Below are positions 1-64,000 of a stretch of 64,000 nucleotides of DNA, piece by piece. Position 1 is the stretch's first letter. Each line of letters begins with the position of its first letter. Location: assembly GCA_964016885.1 (NCBI GenBank), contig OZ024741.1, forward strand, positions 188,294,001 through 188,358,000, given 5' to 3'. The notes under the pieces are model-generated. The model saw nothing but the letters and a program-made list of their open reading frames with translations. It did not search any database and had not been told where the DNA came from. The translations under genes were made by a program, and so were the position numbers. Origin of the DNA: Eledone cirrhosa (lineage: Eukaryota).

Positions 1-932
1 GGCAATGTTGTGTCTTTGATGTCATCATCATCATCATCATCATCATCGTTGTCATTTTCTACATCAATTTTTCCACGCTTGCATGGGTATTATTGTGAAA
101 TAGTTAGGTCATAAACTTATTGAGGTGGCAATTATGTCTTAAATACATTGAAGAGTTAGTTATGTCAAAAACATATTGCTGTGTCATATTTATGTCATAA
201 GCTTATAACATTGCTATAGTTATATTAAAATTCTCACCCCATAACCACATCTGACTTGGGGCAAGTCACCCTCCACCCCATATGGTTGAGAAAATTCTTT
301 GGTTGGGTCAAGGGCATGACAACCTCTCTAGTTATAGTGTCATGAAAAATGCATCTGGTATACTCTGTGAAGTGGTTGGCATAAAAAGTGCATCCAGCTA
401 TATAAAACTTGCCAATCATAGTTGAAAGGACTCTTTAGTTTTATCAAGGACATAACAATCTTTCTGGTCCTCATGCCACAATAAAATACACTCAGTAGTT
501 TCTGTAAAGTGCTTGAATGTATCTAAGTGAGATGTGGGCTTCCTGTCAATCTGGGAGGTCTGTGGCTTCGATTAAGTACTGATTTAATCTGTGATGATTC
601 ATCCAATGCCAGCCTAGAAGAACAGATGTTAATTGATGATGATGATGATATGTATGTGTTTCTCCATGTCTGTGTCTACGTTTGTGTCTGTGTGTGTTTA
701 TGTCTAATAACTTAATGGTTCAGCAAAAAAAAAAAAAAAAAAAAAATGTGATTGATAAAATAAGTACCAGAATTGAAATAATAAATACTGTGATCAATTA
801 TGATCTACTAAATCAAGGCAGTGCTCCCACCATGGCCTGCAGTCCAATGACTGACACCAGCAACAAGAAAAATAGAAAAAAAAATTAACTAAGACTATTT
901 ATACATATATTTATAAATATATAATTATATAT

Positions 933-1258
933 GGAGGCACATGGCTTAGTGGTTAGAGCATTGGGCTTGCAAGCGAAAGGTTGTGAGTTCAATTCTCAGA
1001 CCGGGTGATGTGTTGCTTCCTTGAGCAAGACACTTTATTTCACATTACTCCAGTTTACTCAGCTGTAAATGAGATGATAGGGACTAGGGTCCATATCATT
1101 CCACTGCAAAGTTGTTGTGTAGGTGCCATGGCAAAAAGCACTCAGCACTCACTGTAAATGAGGTTGGTGTTAGGAAGGGCATCCAGCTGTAGAAATCAAG
1201 CCAGAATCAGTTCCCGTCCCACCCTTGCAAGCAGGGAAAAGTGGACATAAAATGATGA
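933..1258 (+). mobile_element. tRNA-derived SINE family A (Deu/Nin-like core, RTE-like tail)
   Basis: A-box TGGCTTAGTGG and B-box GAGTTCAATTC, core ccttgagcaagacactttatttcac, tail ...gcagggaaaagtggacataaaatgatga. Near-identical copies at 9640-9963, 10128-10400 and 25095-25530. Confidence 0.75.
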
Positions 1259-1303
1259 TATCATCATCATCCCCATTTAACATTGTTTTTTTCCCTCTGC
1301 TGG

Positions 1304-1358
<55 letters not shown>

Positions 1359-4300
1359 TATATATTTGTATATGTATATGTGTATATATGTGTGTATGTA
1401 TATATATATATATTGTATGATATTTATTAGCAATATTTGGTGTTATTTTAGATTTGTTAGTCCCCAGAAACAAAGAGAGGATGTTTGATCAATAAATCAA
1501 TAAGCAATAAATGTCAACTAGAATTACTGTCTTCCTCTCTACAATATACAAAAAACAAAAAAAAAACAAAAAAAAAAACATAAAAAAGAAGCCAGATGGC
1601 AAACGAAGGAGGAAGTTGTTTTCCTGGCTTTATGACAGTTATACATATTAAATAAATTACATTAATGAAAACATTAGTTATTTGGTTGGAGCAAGTAACT
1701 AATGTTTCAGACAATGTTTTAAGTCTCTCAAGGCAAAATAAGTTCTTTGTTGATGACACATTTAGAACCAGAATGCCAACCAACTATACAATACAATGAA
1801 ACCTCTTTGTGGTTGCTTGACCTAACAACCAGATCTCCAACAATTCTTTTGAAAAACTATTTAGTCAGTGCAAGGGGGACAGTGCCCATGACCGTTTTCA
1901 GGTTTTCTCAGACAGGTAGAAGGGATGTATCCTCAAATCAGAGACCTGGATCAAAAGCTTCCAACAGAGTGTACTCATGAAGATCATGATCAGTGTTAAA
2001 CTGGGTGACAGCAGGATTCAAAGTCAGGCCACAAAAAGTTGGAGCAAATACCACAAGGCATCTTGTCCAATACATTAACAATTCTGGTAAACCATTGCTC
2101 AGTATTGGGTTGTTATTTCATTGATTCCAAAATGGCAAAGTTGACCACAACAGGATTTAGAGTCAGAGCACATAGAGCCAGAACAAATACCACAGTAACA
2201 ACAATCAATTTGCAACCTGTAACACCATCATCATCACCACCAATCACTGTTTGACGTCTATTTTTCCATGCTTCATGGGTTAGACTGGTCATTTACATTA
2301 TGATAAACATTTGACTAGTTTGCCGCGCTGTACCTTGCTCAAACGGAATTGTATTTTGGGTGGGTTTTTTTTACAGCTTGATGCTCTTCCTAACACCAGC
2401 CATGTTTACAGTGTGGAACTGAGTGGCACTGCTATGAGACAGGTCTGACCAGTTTACCAAGCCATACATTGCTCATAATGGGACTGCAGTTAGACTGGGA
2501 TTTTACAGTTCTTCGATGCCATTTACCTACCTTTAGATTACTGAAGAGAAGTAAACTGTTCTTCACAGGTGAATAATGTCTTCAAACCAAAAAGCCAACA
2601 AACTATATGATACATTGTGTCCAGTGTTTCATCCTCAATAAGTGTAACCTCTCTGAATTTTCCTACCCCAAGTGTATCTCTTGCACTAGCAACAGCCTCA
2701 AAGACGATTGAAAAGACGATTGAAATGGCCACCTTTATTATCACCTTTACTCCATCTCTTTTTCTCTCTCTCTCTCTCTCTCCCTCTCTCTCTTTCTTTC
2801 TTTCTCTTGCTTAATCTCTCAATCTTCAGTAAAAGCAATGTTGTTGCAGTTGACATCAGCAAGCCCTCCAAACTTGTCTGGGAAAAGAACCTTCTCTGAA
2901 AGTACCACCTTACAGTCCTCCATCTATCTCTCTTTTCCCTCTATGGGTAAAGAGTGTCTTGTCCAGATTATGCCATTGTAATGTATGTAAACGGAGCTCT
3001 TGTCGACCTACATTCCAACAATACTGGACTGTCTTGGCTAAAGCAACAGCAACAACAGTAACAAAATGTAACAAGAGAACACCTCAAGTTGAAGGCAGAC
3101 TTAAATATTGCAAGCCAAGACAAGTCAGACTAATAGGCAGAGAGAGAAGAGAGCAGATAAAATATAACTTGCAGATATACTTACTGCAGTAATAGCTATG
3201 TTAATTAGGAGAAAAAAATACACCTGGCTTGCTACAGATCTCAGCAGAGTCTGACCTTCAGAGTAATTGATATCAACCAACTGACTGACCGACCAATTTA
3301 CTGCAGACAGTCTTGTCAGAGAAATATTGAGTAACAATTACATTACTTTCAATCGTTCTCAGAGAAACAAACAAACAGCAGCCACTTCTAGCCTAATCCC
3401 AGGATCAGAAACAACTAAACAGTTGAACCAAACATAAAAAGATAAGAGATACAGTGAAACATTTATCTCCTGTCTGTTTCAAACATTCTTAGTTTAGACT
3501 TGGATTTTTTCCAGTTTCTTGAAATATTGTTCAATAAAAGAATTAAGAAAAACATTCATCAAATAAATGTCTGTAATTAATCTAATTTTATCCTTGTCTT
3601 TATCATCATCATCATTACTTTATGTCTGTTTTCCATGCTGGCATGGGATGAATAGGTTACAGTCAAAGTCTGTTCATATTTGGTTTTACTGTTTCCCTAG
3701 ACAGGTCAGCAGACCATGTCATGCCTGTACCTAACAGTTTTTTTGTATAATTTCTATGGTTGGATGCCCTTCCCAGCACCAATTACTTGCATTGGGTGTA
3801 TTATATCTTTGTACCAGTACTAGAGAGGTTGTTATGTCCTTAGAAAGACAAAAGAGTCATCTTGACCTTACATTGTCTCTAGTTTAGTAACAAATATTAT
3901 TTCTAGCAGAGGCACAAATCCTCAAAATCGAACTACAGTAGGAAACATTGGATGTGGTTATGATGTTCACTTTGAAATCATATGATTTCAAGTTCACTCC
4001 CACTGTACAAATCCTCAGGCAAGTGTCTTTTACCATAGTCTCAGGTTGACCAAAGTGTAAAATTTGACAAATGGAAACTGTTCAAAAGCATGTTTAATTA
4101 CTACCAAAATATATAGCAGGTCTAATTTCTACTAGAGTACAAAACAGGTCTAAATACTACTGAAGTACATAGCACATCTAATTACTACTGAAGTACTACT
4201 GGATTCCTTCTGAAGAATGTAACTGATCTGATTATTTCTTGATTACCTCGGGAGAATGTAATATTTTTTTTGTTTCATTTTATGAATTAATAAAAGGAGA

Positions 4301-5219
4301 GTGGGTAGCTATGGATTAAGTTTACTAATAAAATTTTGGTATTTTCTTTGTTTTAGTTTATTTCTTTTATTTATTTATTATTTTTTTTTATAATAAGTAA
4401 AAATTGGAACTTCTTGAAACCACAAATGGGAGACAGAGGACTTGTAGCTGTTGAGGTTTTACATGCATCAGTGACAATGAAATACTTCTATGCCAATAAG
4501 CCACAGCAGAATTTGAATCCAGAGGGCAAGCCATGGCAAAAGATATCACAAAACATCTCAACCAATGCTCAAACATTTCCACCAATCCATTGCCCTAGAC
4601 TAATATCATATCTTATTGACGCTAAAAGAATGGAAGGCAAAGTTGACCCCAACAGAATTAACCTTCCATTTTCCCCCTAAACAAGGTTGAGAAAATAAGC
4701 ACCTGACAATGTTCTTTGGTTGATATAATCAGTTAAAAACCTTAAAGGGGGATCAATCCAAGATGCTTTTAGTCTAACCACTGCAACTAATACAATATTA
4801 ACTCTTTTTATACTGGCTTGTCAAAAACCACCTCTGATTCTATGAAACAAAACCACCCATTTTAAAGGGTTTCTATTGATATTAAAACCTTCCAACATAA
4901 TTTGATATAAAAACATTTTGTTAAATTATATTACAAATACCACCTTAATAATAATCATTAACATTATCATTTTTAGGTCAACCATTTTATGCTCGGACAA
5001 TTTTAAGTAATGTTTTTGAACCAGATGCCCTTCCTGATATCAAAAACTTTAGTTACTTTTAAGACACATAAAGATACTGCGCACCCATTCTAAACTGGAT
5101 ATACATAGGATACACACAGTTAAATTCTCCCAAAACTTCACAAATGAGTTAAGGGATTCAAATGCAAAAAAGAAAATGTATCACGTTTGTTAGATTCATG
5201 TAAAAGGAATATGTCTTAC

Positions 5220-5364
5220 CATAATTCACTGTCATTGCTTATGGTACGGAATCTTTTACTAACTTGAGCAGCTCGACACAAGTCAAACTCTAGTAGAAAA
5301 CTAAAAATCTTCAGCATCACTTCATCGGGTAATTTATCCTGGAAATACTCCTCTCCTGACGTAT
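5220..5364 (-). CDS. FBXO11: F-box-domain exon of FBXO11-like gene
   Basis: Translates (N)[48 protein letters not shown], closely resembling the FBXO11 F-box as I recall it ([25 protein letters not shown]). Acceptor is ...tttctatcaacAG and donor is TG|GTAAG. 145 nt, phase 1 in and phase 2 out. Confidence 0.9.
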
Positions 5365-5946
5365 CTGTTGATAGAAACAAAGCAAATTTTTTAAATACAT
5401 GTGTGTGTGTGAGTGTATATATTTGTACACGTGCGCGCACGCACACACATACACACGCACACACGTGCACTTTAAGATTTATAAGATTATAGATAATAGA
5501 AAATTGAAAACCAAGCATAAACAAGAGTCAGCATTCAATATGGATGCCTGGTTTTTGGTGTGGAATGGAAATATTGCTAATCCAGGGACAATTCAAATAA
5601 ATATCATTATTTCAATGAAATTCAGGTGACCAATATTCTATTGAATTGGTGTACAATATATACAACATCAGCATAAGAGTCTGTTTTACCTGCTAGCAAA
5701 GGTGGGGTGGGTCTTCACAGACCAAGTCAGTACTGAAGCATGTCTACTGGTCTCCCAGAGAAGAGGGACTCCACATCTCACTTGCACATTGTCCCACATT
5801 CTACCAAGTGCATGTTATCATGGTGCTAGCACTACAGGGGTTGCCATGTCTTTGACATATATATATATATATATATATAAACATATATAAATTTATATAT
5901 ATATATAAACATAAATTTTTATATATATATATATATATATATAAAC

Positions 5947-5996
<50 letters not shown>

Positions 5997-6044
5997 GTGT
6001 GTATATTTATATATATATATATACATATATATAAATATACACAC

Positions 6045-6082
<38 letters not shown>

Positions 6083-6409
6083 TATATATATATATATATC
6101 ATTTTTTCATTTTACGTCCGTTTTTTCCCTGCTTGCAAGGGTGGGACTATATATATATATATATACATATGTATATATACATATATACATATAAATATGC
6201 ATATATATATATACCTATATACATATAAATATGCATATATATATATGTATATTTATATATATATATATACCTATATACATAGAAATATGCATATATATAT
6301 ATTTATATATATAAATATACATATATATATATATATAGAAAGGATGAATATAAAATGAAAGTGCTTTTTTAAAAAAAATATACACATATATATATATATA
6401 TATATATAA

Positions 6410-6470
<61 letters not shown>

Positions 6471-6491
6471 CATACATATATATATATATAT

Positions 6492-6537
<46 letters not shown>

Positions 6538-6739
6538 GTAGATAAATCTACCAAGAGTTTACGGTAGTGTCCAATCCGTATGAAGAACTCAATGTAGTCC
6601 GGATATCATGGAAAGAAGAGATGCAATGAAAAATCACTTTCGGTGAAAGATAAACGGAATACAGAGTCAAGATAAAATATTAAAAAAATAATGAATAAAA
6701 CAATGAAACAGTTCCTTATATTAAACAAAAAAAGTTCAT

Positions 6740-6867
6740 TATTTAACGATCGTTTCTAGGATATATATGTGTTAGAATTGGCATGCATATTCAACAGATC
6801 TATGTACAAAATTATACAAACTATCAAGATTAAATATACATACCAAACACACATATATGCCGTCTTC

Positions 6868-6872
<5 letters not shown>
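6740..6872 (-). ncRNA. Hammerhead-like motif, long stem II subfamily (partly degenerate)
   Basis: CTGAAGA ... ~105 nt ... GAAA CGATCG TT. Shares the palindromic stem III ACGATCGT and internal atctgttga..tatgca with the 28513 copy. Stem I is imperfect. Confidence 0.5.
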
Positions 6873-6936
<64 letters not shown>

Positions 6937-7041
6937 TACATATACATATATAAATATATATATATAAATAAATATACATATACATATATATATATATAAA
7001 TAAATATACATATATAAATATACATATATATATATATATAA

Positions 7042-7100
<59 letters not shown>

Positions 7101-7119
7101 CATACATATATATATATAC

Positions 7120-7160
<41 letters not shown>

Positions 7161-7331
7161 TACATATACATATATAAATATATATATATAAATAAATATA
7201 CATATACATATATATATATATAAATAAATATACATATATAAATATACATATATATATATATATATATAAATATATTTTGTTTCTGAATTTGTTTAGCAAG
7301 ATTCTTTATCTGAAAACGTGTGTTGAAATCG

Positions 7332-7800
7332 ATATTGTTATACTTTGGGAGGGTCATGTTGCCAATAAGAAACACAAGCACCAGTTGCTTTCACTCCAAT
7401 TTATTATAAATTAAATTATAAATTAAAAAATTTATAAATTTCTAGTGGTTGGTTGGTTCCACAACCGGACAGTTGTTCATATATTGTCAAAGTTCTTTCG
7501 TCACACATTCTGTGACCTCTTCAGTGACTGGGGATTCTTTTCTTTGTTTTGTGCCTCTCCTTTGTTCTGTCCTACGCCAGGAGAGGCACAAAATAAAGAA
7601 AACAATCCCCAGACACTGAAGAGGTCACAGAATGTGTGACAAAAGAACTTTGACAATATATGAACAACCGTCCGGTTGTGGAACCAACCAACTGGAAAAT
7701 ATTTTTAAATTTATAATTTAATTTATAATAAATTGGAGTGAAAGCAACTGGTGCTTGTGTTTCTTATTGGCAACATGACCCTCCCAAAGTATAACAATAT
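7332..7800. repeat. Long palindrome (~225-bp arms, 17-nt spacer), putative inverted Penelope-like terminus
   Basis: atattgttatactttgggagggtcatgttgcc...gtgcctctcct is the near-exact reverse complement of aggagaggcac...ggcaacatgaccctcccaaagtataacaatat. Each arm carries a hammerhead-like motif. Confidence 0.92.
7486..7528 (-). ncRNA. Minimal hammerhead-like motif (extra nucleotide before stem II, CUU site)
   Basis: gtca CTGAAGA g gtcaca-gaatg-tgtgac GAAA gaac TT tgac: stem I gtca/tgac, 6-bp stem II. The plus-arm copy at 7612-7654 has GAAA changed to AAAA. Confidence 0.55.
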
Positions 7801-7810
7801 ATAAATATAC

Positions 7811-7883
<73 letters not shown>

Positions 7884-8187
7884 TATATATATATAAATAT
7901 ATATATACATATATATATAAATATATATATAAATATATATATAAATATATGTATATATATAAATATATGTATATATATAAATATATGTATATATATAAAT
8001 ATATGTATATATATAAATATATGTATATATATAAATATTTGTATATATATATAAATATTTGTATATATATAAATATATGTATATATATAAATATATGTAT
8101 ATATATAAATATATGTATATATATAAATATATGTATATATATAAATATATGTATATATATAAATATATGTATATATATAAATATATG

Positions 8188-8275
<88 letters not shown>

Positions 8276-8276
8276 A

Positions 8277-8441
<165 letters not shown>

Positions 8442-8448
8442 AATATAC

Positions 8449-9068
8449 ATTCTGTATGACTTGGGTAACTATGCGGGTGACCATGGTGTGTCCCACCGTG
8501 CCAGATGCCTTCAGCATCTCAGCAACTATTTCCGAAGGCCCAGCCGCCTTACCCGTCTTCATATCCTTGATTGCCTTACTTATTATACTCCCCTCGACTA
8601 ACACTGCTGGTCCCTCTATTGGGTCGATATGGGGGAGACTGTCTTTCTCCCATTTATTCTCCTCATTTAGTAGCCTTTCATAGTGACACTTCCAAGCTAC
8701 CTTCTTATCAGTGTCGGTGATGGCAAGTATGCCATCATCGTTAAGTACACACTTCTCCCCGACAATATCACGGTTTTCCTTGACGCATTGCCTAGCAATC
8801 CTGAACACCTCACGTTTTTGGTCATCGCGTTGTAGAACATGCTTGAACTTTCTTTCCTCAGCTTCCCTTCTTGCTAAGTACACTTCTCTCCTAGCTCCCC
8901 TCCTGGCCACTTGATAGTCTACTCTACTTCCCCCATCCCGCCATACTTTCCAAGCCTGCTTTTTGGCCTTAATTGACCCCTCCACCTTACTGTTCCACCA
9001 CCATGTTACTCTCCTCCTGCCTACAGGTCTGCTCCAGCCACAGACTTCGTCTGTCGCCAACAGCAGGT
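8449..9068 (-). mobile_element. RTE-clade LINE ORF fragment (region upstream of RT core)
   Basis: [22 protein letters not shown]...[13 protein letters not shown]...[21 protein letters not shown]. Both ends abut (TA)n. Confidence 0.85.
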
Positions 9069-9259
9069 TTATATATATATATATATAAATACATATATAT
9101 ATATAAATACATATATATATATATAAATATACATATATATATATATATAAATATACATATATATATATAAATATACATATATATATAAATATACATATAT
9201 ATATATACATACATATATATATATATATATCGACATACACATATATATAAATATACATA

Positions 9260-9414
9260 GTAATAATAATAAATGTGAAGACTAAAATCCAAAGAGGGCT
9301 CGATAAGGATAAATACATATCAAATATATAAGAACCCTAGAGCAAATATTAAGATCCCATTAAGGATGAAAGCAGCGATTCTTAGCTTAATCTTTAATCT
9401 GTTATTATAATAAA
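9260..9414. repeat. Dispersed repeat shared with 50454-50680
   Basis: 9260-9350 is the reverse complement of ~50592-50680, and 9352-9414 is a direct match to ~50532-50594. Confidence 0.75.
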
Positions 9415-9605
9415 GGGCGGTGAATTGGCAGTATCGGTAGAGGGTTGGACGCCATGCTTTCTAGCATAGTTACGTCCCTTTACAGTCTGAGTTCAAATCC
9501 CGCCGAGGTTAACTTTGCCTTTCATCCTTACGGGGTCGATAAAATAAAGTACCAGTAATGTACTGGGTAATTGCTGGCCTTGTGCCTAAATTATAAACAA
9601 TTATA
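9415..9605 (+). mobile_element. tRNA-derived SINE family B (Meta-domain-like core)
   Basis: A-box TGGCAGTATCGG and B-box GAGTTCAAATCCC, core gccgaggttaactttgcctttcatccttacggggtcgataaaataaagtacc. Copies at 26975-27135(-), 27140-27355(-), 27843-28020(+), 30055-30275(-), 47553-47735(+), 48753-48935(+), 48955-49092(-), plus degraded ones. Confidence 0.8.
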
Positions 9606-9639
9606 ATATATATATATATATATATATATCATTTCATCA

Positions 9640-10083
<444 letters not shown>

Positions 10084-10127
10084 TATATATATATATAAAT
10101 ATACATATATATATAAATATACATATC

Positions 10128-10400
10128 GAGGCACATGGCTTAGTGGTTAGAGCATTGGCCTTGCAATCGAAAGGTTGTGAGTTAAATTCTCAGACCGGGT
10201 GATGTGTTGTTTCCTTGAGCAAGACACTTTATTTCACATTGCTCCAGTTGACTCAGCTGTAGAAATGAGATGATAGGACTCGGGTCCCTATCATTCCACT
10301 GTAAAGTGGTCGTGGAGGTGCCACGGCAAAAAAGCACCCAGCCCGTCCCACCCTTGCAAGCAGGGAAAAGCGGACGTAAAATGAAATGAATTGAATGATG
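10128..10400 (+). mobile_element. SINE family A (head-to-head with 9640-9963)
   Basis: gaggcacatggcttagtggttagagc...gcagggaaaagcggacgtaaaatga. Confidence 0.75.
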
Positions 10401-10429
10401 ATATAAATATACATATATATGTGTATTTA

Positions 10430-10485
<56 letters not shown>

Positions 10486-10611
10486 CATGATAAACACAAA
10501 AAACTCATAGAGAGAGAGATGCAGTCATCAAACGCATGCACAGACACGAAACACGAAAAACGCACCACAAAAAGAAGACAAGATGGAGTAGATGTTTAAG
10601 ACGAGAAAAAA

Positions 10612-10786
10612 GAGGAGGCACAAAACAGATAGTCATTGAGGAGGCCACAGAATGTGTGACGAAAGAACTTTGACAAACGAATGAATAACGAGCAATAAAG
10701 ATAAAAATAAAGTGAAAATTATATGGTGTGTGTGTTTCTTTCTATTGGTAATATTGGCAACATGACCATCCCAAAATCTAACAATA
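10612..10786 (+). mobile_element. Single arm of the 7332-7800 repeat family with degenerate hammerhead (10632-10674)
   Basis: gtca TTGAGGA g gccacagaatgtgtgac GAAA gaactttgac ... ggcaacatgaccatcccaaaatctaacaatat followed by (TA)n. Confidence 0.7.
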
Positions 10787-11073
10787 TATATATATATATA
10801 TATTATAAATACTGTAACTTATATCGTACTGTAATTCTCGCATTATATTACCTTTTGTGTTTCAAGTTTTTGCATTATACAATATTTACAATGTGGGTTC
10901 AACATGTTAATCACGTCCTTGCTATTTGGTCCATATCTATGTTTGTAACTGCTCACTCTTAATCTTAGCCAACTTCTCCTTGATATCTTTCCTAAGCTTT
11001 AATAGATGTATACTCCATATTCTTCTGAGTTTTTGGCTTGTATTGGCCGATAGTGCTTCTTGTAGCTTTACTT

Positions 11074-11111
11074 GCCCTGATGAGTCCTTAATAGGACGAA
11101 ACATTGTTAGC
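11074..11111 (+). ncRNA. Minimal type-I hammerhead ribozyme motif
   Basis: gcc CTGATGA gtcct-taat-aggac GAAA cattg TT agc, followed by AATAAA. Canonical core and perfect 5-bp stem II, with one stem I mismatch. Confidence 0.7.
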
Positions 11112-11260
11112 TAATAAAGACTTTTGATGTATTGAAGGCTTCTTTGGTTTATTTTTTATAATTCTTCGGCTCTGTTTAATTACATTGAGCTATATCTTAT
11201 ACTGTCATTTCTATAATATGAAGAGGGTGTTTAACTCTAACACACTCTAGTATTTTAATT

Positions 11261-11311
<51 letters not shown>

Positions 11312-11910
11312 TTTAAGGTGGTGAACCGATAGGGAAATCATAATGTTTGAGTGAATGTTGTATTTTTTCCAGTCCTCAGCATACTGAGTTTAAATCTTGC
11401 TGAGATCAATTTTGCCTTTCATCTTTCTTGGGTTGATAACTGAAGTACCAGTCATATACTGTAGTAACCCTGTCTTTCTTAATAATAAAAATTCCTAACC
11501 TAAGCAGAAGGCCAAAAGCTTGGGCGTGAAGAAACAGTTGATTAAATTGACCACAGTATTTCTCTGATAGCTTATTTTATCAACACCAGAAGAATAAAAG
11601 GTAAAAGGCATAAATGCAATAAAAACATTTTGATTGATGTTGTAATGATCGTGCCAATCCACCATCGTAATGATATTAATAATAACTTGTTGCTCCTGTG
11701 GACATCCATGGTTTAATTAGAAACAGCCACCAAGTATCAAAGATCAATATATTTTAAATGCTTTAATTACAAGTTATATAGATGTACACACAAATATAAT
11801 TGTCTGGGATTTAGAAAAAAAGATTTTCAGCACTGTCACTACCACCACTCTTACCAATACATATGTATGCTTACTATCTTCTTTCCATAAAGAATTGTTA
11901 TAGCATGGGT

Positions 11911-12117
11911 TTAACCCTTTAGCAATTGCATTACTTTATATTTACTATTGTATTTTTGCTTTACCTCACATAATATCGAATCTATGATATTTTGATATTA
12001 TTTATTTTGAGAACAATAGCTTAACATCAGCATGAGCAGCTGGTTACGGCTGGTTTGAACAGAAAAAGGTGAGAGAATTTTGGCTGGATACAGCCAGTTT
12101 AAATGCTAAAAGGTTAA
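11911..12117 (-). mobile_element. piggyBac-type MITE copy
   Basis: TTAA-cccttttagca-like left end and tgctaaaagg-TTAA right end. Reverse-complement match to 39360-39588. Confidence 0.75.
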
Positions 12118-12344
12118 AATAAATGGTTTTCACTGATGCTACTACCACCCCCACTCGCTCTCTCACATGTATACACACTCTTGCTATCCCCTTTCCAGCA
12201 TGACCAACGTTTTACATGATATATACAGCAGCTTTAATAATGCCTTAGAAATAATAATTTTAGATAATATTGTTATCACAATATTCATTTTCCACAAATG
12301 AAGGAAATGTTCATTTATATCAAGGGAAATTTTTGGTTAATGTT

Positions 12345-13110
12345 TGAGGACAACACCTCGAGTCCTTATGTCAAAGGTATCCATGAGAAACAGCTTTCTA
12401 CACTGCTTGGCAGGCTCATCATAGGGTGCTAGTACATCTATATAGCAGTGCTCTAGCCTTGGTCTACAGTGCTGCAAAGTACGTCTCCCGCACCAAGATG
12501 CTAGATACAATACTTTATGGCTCATCACCAGATGTCTCCAACTGACACCAACTGTGTATCTACCTTTGCTCTCAGGTATTGTTCCTGCATTCCTTAATAG
12601 AGAGCATCACACATATAGGCTAATAACCAAGGCCTCAATAGACCCAAGTCATCTGTTCCATGACATGATTGATGATTCTCAGCTACTGGACCAACACCAA
12701 TTGATGTCATGCTGCCCTTTCTCCCATTATGCTGCAAATGTTTCAGATGTGGAGTGCTAGCTGGCAACAGACATTTCGATCCGCCTAACTGAATGTCAAC
12801 CCCGATACGGCCCTCCCACCAGGCTCTAACTTCTCTCAGGAGTGAGTGCCTCTGTATCCACTACGCACAGGCGTCAGTCAATTCAATGCAACCATGCACC
12901 AATGGTGACCGCATCTATCAGCAACTTGACAGTGTGGCTCGCCAAAGCAGACTGCTAAACATATACTGAGTGAGTGCCTGGATCTCCACCCACCTGAGAA
13001 TATGGACCTCACCCACACAAATCCCACTATTGTGAGCTGGTTACATCACCTGGATGGGGTGAGGGATATCTCACATAATTGCAGCTGTCTAAATAAACAA
13101 GAAGAAAAAG
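12345..13110 (+). mobile_element. Degenerate Ingi/Vingi-like (I-group) LINE 3' region
   Basis: Interrupted frames give LAGSS*GAS..SALALVYSAAKY and LRTGVSQFNATMHQW*...*QCGSPKQTAKHILSECL (C-terminal CCHC knuckle). Multiple stops. Confidence 0.65.
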
Positions 13111-14513
13111 AATCATGTCTTCTTTCCCAAGCTGCCATCTGTAAGATAAGATTTCGTTGAGGCTCTATTCTGTAGCAGAATGTCCTTTATGACATCAACT
13201 CTTACTTATTTTCAAGTATAGTACTCGAAAGCAAATAAGATACTGAACCTCATCTCTCAAACCCCTAAGTTGCAGGACACATTCTTTCTGTGGGACTTAA
13301 ACAACACTATCAGCTGCCATGGCAGTGTTTGTTAATTCAAATGTTTATAGAATTTAAACTACATGACAAATCACTGTGAACATTTTTAATGTGATGCAGT
13401 CAGTCATATTCCTATTATATAGTTTTCAAGAATGTCTCACTAATGCAGTTTTATGCATTACAAGGTATTAAGAGTTACAGTTAAGACATGCAGAAACAAA
13501 CACAATCATGCATGCACACACACATTCACACAGATGCATACACATACATTCATATATACATACATACAAATATACATACATACATACATACATAAATACA
13601 TACATACATACAACAGTCGTCCACATAGTTTGTATCAACCACATTCCAATTGCAAGGAATTGGCCAGTCCATGACTATAGTAGAAGACATTTGCCCAAAG
13701 TGCCATGCAATGAGATGAAACCAAATCTATGTCATTGCAAAGTAAAATTAATAACCACACTGCCATGCCTGCATCAAGGTATAATTTACAGCAAATCAAT
13801 GCATTTATATATTGTAACTCCTGGTGGGGTCATTGGGGCATTTTAGTGATATACAATGAGTGTGCCTTGAACATTTTAAATCTGGCAGAGTCCATCCCTC
13901 TCCTGGTCTGAACACAACCAATTCCTTCCAGAAAGGGAGAAAGAAAGTGAGTAAGAAGGAATGAGAAAGATATATAGAGAAATTATTGACCCTAGTAATA
14001 AACTGGTACTTCTTTTCATCAGACTCAAAAGGATGAAAAGCAAAATTGACCTTGGCAGAATTTGAAATCAGAATGGAGAAAGCCAGAATGAATACTGCAA
14101 AGCATTCTATCCAATGTTCTAATGAGTCTGCCATTTCAGCACCTTACATTTTTATATTATTGAACTATAATAACTATCCACAAAATAAATAAATAAATAA
14201 ATAAATAAATAAACAAGATATTTTACATAAATAAATAAAATGTGATGGATAATAAATTACTGATGGAAAATCCCCACAGAAAGTGAAAAACAATATACTA
14301 TACTGTGGGATTGTGTGTGTGTGTGTGTGCGGGGTGTAGGTGTATATGCGTGTGTGTACATATTGGTTGCATTTATTCTGAATTGGATAACATTATACTA
14401 TTTCCGTAAGCCTACCAGTATCATTGGCACAATGTACATACATGTTTATACAAACATATATATATATATTTATACATATATATATATATATAAATACATA
14501 CATATATACATAC

Positions 14514-14546
<33 letters not shown>

Positions 14547-14592
14547 CATACATACATATATATATATACATACATATATATATACAAACATA

Positions 14593-14624
<32 letters not shown>

Positions 14625-14793
14625 CATATATATATACAAACATATATATATATACATACATATATATATATACATACATACATATATATACATACATACA
14701 TATATATACAAACATATATATATACATACATGTATATACATATATATACATATATATACATATGTATGTATATACATATATATATACATATAT

Positions 14794-16105
14794 TACTCTT
14801 TTACCTGTTTCAGCCATCTGGCTGAGGCCATCCTGGGGCACCGCCCTGTTGCTACACATTTTATCTCCAGCCTGTATTAGTTGGCCACTGGTGCAAGAGG
14901 GAGTTTGTTGCTGCTGCCCTTAGGTTTCCCTCGTGCCTTGCTGTGGGCTCATCCGGGATCCTGGATAGCAAGGTGTCGAGATGTTTCTTGAAGACATCCA
15001 CATCCACACCATGCAGATCTCTCAGATCCCTCGGCAGCTTGTTGAAAAGTTGAGGGCCTTGAACCCCAGGCGATTACAATATCTGCTTCTTATTCTAGTG
15101 ACGTTCTGTTTGACAGTTGGCCCAGCTCCCAATGCCCAAGTTTGGTGCTAGTCCCTCCAGGATTTTTCCACATGTAGATCACTGCGTATCCCTCCCGTCT
15201 TCGTTTCAAGGAGTAGAAGTTCAGTTCTTTTAGCCTCTCCCAGTAGCTTATCTCCTTCATCGTCGCAATCCTCTTGGTGTAGCTTCGCTGGATTGCATCA
15301 AGCTCCGTGGTTAGTTTAACACTATGGGGTGACCACAACTGGGAGTAATCAACTGGGAGTAATAGTCCAGGCGGCTTAGGACAAATGTCCTCCATAGTGT
15401 CAACATGGTGTCTCGGTCTCTTGTCCGGAAAGTCCTCAAGATCCAGCCAGCGAGTTGTCTGTACATTGTCGCCACTTTCATGATGTGTGATGAAAAAGAT
15501 GTATCATCGCTCATGTCTATACCCAGGTCTCGTATCGATTCTGACACGGAGATATCAGTCCCTCCTGGTCCGGCGTAACTGTGTTGTACTGTATTTGAGT
15601 TTGCAGGCTTGTATTGTAGGGCTTGGAATTTGCCAGCATTAAACTGCATGTTATTATCTTCCGCCCATTTGTATATGGCATCCAGATCTTGTTGTAAAAG
15701 GGCAGCGTCAGCCGGGTTTTTGAATGCCTGTGCTACCTTAGTGTCATCAGCATAGCTAGTGAGGGATGTTGTTGTATGTACTACAGAGGGCATGTCTGAG
15801 AGAGCCACCAAAAACAGTAGTGGTCCCATGACTGTGCCTTGGGGCACCCCACTTGTTATTGATGTTTCCTTTGAGAGGGCCCCGTTTGCTGCGACTGTCT
15901 GGCTTCTGTCCTTTAAGAAGTCATGCAGCCACTCACCTACTTTTCCAGTTATGCCAAGTCCGTGTAGTTTGTGACATATCATTCCGTGGTCGACCTTGTC
16001 AAAGGCCTTTGTAAAGTCAAGATATATGACATCCACATGTCAGCTGTCTAGCAGTTGTTTCAGTATCCAGTCATAGTGATGTAGCAGCTGTGTAAGGCAG
16101 CTTCT
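14794..16105 (-). mobile_element. 5'-truncated CR1/L2-group LINE (RT pseudogene plus 3' tail)
   Basis: DVIYLDFTKAFDKVDHG...SGVPQGTVMGPLLFL...YADDTK...LDAIQRSYTKRI..YWERLKELNFYSLKRRRE. Frameshift at a 14-bp tandem duplication (caactgggagtaat x2, ~15336-15363). Confidence 0.9.
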
Positions 16106-16214
16106 TATACATATATATATATATATATACATATTTATATACATATATATATACATACATATTTATATACATATATATATATACACATATATATATACTT
16201 ATGTATATATATAC

Positions 16215-16253
<39 letters not shown>

Positions 16254-16492
16254 CTTATGTATATATATACATATATATATACATATATATATACATATAT
16301 ACAAATATATATACATATATATACAAATATATATACATATATATATATATACAAATATATATACATATATATACAAATATATATACATATATATACAAAT
16401 ATATATACATATATATATATATACAAATATATATACATATATATATATATACAAATATATATACATATATATATATATACAAATATATATAC

Positions 16493-16523
<31 letters not shown>

Positions 16524-16538
16524 CATATATATATATAC

Positions 16539-16585
<47 letters not shown>

Positions 16586-16594
16586 CATATATAT

Positions 16595-17738
16595 CATCAT
16601 CATCATCATCATCAACGTTTAACGTCCGTGTTCCACGCTTGCATGGGTTTGGACGGGGGTAGTCCCACTTGAGGCAAGAGTGATTGTCTTGCTCGCATAG
16701 GACTGTCTGGCAGGTTTTCTACAGTTGGATGCCCTTCCTAACACCAACCACATTTACAGTGTGGGTCTGGGAGGTTTTTACCGTGTTGCCTACACGGCCA
16801 CATTACAGCGTGGACTGTGTGTTTTTTTGTCGTGACACCTACACGATCTCATTTGTTTCGGCCTCGATGGCGCGGCACCAACATAACTTTACATAGAACG
16901 GGGTGGTGTGGATGGGGTGGGGGCGGGGGTGGTGGGACGGGGTGTATTTTGTTAGAGATGCCTACTGGCTGGAGTAGGTTTTACTATATATTTAGGTAAG
17001 GCGGGTCTTCTCTGTTACTGAGTACCGCCAAAGGTCTCGGTCCAGTGACATTGTCTTGGAGAGGTGTAAGTGTGTGATGTCGGAGTTTATCAGCTCGTCC
17101 CAGGTTTTCCTAGGTCTGCCTATTCCGTGACTACCGTCTATCTTTATTGCCCTGCACTTTGTTATACAGCTATCGACTTTCATGCGCATCACGTGTCCAT
17201 ACCAACGTAGCCTTCTCTCGAGTAAACAACATCTGATCCCTCTTATCTCTAATTTTTTCCTTAGTTCGTTTATGCTTTGCTGTTCACGTATATTACTGTT
17301 ACACATCCAGCGGAGCATGCAAGCTTCGTTCCTCTCTAGTCTGCGTATATCCTCTGCACACAATGCCCAGGTCTCACTGCCGTGCAGCATTGCTGTTCGT
17401 ATGCAGGCATCGTACAACCTGCCTTTCATTTTTAGTGAGAACCCTTTAGCAGCTAATAGTGGTATAAGCTCTCTGAACTTTTTCCAACCAGTTCTGACTC
17501 TAGCTACAGTACTTTCAGAGCACCCTCCCCCACTGCTGATTTTATCGCCCAGGTAACGGAAGCTGTCCACTATTTCTATAGAACCCTCTGCGCAATTGAA
17601 AGAGCTAGTAGTTTGTGGGCACTTGCTGCTACTTATTGCACCAGAGCACCGGCCACATGTAAAATCTATGTTCTTAGTTAGCTTACCTGTGATCCCACTA
17701 CATCTTTTATGCACCCATACTTTGCATTTAGGACATAA

Positions 17739-17740
<2 letters not shown>
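16595..17740 (-). mobile_element. RTE-clade LINE 3' portion (family 1)
   Basis: [15 protein letters not shown]...CGRC...VDSFRYLGD...MLHGSETW...[11 protein letters not shown]...GRPRKTW, then 3' UTR and (TGA)n tail. Confidence 0.9.
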
Positions 17741-17810
<70 letters not shown>

Positions 17811-17853
17811 CATATATATATATACATATATATATATACATATATATATATAC

Positions 17854-17932
<79 letters not shown>

Positions 17933-18227
17933 CATATATATATATACATATATATATATACATATATATATATACATATATATATATACATATATATATA
18001 TATACATATATATATATACATATATATATATACATATATATATATACATATATATATACATATATATACATATATATATATACATATACATATATATACA
18101 TATATATATATACATATACATATATACATATATATATATATATACATATATACATATATATATATATATACATATATACATATATATATACATATATACA
18201 TATATATATAAATACATATATATATAC

Positions 18228-18264
<37 letters not shown>

Positions 18265-18597
18265 CATATAATGTTTAAGTATCGCTGGAGAGAAAAAAAA
18301 GGCAAGATAGGCGATACATATATTTAGTTGCCAATAGTTTGTGCATATGTGCTCAATACTCGTGCCTACAGGGTTAAATATTAAAATCGTCAATATTTAG
18401 TGGGCGAGAAAAAATAAGCAGAGCGATTATAACAGAAATGAATACAAGGAGTTTCAAACATATATATATATATATCTATATACACATATATATACATATA
18501 TATATACACATATATATACATATATATATATATACACATATATATACATATATATATATATATACACATATATATACATATATATATATATACACAT

Positions 18598-18666
<69 letters not shown>

Positions 18667-18835
18667 TATATATACACATATATATATATACACATATATA
18701 TATATACACATATATATACACACATATATATATATATATATACACATATATATATATACACATATATATACACATATATATATATGTATATATACACATA
18801 TATATACATATATATATATATATGTATATATACAC

Positions 18836-18866
<31 letters not shown>

Positions 18867-19032
18867 CACATATATATACACATATATATACATATATATA
18901 TAGATACATATATATATACACATATATATACATATATATATACATATATATATACATACATATATATATACATATATATATACATATATATATACATATA
19001 TATATACATACATATATATATGCATATATATA

Positions 19033-19697
19033 TATATATACATATATATATATCAAATCCTCTGCCTCCTTCACTGTATTTGTCACCAAAACTATGTCGT
19101 CGGCAAATTCAGCATCTGATACCTTTTTCACCTTAACTCTCCTGCTCTGAGCCGGTGCTACAGTAAAGCCAGAGTCCTGGTGTTTCTCCAGTGCAAGGCG
19201 CATACAATAGTCCACTACGATGATAAAAAGGTAGGGAGCCAATGTATCTCCCTGGAGCACTCCAGCCAGTATCTCAAAGAACTCTGTCATCCCATCAGGT
19301 GTAATGACTTGGACACTGACCAAGAAACTCACTCAGATGGTGGATGGGTGCTACACGAGAATGCTGAGGATGGCTCTGAACATTAATCAGTATACACTGA
19401 GGATGAAAAACTCAGAGCTGTATGGGAGTATCCCAAAAGTCAGCTCAAAAGTGACACAGAGGAGACTCAGGTTAGCTGGACATGCTCACTGACATCCAGA
19501 GTTGACATTGCACTCAGTACTCCTTTGGGAGCCCCTACATGGACACACTAGAAGAGGAAGACCAAGGTTAACGTATGTTGATGCCCTAAGGTCAGACACT
19601 GGTCTGTTGAAGATGCAGGACATGGCAGCGATAATGAGGGACAGAGACTGCTGGAGAGAACTCGTCCATGGATCTCGGGAATTTTACCCGCCTTAGA
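19033..19697. mobile_element. RTE-like LINE with internal inversion
   Basis: 19033-~19310 on minus encodes RT core VITPDG...[19 protein letters not shown]...EFADD. ~19305-19697 on plus encodes the C-terminus [22 protein letters not shown]...RRLRLAGH...GRPRLTYVD. Confidence 0.85.
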
Positions 19698-19732
19698 GAT
19701 ATATATATATATATATATACATATATATGTAC

Positions 19733-19763
<31 letters not shown>

Positions 19764-19818
19764 TATATAGATATATATATATATACATATATATATACAT
19801 ATATATATATACACACAT

Positions 19819-19901
<83 letters not shown>

Positions 19902-19987
19902 CATATATATGCAAGCAGGGAAAAGTGGACGTAAAATGATGATATATATATATATATATACATATATATATACATATATATATATAC

Positions 19988-20046
<59 letters not shown>

Positions 20047-20143
20047 TACATATATATATATACATATATATATATATACATATATACATATACATATATA
20101 CATATACATATATATATATATATACATATATACATATATATAT

Positions 20144-20222
<79 letters not shown>

Positions 20223-20225
20223 TAC

Positions 20226-20256
<31 letters not shown>

Positions 20257-20461
20257 ATGAACCTTTCAAGGATTTACACAAGTCCAGCCTCCTGTCATTT
20301 TATTATAATATTTAACTCCGGACTAACACCAACTACAAAATCGAAGAAGGTTGAACTGCTTTACGTTGAGTACTCTCCATATTATTACATTAAGATTGAC
20401 CATATGGAATTGACGAGCATGAACCTTCAAACTTGAATAAATATATATATATATATATATA

Positions 20462-21310
20462 CATCATCATCATCATCATCATCATCGTTTAACGTCCGTG
20501 TTCCACGCTTGCATGGGTTTGGATGGGGGTTTTCCCACTTGAGGCAAGAGTGATTGTCTTGCTCGCATAGGACTGTCTGGCGGGTTTTCTACAGCTGGAT
20601 GCCTTTCCTAACACCAACCGCATTTACAGTGTGGGGCTGGAGGTTTTTACCGTGTTGCCTACACGGCCACATTACAGCGTGGACTGTGTGTTTTTTTGTC
20701 GTGACACCTACACAATCTCATTTGTTTCGGCCTGGATGTTGTGGCACCAACATAACTTTACATTGAAAAGGGACGGTGTGGATGGAGTGGGGGTGGTGGG
20801 ACGGGGGTGTATTTTGTTAGAGATGCCTACTGACTGTAGTAGGTTTTACTTTGTATTTAGGTAAGGCGGGTCTTCGCTATTACTGAGTACTGCCAAAGGT
20901 CTCGGTCCAGTGACATTGTCATGGAGAGGTGTAAGTGTGTGAGGTCGGAATTTATCAGCTGGTCCCAGGTTTTTCTGGGTCTGCCTACTCCGTAGCTACC
21001 GTCTATCTTTATTGCCCTGCACTTTGTTATACAGCTGTTGTCTTTCATGCGCATCACGTGACCATACCAACGTAGCCTTCTCTCGAGTAAACAACATCTG
21101 ATCCCTCTTATTTCTAATTTTTTCCTTAGTTCGCTTATGCTTTGCCGTTCACGTATGTTACTATTACACATCCAGCGGAGCATGCAAGCTTCGTTCCTCT
21201 CTAGTCTGCGTATATCCTCTGCACACAATGCCCAGGTCTCACTGCCCTGCAACATCGCTGTTCGTATGCAGGCATCATACAACCTGCCTTTCATTTTTAG
21301 GGAGAACCCA
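20462..21310 (-). mobile_element. RTE-clade LINE 3' portion (family 1, second copy)
   Basis: Highly similar to 16595-17445 ([20 protein letters not shown]...KTRLT plus the same UTR). Confidence 0.9.
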
Positions 21311-21342
21311 TATATATATATACATATATATATATCTTTACA

Positions 21343-21374
<32 letters not shown>

Positions 21375-21381
21375 CATATAC

Positions 21382-21422
<41 letters not shown>

Positions 21423-21424
<2 letters not shown>

Positions 21425-21700
21425 TTGTTATACTTGGGGAGGGTTATATTTGTGTAATATTGCCAGAATTAATAACAGAACACACTCACTGTTTGGTTGG
21501 TTTTCGCTTTACGCTTCTGTGTCTTTTATATCAGTAATCTAATTTATTCGGTCCTCAATGTTGCCATTGACTGACCAACAGTCAAAAATCATACAGATAC
21601 AATATAGACACAAACACAAATATATAGTTTATCAAAGTTCTTTAGTTGCACATCTGCAACATCGTCAGTGGTGCTATAGATTCCTCCCGTTGCATTGTAT
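21423..21700 (-). mobile_element. Diverged arm of the 7332-7800 family with degenerate hammerhead (21631-21672)
   Basis: acca CTGACGA t gttgca-gatg-tgcaac TAAA gaactttgat. Terminus ...accctcccaagtataacaatat abuts (TA)n. Confidence 0.65.
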
Positions 21701-22116
21701 TTCTACGCCATCTTTATTTAGTCTGTTTATATATTTATTTATTTATTTATTTGTTTGTTTGTATATTTTATTTTGTCTTCTTTGCGCATGCGTTTGCGTG
21801 TGTGTATAGTGTTTTGTTTGATGTGTGTTCGTGATTGGGTGACTGTGTATTGGTTAATGTATTCTATGTTTACTAGTGTGTGTTTATATGTGTTTGTTGT
21901 TATTGTGCTTGTGTATGTATTTATTTATTTATATATATATATACATATATATATATACATATATATATACATATATACATATACATATATACATATATAT
22001 ATATACATATATATACATACATATACATATATATATATACATATATATATACATATATAAACATATATATATATATATACACATATATATATACACACAC
22101 ATATATATACACACAC

Positions 22117-22147
<31 letters not shown>

Positions 22148-22156
22148 CATAAATAC

Positions 22157-22231
<75 letters not shown>

Positions 22232-22484
22232 GGAGGTGAGTTTTATTGTAGTACAATAAAGCAATGCAGATATCGGATAATATGTTGATTTAAAACTGCA
22301 CTATTCACAAGTGTTTTTTAACCTTCATATCATGTCTCCCTATTTTATCTGACGAAAACGCAAATGTCATCGCATGATGATATTTGTTTTTGAAATGCGC
22401 ATAATAAAATACATGGAACTCTTTTAACCATCTTTTGATCTTATTTATTATATATATATATATATATTTATTATTATTACTATA

Positions 22485-22518
<34 letters not shown>

Positions 22519-22633
22519 CATATATATACATATATATATATACATATATATACATACATATATATATACACACACATATATATATATACACACATATATA
22601 TACATATATATATATATACATATATACATATAC

Positions 22634-22682
<49 letters not shown>

Positions 22683-22729
22683 TGTAAAAGAAATTAAAGA
22701 ACGCCTACATACTCATACAATTTTTATTT

Positions 22730-22774
22730 GCTGACAATGTTTCATCCATATCATGGGGCAGGATTCATCAGAGC
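22730..22774 (-). ncRNA. Minimal type-I hammerhead ribozyme, GUC site
   Basis: gct CTGATGA atcc-(13 nt)-ggat GAAA catt GTC agc a AATAAA. Stem I gct/agc, stem II atcc/ggat, intact core. Confidence 0.75.
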
Positions 22775-23338
22775 TTTATACAAAAATACTGAGCTGAGTA
22801 TAAGCTCTACCAAGCTTAGTCACATGAACATTAGAAATACATTAGAGGGTAACAAGAGGGAGATCAGAAATGGGGAGTATGGAGAGAATGCATAATGGGG
22901 TTGTTATTCTACATTACAGCTACATACGAGGGTACAGGCAAATTTTTTCACAAGAGGCGGAAGCACGTGAGGGCGCACATGAACAAATAAAGCATATAAC
23001 GAGAGTTTAAACATATAGTAATAAAGTAAATTTTGTTTGTTAATAGATAAATTTTAAGAGTTAGTGTGAGATTAATTATTTTAGTCGAAAGATGTGTGAA
23101 TGTTTGAAAATCAAAAAAGAGGAGATACGTAATGTGCTTATCTAAGAAACTGTCACGAAGAGGATAAATTTTTCTAATGTCAGTTAATGATTATCAATCT
23201 ACATCTAAAAAATGTATCTTTAGAAGGTGTCATTACAAAAATAATAATGTAAGAATTAAAAATTAAAAATTAAAATTATATACATACACACACACACATA
23301 TATATATGTATATATATATATATATATATGTATATATA

Positions 23339-23394
<56 letters not shown>

Positions 23395-23436
23395 AATATA
23401 TATGTATATATATATATGTATATATAAATATATATG

Positions 23437-23521
<85 letters not shown>

Positions 23522-23558
23522 GTATATATATATGTATATATATATATATAAATATATG

Positions 23559-23606
<48 letters not shown>

Positions 23607-23680
23607 AATATATATGTATATATATATATATATATGTACATATATATATATGTATGTATATATATATATATGTATATACA

Positions 23681-23734
<54 letters not shown>

Positions 23735-23931
23735 ATATATATATTAAAAGAAATTTTTTGCTGAAAGGTATTACAAATATTAGAGATATTCACATTTAGA
23801 AATATTAAAATATTAAAAATATTAATAATTTTAAATTGTTAAAGAGGATAGGATCATTTTGAAGGATTATAGGAATATTATAAATTAAACATAGTTCTAA
23901 ACGTGGAATTTTATACATATATATATATATA

Positions 23932-24836
23932 CCCAGTCCACACTGTAAACGTGGTTGATGTTAGGAAGGGCATCCAGCAGTAGAAAACCTGCCAGACAGT
24001 CCACGCTGTAATGTGGCCGTGTAGGCAACACGGTAAAAACCTCCCAGCCCCACACTGTAAATGTGGTTGGTGTTAGGAAGGGCATCCAGCTGTAGAAAAC
24101 CTGCCAGACAGTCCTATACGAGCAAGACAACCACTCTTGCCTCAAGTGGGTAATTCCCGTCTAAACCCATGCTACCGTGGAAGATAGACGTTAAATGATG
24201 ATGATGATGATGATACACATATCATCATCATCATCGTTTAACGTCCCTGTTCCACGCTTGCATGGGTTTGGACGGGGGTTTTCCCACTTGAGGCAAGAGT
24301 GGTTGTCTTGCTCGCATAGGACTGTCTGGCGGGTTTTCTACAGCTGGATGCCCTTCCTAACACCAACCACATTTACAGTGTGGGGCTGGGAGGTTTTTAC
24401 CGTGTTGCCTACACGGCCACATTACAGCGTGGACTGTCTGGCGTGTTTTCTACAGCTGGATGCCCTTCCTAACACCAACCACATTTACAGTGTGGGGCTG
24501 GGAGGTTTTTACCGTGTTGCCTACACGGCCACATTACAGTGTGGACTGTCTGGCGGGTTTTCTACAGCTGGATGCCCTTCCTAACACCAACCACATTTAC
24601 AGTGTGGGCTGGGAGGTTTTTACCGTGTTGCCTACACGGCCACATTACAACGTGGACTGTCTGGCATGTTTTCTACAGCTGGATGCTCTTCCTAACACCA
24701 ACCACATTTACAGTGTGGGACTGTGAGGTTTTTACCGTGTTGCCTACACGGTCACATTACAGCGTGGACTGTGTGTTTTTTTGTCGTGACACCTACACGA
24801 TCTCGTTTGTTTCGGCCTGGATGTTGTGGCACCAAC

Positions 24837-24840
<4 letters not shown>
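23932..24840. mobile_element. Two tail-to-tail RTE family-1 3' UTR fragments, the second with a tandemly amplified 112-bp unit
   Basis: Plus copy 23932-24210 and minus copy 24222-24840. The unit start ggactgt recurs at 24319, 24431, 24543, 24654 and 24766. Confidence 0.85.
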
Positions 24841-24922
<82 letters not shown>

Positions 24923-24964
24923 CATATATACATACATATATATATATATATTACATATATATAT

Positions 24965-24995
<31 letters not shown>

Positions 24996-25094
24996 TGCAT
25001 ATATATATATATATATATACACATATGTATACTCTTTTACCTCTTCCAGCCATCCAGCTGAGGCCATGCTGAGGGACTGCCCTTATATATATAT

Positions 25095-25530
25095 CAACAT
25101 CACCGTTTTACGTCCGTTCTTCCATTCTAGCATGGGTTAGACGGCTTGTCCTGTTGTGGGCAGTGTCCGGTCAGCTGACTTTGTCTTGCGCACATGGGAA
25201 CTGATGCTGGCTTGATTTCTACAGCTGGATGCCCTTCCTAACACCAACCTCATTTACAATGAGTGCTGGGTGCTTTTTTTCCATGGCGCCTACACGTCCA
25301 CTTTACAGTGTGGGCTGGGTGCTTTTTTGCCGTGGCACCTCCACGACCACTTTGCAGTGGAATGATATGGACCCCATCCCTATCATCTCATTTCTACAGC
25401 TGAGTAAACTGGAGCAATGTGAAATAAAGTGTCTTGCTCAAGGAAACAAGACCTCACCCGGTCTGAGATTTGAACTCACAACCTTTCAATTGCAAGGCCA
25501 ATGCTCTAACCACTAAGCCATGTGCCTCCA
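25095..25530 (-). mobile_element. SINE family A with long RTE family-2 tail
   Basis: 25350-25530 is the SINE A head, and 25095-25350 is nearly identical to the 3' UTR at 62620-62875. Confidence 0.8.
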
Positions 25531-25683
25531 TATATATATATATATATATAAGTTAATCCGGGTTGAATCGGAGGTAACCACAGTAAGTAAGGTACTCAAT
25601 ACATAGCAGAGTATAAATGTTTAATATAGAAAAGCTTCTTTCCCAGAAAAAATATAAATACCACCATATTTACTTGGACAGTC

Positions 25684-25734
25684 AGCTTCCTGATGATTTT
25701 GCATGAATGAAACAGTTCTAGTCCTGTAGAAGCT
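25684..25734 (+). ncRNA. Type-I hammerhead motif, GUA site, weak stem II
   Basis: agcttc CTGATGA ttttgcatgaat GAAA cag-ttctagtc-ctg TA gaagct: 6-bp stem I and 4-bp stem III. Overlaps one arm of a 22-bp inverted repeat (25618-25639 / 25728-25749). Confidence 0.65.
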
Positions 25735-25746
25735 TTTCTATATTAA

Positions 25747-25823
<77 letters not shown>

Positions 25824-25856
25824 TATATATACATATATACATATATATATACATAT

Positions 25857-25896
25857 ATAGGAACAAGTAAGACCCCGGGGTCTTACTTGTTCCTAT
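25857..25896. repeat. Perfect 40-bp spacerless palindrome
   Basis: ataggaacaagtaagacccc|ggggtcttacttgttcctat. Confidence 0.95.
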
Positions 25897-26734
25897 TACC
25901 CACTCTACTACCCTAAGTATTGAGTACTTTGGTGCGTTATGGTCAACCTGGTTCCTTACCACATTTCCTTCGTTATATACATATATATATATATACATAC
26001 ATGTATACATACACACACACATGTATGTGTAGGTATCTATATATGTAAACACACAAACACATACAAAAGGAATCATATATATGTATATATGAATGTGTGT
26101 ATGTTTATACGTACACATGCATGCACACTCATATGCATACGCATATACATACATGAATAGTTTTCATTTCAAGTGCAGAACCTAAGCCTAGCAATTAAAA
26201 CTATTTTAGGCATCACCAATTCACTATAGCTTCTTTAAACTGGGAGATGATGGGTGGTTTGGAAAGTTTGGGCAGTGTTGCCTTTGTCAACAGGGACTAT
26301 AATAAACTACATATACTGTATATACACACATATATAGACATGCATGCATATTAACAGACACAAATATACACACACTCACTGCCACAAACTGTCTACATGC
26401 ACATGCCCACACAATAACACGCACATACATGCACACACAGATATAGACACAAAGATACACACACAGATTCACACAAGCTGAATACTCACACATACACAAA
26501 CCCATGCAGACACAATCACGCAAATCCTATACACACACACATACACAAACACACACATGCAGAGACCTGCAGGCACAAACACACATGCACATACACACAC
26601 ATGCAGAGACCTGCAGCATACACACATGCACATACACACACATTTATATATAATTATCTATATCTATATATGATATAAAAGGTTTGAACTTCCATCATCC
26701 CTTTGAGAAACACGAGCCAATGACACGCTTTACA

Positions 26735-26968
26735 GTCAGGCAGAAGATGAACCATCTCCTAGAGGTCTCTATTCTTGGAAGCAATCATCAAAGAGAAAAT
26801 GCATTTATTCCCAAGATACCTCTTATCCCTTCCCCTACCGAGCTGCCTTTCAAATTCTCAAGACTTCAGTTCCGTAGCCAGTTTTGCTATGACTGTACAT
26901 AAAGCTCAGGCTCAGTTTCAAAGTTGTAGAATTGAATACAAAAGAATCGCTATTTACCCATGGACTTA
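26735..26968 (+). mobile_element. Helitron Pif1-like helicase fragment (frameshifted)
   Basis: FIPKIPLIPSPTELPFKFSRLQF / SFAMTVHKAQAQ / VVELNTKESLFTHG resembles the Helitron motif IPRIPLIP..LPF.F.RLQFP...AFAMTINKSQGQ...FSHGQLYVA. Confidence 0.85.
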
Positions 26969-28512
26969 CCAGCAATTATCCCAGTGCATTACTGGTGCTT
27001 TATTTTATCGACCCCCGTAAGGATGAAAGGAAAAGCTATTCTCGGCAGGATTTGAACTCAGAACGTAAAGGAACATAACTCTATGCTGCAAAGCATGGTG
27101 TCTGACGCTCTACTGATACTGCCAATCCACAACAATAATAATAGTTTCTTATATAGGCACAAGGCCAGAAATTCTGGGGGAGGGGAAAGTCGATTAAAAT
27201 CGACCCCAGTGCGTGACTGGTACTTTATTTTATCGACCCTGTAAGGATGAAAGGCAAAGTTAACCTCGGCGGGATTTGAACTCAGAACATAGGGGGCCAT
27301 AACTCTATGCTGTAAATCATGGTGTCTGACGCTCTACTGATACTGCCAATCCACCATAATAATAATTTCTAAAGATAGTAATATCAATTTATGCCTAGCA
27401 ACTGAGTTTAATATAGAATCCCAAACAAGTAGAATGAAACGAAACAACCATGCATGGTCAGTCTAATTCCAAAATAAGAAAAAGAATTGGTAAAAATTCT
27501 GATTAAATTCATCCAATTGTAAAATTGGTCAAATTTAATCACTTTTGTTTCCACTTTTATCTTGAATCAGTTCAAATTGTGAACAAAAATCAATTTGTCT
27601 GACCTCAATAATCAATATTAAATACTAAATGTAGTGCATATGATGTTGATGATGATGGTTGTGGCCTGAAAATATCTAATTCAAAACAAACAGAATACAA
27701 AACAAACCAAAATCCTTCCCTCCCGCAACCAATGCTACAAAAAAAAAAAAAAAGTAAAAAAAATTACCCAGTGTTCTTAGTTAATCACTTGACCTGCTAG
27801 AAATAGTACCTAATTTATCTTTTAATCACACCACATTATTTTGATTGGCAGTATCAGTAGAGCGTCAGACATCATGCTTTGCAACATAGAGTTGTGGCTC
27901 TTTATGTTCTGAGTTCAAATCCTGCCAAGGTTAATGTTCTCTTTCATCCTTACAGGGTTGATAAAATAAAGCACCAGTAATTCACGGGGATAATTGCTGG
28001 TCTTGTGCCAAAAGTATTAAAAATAAAAAATAAAAAAAAGATAACATTAAATAATGCAGTCCTAGATATGCTCCAAATAGAAGAGATAGGTCTGGTGGAT
28101 CATGGCTGTCTTGGGGCTAAACAACAACAACCACTACCCAAGGTTATACTTTGTGGCCAGATAAACATTACATCATTTTAAAATGTCTTCCTTTTCTAAA
28201 CATATAAGTGGAATAAAAAAAAAACAAAAAAACAATAATAACGTTGATTTCTGATATGGCCCCAAGACCACAAATCTTGGGGAAAAGAGATGATACAGTT
28301 AACCCTTTCATTACTATATTTCTAATAAAAGACACTATTTGAATGCCTTAACCACTAAGCTACATGCCTCCTAATTTGCTTTAGAAAAATATTGTTACAT
28401 AACTTGTACTTTCAAATATTTTACAGTTACATCTAGAGTCTGACAGTGAATATCGCTAAATATTCATATCGATGTAGTTTTTTATATTGACATTCTTGGA
28501 CATTCTTGGACA

Positions 28513-28636
28513 TTCCACTGAAGAGTTATAAGAGTCCACTTGCACGTAAATCTGTTGATCATATGCAAGCTTCTACATAACTTGGACATTTTTCTACCAC
28601 CTTGTAGAAATCTTATAATGAAACGATCGTATGGAA
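28513..28636 (+). ncRNA. Complete type-I hammerhead with expanded branched stem II, GUA site
   Basis: ttcca CTGAAGA gttataaga-(77 nt)-tcttataat GAAA cgatc GTA tggaa. 5-bp stem I, 9-bp basal stem II, palindromic stem III ACGATCGT. Confidence 0.75.
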
Positions 28637-28899
28637 AGTGAGATTTATTTAATTATGTCTCATATAAAATAATACAGCCGACTATCCACACAATACAATA
28701 TAGTTAGCACCCCAAACGTATAATTGGGAATATACTTAGGTATTTCCTAATGTTTGTTGAGTGAGATGGAAGTTGGTCGGAGTATCGCTAATAGCTTTCT
28801 CTGTTTATGTATTAAATATATATATATATATATAGAAATGGCCTCTACAGGACTAGAATTGTTTCATTCGAAGGAAATCATCATATATACATATATATA

Positions 28900-28994
28900 T
28901 ATATATACATACACACACACAGGCACCCTTGAGACATCCAAAAAGTACCATGATTGGCAGTGATACACTACAACCTCTGGCTAGCATTACTAAT

Positions 28995-29025
<31 letters not shown>

Positions 29026-29430
29026 GAAAAGTCAATTTGACCGGTCCAAGGATAGCCCTAAACTTGACAAACACTGGCACATATCTAGGACAGTGTTACT
29101 GGTATACATTCAGGCATCCTAGGCACTACAAACATTGGCTAACATATCTGGGATGGTGTTACTGATTTACAGAGAGAGACACACAGACATCCTAGACACA
29201 TCCAAATGAAGGCTACCACTCAGACTGACAATGATATATCCAACTAAACACTATAAACACTAGTTCACATAACTGGGACAGTGTTTCTGATACACATACA
29301 GACATTCTATACACTACAAACACTGGCTCATGTATCTGGGACAGCGTTACTGATATACATAGACATCCTAGATACACAGCTATTAAGTTGATTGTCAAAT
29401 GTAAACTCACTAATACATTACAACCTTTGG
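28900..29430. repeat. Degenerate ~60-bp minisatellite
   Basis: Recurring cagtgttactgatatacatacagacatcctagacactacaaacactggc..atctggga. Confidence 0.7.
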
Positions 29431-29728
29431 CCCAAATATCTGCAGTTTCTTCTCTTTGTCTCTATTACTGCTGCTATAATAGCCTCTGCTCCACTCATCA
29501 TTCCTCTTCCTCTTATCATTCATACTATATCTCACATCCTAGACCCTGCATATACACATCACCTGGTCCTTACAAATTTCTTCCCTGTTCACACAGATGT
29601 TGAAGCTGAACATGAAAACACATCAATCAATCTAAGCAAGAGTACTGTCCTTCCTTTGCTGTCTAACTTGGTCAATCGAAGCTAAAAATTACACAAGTAA
29701 AACAGTCAACAAGAAATATTAGACTCAC

Positions 29729-29923
29729 TCATCTCAATGTCGCATGTGATCTTCGCCTGCTTCCTTCGTTTGGCTGGAACAGGGGGAGTAGTTGGCAATG
29801 GAACTGTAATTTCTGCAACTTCTCGTCGCCGTAGGTGATATCGTGTGACATGTTTCTCATTTGCATTGCTATGTGATAACTCCTCTGGTAAACTGGCCCG
29901 TTGTTCAACTGGCGGAAGGTTTC
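29729..29923 (-). CDS. FBXO11: Upstream coding exon of FBXO11-like gene (basic N-terminal region)
   Basis: Acceptor ...catttaaacAG and donor A|GTGAGT. The open frame NLPPVEQRASLPEELSHSNANEKHVTRYHLRRREVAEITVPLPTTPPVPAKRRKQAKITCDIEM ends in phase 1 and joins the F-box exon in frame (A+AT=Asn). YHLRRR and AKRRK resemble YQLRRK and AKRAR, which precede the FBXO11 F-box. Confidence 0.8.
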   Translation of the reverse strand, partial: ETFRQLNNGPVYQRSYHIAMQMRNMSHDITYGDEKLQKLQFHCQLLPLFQPNEGSRRRSHATLR

Positions 29924-30362
29924 CTGTTTAAATGTAGAAATAAGGTAAAGTAAATAAAGTGACCATTGCAAACATGTTCCTGTCGTTTGTGTGATATTTT
30001 AATCATTAATCATCAGCTATCTCTGAGAAATATATTTAATGTAATATTGATAATAATGGTTTCTTATATAGGCACAAGGCCAGCAATTTTGGGGGAGGGG
30101 AAAGAAAGTCGATTAAATCGATCCCAGTGTGAGACTGGTACTTTATTTTATCAACTCCGTAAGGATGAAAGGCAAAGTTAAACTCGGCGGGATTTGAACT
30201 CAGATCGTAAAGGGCCGTAACTCTATGCTGAAAAGCATGGCGTCCGACCCTCTACCGGTACTGCCAATCCACCATGATAATAATGAAATCAATATCACAT
30301 TAAATATATTCCAAAGAGATAACATCAATCAATTAAAATAGCACACAGAAGACAGATTTTTA

Positions 30363-30507
30363 ATGATTAAAGTAATACACTAAAGGAATGATTAATTGTT
30401 AAAATAATACACTAAAGGAATGATTAATGGTTAAAGTAATACACTAAAAGAATGATTAATAGTTAAAGTAATACACTAAAGGAATGATTAATGGTTAAAG
30501 TAATACA
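30363..30507. repeat. 32-bp tandem repeat, ~4.5 copies
   Basis: aaagtaatacactaaaggaatgattaatggtt repeated. Confidence 0.9.
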
Positions 30508-31778
30508 GGATTAAAATAGCAGCTAAATCTTCATTAAAACTATATCATGTTGAAAAAAAGGACTCATTAGATAATGATGTCTTAAATATCTCTAAAAAAG
30601 ACGGGATGATCATGGCTGGAATGTCTTTAAAGATAGATATACTCAATTAGGGCTGACCTGGGGCTAAACAACAATATCAAATCAACACACAATGATTATT
30701 AAACAAAAAAAAGTACAGAAGACACACACAAATACACATGAATACATACATAATTATAAACACATATACAATATGTTAAGAAACATCAATCTTTGACAAA
30801 CCAACAAGAAATAATCTTGCAAGGAATAACAGCCAATTTATCCCTCAAATCACACCCTACCATTTTAAATATAGAATGAGCAGCTGGGCGGACTTACTAT
30901 GTGTGTGTGAACATATATGTATAAATATATATGTTGCTATTATTTTATGTCAGTTGCCCATGCTGGCATGGGTTGCACAGATCATCATGGCCCACGACTA
31001 GACAAGTCAAAGAACTATGGTTTGCTTATACATTCCATATTTTGGCATGGCTTCCTTGACTGGATGCTTTTTCCTAATATCAACCACTTTACAGAGCATA
31101 GTGTGTGCATTTTATCATGGCACCAACACTACCACTTTGCAGATTGTACTGAGTTCATTTTATCATGACACCAAAACTAGAAAGGCTATCGTCCATTACT
31201 GGTTAAAAGAGACCTCTCCACTCCATGCAGTCTTCAATTTCTTGTCACATTTACTTTTAGCATCACAGTGCTTGTACTGTTGGGTGGGTATTTTTTCTAG
31301 CAAGGTGAGTTTTTAATCAACATGTCCATGTAATCTCCTTTCTGAGGTTCAGTTTCTTGAGGACATTCATCACAACCATACACATAAAATATTTGCATAT
31401 ACATAAAGATATATACACATATGTACATGCTATTGGATGGCTATTGACTCTCCCGTGTTCATCTGTCCTTTGACAGGTTTTGTTTTTCATCCTGCAAGAT
31501 TGGTGTGGCTGCCGGTTTAGTCACTGACAACCTGACCATAAGTCAAGTTGTACTGGGTTACGTGTTACCAGTAGCATTCAAAAATGACCTGACGTAATAT
31601 ATATATATATATATATATATATAACACCTATTATTTTGGTTGGCCACATTTGGGGATCCAGCAGGCTTGTTTTGGAAATGGTTGCTTCTGATAGGACCCC
31701 ACTAGAAAGTGTGTGTGAAGACTCTACCTCCACAACCCCTGAAACAAGGAGAGGGAGGCGGGAGGTTGATGAGGAGGT

Positions 31779-31831
<53 letters not shown>

Positions 31832-33077
31832 GTGATGACGATGGTGATGATAATGATAGGGAAGAACAATCCTAGATTCTAGATATTCCTAAAATGACAA
31901 AACACCTTTCATCATAGGTTTGCTCTAATATTTCTCTAGATGTTTGATATAAAACTCAACCAAACACACTTTCAGACAAGCATATTTCCATGATTAATTT
32001 AGAAAGCTATGTATTGAGAGATGTTTAGTACTGGAATCTGATGTGTAATTCCAAGTAAAAGATGGAGCAGCTGTTTTTAGGTTGAAGAAATTTCTGTAAA
32101 TGTTTAACTATGTTGTCATTGATAGCTATTAGATTTCCATTAGAGAAGCCAACAACACTAAGCTATCTAATTCATTGTTACTCAGTAAAATATTAGTGCT
32201 AGGTTCATAACTGAGATTACATCAATATAAAATCTAAACTATTAAAATGACATGTTTGAATTCTGAGTTGGTATGATCATCATCATCATCTCTGTATACT
32301 CTGTCAAGCAGATAGCATTAGAAAGACTATCCAGCTGTGGAAATTATGCCAAAAGTGGAATGGATGAGTATGATATGTTCCCCCTGACCTATTCAGTTAC
32401 AAACCATGACAACCCATCTTACCTATGTCAGCATGGGAAGGAGATATAAAATGATGATGATTTCCCATGCTGGTATGAGTTTGAGACTTTTTTTAAAGAT
32501 ATTTTATGGCTGAATGCTTGTTTTGGCATTAATCATTTATTTGTTTTCAAGTAAGGTACCAATTCCACTGATCTTCACAAGTTAAATCATTGAGCTGTAG
32601 AGTATAGTGTTTATGTGGTACATAAACGACACCACTGGCTGCTCAAGCAAACTTCTTATCAACCATTGAAATGATGTACTTGTGTTTGGGTAAAAACACA
32701 CAAGTGTAATTAGAGGAAGAAATGAACTTGCAGTTAGAAAAAAGAACACAAAATATTTTCTTTTCTCTTTCATTAATTGATCAGGAGAAAGGGAGGAAGG
32801 AAGCTATCCTAAAACTGGTGACCTGGTATGAATGCTGGCAACAGAATGTACTGAGCTAAAGATACCCAAAGGCTAGAGGGTAGTGTTAAACCAGGTAACA
32901 GATTAAGTCTACTACCCAAGCAGACACAACCAATATTTGAACTCAGAACGTAAAGAGCCAGAAAAAGTAAGTCAAATATGTCCCACAACTTAGTGTTCGA
33001 TGTGTGAAGATCACTGGAATAAAAGTACCTTACTTGAAAAATAAGCAAAGGGTTGGTATCAAGAAGAGTAACTTGCC

Positions 33078-33306
33078 TTAACCCTTTAGCATTTACATTA
33101 CTCTATATTTACTATTGTATTTTCATGGTAAAGGCTTTACCTCACATAATTATCTCACATAATATCGAATCTATACAATTTTGATATTATTTATTTTGAG
33201 GGCAATACCATAACGTCATTATGAGTGGCCGGTTATGACTGGTTTGAACAGAAAGAGGTAAGAGGATTCTGGCCGGATACAGCAGGTTTAAATGCTAAAG
33301 GGTTTA
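33078..33306 (-). mobile_element. piggyBac-type MITE copy
   Basis: TTAA-ccctttagcattta...taaatgctaaaggg. Confidence 0.8.
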
Positions 33307-35828
33307 AATACTACTTCGAAAAATCTCATCCAACACATGTGAGTATGAAAAAGCCAATGTAAAAATGATGATGATGATTATGAATGACATAGGTAGTACA
33401 TTTTATTAGAAATATGATGAGAAAAGAATTAAATAGATATACTGAATTATGAAGTAGAATTAATTTTCAATAATATAAAGTAATATAAAGGGTATAAACA
33501 AAAGGTGATTTAAGGTTGGCTTCTCTATCTGGCTGTTGAGATACTAGACTACAATTAAAATAACTGCTTTCCTCTGCATCATAATACCAGACTGCAAACA
33601 CTAACTGTTAACATGGTATAATGTGTCGATCTCATGGAAAGCTGAATATGACAAATCAACCTTATCTCTCAAGTACAGCTCATCCAAAGCTTTAATCAAA
33701 ATTGTTAGCTCATCTTTCTGATTTAATCTTTCAACGGGAATCTCTAGTGCTTTGTAGTAATCTTTTTACTAACAGGTTCATGTCTTTAGATTTAGTCCCT
33801 TTTAGGTTAGACTTTGCCTATCTTCTTCCATATTTTCTTCCATCCATTCACACCTGTTCTAGTTACCACCAGTCTGCTGCTATAAACTATCAACCGGTCT
33901 AGGTGTGTATGCTATGTGTTGGAATCTGCGTATATGCAAGGATGCAAGATATATTCCATTAAAAAATGGTACAGAACTTTTAAAAAAGTAACAGATTGTG
34001 TTTATAAGTAGCTCAAAATGAAGATTTTGCTAGTAAATTAAAAATATATACCATATACACTTGCATATAAGTTGCACTCATACCATATAAACTTGATTAT
34101 AAGTTAAACTCATACAATATATATATTTGCATATAAGTCAGCCTCATACCATATACATAAGTCATGTGTTGGTTTTTCATATCGTATTTTTGTGGGAAAA
34201 GGTGCAACTTTTAGATAAGTATATATGATATATAAAGATTACCTGAATACAAGCCTTACTGAAGCCACTTTCCCTACTAATCCTGGATTTGGCACAAGAG
34301 ACTACATATTGATTTTTAATGGCTTAGTGAGGAAAACAGAATCTATGACTTTTTCAAGACCAATAGAAGGAAGGGAGCACGTTATCCTCATACCAGAGAT
34401 GTAGCCTGATTGCTTGTAATATAATTAATTATGCTAAAGACACCTAAAGGACTAGAGAATGGTGTTAAACTAGGCAATGAGTTAATTCTATTACCCAGCC
34501 TTCCACAAGGTTTCTATTGTGGTAGGAAACATTTGCCCAAGGTGCTGTACAGTGGTATGAAACTATAAGCAAACTTTGTAAACACACTGCCATGCCTGGG
34601 CTTGACCAATTTAAGAAGAATATAGAAAGCACCCTACTTCTAACAGCCTTAATGCCTCATGGTCAATGGTTTTCTCTCTGAGCAGTGTATAAGTATGGCT
34701 GTCACTCTCAATTGAGGGTGACATTATATGTTCCCAAAAGGTTTTCGGTGCATATGTAGTGTGAGGGGGAGAGGGTGAGGACAGCACTGTGTTGGTACTT
34801 TCTTTATTGACCTCAAAGGATGAAAGGTAAAGTAGACCTCAGCAGGGTTTGAACACAGAGCTCAGAATGCCAGAACACATTTTATCCAATGCTTTAATGA
34901 CTACGAATCACCTGCCTTGAAGTTTAGATAATTATATGATACATTAAATTTAGTATGTAGATAGATTAGATAGTGGTGACTGGAAATTAATAAACAGGTT
35001 AAATATTCTGGGGTTTGTTTAAATAGTTTAGACAATTAATTGAAAAAGAATAGATTACAAGAGTAAAGAGAGAGAAAAAAAATAGTAAATTGCTTTCTTT
35101 ACAAAATATCCTTTTTGATCAAATTATCATATTGATATCATTTTAGAAACTGTCTGATTTTTAATATTCAACCCACTCACTTCTTGATCATTTGCAAAAT
35201 TTTCTATTTTTTTACAAAATCTAATGATGAAACTATTGATGCAGCATAACTGAATGGCTAAGAAGTTCACTACCCAATCATGAGTTTCCCAATTTAATCC
35301 CACCAGTGCACAGTATGTTGGGCAAATATCTTTTACTATATATAGCCATATGTTGATTCAAGCCTTGTGTAGAAATTGAGTAGACAGAAATTATTTGGAA
35401 GCTCGTTGGTTGTAATTCAAAGATTTAAGGATACACATATCGACTCAGTTGCAAAAGGTGGTAAACTTACGCGTTAATCTAATAATTAGACCATTTTGTT
35501 GATGGAATAAATGGAACACTCATCAGAGAACTCAGAACCATATTATCCAATTCATCTTTTTGTACGGTAGTAGTATGATTTTGAAGTTGATTTGGTGGCT
35601 AATTTCAGCAGGTTGAACAAACACACAGAGGCTCCATTGCTGGCTAAAGGTTGTGTAAGTGAACACTACAAGCTAAATTAATCCACAGCTCACCATAAGG
35701 TCTCTAGCAATAAAAATCCTGAATTCAAACATAAAACACATATTTGTGGATAGGTAACACTGGTTTAAACCAGTCCCAAGTGACAGAACTAAACACCATG
35801 AGACATTCTGAATACCAGCCAGATCTAT

Positions 35829-36196
35829 TCATCATCATCATCACCGTTTTACGTCCGTTCTTCCACGCTAGCATGGGTTAGACGGCTTGTCCTGTTGTGG
35901 GCAGTGTCTGGTCGGCTGACCATGCCTTGCTCATACAGGAACTGATTTGGCTTGATTTCTACAGCTGGATGCCCTTCCTAACACTAACCTCATTTACAGT
36001 GAGTGCTGGGTGCTTTTTTGTGGCGCCTACACGTCCACTTTACAATGTGGGCTGGGTGCTTTTTTGCCGTGGCACCTCCACGACCACCTTGCGGTGGGGG
36101 GTGTGGGGGCATATTGTCTATATGCTTCAGCTTGTACCCATGGGAGGTCGGGTACTCTGTATTACTGCGTGACACCAGAGGTCACGGTCGTGTGTC
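35829..36196 (-). mobile_element. RTE family-2 LINE 3' end
   Basis: Near-identical to 62603-62985. Encodes THDRDLWCHAVIQSTRPPMGTS* then UTR and (TGA)n. Confidence 0.8.
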
Positions 36197-36228
36197 ATAT
36201 AACAATAGCTACTAAGATAGTTGAAAGA

Positions 36229-36432
36229 TAGTTTGTGGGTCACATACAGTCTGTAGGCCGTGTGTCTGAGACCCCTGCTGTATAATGTACCAGAGTTGTT
36301 AAGACTCAGATCAGCCCTGGTCAAAGATATTCCAGCCATGGCTGTTAAATCAATTTTTTTTATATCTAAGGCTACATTGTCCATGTGTTGTTTTTTTTAA
36401 GGCAGGGTATAATTTGATGGAGGTTTTGGCTG
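36229..36432. repeat. Dispersed ~200-bp repeat, near-identical to 41113-41312
   Basis: tagtttgtggg...gagacccctgctgtataatgtacc...ggaggttttggctg occurs in both places, and more diverged relatives are scattered through 27790-59750. Confidence 0.8.
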
Positions 36433-36603
36433 AAAGAAGTATATATAACTAGAATTTTTTTCACCATCTGCCGCATGTCTGTGTATGTGCATATGCATAC
36501 ATTTACATATATGAGTATATGAAGATAAATGTGTAAACACAGACACACTTACAAAAATACACATTCAGACATATAGTCACACAAACACACACATACATTC
36601 ACA

Positions 36604-36643
<40 letters not shown>

Positions 36644-38079
36644 TACACAGCATAACAAATGGAATGCCAGCCACTATTTTGCTATAGATTTTTCACCACC
36701 TTCCTTTTTCACCTGCCTTCCTTTTACACACATATACTCCAGGCTGCAGCCGTAAAGAGAGAGGAGTAGTATGAGGTAGTCAAACTACACCTCTCTCATT
36801 ACGTGTTGTGACAGAATCACAGAAAGTTATATATAGATATAAACCTACATATTTTATAGTAAATAAATAAAGTTAAAGTCTGTCCCAAGCTCAGTGGCTA
36901 ATCATCATTAAGCGACAGAGAGTACAAATTCCCCCCACTCTTGAATAGGACACATGTCCATCCATCGCAAGGTTAACCCCCAGCTACTGCTGGTACTCAT
37001 TTCTAGCTGAGTGTACTGGAACAACTGAAATAAAGTATTTTACTGAAGAACATAATGTACCACCTGGTCCAGGAATCAAACTCATAGCATTATGATCATT
37101 AGTTCAACATCATAACCACTAGGCCAGGTGCCTTATTTTTTTATAGTAAATGAATATATAAAAATTGCTAAGGTAAAGAAAATAAAAGGGTGGCTGGATG
37201 GGTGGTAGGAGAATAAGCAGAGCTGTTTTATAGAATGAACAAAAGAAACAATGAAATCCCTCCCCTCTCACTATTCCACCCCACCAACATCACCAATAGC
37301 CCCTTGTCAGGCAGTCAGTGGGGAAATCCTTAGTGAGAGTGTAGCAGTGGTGGTGGTGGTAGTCGTGGTGGTAGACAATACCAGTTGATAACAACAAACA
37401 ATAGAAATAGCTTTGAGACAAAGAGTTAAGTGGACACTCTTGTTTTTGACAATAATCTGGGAGGAGGAGAAAAAAGAAGAGAGGGAGAGGGAAGAAAGAG
37501 CAGGAAAGGAGAGGAGAGAGATAAGAAGAGAGATAGAGATGGAAAAGAGGGATAGAGAAAAGAAAAGAGAAAGAGAGTGGAGGGAAGAAAGGAAGGAAGA
37601 ACAAAAGAAAAAATATTGAACGGCAAGGAAAATAAAACAAAAAACCATTGCATAAATGTTGAAGTAAAGAAAAAGAAGAGAGGCTGCCATGGATGTGTCT
37701 TGTTATAGCACCAGCCTGCAGCCTTTTGTTGACAAAGAAAGTTAAGTGAAGCTTTATAAGTAAGGCTTGTAATTGTGTAAATGGCAAGAAGTCAGTCAGA
37801 CTAGCTTAGATTGTGTGAGTTTGGTGGGGTATGTAAGGTATGCAGATGTTAAGTAGAGACGGGCATGAAGAGAGACTCTACAGTTGGTTGAGATACTGTC
37901 ACTGGTTTCAGTTACAGAACTGTGGCCATGTTGTAGCACTACATGTTTAACCCTTTTGTTAAGATATTTCTAATTTAAAAAAATTACTGCTCATGGTTTC
38001 TCAATAATTTTGAAAATAATCAAAAATTTGGAGTGATTGTCCGCCAGTTAAATCACATAACTAATTATAACTGGAATAG

Positions 38080-38153
<74 letters not shown>

Positions 38154-38209
38154 TGCCCCCTCGTTATCGAGTATGGCCATTGCACAATAAAAAAAAAAAA
38201 AAAAAAAAA

Positions 38210-38240
<31 letters not shown>

Positions 38241-38242
38241 GT

Positions 38243-38273
<31 letters not shown>

Positions 38274-38303
38274 AAGGGAAAAGATATATATATATATACA
38301 CAC

Positions 38304-38339
<36 letters not shown>

Positions 38340-38434
38340 ATATACACACACACATACATACACATACATACATATATACACACACACATACATACACATA
38401 CACTCACACATATATACACACATACATTAATAAC

Positions 38435-38477
<43 letters not shown>

Positions 38478-38603
38478 GCAATAATAATAATAACGACAAC
38501 AACAATAATAATATACATATTCATATATATATACACACACACGCACGCACATAAGCATATCTACACACACACACACACACACAAACACACGATAGCAACT
38601 AAC

Positions 38604-38634
<31 letters not shown>

Positions 38635-38680
38635 TAAAGTTAAATAAAAGTCAAATGATTAAAATTTAGCTTCGGTTATT

Positions 38681-38735
38681 ACTGCTATATATATTTCAGT
38701 GACAGCCATCTTTGGCTGTGACCTCTTCAGGCAGT
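38681..38735 (-). ncRNA. Complete type-I hammerhead, AUA site (host-sense copy)
   Basis: actgc CTGAAGA ggt-c-acagcca-aaga-tggctgt-c-act GAAA tatat ATA gcagt. Confidence 0.8.
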
Positions 38736-39070
38736 TTGAATTAGTATGGTATAGACAAGTACATATGTTGTTTAGGTGTATAATATTGTCAATACTCTGA
38801 TATGCCCAGTTCCTTGTTGGGTTGTTAATTCACTGAGGAACTGGAGTCATATGAATTCAAACAAACGAATTTCAGTGTCAAAGGTCCCCTTCTCCTGGGG
38901 ACCTTTGAGAGTAGAAGGGGACCTTTGACACTGAAATTCGTTTGTTTGAATTCATATGACTCCAGTTCCTCAGTGAATTAACAACCCAACAAGGAACTGG
39001 GCATATCAGAGTATTGGCAATATTATACACCTAAACAACATATGTACTTGTCTATACCATACTAATTCAA

Positions 39071-39125
39071 ACTGCCTGAAGAGGTCACAGCCAAAGATGG
39101 CTGTCACTGAAATATATATAGCAGT
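39071..39125 (+). ncRNA. Complete type-I hammerhead, AUA site (mirror copy)
   Basis: Identical motif on plus, with predicted cleavage after 39120. Immediately followed by AATAAA. Confidence 0.8.
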
Positions 39126-39359
39126 AATAAATGAAGCTAAATTTTAATCATTTAACTTTTATTTAACTTTATTTTACACTACTCCGGAGTAACCAAACCA
39201 ACCTGCGCACTTCGTCGAGTGCTCCAGCCTGCATACTGAGGTGTTGGTATACAACCAACATAAACTCAAAATCTATATATAGACATACATATATGTTAGA
39301 ATTTGATTAGTTTCAGCTGAAAATGGCAGGCAACCATACAACTATTAACTTTTTCACTA

Positions 39360-39588
39360 TTAACCCTTTAGCATTTAAACCGGCCATATACGGCCAGAAT
39401 TCTCTCACCTCTTTCTGTTCAAACTAGCTGTAACCAGCCACTCATACTGATGTTAAGGTATTGTTCTCAAAATAAATAATATCAAAATCTCATAGATTCG
39501 ATATTATGTGAGATAATTATGTGAGATAAAGCCTTTACTGTGAAAATATAATAGTAAATATAGAGTAATGTAAATGCTAAAGGGTTAA
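39360..39588 (+). mobile_element. Intact piggyBac-type MITE (221 bp, TTAA target-site duplication)
   Basis: TTAA|CCCTTTAGCATTTA...TAAATGCTAAAGGG|TTAA: perfect 14-bp TIRs with CCC/GGG ends and no ORF. Further copies at 42239-42450, 45578-45800, 55231-55400 (truncated), 58348-58548 and 58745-58928. Confidence 0.88.
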
Positions 39589-39619
39589 GCTAGTATTTGA
39601 AAAATAATCTAATATAGCT

Positions 39620-39915
39620 TCTTGGTAGGCCCTTCATTTGGGACGCTACATGCTGTGACAACTTCTCTAGTGGCAACCTGGTGCATTCAGCTACCAGCCC
39701 AGGCTTCGCTACCAAAGAGGTTAAAATCTCCAAATATCAGCCACTCTTTGATAGGTTTGTGGTAGAGCCTTGGCATTCTTGGCCCCCAGACCATATCACT
39801 GCTCACTGCTATTGGAGCGGAGTTGGCTGCCCGCAGGTGTGAGCCCCATGCGATGGAGAGGCTGTTCCATCATGTCTCTCTCACCAGGGCAATATATTCT
39901 CCACCCTGTCAGCCA
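39620..39915 (+). mobile_element. CRE/R2-group LINE restriction-like endonuclease fragment
   Basis: GRPFIWDATCCDNFSSGNL...KISKYQPL...(frameshift)GILGPQTISLLTAIG...RGN, resembling the WDATC..D / K..KY / RGN C-terminus of CRE-like elements. Confidence 0.65.
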
Positions 39916-42888
39916 GGACAAAAAGGCGGAGGCTACTTGTTTGGATGTCACACATATACACGCATAACTCAACCACTTACACAGTAAAGTTTGAACTCCA
40001 TCTGTTCATTATGCTGGAAGGTTTTTAGACAGATATAATCACTTTAAAATAAATAGTTTTGTATCGTAGAACTAAGGTTGGTTTCAGGCAGCTTGATATC
40101 AAAAGAGTTATAGTAAATTTGATTATAGCAATGCCAGCATTTGTAGACAGGTATTTAGACCTCAAAGACAAATTTTCTTGCGCTACTCTCAAAATTTAAA
40201 GTTACTGAGAGGTTTTTTTTTTTGTATTTTGAGAGGAGAGACTGGATGTGTAAATGTAGTGGAGTGGGGGAAGATATTCATAGACCCATTCTTGTTTCTT
40301 TGCCCCCACCTCAAACAATGTATTGGCAAAACACTTTTTATAGACCCTGTTATTTACATATTTTTATGATCTTGGAATGGTAAAGAGATAACATAAGTAG
40401 TATTTGAACTCAGAATGTAAAGACATACCCAGTATATCACAAGATATGTATTTGAAATGTGAATGCCCCAATGCGAATGACAATAATAATAATTGAGAAA
40501 AAGTAATCCCTTTTTTTTTTCCTGTTTCTAGGGGTGTTTTACCCAATTTTATTTATTATTTATAGTGATCGACTACTATTATAGTCATTTACGTTGGGGC
40601 GACACATTTCAAATTTTCCCAATGTTTTTAAGTCAACTGCTTTGTTTACAAGATATGTATTTTGTCTGATAGTCTACAGATTCTCTCATCCCAACAAGTT
40701 TTTCTCACATTGTCTTCTTCATACCATCTATAGTTTTATGTCCCTGTCTGAAAAAACCATCAAGGGATCAGGTGTGTGTTTTATTAAAAATTTTCCCATC
40801 TATCATCTTATACCTATATCATATATCAAGTATGTAAGATTAGAAAATATAAATCTTACAGTATAACAGGGTTCTCAAACTCAAGGACTTAAAAGGGCCA
40901 TTACATCCTGCGGAAGAGGAACAGTGAACTAAAAATGAGATGAGTGGTGAGCATGATTTACACTAATTTTAATGCTAATCTACAATATAGCTGATAGACT
41001 ATGTATTTCTTATTCATCATAATGAATACACAAAGTGGGATATGTGAATTAGTACAAAACATAGGAGGAGAAATTTTCCGTTTTAAATGTTCGGCTGTGA
41101 TCCATAGAGAAGTAGTTTGTGGGCCGTATGCAGTCTGTAGGCTGTGTGTCTGAGACCCCTGCTGTATAATGTACCAAAGTTCTTAAGACTCAGATCAGCC
41201 CTGGTCAAAGATGTTCCAGCCATGGCTATTAAATCAATTCTTTTTATATCTAAGGCTACATTGTCCATGTGTTGTTTTTTAAGGCAAGGTATAATTTAAT
41301 GGAGGTTTTGGCTGCTGTTTCTAGCAGGCTACGTAACTGAACAGAGACTTCCACCCTTTGTCTTGTAAATATGTTAATAATTAACTAACTATTGTTAGAA
41401 CAATCTGCTGGTAAATTCATTTAATTTGTTTTAAAAGATAACAAATATATATTGTACTGGCTCCACCCCCAGGTTAATCCTGACTGAAGAGCTTAAGATA
41501 AAAAATTGTTCCAGCTGTGAGCATCTGGTCCTTTTTTCATCCAGATGTAATTCATCTAGGACTTATCATCATCATCATTTTACAGTTGTTTTCAAAACTG
41601 GCATGGGTTGGCTAGATTGTCATAGTCTGAGTTAGTTCTTATTCAGCATTATGGTCATCTAAAAGTGTCAAAGAACCACATTTCACTTGTATGTTCCATT
41701 TTTGACATGGCATCTACCTATGTTCTATCTCTCTTTTAGATGGTAGCGTGTGATTGGAGGTTGATTTGGTTACTATTTCTAACAAATTGGGTGACCACAT
41801 AGAGGCTCTTTTGTTTTAATGTATAATATAAGGCTTATTATATATTAAAATAAAATTGTTTTGTATTTTTGTTGTTTTTTGGTGGGACAACAGATTTTGG
41901 ATATGATGAAGCTTGTAACAGATTATTGCTAACAATCAAACCTAGCACTCTAGGACACAGTACCCCACCCTCTACAAGACCACTGTCATTACCCTGCCAC
42001 TACACTACCGTTGCTAAGCAGCAATCTGTCACTTCCAGGGATTACAAATAAATTAAGGATCTAAGATGATGACAAGATAATATTAATTCCCCCCTTAATA
42101 AATTTTAAGCCCTGAATAAACTACACAACCAATTATATCACACATATTGATTAGTACTAGGTCAACCCTGATTAATCATATCAAAGGCACTCCAGCAGTT
42201 TTTTAAGGGTATCTAGGAAGGACTCAATTAGCTAATGTTTAATCCTTTAGGATTTAAACTGGCCGTATCTATCAGAATGCTCAAACTGGCTGTAACTGAC
42301 CACTCATACTTATGATAAAGTATTGTTCTCAAAATAAATAACATCAAAATCTCATAGATTCAATAGCATGTGAAATAATTATGCGAGGTAAAGCCTTTAC
42401 CATGAAAATACAATAGTTAATATAGAGGAATGTAAATGCTAAAGGGTCAATGTGTCCTATTTTTTAAAGTGGTAGGATGTAAAGTAGAAGCATTCACTTA
42501 ACCACATAGTGGTTCCCTCAAAAGCTCATGTTGATCAAAGGCATCCCATGACCATCTCACCTTTTGTATATTAGGTATTACATTATCCAATGTGGTTTAT
42601 ATAAGATAGTGGGTGTGATTTCAGAGAGATTTGACTGCTATTTCTAGAAGGTGGAATATCCAGATAGAGCTTTCTTCATTGGCTAATATCACAAATTGTT
42701 ACTGTTATTTAGTCCTGAACAGATTTATGATCAAAGGTATTCCAATTGTCACCTGATCTGGCATACTCTACAACTAAAAGGTGTTATTTAAATTATTTCT
42801 CCTTCATTCTCTATCAAATAATATTCTCTCTCTCCCACCTTATAGTTGTTTGTGTTTAATTCAGGTAGGCTTACATTGTAAACCAATT

Positions 42889-43180
42889 AGAAGAAGAAGA
42901 AGAAGAAAGAAGAAAAAAGAAGAAAAAAGAAGAAAAAAGAAGAAAAAAGAAGAAAAAATAAGAAAAAATAAGAAAAAGGAAGAAAAAATAAGAAAAAGAA
43001 AAAGAAAAAAAGAAGAAAAGAAGAAGAAGAAGAAGAAAGAAAAAAAAAGAAGAAAGAAGAAGAAGAAAAAGAAGAAGAAGAAGAAGAAGAAAGAAAAAAA
43101 AAGAAGAAAGAAGAAGAAGAAGAAGAAGAAGAAGAAGAAGAAGAAGAAGAAGAAGAAGAAGAAGAAGAAGAAGAAGAAAC
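42889..43180. repeat. (AAG)n purine-rich tract
   Basis: Directly visible. Confidence 0.95.
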
Positions 43181-43604
43181 AGAGGGTGGAGGAGAAAAAC
43201 TGATTAATCCCTAACTTAAAACTGGTCTGGATTATAATTGAAATGTAGGTAGGAGTATGGCAGTAAACCTGACTTTATAATTCTGCACAGATGGAAGACA
43301 GACAGGCAGGCTTACAAGGCAAACTATGAATTACAGCTTTAAACCAATGCCAACACATAACTAACACTACCACCACCACCACCACCACCACCACTACACA
43401 TTTTTCTACCACTACCATTAACATCACTAACACAACCACCACCACCACCACCACCAACAACAACATTACACCTGATATCATAGCTCCTTGTCATTTAGTC
43501 TGAAGGCAACCTGAATAAGCAGAGAAAACTAGGTGCAAACATGGCTGCGTGGTTAACAAGTTCACTTTGCAAACACATGGTTTCAGGTTTGATCTCTATA
43601 TGAA

Positions 43605-44230
43605 GCTTTTCTTTTTCTTCACCCACTTATTCCTGAGAGGTTTGTGAGAGCAGAGTCCTGAAACACTCCTTCCAGTGGGTCCTGTCACAAGCAACCGTTT
43701 CCAACTAATCCAGCTGGATCCCCAAGTGAGACCAGCCAAGCTCATGGATGTTATCCAGCCATCTTGCTTGGAGTCTACTCATGAGTCTCCTACCAGTTCG
43801 TTTTGCCCATAAAATTTGTTCAACGATTCTTTCCTGAGACATTCTAACCACATGCCCATAGTACTGGAGCTGTGATCTCTCAATTCGGAGAAGTAGCGAC
43901 CCTGCATGGAGCGGCTCGCTGATCTCCAAGCTATGCACTCTATCAAGTAACATTACTCCAAAGACCTTTGAAGGAACCCCATTTCGGTTGCTTGTATTCG
44001 CGAGCATATTTTTGGGGGTTATTACCCAAGATTCATGACCATTGGTAAGGGTTAGCATGGTACCGAATTGAAGATAGTGAGTTTGGCTTTTACACCTACC
44101 TTCCTTCTTCTGATTTGAATGCTGAAGTTGGTGCATTACTGCATCAGCTCCTACAATTCTTGCACCTAATTTAGCCTCCTACCTTCCATCACTTGTGAAT
44201 ACGACCTCGAGATACTTGAACTCCTCCATT
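43605..44230 (-). mobile_element. Degenerate RTE-clade LINE 3' region
   Basis: LTNGHESWV...LLLRIERSQLQYYGHVVRMSQERIVEQIL...RWLDNI, with upstream FKYLEV-like motif. Confidence 0.75.
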
Positions 44231-46774
44231 TGCCTCTATATGAGGCAACAGGGACACATGTTTTCTACCATTGCCCCCCAAACTGACCAAAGCCTTGTGA
44301 GAGAAATCTGATAGACAGAATCTGTGTGGAAGTCTGTTGGAGAAACCATTCCTGTTCATGGATGGTAGACATAAAACTGGTTTAACATTTCTACCATGCA
44401 CTTAGGTACCTTTAGTAGGGTCCACTTTGTTGTAAGAATTCAGGTCAGGTCTGCTGATCACTTCTTTACGGCCTCCTATCTGTCAAGGAGGCCCTGACAA
44501 AGTATTCCAGCCATTACCATCCCATTTTTCTGTCAGGCATAATGAAACCATGACAACAGTCTGATATATTCTGAATGTTCATACAGTCTGGGGAATTTTG
44601 TTGCTGTTGTCATTTCAGCCCTTATCCAACAGACCTCGCATCAAACACATTTTAATTATGATCATTTCATTTATATTTCAAGCACATATTGAATCTATCC
44701 ATTCATTTTAAAAATGATTGGGTGTGATTTGCAGGAGATTTGACTTATTTCTGATGATGAGCCCCTTTGTTGGTGCATTATCAGGCCTGTGCAAAGCAAG
44801 TAACAAGCCCAGGAAAGATAAAATGTAGACTCCATTTCAAAGAACTCATTAAGTATTTTAGTAGCCATAGCTAAACTTACCTATGATTTATGTATGGATT
44901 ACAAGTATATGCATGTACATATATATGCTGTTCTTAGAAATAACTACAGAATAAAAGAACTAAAATTTCAAGGGAATAGGACACCAAAATCCTTTCTGTG
45001 CTGGCTTGCTCAGAATACCACAGTACAATATAATAGACATGTTTTATTTTTTGTATTTTGTTATCTTGATATAGAATACAAGAGGTATGGTGAAGACCTC
45101 AGTGGAAGAGCTTAAATTAGGTGAACCTCTGATCTAATTCATTTAGATGACAAATGCCATGAATTTTCACGTGATCATAAGTTGGATGCAAAAGGATCAA
45201 ATGAGGGAGCATCTACATGGATGTTCAAATTGCTAGAAATAGTAATTAACACTCCCTCAAATTACACCCTACCATTTTGAAAACATTTTGGACAATGTAT
45301 TTCTAGATATGCAATGCTCCCAAAAAGGATTGGGTGGTCATGGCCCAGTTGTGGATGACAACAACAACAGCCAATAGAGATTCGGGGAATAATGATTTCT
45401 TACATTAGCAGAAGGCCTTGAATTTGTGGGGAGGGGTATAGTCGTTTAAATTAACCTCCACATCACTGGTACTTTATTTTATCAAGTCTGGAGGATGGAA
45501 AGCAAAATTGACCTTGATTTTGAACTCAGAATGCAAAGAGATGTAACTAAATACAGCAAAGCAATTCATCCAATGCTTTAAACCTTTAACATTTAAACCA
45601 GCTGTATCCAGCCAGAATTTTCTCACCTCTTTCTGTTCAAACCGGCTGTAACTGGCCACTCATACTGATGTTAAGGCATTGTTCTCAAAATAAATAATAT
45701 CAAAATCTCCTAGATTCGATATTATGTAAGATAATTATGTGAGATAAAGCCTTTACCACAAAATATAATAGTAAATATACAATAATGTAAATGCTAAAGG
45801 CTTCATGATTCTGTCAATCCACATCTATACCCACTGTTTATAAAGTAGAAAGTGGCAAACTAGCAGAAGTATTGCTTTACAGTATTTATTCCAGCTCATT
45901 GTGTGGAGTTCAAACTCCACAGAGGCAAATGTGTTTATCATCCTTTTGGGATCAATAAATAAAGTACTTGTCTAGGGAATTGGATTAACAAATCAGTATT
46001 TGCAAAATTTGTTCTAGTTCTTTGTATTCCTAATTCAAATCCTGCAGTGACCTACTTGCAACCATGAAAAGTACTGGAGCTCAATCGAGTACACACCTGC
46101 AGTTAACTATAGAATGTAGCGATTTGACAGAGTTGTCTGAATGCCTCTTAAAAGCTATTCTCACTCTCTGTGCTTTGAGTTCAAATGCTGCCGAGGTCAA
46201 CTTTACCTTTCACCTTTCAGGATCAATAAAGTACCAGTCTAGTAATGAAGTCATTTCTTCTCTCATTTTCTGTCTGTCTATCTATCTTTCTCTCTCTCTC
46301 CCTACTTCCTCCCTCCTCTCTCTCTCTCTCTCTCTCTTCCACCAGCCCCCTCTTCCCATCTCACACTCACCCTGGAAGAAATAGGTCATGGTCAGGCCTA
46401 GAAAGGGATGGGTTTTTGCCAGGTTTAGAAATGCTTACGCCACACCATAGAACTCTTAAATTGATCAATAGACTCATAAACCTTTCTTTTATGAGTGTGT
46501 ATGTCTATGTGTGTATCTAGGTAAACCAGAGCCTTCCAAACATTGATGACATATTTAAAAACAAAAACAAAAAAAAACAAACTCTTCATGATGTAGTAAT
46601 TAAGTTTTGTTAGTGACATGGAATGAACAAAATGAATAAACAATTAAATATCATATTACATGTCCTCAGTCTAGCTGTACACAGAATTATCTGATTTCAA
46701 AAAAGATATCCTTCACAGCTAAATAGTCATAAAAATTGATTAGGTTTAATTTAATTTCGCAACACATTTAGAAA

Positions 46775-47450
46775 TTATTAGTGGTGCAATAAAATGTTGC
46801 GACACACAGACATGCGAGAATGCTATTGGCAGCACAATAATGTGTCACAACACAGTTTAAAAAGCTGTGAGCTAGACTGATACACAAAACATGTTGATAT
46901 TAGTGGTGCAATAAAGCATCACAACACAGTTTGAAAGGTGTGAGCTAGATGAATACACCAGAATGTTGATATTGGCAGTGCAATAAAGTATCATGGCAGT
47001 ACAATAATGTGTCACAACACACTGTTTGAAAAGCTGTGAGCTAGACAGATATACAATAATACAGATAATAACAACACAATTAAGTGTCACAATACATAAT
47101 TTGAAAAGCTGTGAGCGAGATGGATACACCAACATGCTGATATTGGTGGCACAATGGAGTGTTGTGACATACAATTTGAAAAGCCCTGAGCTAGACAGAT
47201 AGAACATAATGTTGATATTGACAGTGCAATAAAATGTAGTATTACACAATTTAGAAAGCTGTGAGCTAGATGAATACACCAGAATGTTGATATTGGCAGT
47301 GCAATAAAGTATCATGACACACAGTTTGGAAAGCTGTGAGCTAGAGAGAAACACACCAGAATGTTGATGTTGACATCACAAAAAAGTGTTGTGACACACA
47401 ACTTCAAAAGCTATGAGCTAGGCAGACATAGCAGAATGTTGATGGAGCTA
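46775..47450. repeat. ~65-70-bp minisatellite, about 10 degenerate units
   Basis: Recurring cacagtttgaaaagctgtgagctaga...caccagaatgttgatattggcagtgcaataaa. Confidence 0.85.
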
Positions 47451-48344
47451 AACCTGGCAACTGACCAATGAATTTAGCGGTGGTCAAAATAATTACTTGT
47501 GAAAATCTTTAGTGAAGAGAATCACTAATTTCATTATAACAAGACATTATTATTTGGCACTATCGGTAGAGGGTCGGACGCCATGCTTTCCAGCATAGTT
47601 ACGTCCCTTTACGATCTGAGTTCAAATCCCGCCGAGGTTGACTTTGCCTTTCATCCTTACGGGGTCGATAAAATAAAGTACCAGTAATGCACTGGATAAT
47701 TGCTGGCTTTGTGCCTAAAGTAGAAACAATTATTATCAATAAACTAAAATGCAGTTTTATATTAGACAATGTTTCACACAAAGCATTGGAAAAAAAACAA
47801 TTTTGGGCTTGTACTAGTTTAACAAGTGACTTAATTGAAGATAGTTTGTTGAAATAGAAGCAATTACATCATGGAAAAGTCATGACAACTATTTATTCAA
47901 ACACACACAGAGATACAAATATATACGCACACATATCCATACACACACACGTACATTTATGTATGTTGGACCTCTGTTGGTTCCGACAACCAGTGTTCTA
48001 GTTGTTTGATCAGCAGAACAGCTGAAATTAATAATATACAAGTGGCAGAGTATTCTATAGATATGTATACCCTTAATGCAATTTTCAGGGACATTCAGTA
48101 TGACGTATGACTGGCTCTTTAAATTACAGGTACAACTCATTTTTCTTTTCCAGTTGAGCGAACTGAAGCAATGTGAAATAAAAGTCTTGCTGAAGGACCC
48201 ATTGTTACTAGGAATCAAACTACACTACTCTGTGATTGTGAACTAAATACTCTAATGACAAAGTCATGCACCTTCACATACAGATATATACACCTACACA
48301 CACACACATACAACACATACATGATTAGAAGTACAGAAGGGTAC

Positions 48345-48730
48345 TGAAATCTTGCCAACAACAACCCTGAGCACCTTTTTAATTTCCATGTGTCTAACAC
48401 CTGTGGACATGCCTACAAAGTCAGAAAACAGCACAGCTCCCATGACTTTCAGAAACATTTTTTCACGCTCAGAGTTGTTGAAGCATGGAACAAACTACCT
48501 GCATCAGTTGTTAGCTGCTGAGACACTGCATCCTTCAAAACCTCCATGCTTCCTTAAATTCACCAACACTACACCTGACATTCTGCCTCCATACACACGC
48601 ACGCATGTATCTGTGTGTATATCATGACTCATACACTGTTCACTTTCCTGACATCTATACATTATTCTATGTACTTCACATGCACCTTTGGTGAGATGTA
48701 GTGCACCTGAGCACCGTACACAATAATTTC
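48345..48730 (+). mobile_element. CR1-group LINE 3' end
   Basis: FRxFFTLRVVEAWNKLPASVVSC*DTASFKT matches the CR1 C-terminal motif FF..RV...WN.LP..VV.......FK. Confidence 0.7.
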
Positions 48731-50453
48731 ATTATCATTGTCATTATTATGAACTAGCAGAATCGGTAGAGCATTGGACACTCTGATTCGTAGCATAGAG
48801 TTACGTCCCTTTACGTTCTGAGTTCAAATCCCGCCGAGGTTAACTTTGCCTTTCATCTTTATGGGGTTGATAAAATAAAGTACCAGTAATGCACTGGGGT
48901 AATTGCTGGCCTTGTGCCAAAAGTAGAAACAATTATTATTATTATTATTATCATTATTGTTTCTACTTTTGGCACAAGGCCAGCAATTACCCCAGTGCAT
49001 TACTACTACTTTATTTATCGACCCCATAAGGATGAAAGGCAAAGTTAACCTTGGCGGGATTTGAACTCAGAACGTAAAAGGACGTAACTCTATTATATAT
49101 AGTAGCATTTATCTATTTGTTCAAAGTTGATGATTCACACCACCAATACTCAGAGTTTCTTGTTATGTGGTATCATAAATTTGGGACTGTGAAAGAGTCA
49201 TAGCCATTTATTTCATTTCAGATAAGAATGTGTACGTGTATGTGTGAAGGAGTGTATGTTCATGTATCTATATGTTTACATGTGTGTATGCATGTGTATA
49301 TATGTATATATGTTTGTATGTATGTATATGATTCCAATAATTTCTCCAGCAATATTCCTGTTATTACAAACTTCACTTCCTTTAATATAAAGTCAACTTC
49401 TGAGCAGTGGAATGGCAAATAACAAATATTCCCCTGCTTTGGCTTTAATTTATTCATCTGCCATACATCATCTATCATCTATCATGCATACATATGTATG
49501 TGCACATATGCATACACATACTCACACATGCATACACATACACACACATGCATACACATACACATGCACATAATGATAATTATGATCATCATCATGTGCT
49601 GCAGCTTAATTGAGATCTACACAATCAGCTGATGACTCACTCTCTTTCTCTCTCTCCCTCTCTCTCTCAAACCTCACGTTTTATCAATGAAGTATGCTTG
49701 CTGACAACAACAACAACAACAATAGTGGTAACAGTAGTAGCAGTAACATCAATTGGCAAGTCTACAAGAGAGATTACCATCTACTGGTGCTACATTATGT
49801 TTATTTAATTGTTGTTGTTGTTGTTGTTTTACCAATATACACAGCAATCAGAGAAACATGAGCAAAATTAATATAATAATAAAGGAAGAAAAAATGACTA
49901 ACAGAAGCTAGAAGCCTATAGCGAAAATTAGTAAAAAAAAGTATATGGAAATTGCAGAACACATACCTATATTTTACAATCAATCACCAACACTAATTTT
50001 AATAAGACATTAAACGTTACATTTTAGGTGTGAACCCCAGTTTTTAGAATAGGCACACCATATGCCTGCATGTTGTAAAAGGCAACTAAAAGGGTTGGTA
50101 TCAGGAAGGGCATCCAACTATAAAATATTGTCTTGTCATCTAACCCATGCCAGCATGGAAAAGTAGATGCAATGACGCTGACACAACAGAATTTATTCAT
50201 ATATATATTTTTTTAATGTTATTAAATTTTATTAAGATACACATTATCTGTTCATGAGAACAAGGCTTACAGAAACAAAAGAGAGTAGAGTGCGGTGTAT
50301 TCTATATTCATTTACTAGTTTTACTAAATTACCAAATTAATTCCGTTTTGATTTGCTTGAAAGAATATGGTGACAATGTTCCAAGCACAGTGAAACAGCA
50401 TTAATTCTGTAAAACTAGTAAATGGATAAAGTATATATATATATATATATATT

Positions 50454-50596
50454 TATTTATTAAAATAATAGATTAAAGTTTAAGCAAAGAATCGCTGCTT
50501 TCACCCTTAACGGGATCGTCTGAGTTTCAGAAGATCCTGTTAAGGGTGAAAGCAGCGATTCTTTGCTTAAACTTTAGTCTGTTATTTTAATAAATA
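50454..50596. repeat. 143-bp palindrome with 3-nt centre
   Basis: tatttattaaaataatagattaaagtttaagcaaagaatcgctgctttcacccttaacgggatcgtctga-gtt-tcagaagatcctgttaagggtgaaagcagcg...ttattttaataaata. Confidence 0.92.
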
Positions 50597-50678
50597 TTTG
50601 CTCTACGGTTCTTATATATTTGATATATATTTATCCTTATCGAGCTCTTTGGATTTTAGTCTTCAAATTTATTATTAT

Positions 50679-50714
<36 letters not shown>

Positions 50715-50826
50715 TATAACAACAAAAATATAAAATATAATGAAGCGAAAACCAATCAAAACCAAACAGTGAGTATGTTTTACTACTTATTTCTGGCAAT
50801 ATAACAACATGACCCTCCCCAAATAT

Positions 50827-50926
<100 letters not shown>

Positions 50927-51134
50927 TGTGTTCACAGTTCGTCGACCAAGATGAGATGACAAATTAAGACAGTACTTGATAGAATGTTTAAGTGCAGACA
51001 TAGATACAGTATAATCCAAATGGAGAGCCCTCTTCATTATGTACTAGTTTGAAACAAATTAGTTTGGACTGGTTGAGCCTGTGTGCTAACTGAACCATAG
51101 GGAGCCTCCATTAGAAGATGAGAACTATATCTCA

Positions 51135-51226
<92 letters not shown>

Positions 51227-51266
51227 TTCAAAATATTAACAAAATAGATATTCTTGTGATCAATTA

Positions 51267-51333
51267 TATTTTATTATACATATTTCAGAGGTACTGAGTT
51301 AAGTTCAACAGTACGTCCTCATCAGATAAAATA
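51267..51333 (-). ncRNA. Complete type-I hammerhead, AUA site
   Basis: tattttat CTGATGA gga-c-gtactg-(12 nt)-cagtac-c-tct GAAA tatgt ATA ataaaata. 8-bp stem I and the same stem II architecture as 38681/39071. Confidence 0.72.
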
Positions 51334-51820
51334 AAATGATACATGACATGCCCTGACCTGGTAGATGGTTAAGATTCAATCAAGGTAGTGATTAACTTAT
51401 GACAAAACTCAATATTTATACCCTAATATTGAGAACATGAGATAACGTAATACAAACAATATAGAGGGTGCGTGTAATAGATTTTAAGAAATACATGGCA
51501 TCAATATAACAGTTTTAATTTAAAAAAACTACTAGAGAAAGAGGAGGGAAAAGAAAGCAGAGAGGAAGAAACAGCTGATGTGATAATATATTTAGTATGT
51601 GGCTTGAGAAGACAGATGAAAGATGATTAAAGAGAGAGAGAGAGACAAAGGGGAGTAATTTATGTTCAAGTTTCTATACACACAGATTTCTATATAATAT
51701 AGTTGGCGGTTAATTTTCAAAATATTTAATTTATGTTATTTCAGGGTAAAGAATCATATTTTAGGTTTTAAAAGTTAATAGGTACATCATTCCTTGAACC
51801 TTGTTTAACTCTTAAATATA

Positions 51821-51873
<53 letters not shown>

Positions 51874-54800
51874 CTGTGTCTGTGTGTGTGTATGTATATA
51901 TATAATACATTGATATATATATCAATGGCACAAATAGAACACGGGACCAGATGATTGAACAGTATGATAGTTTAATATAAAGTGAATAAAGAAGTCATGG
52001 TAGACGAAAAATATGCATAAAAACATAACCAATGTGTCTACAGTGAAAATATTTATGGCGAATGAAAAGAGGTGAAAATAATATTCCAAGGTAAACACTT
52101 TGTGGAAGAAGAGTAAGAAGAGAAAAGGATAAGTGTTAGAAAGATACAAAAGTGGATAAACTAGTTGGCAATAGAGAGGAGAGGCTTTAGCAAACTAAAT
52201 GGCATGAGGAGAGAGGAAAGGGAAATGGGAGGTGATATATACATATTATTGAATAATTAAAATCTGAGCACAAGTGATATGGACAGACAATGGAAAAATA
52301 GAGACATCTCTTTTCCTCAGCTGTTTGCTGGAGATCACAATTTTGGTAAATTAAAAACAATATTGTTCCCTCCAGTGCACCAAGGATTGCAACACAAGAT
52401 GAGTTGACAACATGCAGTAAAATACAATACAGTGAGTCTTTTCAATCAAATTCACATAAAAAGGTATTAAGTGTGCATAAATAAAATGCAATGATAATAT
52501 CCTTTTTTTTTTTTTACAATAAAGATGTTGCTGCTCTTTTTAGTAAGTCAAGTTACCATATTGAGAGATGTTCATATGGTTTACATACAAAGACAACAGA
52601 CAGTTTATCTATAAAAGAAAGCAGGAAATAAGATAAGACAGACTCAACATACTTGTTACAACAGTTATCTAGATTTTATAACCCAGTCTCAAAGAGGTAT
52701 ATAAAAGTCACCCAATATATAAAGGGACATTTCAGTTCTAAATTGCATCTAATAAAACTGTCACCTTCATGACAATAAAGGCCAGTTAAGGAGAGAGGTA
52801 TTAGAGACAGTCTGTGTACAGATTTAAACTGTCTGACTTGAATCTTTCTCCCTCTTTCTCTTTCAAATTAACTACATTAAAAAAAAACCTGTTAAGACAG
52901 GACTTAACACTACCACCACCACCATTATTACTACTATTACCATCACTATCACCACAACCATCACAAGATATTCAAGCTAACTTGACAGGAGAGCCTGTAC
53001 TTGATAGTTTAACAGTAGCTAAATCTCCAGCAGATCATACATATAATGTGGTTCTGAGTTTACATAGCAGAGGAAAGAAAAGATGGTCACTGCTGGAATG
53101 CTTTTCACCATACATTTGTTCTGTCACACAGGTCCTGGGACTAATCCTAAGATTTTAGAGGGGTTGGAGAACCATGTATTGCTCATACATTTTGAGCAAT
53201 ATTTCTACATCGGGATGCCTTCCCAACACCAACCACTTTACAGAATACAGTGACAGCATTTTATCATGGTACCAGTACTAGGAAGGCTGTCTGGTCCTTG
53301 GTGTGACTAAAGAGTACTCTCTACCCTATGTTATCTCCGTTCAATCAGCAGACATTTGACAGGGTGTACTGAATGCATTTTCTCATGGCACCAACATTGG
53401 AGAGGTTGTCAAGTCCACAATAAGACTAAATAGTTTTCTCTAACTGGCAACCACTTTACAAACTGTACTGAGTAAATTTTTATCGTGGCACCAACACTGG
53501 AGAGGTTGCCTTCTCTCTTGGGGACTATACAGAAGTCCATCAAATATATGTGTATGTGTTCATGTCTGTGTTTACATTTAGCATTTGTTTATGTCCCATA
53601 ACGCAGCAGTTCAACACAAACATTGATGAAATAGGGATTAAACTTGAAGAAAATAAACACTGGTTGGTGATAAGAAGAGCATCTAGCCAAAGGAAGTTTG
53701 CCAAACAAAGGTTTAGGTAAACCATTCAGTTGTATCAAAGATATGACAACCTCTTTAGTGCTGGTTCCATGATAAAATGCACTCAGTAGAACATGAAACC
53801 ATATGAGAGATACAAACCCCTGGCCTGTCTGGGAGATCAGTAGCTCCCCTCTGCGAAGACCCATCCAACCCTTGCTATCAGAGAAAGTGGATGTTAAATG
53901 ATGATGATATGATCAGCTAAATCCCTTTTGGTAGAGCCCCAGCATGGCCACTGTCTAAACAAGTAAAAACGAGTATAAAATACATAATAGTGAAGGCTGA
54001 TATAACTTGAATCAAATATCCTTTGAGTTTTACTAATTTCCCAAAGAAAATGTTTTTCTTCACCATATTCTTGTGAAATTGATATTTCCTACCAATGTGA
54101 AGAATGTGGCGCTTAACATGAAATTTAGCATTCAAGAACAGTATTGTACACTTAAAACCTTCTCATGAAAATACCAATGTATATAAATAGTGGTAAGAAC
54201 AAACCAGAAAGCCCTACATATGTGTCTGAATTATAGAGATGGAGGGGCAGTATTTTGGTTTATTTATTTGTGTGTCTTATTTGTCTGTAGGCAATGAAAT
54301 GGCAGAAGTGGTAAAACATCAGAAGAAATGCTGTGCAGTATTTATTCCGATTCCTTGCATTCTGAGTTCAAATTCTGCTTTTACTTTCCAGGGTCAATAA
54401 ATAAAGTGCTAGTCTAGAGCATTGAACTGGTGAAATCATTAGAGCAACAGATGAGGTGCATTTCAGTATTTGTTCCAGCAATTTACATTTTGGGTTCAAA
54501 CTCATCTACAGCCTAGTTGGGTGGTAGGTTTAATCTGTCATCTGTCTTATCACCACCATCTGGCATTTGGATGCCTTTAGCAGAGTCCATTTTGTTGGAA
54601 GCTTCAGACAAGGTCTTCAGTTTGAGGACACCTTCCCTTCCTCCCCACCAATCTTGGAGTTCTCTGAAAAAAGGGTTATCAGTACTGCTCTTCCCTCCCT
54701 GACTAAACAATAAAAAACAAGGAGAAAGACAAACAGACAGAAAGATACACTAATGCAGTATATTTCAAACAAGTCAATTTTGCTATCACAGTTTCTTGTG

Positions 54801-57776
54801 AGGCTGGAAATTTAAGAAAATTTAAGAAAAGGATTAGCAATGGATGTAAGGAAAAAGATATTTATAGGGATTGAACAGAAATTGGGTATTAACAAATAGA
54901 GGTAGGTTTTAAACTTCAAATATCTCATAAATTACTTCCATTTTGGGTTTATATGTGGCTGGTATGCCTAACAAGCAGCCTAGTTTAGAACCACCCACTG
55001 TTCCTTTAATGTTTTTAGTAGAGTTTTCTCTACTGTAAATATTCAGACCAGCCGTACCTTCCTTTGGTTCCCCACCTAACCATATTGTTCCTGCAGATGT
55101 TCAGGCAAAATATTAATTATACTAATCTGGTAGGGTAGGGACTGCAAAAGTTATGGGCACTGCTCTTCTTTTCTGATTATCTTGTAAAAGTAGAATTATA
55201 TGCTAAATATTTGATTATATAATATTTCCTTAACCTTTTGGCATTTAAACTAGTCATATCCAGCCAGAATTCTTTCACTTATTTCTGTTCAAACTGGCTG
55301 TAACCAGCCTCTCATACTGATGTTAAGGTATTGTTCTCAAAATAAATAATATCAAAATCTCATAGATTCAATATTATGTGAGAGAATTATGTGAGGTAGA
55401 GTATCAGATGAGATGTCTTGCAATGTTCGTTCCTGGTACTTTGCTTTCCAACTTCAGTGGTTTATAAGGCTGCCAACTTAATCCACTACACAGATAAATA
55501 CGAGCAACTGATGCTTGTAGCAGAGCCCACTCTGTTGTAAGCAATTAGGCCAGGTCTCCAGTTTGAGGATACTTTACTCTATCCCTCCCACCAATCTCAG
55601 AGACTGTGAAAAGCACAAGTCTTTCATTCCTGACTAAACAGTAAAAAGAAAAAAAAATATTTGAAGAAGGTATATAAATAAACTAACATAAACTGAATAA
55701 AAGTTCAACAAAACCTAGAGACTAAGGAAACTGTAGGTGATGTTTATCTCAGTAATGTTTGGAAAATATGAATATGTTTGTTATGGGTTAGTAGCATACA
55801 AGCTAAGTCATGTTTGTAAAGAAAGTCTATCAGTAAAACAAACTCTCCCTCAGTTATTATAACAAGCAGCAAAGTTATGTTAATAGTGATATCATGCATA
55901 AAGTTTATAAATTTATCATAAGCAGGCATATGGATTTGTAATGTATGTAACAGAAAATAAACAGGCGGAGCTTCTCTTGGTATGCACATAAGCATGTGAT
56001 TTAATAAAAGATGCTTTTATTTGTAATTAAACAATCAGCAAACAAAAACCAGTCAATGATTGTCCAATAAACAGCACACAGAAGAAATTAGCAGTTAGGC
56101 ATAATGGAGTGAGAGAAAGAGAAAGAAAATCTATAAAGCCGATAAAAAAGACCACAGAATAAATATCAATAATTATGACAATCTCTCTCTCTATCTGTAT
56201 TAATAATGAAATAACATTTTAACATGTAATTAACATTGATTGAATAATAGAAGAAGATTGTTGAAGAAAACACCAAATCAACAGCCAATTATATTAGATG
56301 GTGATGATGATATCCATATTCATAAGGTGCAAGAATGGCTGTGTGATTAAGAAGTTTACTTTCGTGGTCATGTGATTTCAAGTTTGATCCCAGTTGTGTG
56401 ACATCTTGAGTAAGTGTCTTCTATTGTATGTAGCCTTGAACTAACCAATGCCTTGTTAGTGAAATTGGTAGACAGAAACTGCACAGAAGCCCACTGTGTG
56501 TGGTTGTGTGTGTATGTGCAAGTATGTACATGCATGGGTGTTTTGCTTGGTGTGTCTTGTACAGACACCACAAGGACAGCTGGTCTCATCCAGCATGGAA
56601 AGATGGATGATAATGATTGAGATCATTCATATTCTTTTCACTTCCTTAGAAAAATGAAAATGAAAATTACAGTTAACACCTCTGTAGTTTTAGATGGCCT
56701 TCTATTTGGTTGCTTCTGAAAGGTAGGACATGTCTTGGGGGCTTTAATGATAAGGGCCCTGGTCCTATAATGAAAAGCAATGTGAAATGAAGCTCAAAAA
56801 ATCAATGTCCTGTCTAATTCAAGAATTGAACCCACAACCTTATGGCCAAAACCATAACCACTAGGCCACAAGTCTTCACTTCTTTGGCTGGTAATCATTG
56901 ACCATAGAAGAAAGTTAAGTACTAAAAAAAAATCACTGGTCACTACAAGAATTAACTTTCTGAACTCTGCATCAATGAGAGAGCCTCTACATGACATAAC
57001 ATGCTAAATCTTAAATAAAAAAATTAGATAATGTAGTTCTAAAATGACAGGTTGGTCACAACTGGAATATCTAACCCTGTCCCAATGACAGAGCCTCTAC
57101 ATGGTCACTCAACGTGCTAGAAATAGTAGCCAAATTAAAAAATACATCACTTCTAAAAATACAAGTTATTCGCAACTGGAATAATTTCTGTTCACAATTC
57201 TGTGGATGGAGCCAGATCAACCTGGCCTAGATGATTGCCCACATGTACAAAAATAAGTATAGATCTGCTCTCAAGAGTGACCAGAGTACTAAAGAACAAC
57301 ACGTAGCTGAATTAGAAAAGAAATCCCCAACATGAAAGCAAAACCTGGAATCACAAAAAACTTAGTAAAGGGACCTTAACTTCTGATGAAGTTGTAGAGG
57401 TACCATTCTGATACAACATGTCTTGGGAATTTTAAACCCAGTTCAGCCAACCCCTCTCCAGGCTGGAACACAGCTGATTTCTTCCAGAGAAAGAAAGAGA
57501 AAGATGTATCAAAGGAAGAATTGACTCCAGTTCTGGACTGATATCTACAGGATTTTGAGTTCAGAGCACAGTAAGGTGGAACAAACAGCAAGGCATTTTT
57601 AATCCGATGCCCTAACGGCTAGTATGTAGGAAACAAAACAGGTCATACACAAACACACATATATATATGGTTAACTGAACACATACATGCTTTCTCTCCC
57701 AAAAAATGTTTCAGTTTCTTCCTTTTCTGACTTCCTTCTATCTTTCTATTTCTTATCTTATATCCCATTCTATCTT

Positions 57777-57805
57777 CTGATGAAGGGCTAAGGTCTGAAA
57801 TGTTA
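57777..57805 (+). ncRNA. Degenerate minimal hammerhead remnant
   Basis: CTGATGA agggctaaggtct GAAA tgtta. Core present but stems decayed. Confidence 0.35.
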
Positions 57806-60800
57806 TTACTCTTTTCCTACCATATAAAACATTGTATTTTCATTGTACTGTATTGTTTATCCATTTGGGAATGGTGAATCACACAGAATTGTATCCAACC
57901 AGCTAGATGCGACAAATTGAGCGTTTTAGAAATGTGCAAATAATATACAAAGAAATATATGTATTAACTCATAACTCTAGATGGAGCCATAGGGGCACCA
58001 TATTGACATAGTGTACCATAGGCATTTAAAAGCAGGTGGAGTAGAGCTTCTCTGAAGGTCTGAACACAGTCAATTTCTTCCAGAAAAGGAGAGAGTGAAA
58101 GAGAAGTAAGAAAGATAAATAGAGAAAGAATCAGTCCCAGTACTGGAATGGTATTTTTTTTATCGACTTTGAAAGACTCAGAGAGCTGGAACAAATACTG
58201 TAAAGTATTCTATCCAATGTTCTAATGACTCTGCCAATTCGCCACCTATAAACAAAGAAGTTTAGACCCTAAAATAAAATTTTTTTTCTGATATTTCTTT
58301 TAATGTACTCTGAAAACTACCTTTTTTTTCTCCAAAATACTGTACTAACTTTAGCATTTATATTACTCTATATATACTATTGTATTTTTGCAGTAAAGGC
58401 TTTATCTCACATAATATCGAATCTATGTGATTTTGATATTATTTATTTTGAGAACAATACCTTAACATCAATATTAGTGGCCAGTTACAGCTGGTTTCAA
58501 CAGAAAGAGGTGAGAGAATTCTGGCTGGTTTAAATGCTAAAGGTTTAAACAGTAACCTTTTCATCTATCTATCACAATGCTTAATGGTTATATAATATTC
58601 TATTTTTCCTTGGGAGTGAGGGGTGTCTTTTCAGAAATTAAAGCAATAAATTCATCAAGAGTCTCATAACCTGACATTTATTCTTGAAAAGATAAACCAC
58701 TCTGTAAAATTTCAGTTACTTAGGTAAACAAATACAGTCAACGAATTTAAACCAGCCATATCCGGTCAGAATTCTCTCACCTCTCTCTATTCAAACTGGC
58801 CATAACCGGCCACTCATACTTATGTTAAGGTACTGTTCTCAAAATAAATAATATCAAAATCTCAGATTTGATATTATGTGAGATAGTTATGTAATGTAAA
58901 GACTTTACAATAGTAAATAAAGGGTTAAACATACATGCATTTATTCAGTCATTCACTTTTATATATTACGATTAGAGTTTCAAAGATCAAAGTAACCTTG
59001 TAATGTAAAAAATGACAGGGAACATGTTAATTAAACAATTAGGAGGAGGAGGGACTTGATGTAGGTTTTTTTTTTTTTTATCAAAGCATTGCATTGCTAA
59101 TAATATAGTTTCCTACAACAGGAAAAACTGCAACCACACAACTAAATTACAAAACTGTAACGATGACATGCAGACATGTCGGCAAATAAGACAAATAGAA
59201 TTACAAACGAATATGCAACCAGGCAAAATGAAATGAGCAAGTGAGAGGTGGGGAAAATCAATAGAAGAAACAGGCAAGATATTATGATTCCACCCACCCA
59301 ATCATTTCAACATATAACATACACATACAGAGAGAGAGAGAGGGGGGGGGGTATGTTGTCAATCTACTATCAGAATACACTTTAACACCTGAAGCAATGA
59401 AATAACTGGATTTAATTAAAATCATAAGCTTGTTTTATTTAATTTCTCCTATCCCCCCTCTCTCTCACCCCCTCACCTCTTTCTCTCTCTCTCTCTCTCT
59501 TTCTTTGCAGAACTAGGTCATATAATAGAAAAGCTACTTTGTCAAGGAAAGGAGAAAGATTTCTAATCAGTAAAATAATTGCTCCATTTACTGGCTTACA
59601 GAGGGGGTTTCCACATGGTTATTTGACCTGCTAGAAATAGCAACCAAATCTCCATAAAATCACAATTTACTGTGTTAAAAAATAAAGGAAAGACACATTG
59701 GATAATGTAATCGTAAATACACTATGTCAAAAAAAAAAATACTAATAGTAAATGCATCACATTTGAGAGAGAGAGATGGAGTGTGAAGAAAAAGTGTGGA
59801 AATAAATAAAGTATGAGAGGAGATGATTAGAAGTGAGAGGATGAGTAGAAGTAAAGAAAATGTGAGAGGGATAGAGAGGGGGGTATGGTAGTGAGAGTGG
59901 AAAGTTGGGATTAGATTTTAACAGAGAGGGGGGAGGGCGATTAAAAACAGTAAAATTCGTGGTATCACTGCACCTTTAGTCTCCCCCCCCCCTCTCTCTC
60001 TCTCTCTCCGAAGTACTTTTGAAATGTATCTTAGAGAATAAAATAGTTTGATTCATTGAGAATCTGTCCATTTCGTTATCCAGGAATGTTAGATATAATG
60101 TCATTTTTTTTTCCTATCAGAAGATTTCTATTAACTCTTAACATCCTGTACCACATTAGCAAGAGATTCTCGAAAAGTACAAAACAGAACTATGACTATC
60201 ATATTAAAAATTAAAGCCATTATTTTAGTTTACTACAAATTTTCACAACAATCTGTCCATTACAAGTAAAGATACTACAAACATTTGAATTAACAAACAT
60301 TTAAAAAGATATTTTCTGCTAAATCATTACAAATAATAACAAAGACTTAATAAGATATCAGTTCTATATATGACATTATTTTTGACAGCATGGATAAACT
60401 AGTATAATACACAAAATAATCTAATTTAAAAGTTTATTGTAAAACATCAAAGATGATATTGGTTACTGGTTTACAAAACAGACAGAAAAAATTACTGGAA
60501 CCCAAAGCTAAAGTAAATACTCAGGCTTAAAGAAAAGAACTGTCACACTTTAGAACTATATTTGGTCGGCAGAAGAATTTAATGTATTTATTTAATTAAA
60601 TAGTATTGAAGGAAGTTCAAATGAAATGAGAAGCCTAATATTAATTTCTATCATGAAATGATGATGGTGATGGTGGTGGTAGTGGTCTTGTTGGTGGTGA
60701 TAGTGGTGGTGTGGTGATTGTAATGATGATGATGATGATGATGATGGTGGTGACAGTGGTGGTGTGGTGATTGTGATGGTGATGATGATATTAAAGAAAC

Positions 60801-61189
60801 TTTAATTAAAAGCCATATAGTTTTCAAAAAATCATAAAGGGTTCATTTTTCTTTTCGTTGTTTGATACCACAGGGACTGGAATTCTCCAGGGTTTCATTA
60901 TAATAGTTTTGAAAAATGTAAATGGTTTACAAATGCTTGACAGCTGGGTAAGAGGGGGAGGGTTCTAATTAGATGGTTGATAAAGGGTTTACATGGCTGT
61001 ACACTATATCAGAAATGTTAACAGACAGACAGTGAAGCTAGTGTTAATATATTAATATACATTGAACAGTAAACTAACAAGCCAGAGAGAAAGTAGAGAG
61101 ATAGAGAGAGATACTCGGACAGGCAGCTAGATGACCAGACAGATGAAGACAAACAGATCGTTAGGTAGATGAATATAGATAAATAGATA

Positions 61190-61700
61190 TGTTTCTTTAT
61201 TAGCCACAGGGGCACAAAAGAAGGGGACAAATACAAAGGGGGAAGTTTACATACAATAAAAACGTGTAAAATACTATCACAAATGCAATTTAAAAATTAA
61301 TCGATTTTCCCCAATAGGGGGAGACATTTCATATGGGTAACACATACCCCCGAAAAATGTGCAACCCTCATCTCCGGGAGTACGAAGAGTTTGTACCCCT
61401 TTCCTCTCTTCCTCTTTTTGCTCAACCTACAGGCTGATATAGAGAGAAAGCCCATTCACTCGGGCCATTCTCGCCACTTTCACCCACCTTTCATAAAACT
61501 TGCTGGGGTACAGCACCTCTCTCTCTCCATCCTGATTCTTCTTCCAAAGTGGTATTTGAAAAAAAGAATCAGTTGTTGGCCGGAGAGAAAGGTGTCTGAC
61601 CTCAGCCCGTTTAACTTCGTCCACCATACAACCTCTTTCACCATAGCCATAACACATAGGAAAACCGCCTCTCCTTCGTTTTTGAAGGAGGGTGGCGGTT
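61190..61700 (-). mobile_element. Tx1/L1-like LINE 3' end
   Basis: EAVFLCVMAMVKEVVWWTKLNGL...LILFFKYHF..RIRMERE / FYERWVKVARM, followed by a UTR with AATAAA and a simple-repeat tail. Confidence 0.6.
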
Positions 61701-62602
61701 TGATAATGACAATGATAAATAGATAGATAGATATATAGAGAGATAAATATACAGATGGATATATAGAGGCAGACAGACCTGCCAAAGAGATATATGTATA
61801 CAGACAGATACATAGATAGATGTAGATACAAAGCCAAAATAGTGATAAAAGTATTAACTAAATATATAAGAGTGTACATTTATTGACATAGGAAAATAGA
61901 TTTGCTTATAAATGAAAAACAAAGTGGCTGTCCTTCTATACTTTGCTGATGAGAACAGAATAACACAGAAACATGTCATCAGTTGTCTGCTATAATTGCC
62001 GGGAAATGAGAAATAGTAATTGTCTAATATTGCTTGTTTCCTCAACACATGCTTATATACAGTTAGATTGTTTAGGTCCTGTGTATATAATATGTGAACA
62101 CAATCTTAACTATCTGTCTATCTACCTATCTGTTTCCATCCATCTATCTATCTATCTATCTATCTCACCACACATTCCTAGTTAGCTTTCCAATGTTCCT
62201 CACATTAAATATCTTAACACTTTGTCTCCCCCTCTCTCCTACTCTTTATCTATATCTCTATCTCATCACATAATTATTTCTAGTTAAGCTTTTTAATGCT
62301 CTATGTATTAAATGTGTTAACACAAACTTTATTTTCCATGTAGATAGTATCTTTAACAAACAAAACACTAACTACATATGCACACACATATTCATACACA
62401 CAGATGATCAGAGAGAGAGAGAGAGAGGGGGAGAGATGGGGGAGAGCAATAATAAATATACAGAAACTATCAGATAAAGAGATTAACTAATCAGTAGTAA
62501 GATATCAGATAACTGAGAAAATATCTTCATCTCTCTGTCTCATCACAAAAAATAATTTGTGAAGTAGTAGAAGAAATATATATATATATATATATATATA
62601 TA

Positions 62603-63050
62603 TCATCATCATCATCATCATCATCACCGTTTTACGTCCGTTCTTCCACGCTAGCATGGGTTAGACGGGTTGTCCTGTTGTGGGCAGTGTCTGGTCGGCT
62701 GACCATGCCTTGCTCATACAGGAACTGATCTGGCTTGATTTCTACAGCTGGATGCCCTTCCTAACACCAACCTCATTTACAGTGAGTGCTGGGTGCTTTT
62801 TCGTGGCGCCTACACGTCCACTTTACAGTGTGGGCTGGGTGCTTTTTTGCCGTGGCACCTCCACGACCACCTTGCGGTGGGGGGGGGGGGGGGGGGGCAT
62901 ATTGTTTATATGCTTCAGCATGTACCCATGGGAGGTCGGGTACCCTGTATTACTGCGTGACGCCAGAAGTCACGGTCGTGTGTCATTGACTTTGAGAGGT
63001 GTAGTTGGGTAAGGTCGGCTTTTATCACCTCATCCCAAGTCATCTTGGGA
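62603..63050 (-). mobile_element. RTE family-2 LINE 3' end
   Basis: PKMTWDEVIKADLTQLHLSKSMTHDRDFWRHAVIQGTRPPMGTC*, then UTR and (TGA)n tail, flanked by (TA)n. Confidence 0.85.
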
Positions 63051-63248
63051 TATATATATATATTATATATATATATATTATATATATATATATTATATAT
63101 ATATATATTATATATCTATTATATATCTATATATTATATATCTATATATTATATATCTATATATTATATATCTATATATTATATATCTATATATTATATA
63201 TCTATATATTATATATATATATTATATATATATATTATATATATATAT

Positions 63249-63409
<161 letters not shown>

Positions 63410-64000
63410 TAACATCATAAATCAGAAACCAAATTAGTTGATAACAGCACTGAAATTTTGTATAGAATTCCACAAAAATACTAGATTAGCTATAGAAGAT
63501 TTATTAATAGCAAAATACCAACCAAAACTCAACTCAGATATAGCATACATAAATCAAACTATGAAAGTCAGGATTTAAGCATTAAACAATATTTAATGTG
63601 GTGATGATGGTTTCATCAGTTATAACATCATTTCTAAGATCCCTTGCTGCCATCTACAAACACATCGACAATGCACCACTATCATCAATTCATTCAAAAT
63701 ACAAAGCCATGAAAAACTTGGAACATTAATGGACTTAAGAATGTTAATGTTCCAAACTAAACATAAAGGACTACAACAACAACACCAGAAACATTTTAAA
63801 ACCATTTTCCCTGCCTTTGCAGGCCCAATAACACATTATGAAGTAAACAAATGTATCTCAAATATCGAGTTTGAAACGCGAGTGTATTAGAATTCATATA
63901 ATAATTGGTAGAACTCAGTGCAAAGAAGCTGTTAAAACTGCAAAATGCTGTCAATGGCGGCATTGAGTAAAATTTACCTCAAAGGATAGAAATCAGTGGC

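Follow-up and report, generated by a model that had tools for sequence, protein, structure and literature searches.

Does a hammerhead motif with a stem II of 95 nt, lying in an intron of Eledone cirrhosa, belong to a family of ribozymes, and what is its long stem II? In the window, by which we mean the whole 64,000-nucleotide stretch of DNA analysed, positions 28513-28636 of the plus strand (locus A) hold a complete type I hammerhead motif with all named elements in place and the type I order of CUGAnGA, GAAA and UH core. Its parts are these:

28513-28517 (TTCCA) with 28632-28636 (TGGAA), plus strand: stem I, 5 bp
28518-28524, plus strand: catalytic core CUGAAGA, without a difference among the 40 of 166 differences listed for relatives
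28525-28533 with 28611-28619, plus strand: basal stem II, 9 bp, with a G.U closing pair
28534-28610, plus strand: structured insert inside basal stem II, 77 nt, gap-free in one relative (X3 record 9)
GTCCA from 28534 with TGGAC from 28583, plus strand: inner helix of the minimum-energy fold
CTTGCA from 28539 with TGCAAG from 28564, plus strand: inner helix of the minimum-energy fold
TTTCTAC from 28591 with GTAGAAA from 28604, plus strand: inner helix of the minimum-energy fold
28620-28631, plus strand: GAAA, palindromic stem III ACGATCGT (28623-28630) and GUA triplet (28629-28631)

With GUA at 28629-28631 the palindrome is given as ACGAUCGU; H17 is A28631, and the predicted cut lies 3' of 28631. 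Around the core, helix I has 5 bp, helix II 9 bp and helix III 2 bp in a monomer or 8 bp in a dimer, and stem II measures 95 nt between CUGAAGA and GAAA. The 9-bp basal stem II, the self-complementary stem III and the inner helices of the original prediction were all located where it had placed them. G10.1-C11.1, a conserved but not invariant pair, is replaced by G.U, and weak closings at this position are found in nature (PMC3088659). In PLEs, the terminal repeats contain hammerheads of type I whose stem III is palindromic and unstable (PMC4209133). Both the palindromic stem III and the 4-5 bp helix I of such hammerheads are present in locus A, whereas helix II departs from their norm of up to ~8 bp with a short loop, its span being 95 nt rather than 24 nt or less.

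A strict descriptor (stem I of at least 5 bp, stem II of at least 9 bp, palindromic stem III, span of 60-200 nt) matched the window once, at locus A, and none of 300 windows shuffled in 1-kb blocks; relaxing it to at least 4 bp for stem I and at least 5 bp for stem II likewise gave no match in 300 shuffled windows. Could short motifs in AT-rich DNA nevertheless have fallen into this arrangement by chance? Core motifs at such spacing do arise, since a scan with the long-stem core pattern returned 92 matches (1 viral, 91 metagenome), and an Rfam search of 28400-28815 gave no hammerhead family even at E <= 10. Set against this are the shuffled windows, the position of locus A in the tail of a repeat and the stems themselves: none of the 92 matches in viral and metagenome contigs combined a stem I of at least 3 bp with a stem II of at least 4 bp. 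A chance origin is largely refuted and hardly credible. Comparing the 92 matches by blastn produced none like locus A or its candidate relative, copy B, and the tail and junction patterns of the locus A repeat had no match in viral contigs or in prokaryote genomes. The silence of Rfam would be expected if the 77-nt insert defeats its models. Over the whole window, Rfam gave microRNA-type matches to TA repeats and fold-backs, none at gathering score among the 150 of 181 listed. The largest cluster of chance pattern matches was a CRISPR array whose repeat ends in hammerhead-like CUGAAGA and GAAAC (loci L004, L005, L008, L009, L013 and about 30 similar ones, at the pattern match).

Both long-stem loci lie in a single host intron:

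5365-29728, minus strand: FBXO11-like intron, ~24 kb, containing locus A (antisense) and copy B (sense)

From tblastn and GT/AG ends, the flanking FBXO11-like exons were placed on the minus strand at 29923-29729 and 5364-5219. The F-box exon matches Octopus FBXO11-like proteins (98% and 100% in two of three matches), the upstream exon is 75% identical to an O. sinensis protein, so that the host is probably a different octopus, and the first coding exon of the gene was not found in the window. Locus A lies 1.1 kb from the intron donor. The same intron holds, at 15314-16039 on the minus strand, a reverse-transcriptase fragment (Pfam RVT_1, E 4e-19) that is probably a LINE remnant and is not linked to locus A or copy B.

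The window contains four more hammerheads, all with short stems (22349+, 38730-, 39076+ and 51325-; spans 26-36 nt), and three of the four lie 45-55 nt before (TA)n. The distance to the following (TA)n is 185 nt for locus A and 208 nt for copy B; of 1987 background positions, 12% have a (TA)n within 210 nt. Two of the short-stem hammerheads, at 22341-22412 (plus) and 51266-51333 (minus), have the same 8-bp stem I and lie 45 and 55 nt before (TA)n. The region 38600-39180 is a near-perfect fold-back of ~250 bp with two identical short hammerheads (38730 minus, 39076 plus), an inverted arrangement typical of PLE insertions; the Rfam match to MIR841 is that fold-back. Dispersed repeats of two families (D16, D17, D19 and D20) are present too, each family in several copies, at 9705-9791, 16602-16853, 20472-20722, 24221-25359, 35964-36096 and 62747-62879 and further positions at 39360, 42222, 45578, 55230 and 58732.

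Locus A is embedded in a repeat whose remaining parts are as follows:

28440-28512, plus strand: 5' part of the repeat copy, left edge approximate, with a 10-bp tandem just before stem I
28637-28816, plus strand: 3' tail of the repeat, with high depth and weak structure (z = -2.5)
28817-28834, plus strand: (TA)n at the 3' end of the repeat, the presumed insertion target

Five of eight sequencing runs, none of the five recorded as RNA, contained part of the stretch, and four were placed on 28245-28812 at 80% likeness. X1 and X3 come from one sample of organism A, X4 comes from organism B, and X6 consists of RAD reads of organism A. Read depth does not give copy number, so only the shape of the depth profile was used. 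In X1, summed depth was ~14 in the left flank, 0 at 28397-28434, ~1200 at 28454-28491 and 250 at 28511-28529; it was 5,800 at 28549-28567, 16,500 at 28606-28624 and 18,000-255,000 over 28644-28812, staying above 40,000 over 28644-28795. From the second species, 75 X4 contigs continue into TA repeats behind 28810 (agreement 0.57). Locus A sits near the 3' end of a dispersed repeat that ends in (TA)n and is present in two species. The 3' end of the repeat is fixed, and matches become far fewer toward its 5' end, either by truncation or by divergence or by the two together. Within the window, 28301-28800 has no second copy. An 11-of-12 direct repeat, 28448-28459 and 28780-28791, lies near both ends of the repeat, 332 bp apart.

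How much of this family carries the long stem II? X3 record 9 spans 28511-28675 with 17 other letters and no gaps (90% identical) and keeps the whole long stem II, and partial records of the long form occur in the second species too. At 28535, 10 contigs in X1, 16 in X3 and all 17 reads (from 7 starts) in X6 have a different letter, so that these contigs and reads represent copies other than locus A. Because a contig that is 90% identical keeps the full insert gap-free, we take the long stem II as a likely trait of the family. Other contigs join 28494 to 28640 (X1, X3) and 28487 to 28745 (X4) with no matching hammerhead between. These joins tie the 5' part to the tail, and depth at CUGAAGA is 100-1000-fold below that of the tail, so that in most of the family the long insert may be a different one or absent. 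The second-species contig could be an orthologue of locus A and not an independent copy.

A second long-stem hammerhead had been proposed as a relative of locus A:

6745-6869, minus strand: copy B, a degenerate long-stem-II hammerhead with a rod-shaped stem II and a 106-nt span

On the minus strand, CUGAAGA occupies 6869-6863, GAAACGATCGT runs from 6756 and H is T6745; from GAAA, copy B and locus A share the same 11 letters. Their inserts align locally over ~35 nt with a score of 32, which was reached by 1 of 5000 shuffles and by none of 2390 real window segments. The insert of copy B is an unbranched rod (z = -8.2), TA/TG-rich in part, and the stretch shared with locus A pairs with the upstream arm in copy B and with itself in locus A. 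Stem I of copy B has one contiguous pair, and its 5' side abuts (TA)n. Alone, copy B passes only a loose descriptor with a chance rate of 0.73 per window (151 of 300 shuffled windows). Its C.A closing resembles the row PLE-X1_cBra (PMC8557442). The tail of copy B at 6745-6670 (minus) contains two complements of the 3' strand of stem I, folded into a hairpin, which would block the hammerhead. The core, the ~35 nt shared with locus A and the 106-nt span are in place; the insert is a rod and not branched, and stem I is broken. Membership of the same subfamily is not supported: besides the rod-shaped insert, the 208 nt of tail up to the next (TA)n are unrelated to those of locus A (542 of 1000 shuffles score as high). 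The most fitting view of copy B is that of a remote relative, now decayed, that belongs to a different family. Of the unusual long-stem-II subfamily of the original prediction, the recurrence of the long form is supported, by the gap-free contig and the partial second-species records; the inclusion of copy B is not.

We next consider the insert itself. The 94-nt stem II piece of locus A folds with z = -3.97 (none of 200 shuffles as stable) and the whole 124-nt motif with z = -2.0 (7 of 200 shuffles). Within the 124-nt piece the three named inner helices have pair probabilities of 0.91-0.99; in the longer context 28440-28815, hammerhead helices I and II drop to 0.21-0.26 and are still in the minimum-energy fold. 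Two hairpins bear on the inner architecture:

28539-28569, plus strand: best-supported inner hairpin, probability 0.92-0.99 in all four contexts, overlapping the stretch shared with copy B
28571-28609 (28571-28577 with 28603-28609), plus strand: alternative second hairpin, which excludes gtcca/tggac and tttctac/gtagaaa

In locus A the alternative hairpin lies 2.4 kcal/mol above the minimum, with a probability of 0.03, and the letters of relatives favour it. Comparison with relatives covered 40 of 166 differences and 12 of 24 gaps. The core, the palindrome and basal stem II contain none of the 40 listed differences, whereas the insert has 17 (14 substitutions, 2 deletions and 1 insertion, among the listed differences and gaps). 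One listed difference lies at H17, where A28631 becomes U as in copy B, and many relatives carry this U. In hairpin 28539-28569, a C.A mismatch becomes a pair and a G.U becomes A-U; one X4 contig (28513-28586 by end distances) has both changes plus a U-A to A-U exchange. A common difference at 28565 breaks a pair of this hairpin unless its partner changes as well, and four changes fall in loops. Seven differences discriminate between the folds: in the fold with gtcca/tggac and tttctac/gtagaaa, five of them break a pair and none adds one, whereas in the alternative fold none breaks a pair and two add one. Since letters are unlinked across reads, partner changes may be hidden and the alternative was found after the fact, this comparison is a lead and no proof of covariation.

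The three inner helices thus fared unequally. All belong to the minimum-energy fold, and the 28539-28569 hairpin also fits the relatives; gtcca/tggac and tttctac/gtagaaa are disfavoured by them. Most likely, the insert consists of two hairpins, 28539-28569 and 28571-28609. A switch with the upstream TGGAC repeats, which reaches a probability of up to 0.26 in the long context, was dropped as a family feature because the tandem copies are thinly covered in relatives.

These comparisons bear on the idea that a short-stem PLE hammerhead gained loop II sequence once, was inactivated or left neutral and has since been passively copied, with inner helices that are incidental. Such a history would account for the differing architecture of the inserts of locus A and copy B, in which the shared stretch pairs differently, for the disagreement of relatives' letters with gtcca/tggac and tttctac/gtagaaa, and for the small number of records that reach CUGAAGA. 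It fits poorly with the absence of any listed change in core, basal stem II and palindrome as against 17 in the insert (40 of 166 differences listed), with differences in 28539-28569 that mostly keep or add pairs, and with the occurrence, next to two unrelated tails, of the same stem III together with a stem II that is long and folds strongly. We regard a one-off gain as very improbable.

Another account of the extra sequence centres on part of the insert:

28546-28607, plus strand: intron-like stretch of 62 nt, with a GTAAAT donor-like start, a pyrimidine run and a TAG end

The insert would then be mostly a retained spliceosomal intron of the element's terminal repeat, and splicing could switch cleavage. 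Without it, stem II would measure 33 nt, which is within the 26-36 nt of the short-stem hammerheads elsewhere in the window. The insert has one site resembling a donor and one resembling an acceptor; of 2026 background segments of 95 nt, 26 have such a pair, as judged by a filter that the two genuine FBXO11 sites pass too, and G28546 and T28547 are kept in ~85-90% of X1 and X3 depth. The second-species (X4) contig, however, has both donor bases changed and keeps the hairpin pairing; no joint among 15 of 16 skips 28546-28607, copy B has no acceptor under the same filter, and the intron was noticed after the fact. A length of 62 nt may be short for a mollusc intron. As precedent, PLEs retain introns, one of which, in D. 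virilis, extends up to helix I of the hammerhead (PMC4209133). Taken together, we find an intron distinctly improbable.

To which kind of element does the repeat belong? No RT or GIY-YIG domain was found near locus A by Pfam in 150 of the 175 longer ORFs (no searched ORF lies within 28180-28750) or by eye in the plus frames of the locus A flanks; the only RT match in these ORFs is the fragment at 15314-16039. In the Naiad, Chlamys and Hydra consensus files, where line breaks can hide matches, the tail motifs of locus A were absent apart from two chance-like matches inside ORFs, and no short motif matched a Naiad 3' end. Locus A combines an AC...GU stem III, a GUH site and a (TA)n target, which is suggestive of the Hydra clade and not exclusive to it. 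All Hydra-clade rows in File S2 of Craig 2021 have the AC...GU stem III and the GUH site, and nearly all families are listed with a (TA)n preference (PMC8557442). As in locus A, these hammerheads are of type I and lie near the 3' end, H being A, U or C, and many rows have a G.U or U.U at the base of stem II, comparable to the G.U of locus A. Hydra-1_oBim of Octopus bimaculoides shares CUGAAGA-G...U-GAAA with locus A and is otherwise different in sequence (PMC8557442). Hydra-clade PLEs are placed by clade-specific motifs of their ORF and by RT phylogeny, whereas the locus A copy has none from which to place its clade; its core, stem III and (TA)n preference are suggestive of the Hydra clade as the closest. 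A PLE origin is likely, judged from the anatomy and this Hydra-clade-like core.

The published octopus Naiad ends led us to reject a Naiad 'half-core' identity for locus A, as they have GAAA before CUGAUGA and no shared motifs (PMC8557442). In File S5 of that paper, the 3' ends of Naiad_Ovul and the preceding record have the GAAA block before CUGAUGA, with pairings that fit a non-circularly permuted hammerhead by eye; Naiad_Ovul is marked 'HHR_half_core' there.

The lack of an ORF also suits a short, non-autonomous element resembling a retrozyme or a SINE, which lacked an ORF of its own from the start and whose extensively paired RNA includes the long stem II. Its ~375 nt fall in the size range of non-LTR retrozyme units (PMC7229834; bioRxiv 10.64898/2026.07.22.740005), hairpins extend across the whole copy and the 11-of-12 direct repeat lies near both ends. 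Non-LTR retrozymes are likewise non-coding repeats, a few hundred bases long, with a type I hammerhead (same sources). They are, however, defined by tandem units and circular RNAs, whereas the locus A copy is single, ends in (TA)n and has no tandem partner in the window, and the 5'-to-3' depth gradient together with the (TA)n end fits truncated PLE insertions. We consider an element that never coded rather improbable. Li 2026 argues that retrozyme-like elements derive from PLE terminal repeats (bioRxiv 10.64898/2026.07.22.740005), which makes this alternative partly a variant of the reading that we prefer: locus A is probably a type I hammerhead with a 95-nt stem II in the tail, likely 5'-truncated, of a PLE or in a non-coding derivative of one, and would be cut as a dimer after 28631.

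Among known hammerheads, those of metazoan PLEs resemble locus A in that helix I is short and helix III palindromic, that the motifs are dispersed and mostly single and that activity as a dimer is predicted, and differ in that all 56 aligned examples have a helix II plus loop of no more than ~23 nt by eye, against 95 nt, and G10.1-C11.1 as consensus in place of G.U (PMC4209133). In the Hydra rows, stem II plus loop is at most ~24 nt by eye, compared with 95 nt in locus A and 106 nt in copy B (PMC8557442). The expectation that PLE-type hammerheads usually have a short stem II was thus confirmed for the published metazoan ones compared here, at no more than ~24 nt against 95. Spikemoss PLE-X1, with two rows marked as deviating, has a loop II of 29-35 nt and a span of ~48-53 nt by eye (PMC8557442). 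This is a precedent for a long stem II in PLEs at half the length of locus A, but it comes from plants and from endonuclease-less elements and has no palindromic 8-nt stem III. The discontinuous Clec2 hammerhead of mammals is also natural and has a large insertion in one helix; unlike locus A, it is of type III, with 150-1500 nt in helix I, and is domesticated in a 3' UTR (PMC6155905).

How could such a ribozyme work? A tandem transcript of the source element would allow two copies to swap stem III strands and to cut after 28631. We infer cleavage as a dimer from published PLE and newt hammerheads. The 8-bp stem III self-duplex of locus A is worth -10.0 kcal/mol, whereas closure in the monomer costs +1.3, energies that fit published dimer-dependent PLE cleavage. 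For the S. mansoni hammerhead, a single motif did not cut, and dimers and trimers cut weakly (PMC4209133). The insert may be a tolerated, inherited domain stacked on the 9-bp basal stem II, away from the core, which it need not touch; PLE hammerheads are described as having no tertiary contact between stems I and II (PMC6155905). As a guess, it might bind the element's own protein, because one PLE hammerhead, that of PAc, cuts only with its element's protein (PMC11167929). In PAc, hammerhead mutants left insertion in vitro unaffected and no reads ended at the cut site (PMC11167929), so that cleavage may matter little. This copy is likely a fossil without activity, given that the host pre-mRNA carries the reverse complement of locus A and that there is no partner copy in its vicinity; it probably does nothing for its host. 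A bolder proposal, which we hold to be unlikely, is an octopus PLE lineage with a conserved stem II domain of 75-90 nt that gates dimer cleavage, through docking of the element's protein or through removal of an intron that restores a canonical stem II.

We found no PLE hammerhead with a stem II of ~95 nt in the literature, although Lunse 2017, Arkhipova 2017, Repbase or Dfam may list one. Lunse 2017 reportedly treats PLE hammerhead variants directly and may list long-stem forms. The literature covered included PMC10085705, PMC6765202 and PMC13282606. The core search described in Craig 2021 used a spacer of 7-17 nt and placed half-cores at 35-50 nt (PMC8557442), limits that would not have picked up a form of 95 nt.

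Hammerheads are a known and abundant feature of PLE tails. A family in which the core is retained with a stem II four times the usual size means that descriptors built on short loops undercount these ribozymes. Should the domain be neutral, what we describe amounts to a modest variation of structure in junk DNA. If gating were true, gated long-stem ribozymes would escape Rfam and the published descriptors and could be a hidden class in PLE families now counted as hammerhead-less. As a variant made by nature, the long stem II offers a way to learn what PLE hammerheads require for cutting.

Follow-up and report, generated by a model that had tools for sequence, protein, structure and literature searches.

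The window analyzed here, a stretch of 64,000 nucleotides from Eledone cirrhosa, contains a long palindrome with a hammerhead ribozyme motif on each strand, which raises the question of whether such a structure is real and, if so, what kind of mobile element produced it. The initial annotation described a 539-bp palindrome with near-identical arms of ~260 bp, and this description is borne out: the arms (38634-38896 and 38910-39172) are 263 nt each, 98% complementary, and spaced by 13 nt. They differ at five pairs of positions (38652/39154, 38674/39132, 38675/39131, 38789/39017, and 38894/38912), none of which (0/5) falls inside the hammerhead motif of either arm. The two motifs are located as follows.

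38681..38735, minus strand (the host-gene strand): type I hammerhead motif of the inverted arm, core 38730-38724, predicted cut after 38686
39071..39125, plus strand: type I hammerhead motif of the direct arm, predicted cut after A39120, self-complementary ATATATAT at 39112-19

On the plus strand, helix I is formed by ACTGC (39071-75) and GCAGT (39121-25), the core comprises CUGAAGA (39076-82) and GAAA (39109-12), and helix II (39083-39108) spans 11 positions with a basal G.U and one C.C mismatch. An ATG at 39097, 24 nt ahead of the predicted cut, opens a frame that ends after 16 codons. The annotation of a complete hammerhead in each arm stands for the type I core, which is intact on each strand, but not for helix III, which amounts to 2 bp with a self-complementary loop (A15.1-U16.1 spans ATATATAT). 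The placement near the outer end is accurate with respect to the arm, with the cut site 52 nt inward of the arm end, and less so with respect to the element, whose 3′ end is 153 nt away. A relaxed hammerhead motif scan of the window returned five matches, two of which are the pair at 38634-39172, compared to a mean of 0.53 in 30 shuffles. Rfam, searched with the window, gave nothing at the gathering score and no hammerhead family at E ≤ 10.

The element extends beyond its palindrome. The 14-mer TATATATAGACATA is present in direct orientation at 38623-36 and 39274-87, with no third site on either strand of the window. This direct pair delimits the insert as 38637-39273, bounded by a 14-bp target-site duplication (TSD), and the boundaries given initially (38634..39172) were therefore too narrow. 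The 637-bp insert consists of an inverted arm, a 9-nt templated patch, a direct arm, and a 101-nt one-sided tail. Data on other copies of the family, cited here and below, are contigs and reads from 8/23 listed public sequencing runs (numbered with X), none of the 23 being recorded as RNA.

38623..38636, plus strand: left target-site duplication TATATATAGACATA, closing a (TA)n tract; 3 nt of microhomology with the arm at its right end (ATA)
38637..38896, minus strand: copy of the element end in inverted orientation and without the tail (inverted pLTR), mirroring 38910-39169
38897..38905, plus strand: junction patch, which meets native sequence through TGA at 38906-08
38906..39172, plus strand: direct copy of the element end, comprising the pLTR and ~45 nt of upstream sequence
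38952..38959, no strand: internal 8-bp palindrome TCATATGA, the fold-back point in other copies, close to the family's common 5′ boundary
39173..39273, plus strand: one-sided tail of 101 nt; the family depth ends at ~39262-39277
39274..39287, plus strand: right target-site duplication TATATATAGACATA; other copies have pure (TA)n here

The center of the palindrome is not a plain loop, as segment 38897-38908 has the same sequence as 38917-38928 and is also found, reverse-complemented, at 38878-38889; the loose ends of other copies upstream of 38906 are unlike the junction patch. At the opposite end, the tail stops directly past a predicted stem-loop, and 18/21 of its final nucleotides are A or C. 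Position 39282 reads T instead of G in 17801/17913 of the depth in X2, the other copies being pure (TA)n beyond the tail. The G and C of the 14-mer thus derive from the target, not from the element. In six frames, the insert has short frames only, with no RT or GIY-YIG coding sequence. For the sole frame that is open across the tail, a search for relatives gave one candidate and none at E ≤ 1, and the family variants within the tail frames appear by eye to be mostly nonsynonymous. A 96-nt intron that would link the ATG frame to the tail was considered and dropped because of its poor acceptor. An exact 21-nt pattern had no match in metagenome or viral contigs.

The explanation that best fits the locus, to which we assign a probability of roughly three in four, is that the palindrome is part of one young 637-bp insertion of a severely 5′-truncated Penelope-like element (PLE), with the mirror arm probably built during insertion. 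A hammerhead within the pLTR, an adjacent inverted 5′-truncated copy, a tail at one end only, and a TSD at a (TA)n target are all present. The TSD, the one-sided tail, the (TA)n targeting, the 5′ truncation, and the fold-back junctions of other copies support the earlier proposal of a recent inverted PLE terminus. The layout is already known as the insertion footprint of EN+ Penelope-like elements, which is described in many animals; an inverted 5′-truncated copy combined with a one-sided tail is given as the typical PLE arrangement (PMC8557442; PMC8969392; PMC2377424). Counting against a PLE, the hammerhead is without the extra base usual in PLE hammerheads between 9 and 10.1 and has a G.U at 10.1-11.1, the tail measures 101 nt versus the usual 30-40, the sharp 5′ boundary fits an ORF-less family of ~320 nt equally well, and RT or GIY-YIG coding sequence is neither in the insert nor linked to the family. 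Since no RT or GIY-YIG ORF can be linked, the PLE membership is architectural.

The Adineta elements Pen2a/Pen2 (PMC3846280; PMC8557442) share with the insert the head-to-head inverted 5′-truncated copy, the tail at one end, the single TSD pair, a palindrome at the fold-back point, a pLTR-sized end of ~220 nt, and a microsatellite target; inverted pLTRs, TSDs, and palindromes at junctions are reported for Adineta in PMC3846280. The insert differs from these elements in lacking any ORF, in its tail (101 nt, not 30-40), and in its TSD (14 bp, not 8-10). The hammerheads described for the PLEs of Schistosoma and other animals (PMC4209133) are likewise type I, with a long helix II, a 5-bp helix I, and a very small helix III whose palindromic form suits cleavage as a dimer, whereas the insert has no extra base at 9/10.1, a G.U at 10.1-11.1, and a helix III of 2 bp rather than none. 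A 2014 study (PMC4209133) described hammerheads paired on opposite strands at distances of 100-700 bp, and the cores of the insert are 346 nt apart. The account of O. vulgaris in PMC13282606 lists 31 recently active Penelope-like families, with hammerheads absent from its main text. Our search found no publication on octopus PLE hammerheads; the supplements of PMC8557442, PMC4209133, and PMC13282606 may already hold the family.

A second family in the window, at 7275-7796 with the element on the minus strand, follows the same plan. Its arms (7333-7561 and 7579-7796) are identical at 214/221 aligned positions, with 8 internal gap positions and a 17-nt spacer, and it has a hammerhead motif per arm, a one-sided tail of 58 nt, and a 13-bp duplication. 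The duplication is of low complexity and occurs 54 times in the window, which makes it weak evidence, and in the plus-strand hammerhead copy AAAA replaces GAAA. Further pieces of this family are present at 10631-10787, 21422-21450, and 50805-50834. Judging from this second family, the palindromic hammerhead layout is routine in the Eledone cirrhosa genome.

We give almost no credence to an artefact in which assembly or library preparation folded the sequence back on itself. The flanks are not mirrored, the TSD is direct, the tail is one-sided, the arms carry five mismatches, and the center patch is templated. The depth with non-family letters at 39017/38912 was 16.6/15.6 in X2 and 26.2/0 in X3, which in X2 is about one locus's worth and could also reflect a third letter. 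An artefact would nevertheless be compatible with the coverage of the locus: none of the listed reads and contigs spans the insert's own junction or its whole length, and the right flank at 39310-45 has zero depth in X2, X3, X21, and X7, a hole of a kind that proves nothing. A depth of 22 at 39300-39340 in X1 was tried as a single-copy baseline and dropped, as X2 and X3 have 0 there.

The origin of the mirror arm by a later DNA rearrangement, or by two separate insertions at one site, is very unlikely. Both arms are enclosed by one direct TSD pair, and the inverted arm begins at the TSD and has no tail, which is also the arrangement of the second family and of PLE insertions in the literature. 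Both arms are also identical at every family-variable site listed, and 4/5 of the arm mismatches are right-arm letters absent from nearly all other copies (0 to 0.44% residual depth). The agreement at the listed family-variable sites indicates that one template served for both arms, which have drifted by 1.9% since. A rearrangement would find parallels in the window, which has other head-to-head or tail-to-tail repeat pairs, and in the center patch, which resembles end-joining repair.

The public runs indicate a large and heavily truncated family. The summed contig depth over the element is ~4-10 × 10^5 (X2 and X3) versus 6-37 for the single contigs listed; as summed contig depth is no copy number, the resulting family size on the order of 10^4 copies is an order of magnitude only. 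In X2, the depth falls from 485,504 (38990-39005) to 13,594 (38910-25). The depth remaining by 38910-25 is 2.8% in X2 and 2.6% in X3, which represents heavy 5′ truncation and places the 5′ start of most copies at roughly 38930 to 38975. In some copies, sequence common to X1, X2, X3, and X7 extends further 5′, beyond 38906; ~30 nt of it are visible as loose ends, and this shared sequence indicates that longer forms of the family exist. Over 39070-39133, the depth is doubled in both X2 and X3, for which short inverted arms may be responsible, or else diverged subfamilies similar to the element in the ribozyme alone. Element pieces (38700-39294) up to 99-100% alike were also detected in X5, X6, and X7, runs labelled as three other organisms. 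In X7, the depth upstream of 38926 is 41.8 versus 147-412, a far larger share than X2 and X3 retain, and longer copies may therefore be more frequent in X7.

The loss of ~97% of the depth across roughly 60 nt on the 5′ side could also mark the true start of an ORF-less ribozyme family of ~320 nt, of the non-LTR retrozyme type, that borrows PLE enzymes and of which the insert would be a monomer with an inverted arm. We regard this as unlikely, though it accounts for the failure to find an ORF. The length, low GC, and type I hammerhead match those given for retrozymes (PMC7229834), which are reportedly pLTR derived (bioRxiv 2026.07.22.740005), and the high copy number is a further trait in common with metazoan non-LTR retrozymes as characterized in these two sources. 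Retrozymes are, however, defined there by tandem repeats and circular RNA (PMC7229834; bioRxiv 2026.07.22.740005), whereas the insert is inverted and not head-to-tail, and 150-450-bp head-to-tail repeats are not found at 38637-39273. Unlike in tandem arrays, 0 of the 11 joints listed tie the 3′ end back to the 5′ boundary in a unit-length tandem, in contigs that drop rare forms. The longer forms that extend 5′ of 38906 in X1, X2, X3, and X7 also argue against a ~320-nt unit, and the long helix II and 5-bp helix I suit the PLE type. Partial tandem master copies (pLTR-ORF-pLTR), a trait of PLEs, were not seen among the 24 loose ends listed (365 further exist). Junctions were also considered as marks of the ribozyme cut site, an idea rejected because 0/11 listed joints fall at 39120/21.

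Fold-back is also seen in other copies, notably at TCATATGA (38952-59). In X2, eight contigs have the reverse complement of 38960-75 ahead of 38952, that is, a hairpin centered on TCATATGA. In X21, one end of each listed opposite-strand joint (5/5) falls at 38952-59 and the other at 38960, 38992, 39071, 39091, or 39239, and the joint 38952/38960 is represented by 8 reads with about six starts. As the fragments of the restriction library X21 end at AATT sites, its joints were given less weight; the five opposite-strand joints are not AATT-to-AATT. Read ends in X21 at 38949, 38976, 39064, and 39143, together with the loose ends there, were rejected as element ends because these are AATT sites and the ends were taken for restriction artefacts.

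The fold-back point common to the eight X2 contigs and eight X21 reads, and the single TSD pair around the entire unit, could suggest a defined fold-back element, with the complete palindrome as its unit of copying. This is highly improbable, because the insert's center differs from that point and the inverted partners vary. The center junction of the insert is not amplified in the runs, and the junctions of other copies differ among themselves; the X2 depth of 851 in bin 38894-38909 is, by arithmetic, about that expected from copies matching just 38906-09. Moreover, RNA paired over 263 bp would serve poorly as a template and would have its ribozyme buried. A fold-back non-autonomous ribozyme retroelement, the other possibility raised in the initial annotation, accordingly finds no backing in a junction that is not multi-copy and in copies that fold back elsewhere.

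Returning to the truncated PLE, the enzyme, a PLE endonuclease/RT, would be provided by another genomic locus and would introduce two nicks, one per strand and offset by 14 nt, where a (TA)n tract borders other sequence, giving rise to the TSD. Reverse transcription of the element RNA would be primed by both 3′ ends and would begin internally at two positions, namely 39273, where the tail ends, and 39169-72, which is 101-104 nt upstream and shows 3-nt microhomology. The two cDNAs would stop almost together (38906 and 38910) and would be joined head to head via a 9-12-nt templated patch. The sequence shows that both arms pass through the cut site, so the template RNA was uncut there. Within the PLE reading, we lean toward this double priming by a slight preference, and regard a single cDNA folding back on itself as a tentative alternative of lower probability; self-priming of one cDNA was proposed for the palindromic junctions of Adineta (PMC3846280). 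Either route yields one junction with 3-nt microhomology and one without, so a single copy cannot discriminate between them, and the origin of PLE inverted ends is described as still open (PMC8557442).

In vitro, the PAc protein of the anole Poseidon element cuts AT-rich DNA on both strands and extends each of them, starts reverse transcription at two internal sites whose interval corresponds to the tail, with one start at an A+C-rich stem-loop, and uses mainly uncut RNA as the template (PMC11167929). The insert shares with PAc the A+C-rich stem-loop end, the two ends parted by the tail, the AT-rich target, the copying of an uncut ribozyme, and an ATG in helix II before the cut (24 nt here, 26 in PAc). 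It differs in that its ATG frame stops after 16 codons and in that it is known from sequence alone.

The predicted fate of the ribozyme in RNA depends on how much of the insert is transcribed. The pairing probability of helix I is ~0.7 in the isolated 76-nt motif and 0.003-0.008 in a whole single arm, and in the full insert all hammerhead pairs on either strand have a predicted probability of 0.000. The folding thus agrees with the earlier claim that the ribozyme is sequestered in a full read-through RNA and contradicts the claim that the second arm alone could fold it, at least at equilibrium. Equilibrium folding ignores co-transcriptional folding and help from proteins, so the chance of cleavage is lowered and not removed. 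On either strand, the ribozyme is located in the arm that is transcribed second, and read-through RNA is therefore predicted to pair it away, leaving it buried and uncut in a 263-bp duplex. A PLE origin would be compatible with a single arm that fails to cleave, given that no cleavage was seen for a single PLE hammerhead of Schistosoma (PMC4209133) and that the anole PLE hammerhead required protein (PMC11167929).

We propose that the hammerhead is a passenger of the pLTR. Among the variable sites listed, 1/55 ribozyme positions are variable versus 31/306 outside (p = 0.029). The test drops four private letters and three target positions, and in the worst case with 5 unlisted rows p = 0.67, so that these counts are no more than suggestive of selection on the ribozyme. 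The one variable position, 39108 T>C, accounts for ~39-41% of the family depth and converts G.U to G-C.

Two exons in the window place the insert with respect to a host gene.

5219..5368, minus strand: next exon of the FBXO11-like host gene, 98% identical to Octopus sinensis F-box only protein 11-like
29721..29927, minus strand: exon of the FBXO11-like host gene, residues 35-103 of P0001

The intron between these exons is 24 kb long, and the first coding exon, for the first 34 residues, was not found in the window. The insert is probably located within a long intron of the FBXO11-like gene, to judge from the exon order and minus-strand transcription, with the upstream exon not located. A 230-nt repeat at 39359-39590, 85 nt to the right of the insert, has a very high copy number and sharp ends; end-to-start joints (39588 back to 39359-60) were present in 4/4 runs compared.

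Taken alone, the insert carries little weight, being one footprint of a known kind of retroelement, and its value is that of a clean young specimen. In each of the ~10^4 short copies, a junction and the two sites of priming are preserved, and a tally of these would allow double priming to be tested against fold-back. An excess of such palindromes in introns, should there be one, would provide octopus with long double-stranded RNA, and RNA of the full palindrome is a plausible ADAR/Dicer substrate, as was suggested initially. Coleoids show heavy A-to-I editing. A more far-reaching and doubtful scenario is that octopods host an active ORF-less ribozyme element of ~320 nt, its RNA beginning at TCATATGA, that is copied twice per landing; the mirror arm would silence the ribozyme in host transcripts, so that insertions would be tolerated in introns and would supply thousands of ADAR/Dicer duplexes to a heavily editing lineage.

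Several other repeats were observed in the window. Solo type I hammerhead-like motifs at 22349 (plus strand) and 51325 (minus strand) have a TTTTAT/ATAAAA helix I and each lie near (TA)n; no further copies of them were found in the window. A 143-bp palindrome beside (TA)n at 50454-50680 has a one-sided extension and no hammerhead by motif scan, and in a related sequence at 9261-9414 the extension is attached to a single inverted arm. Frames at 15311-16039, 17131-17700, 18454-19332, and 43705-44178 resemble, by eye, parts of the proteins of non-LTR retrotransposons. Inverted pairs of SINE-like repeats, 92-96% alike, are centered on microsatellites at 23938-24495, 48795-49093, and 9746-10342, and the first of these pairs includes a tandemly repeated 110-nt unit.
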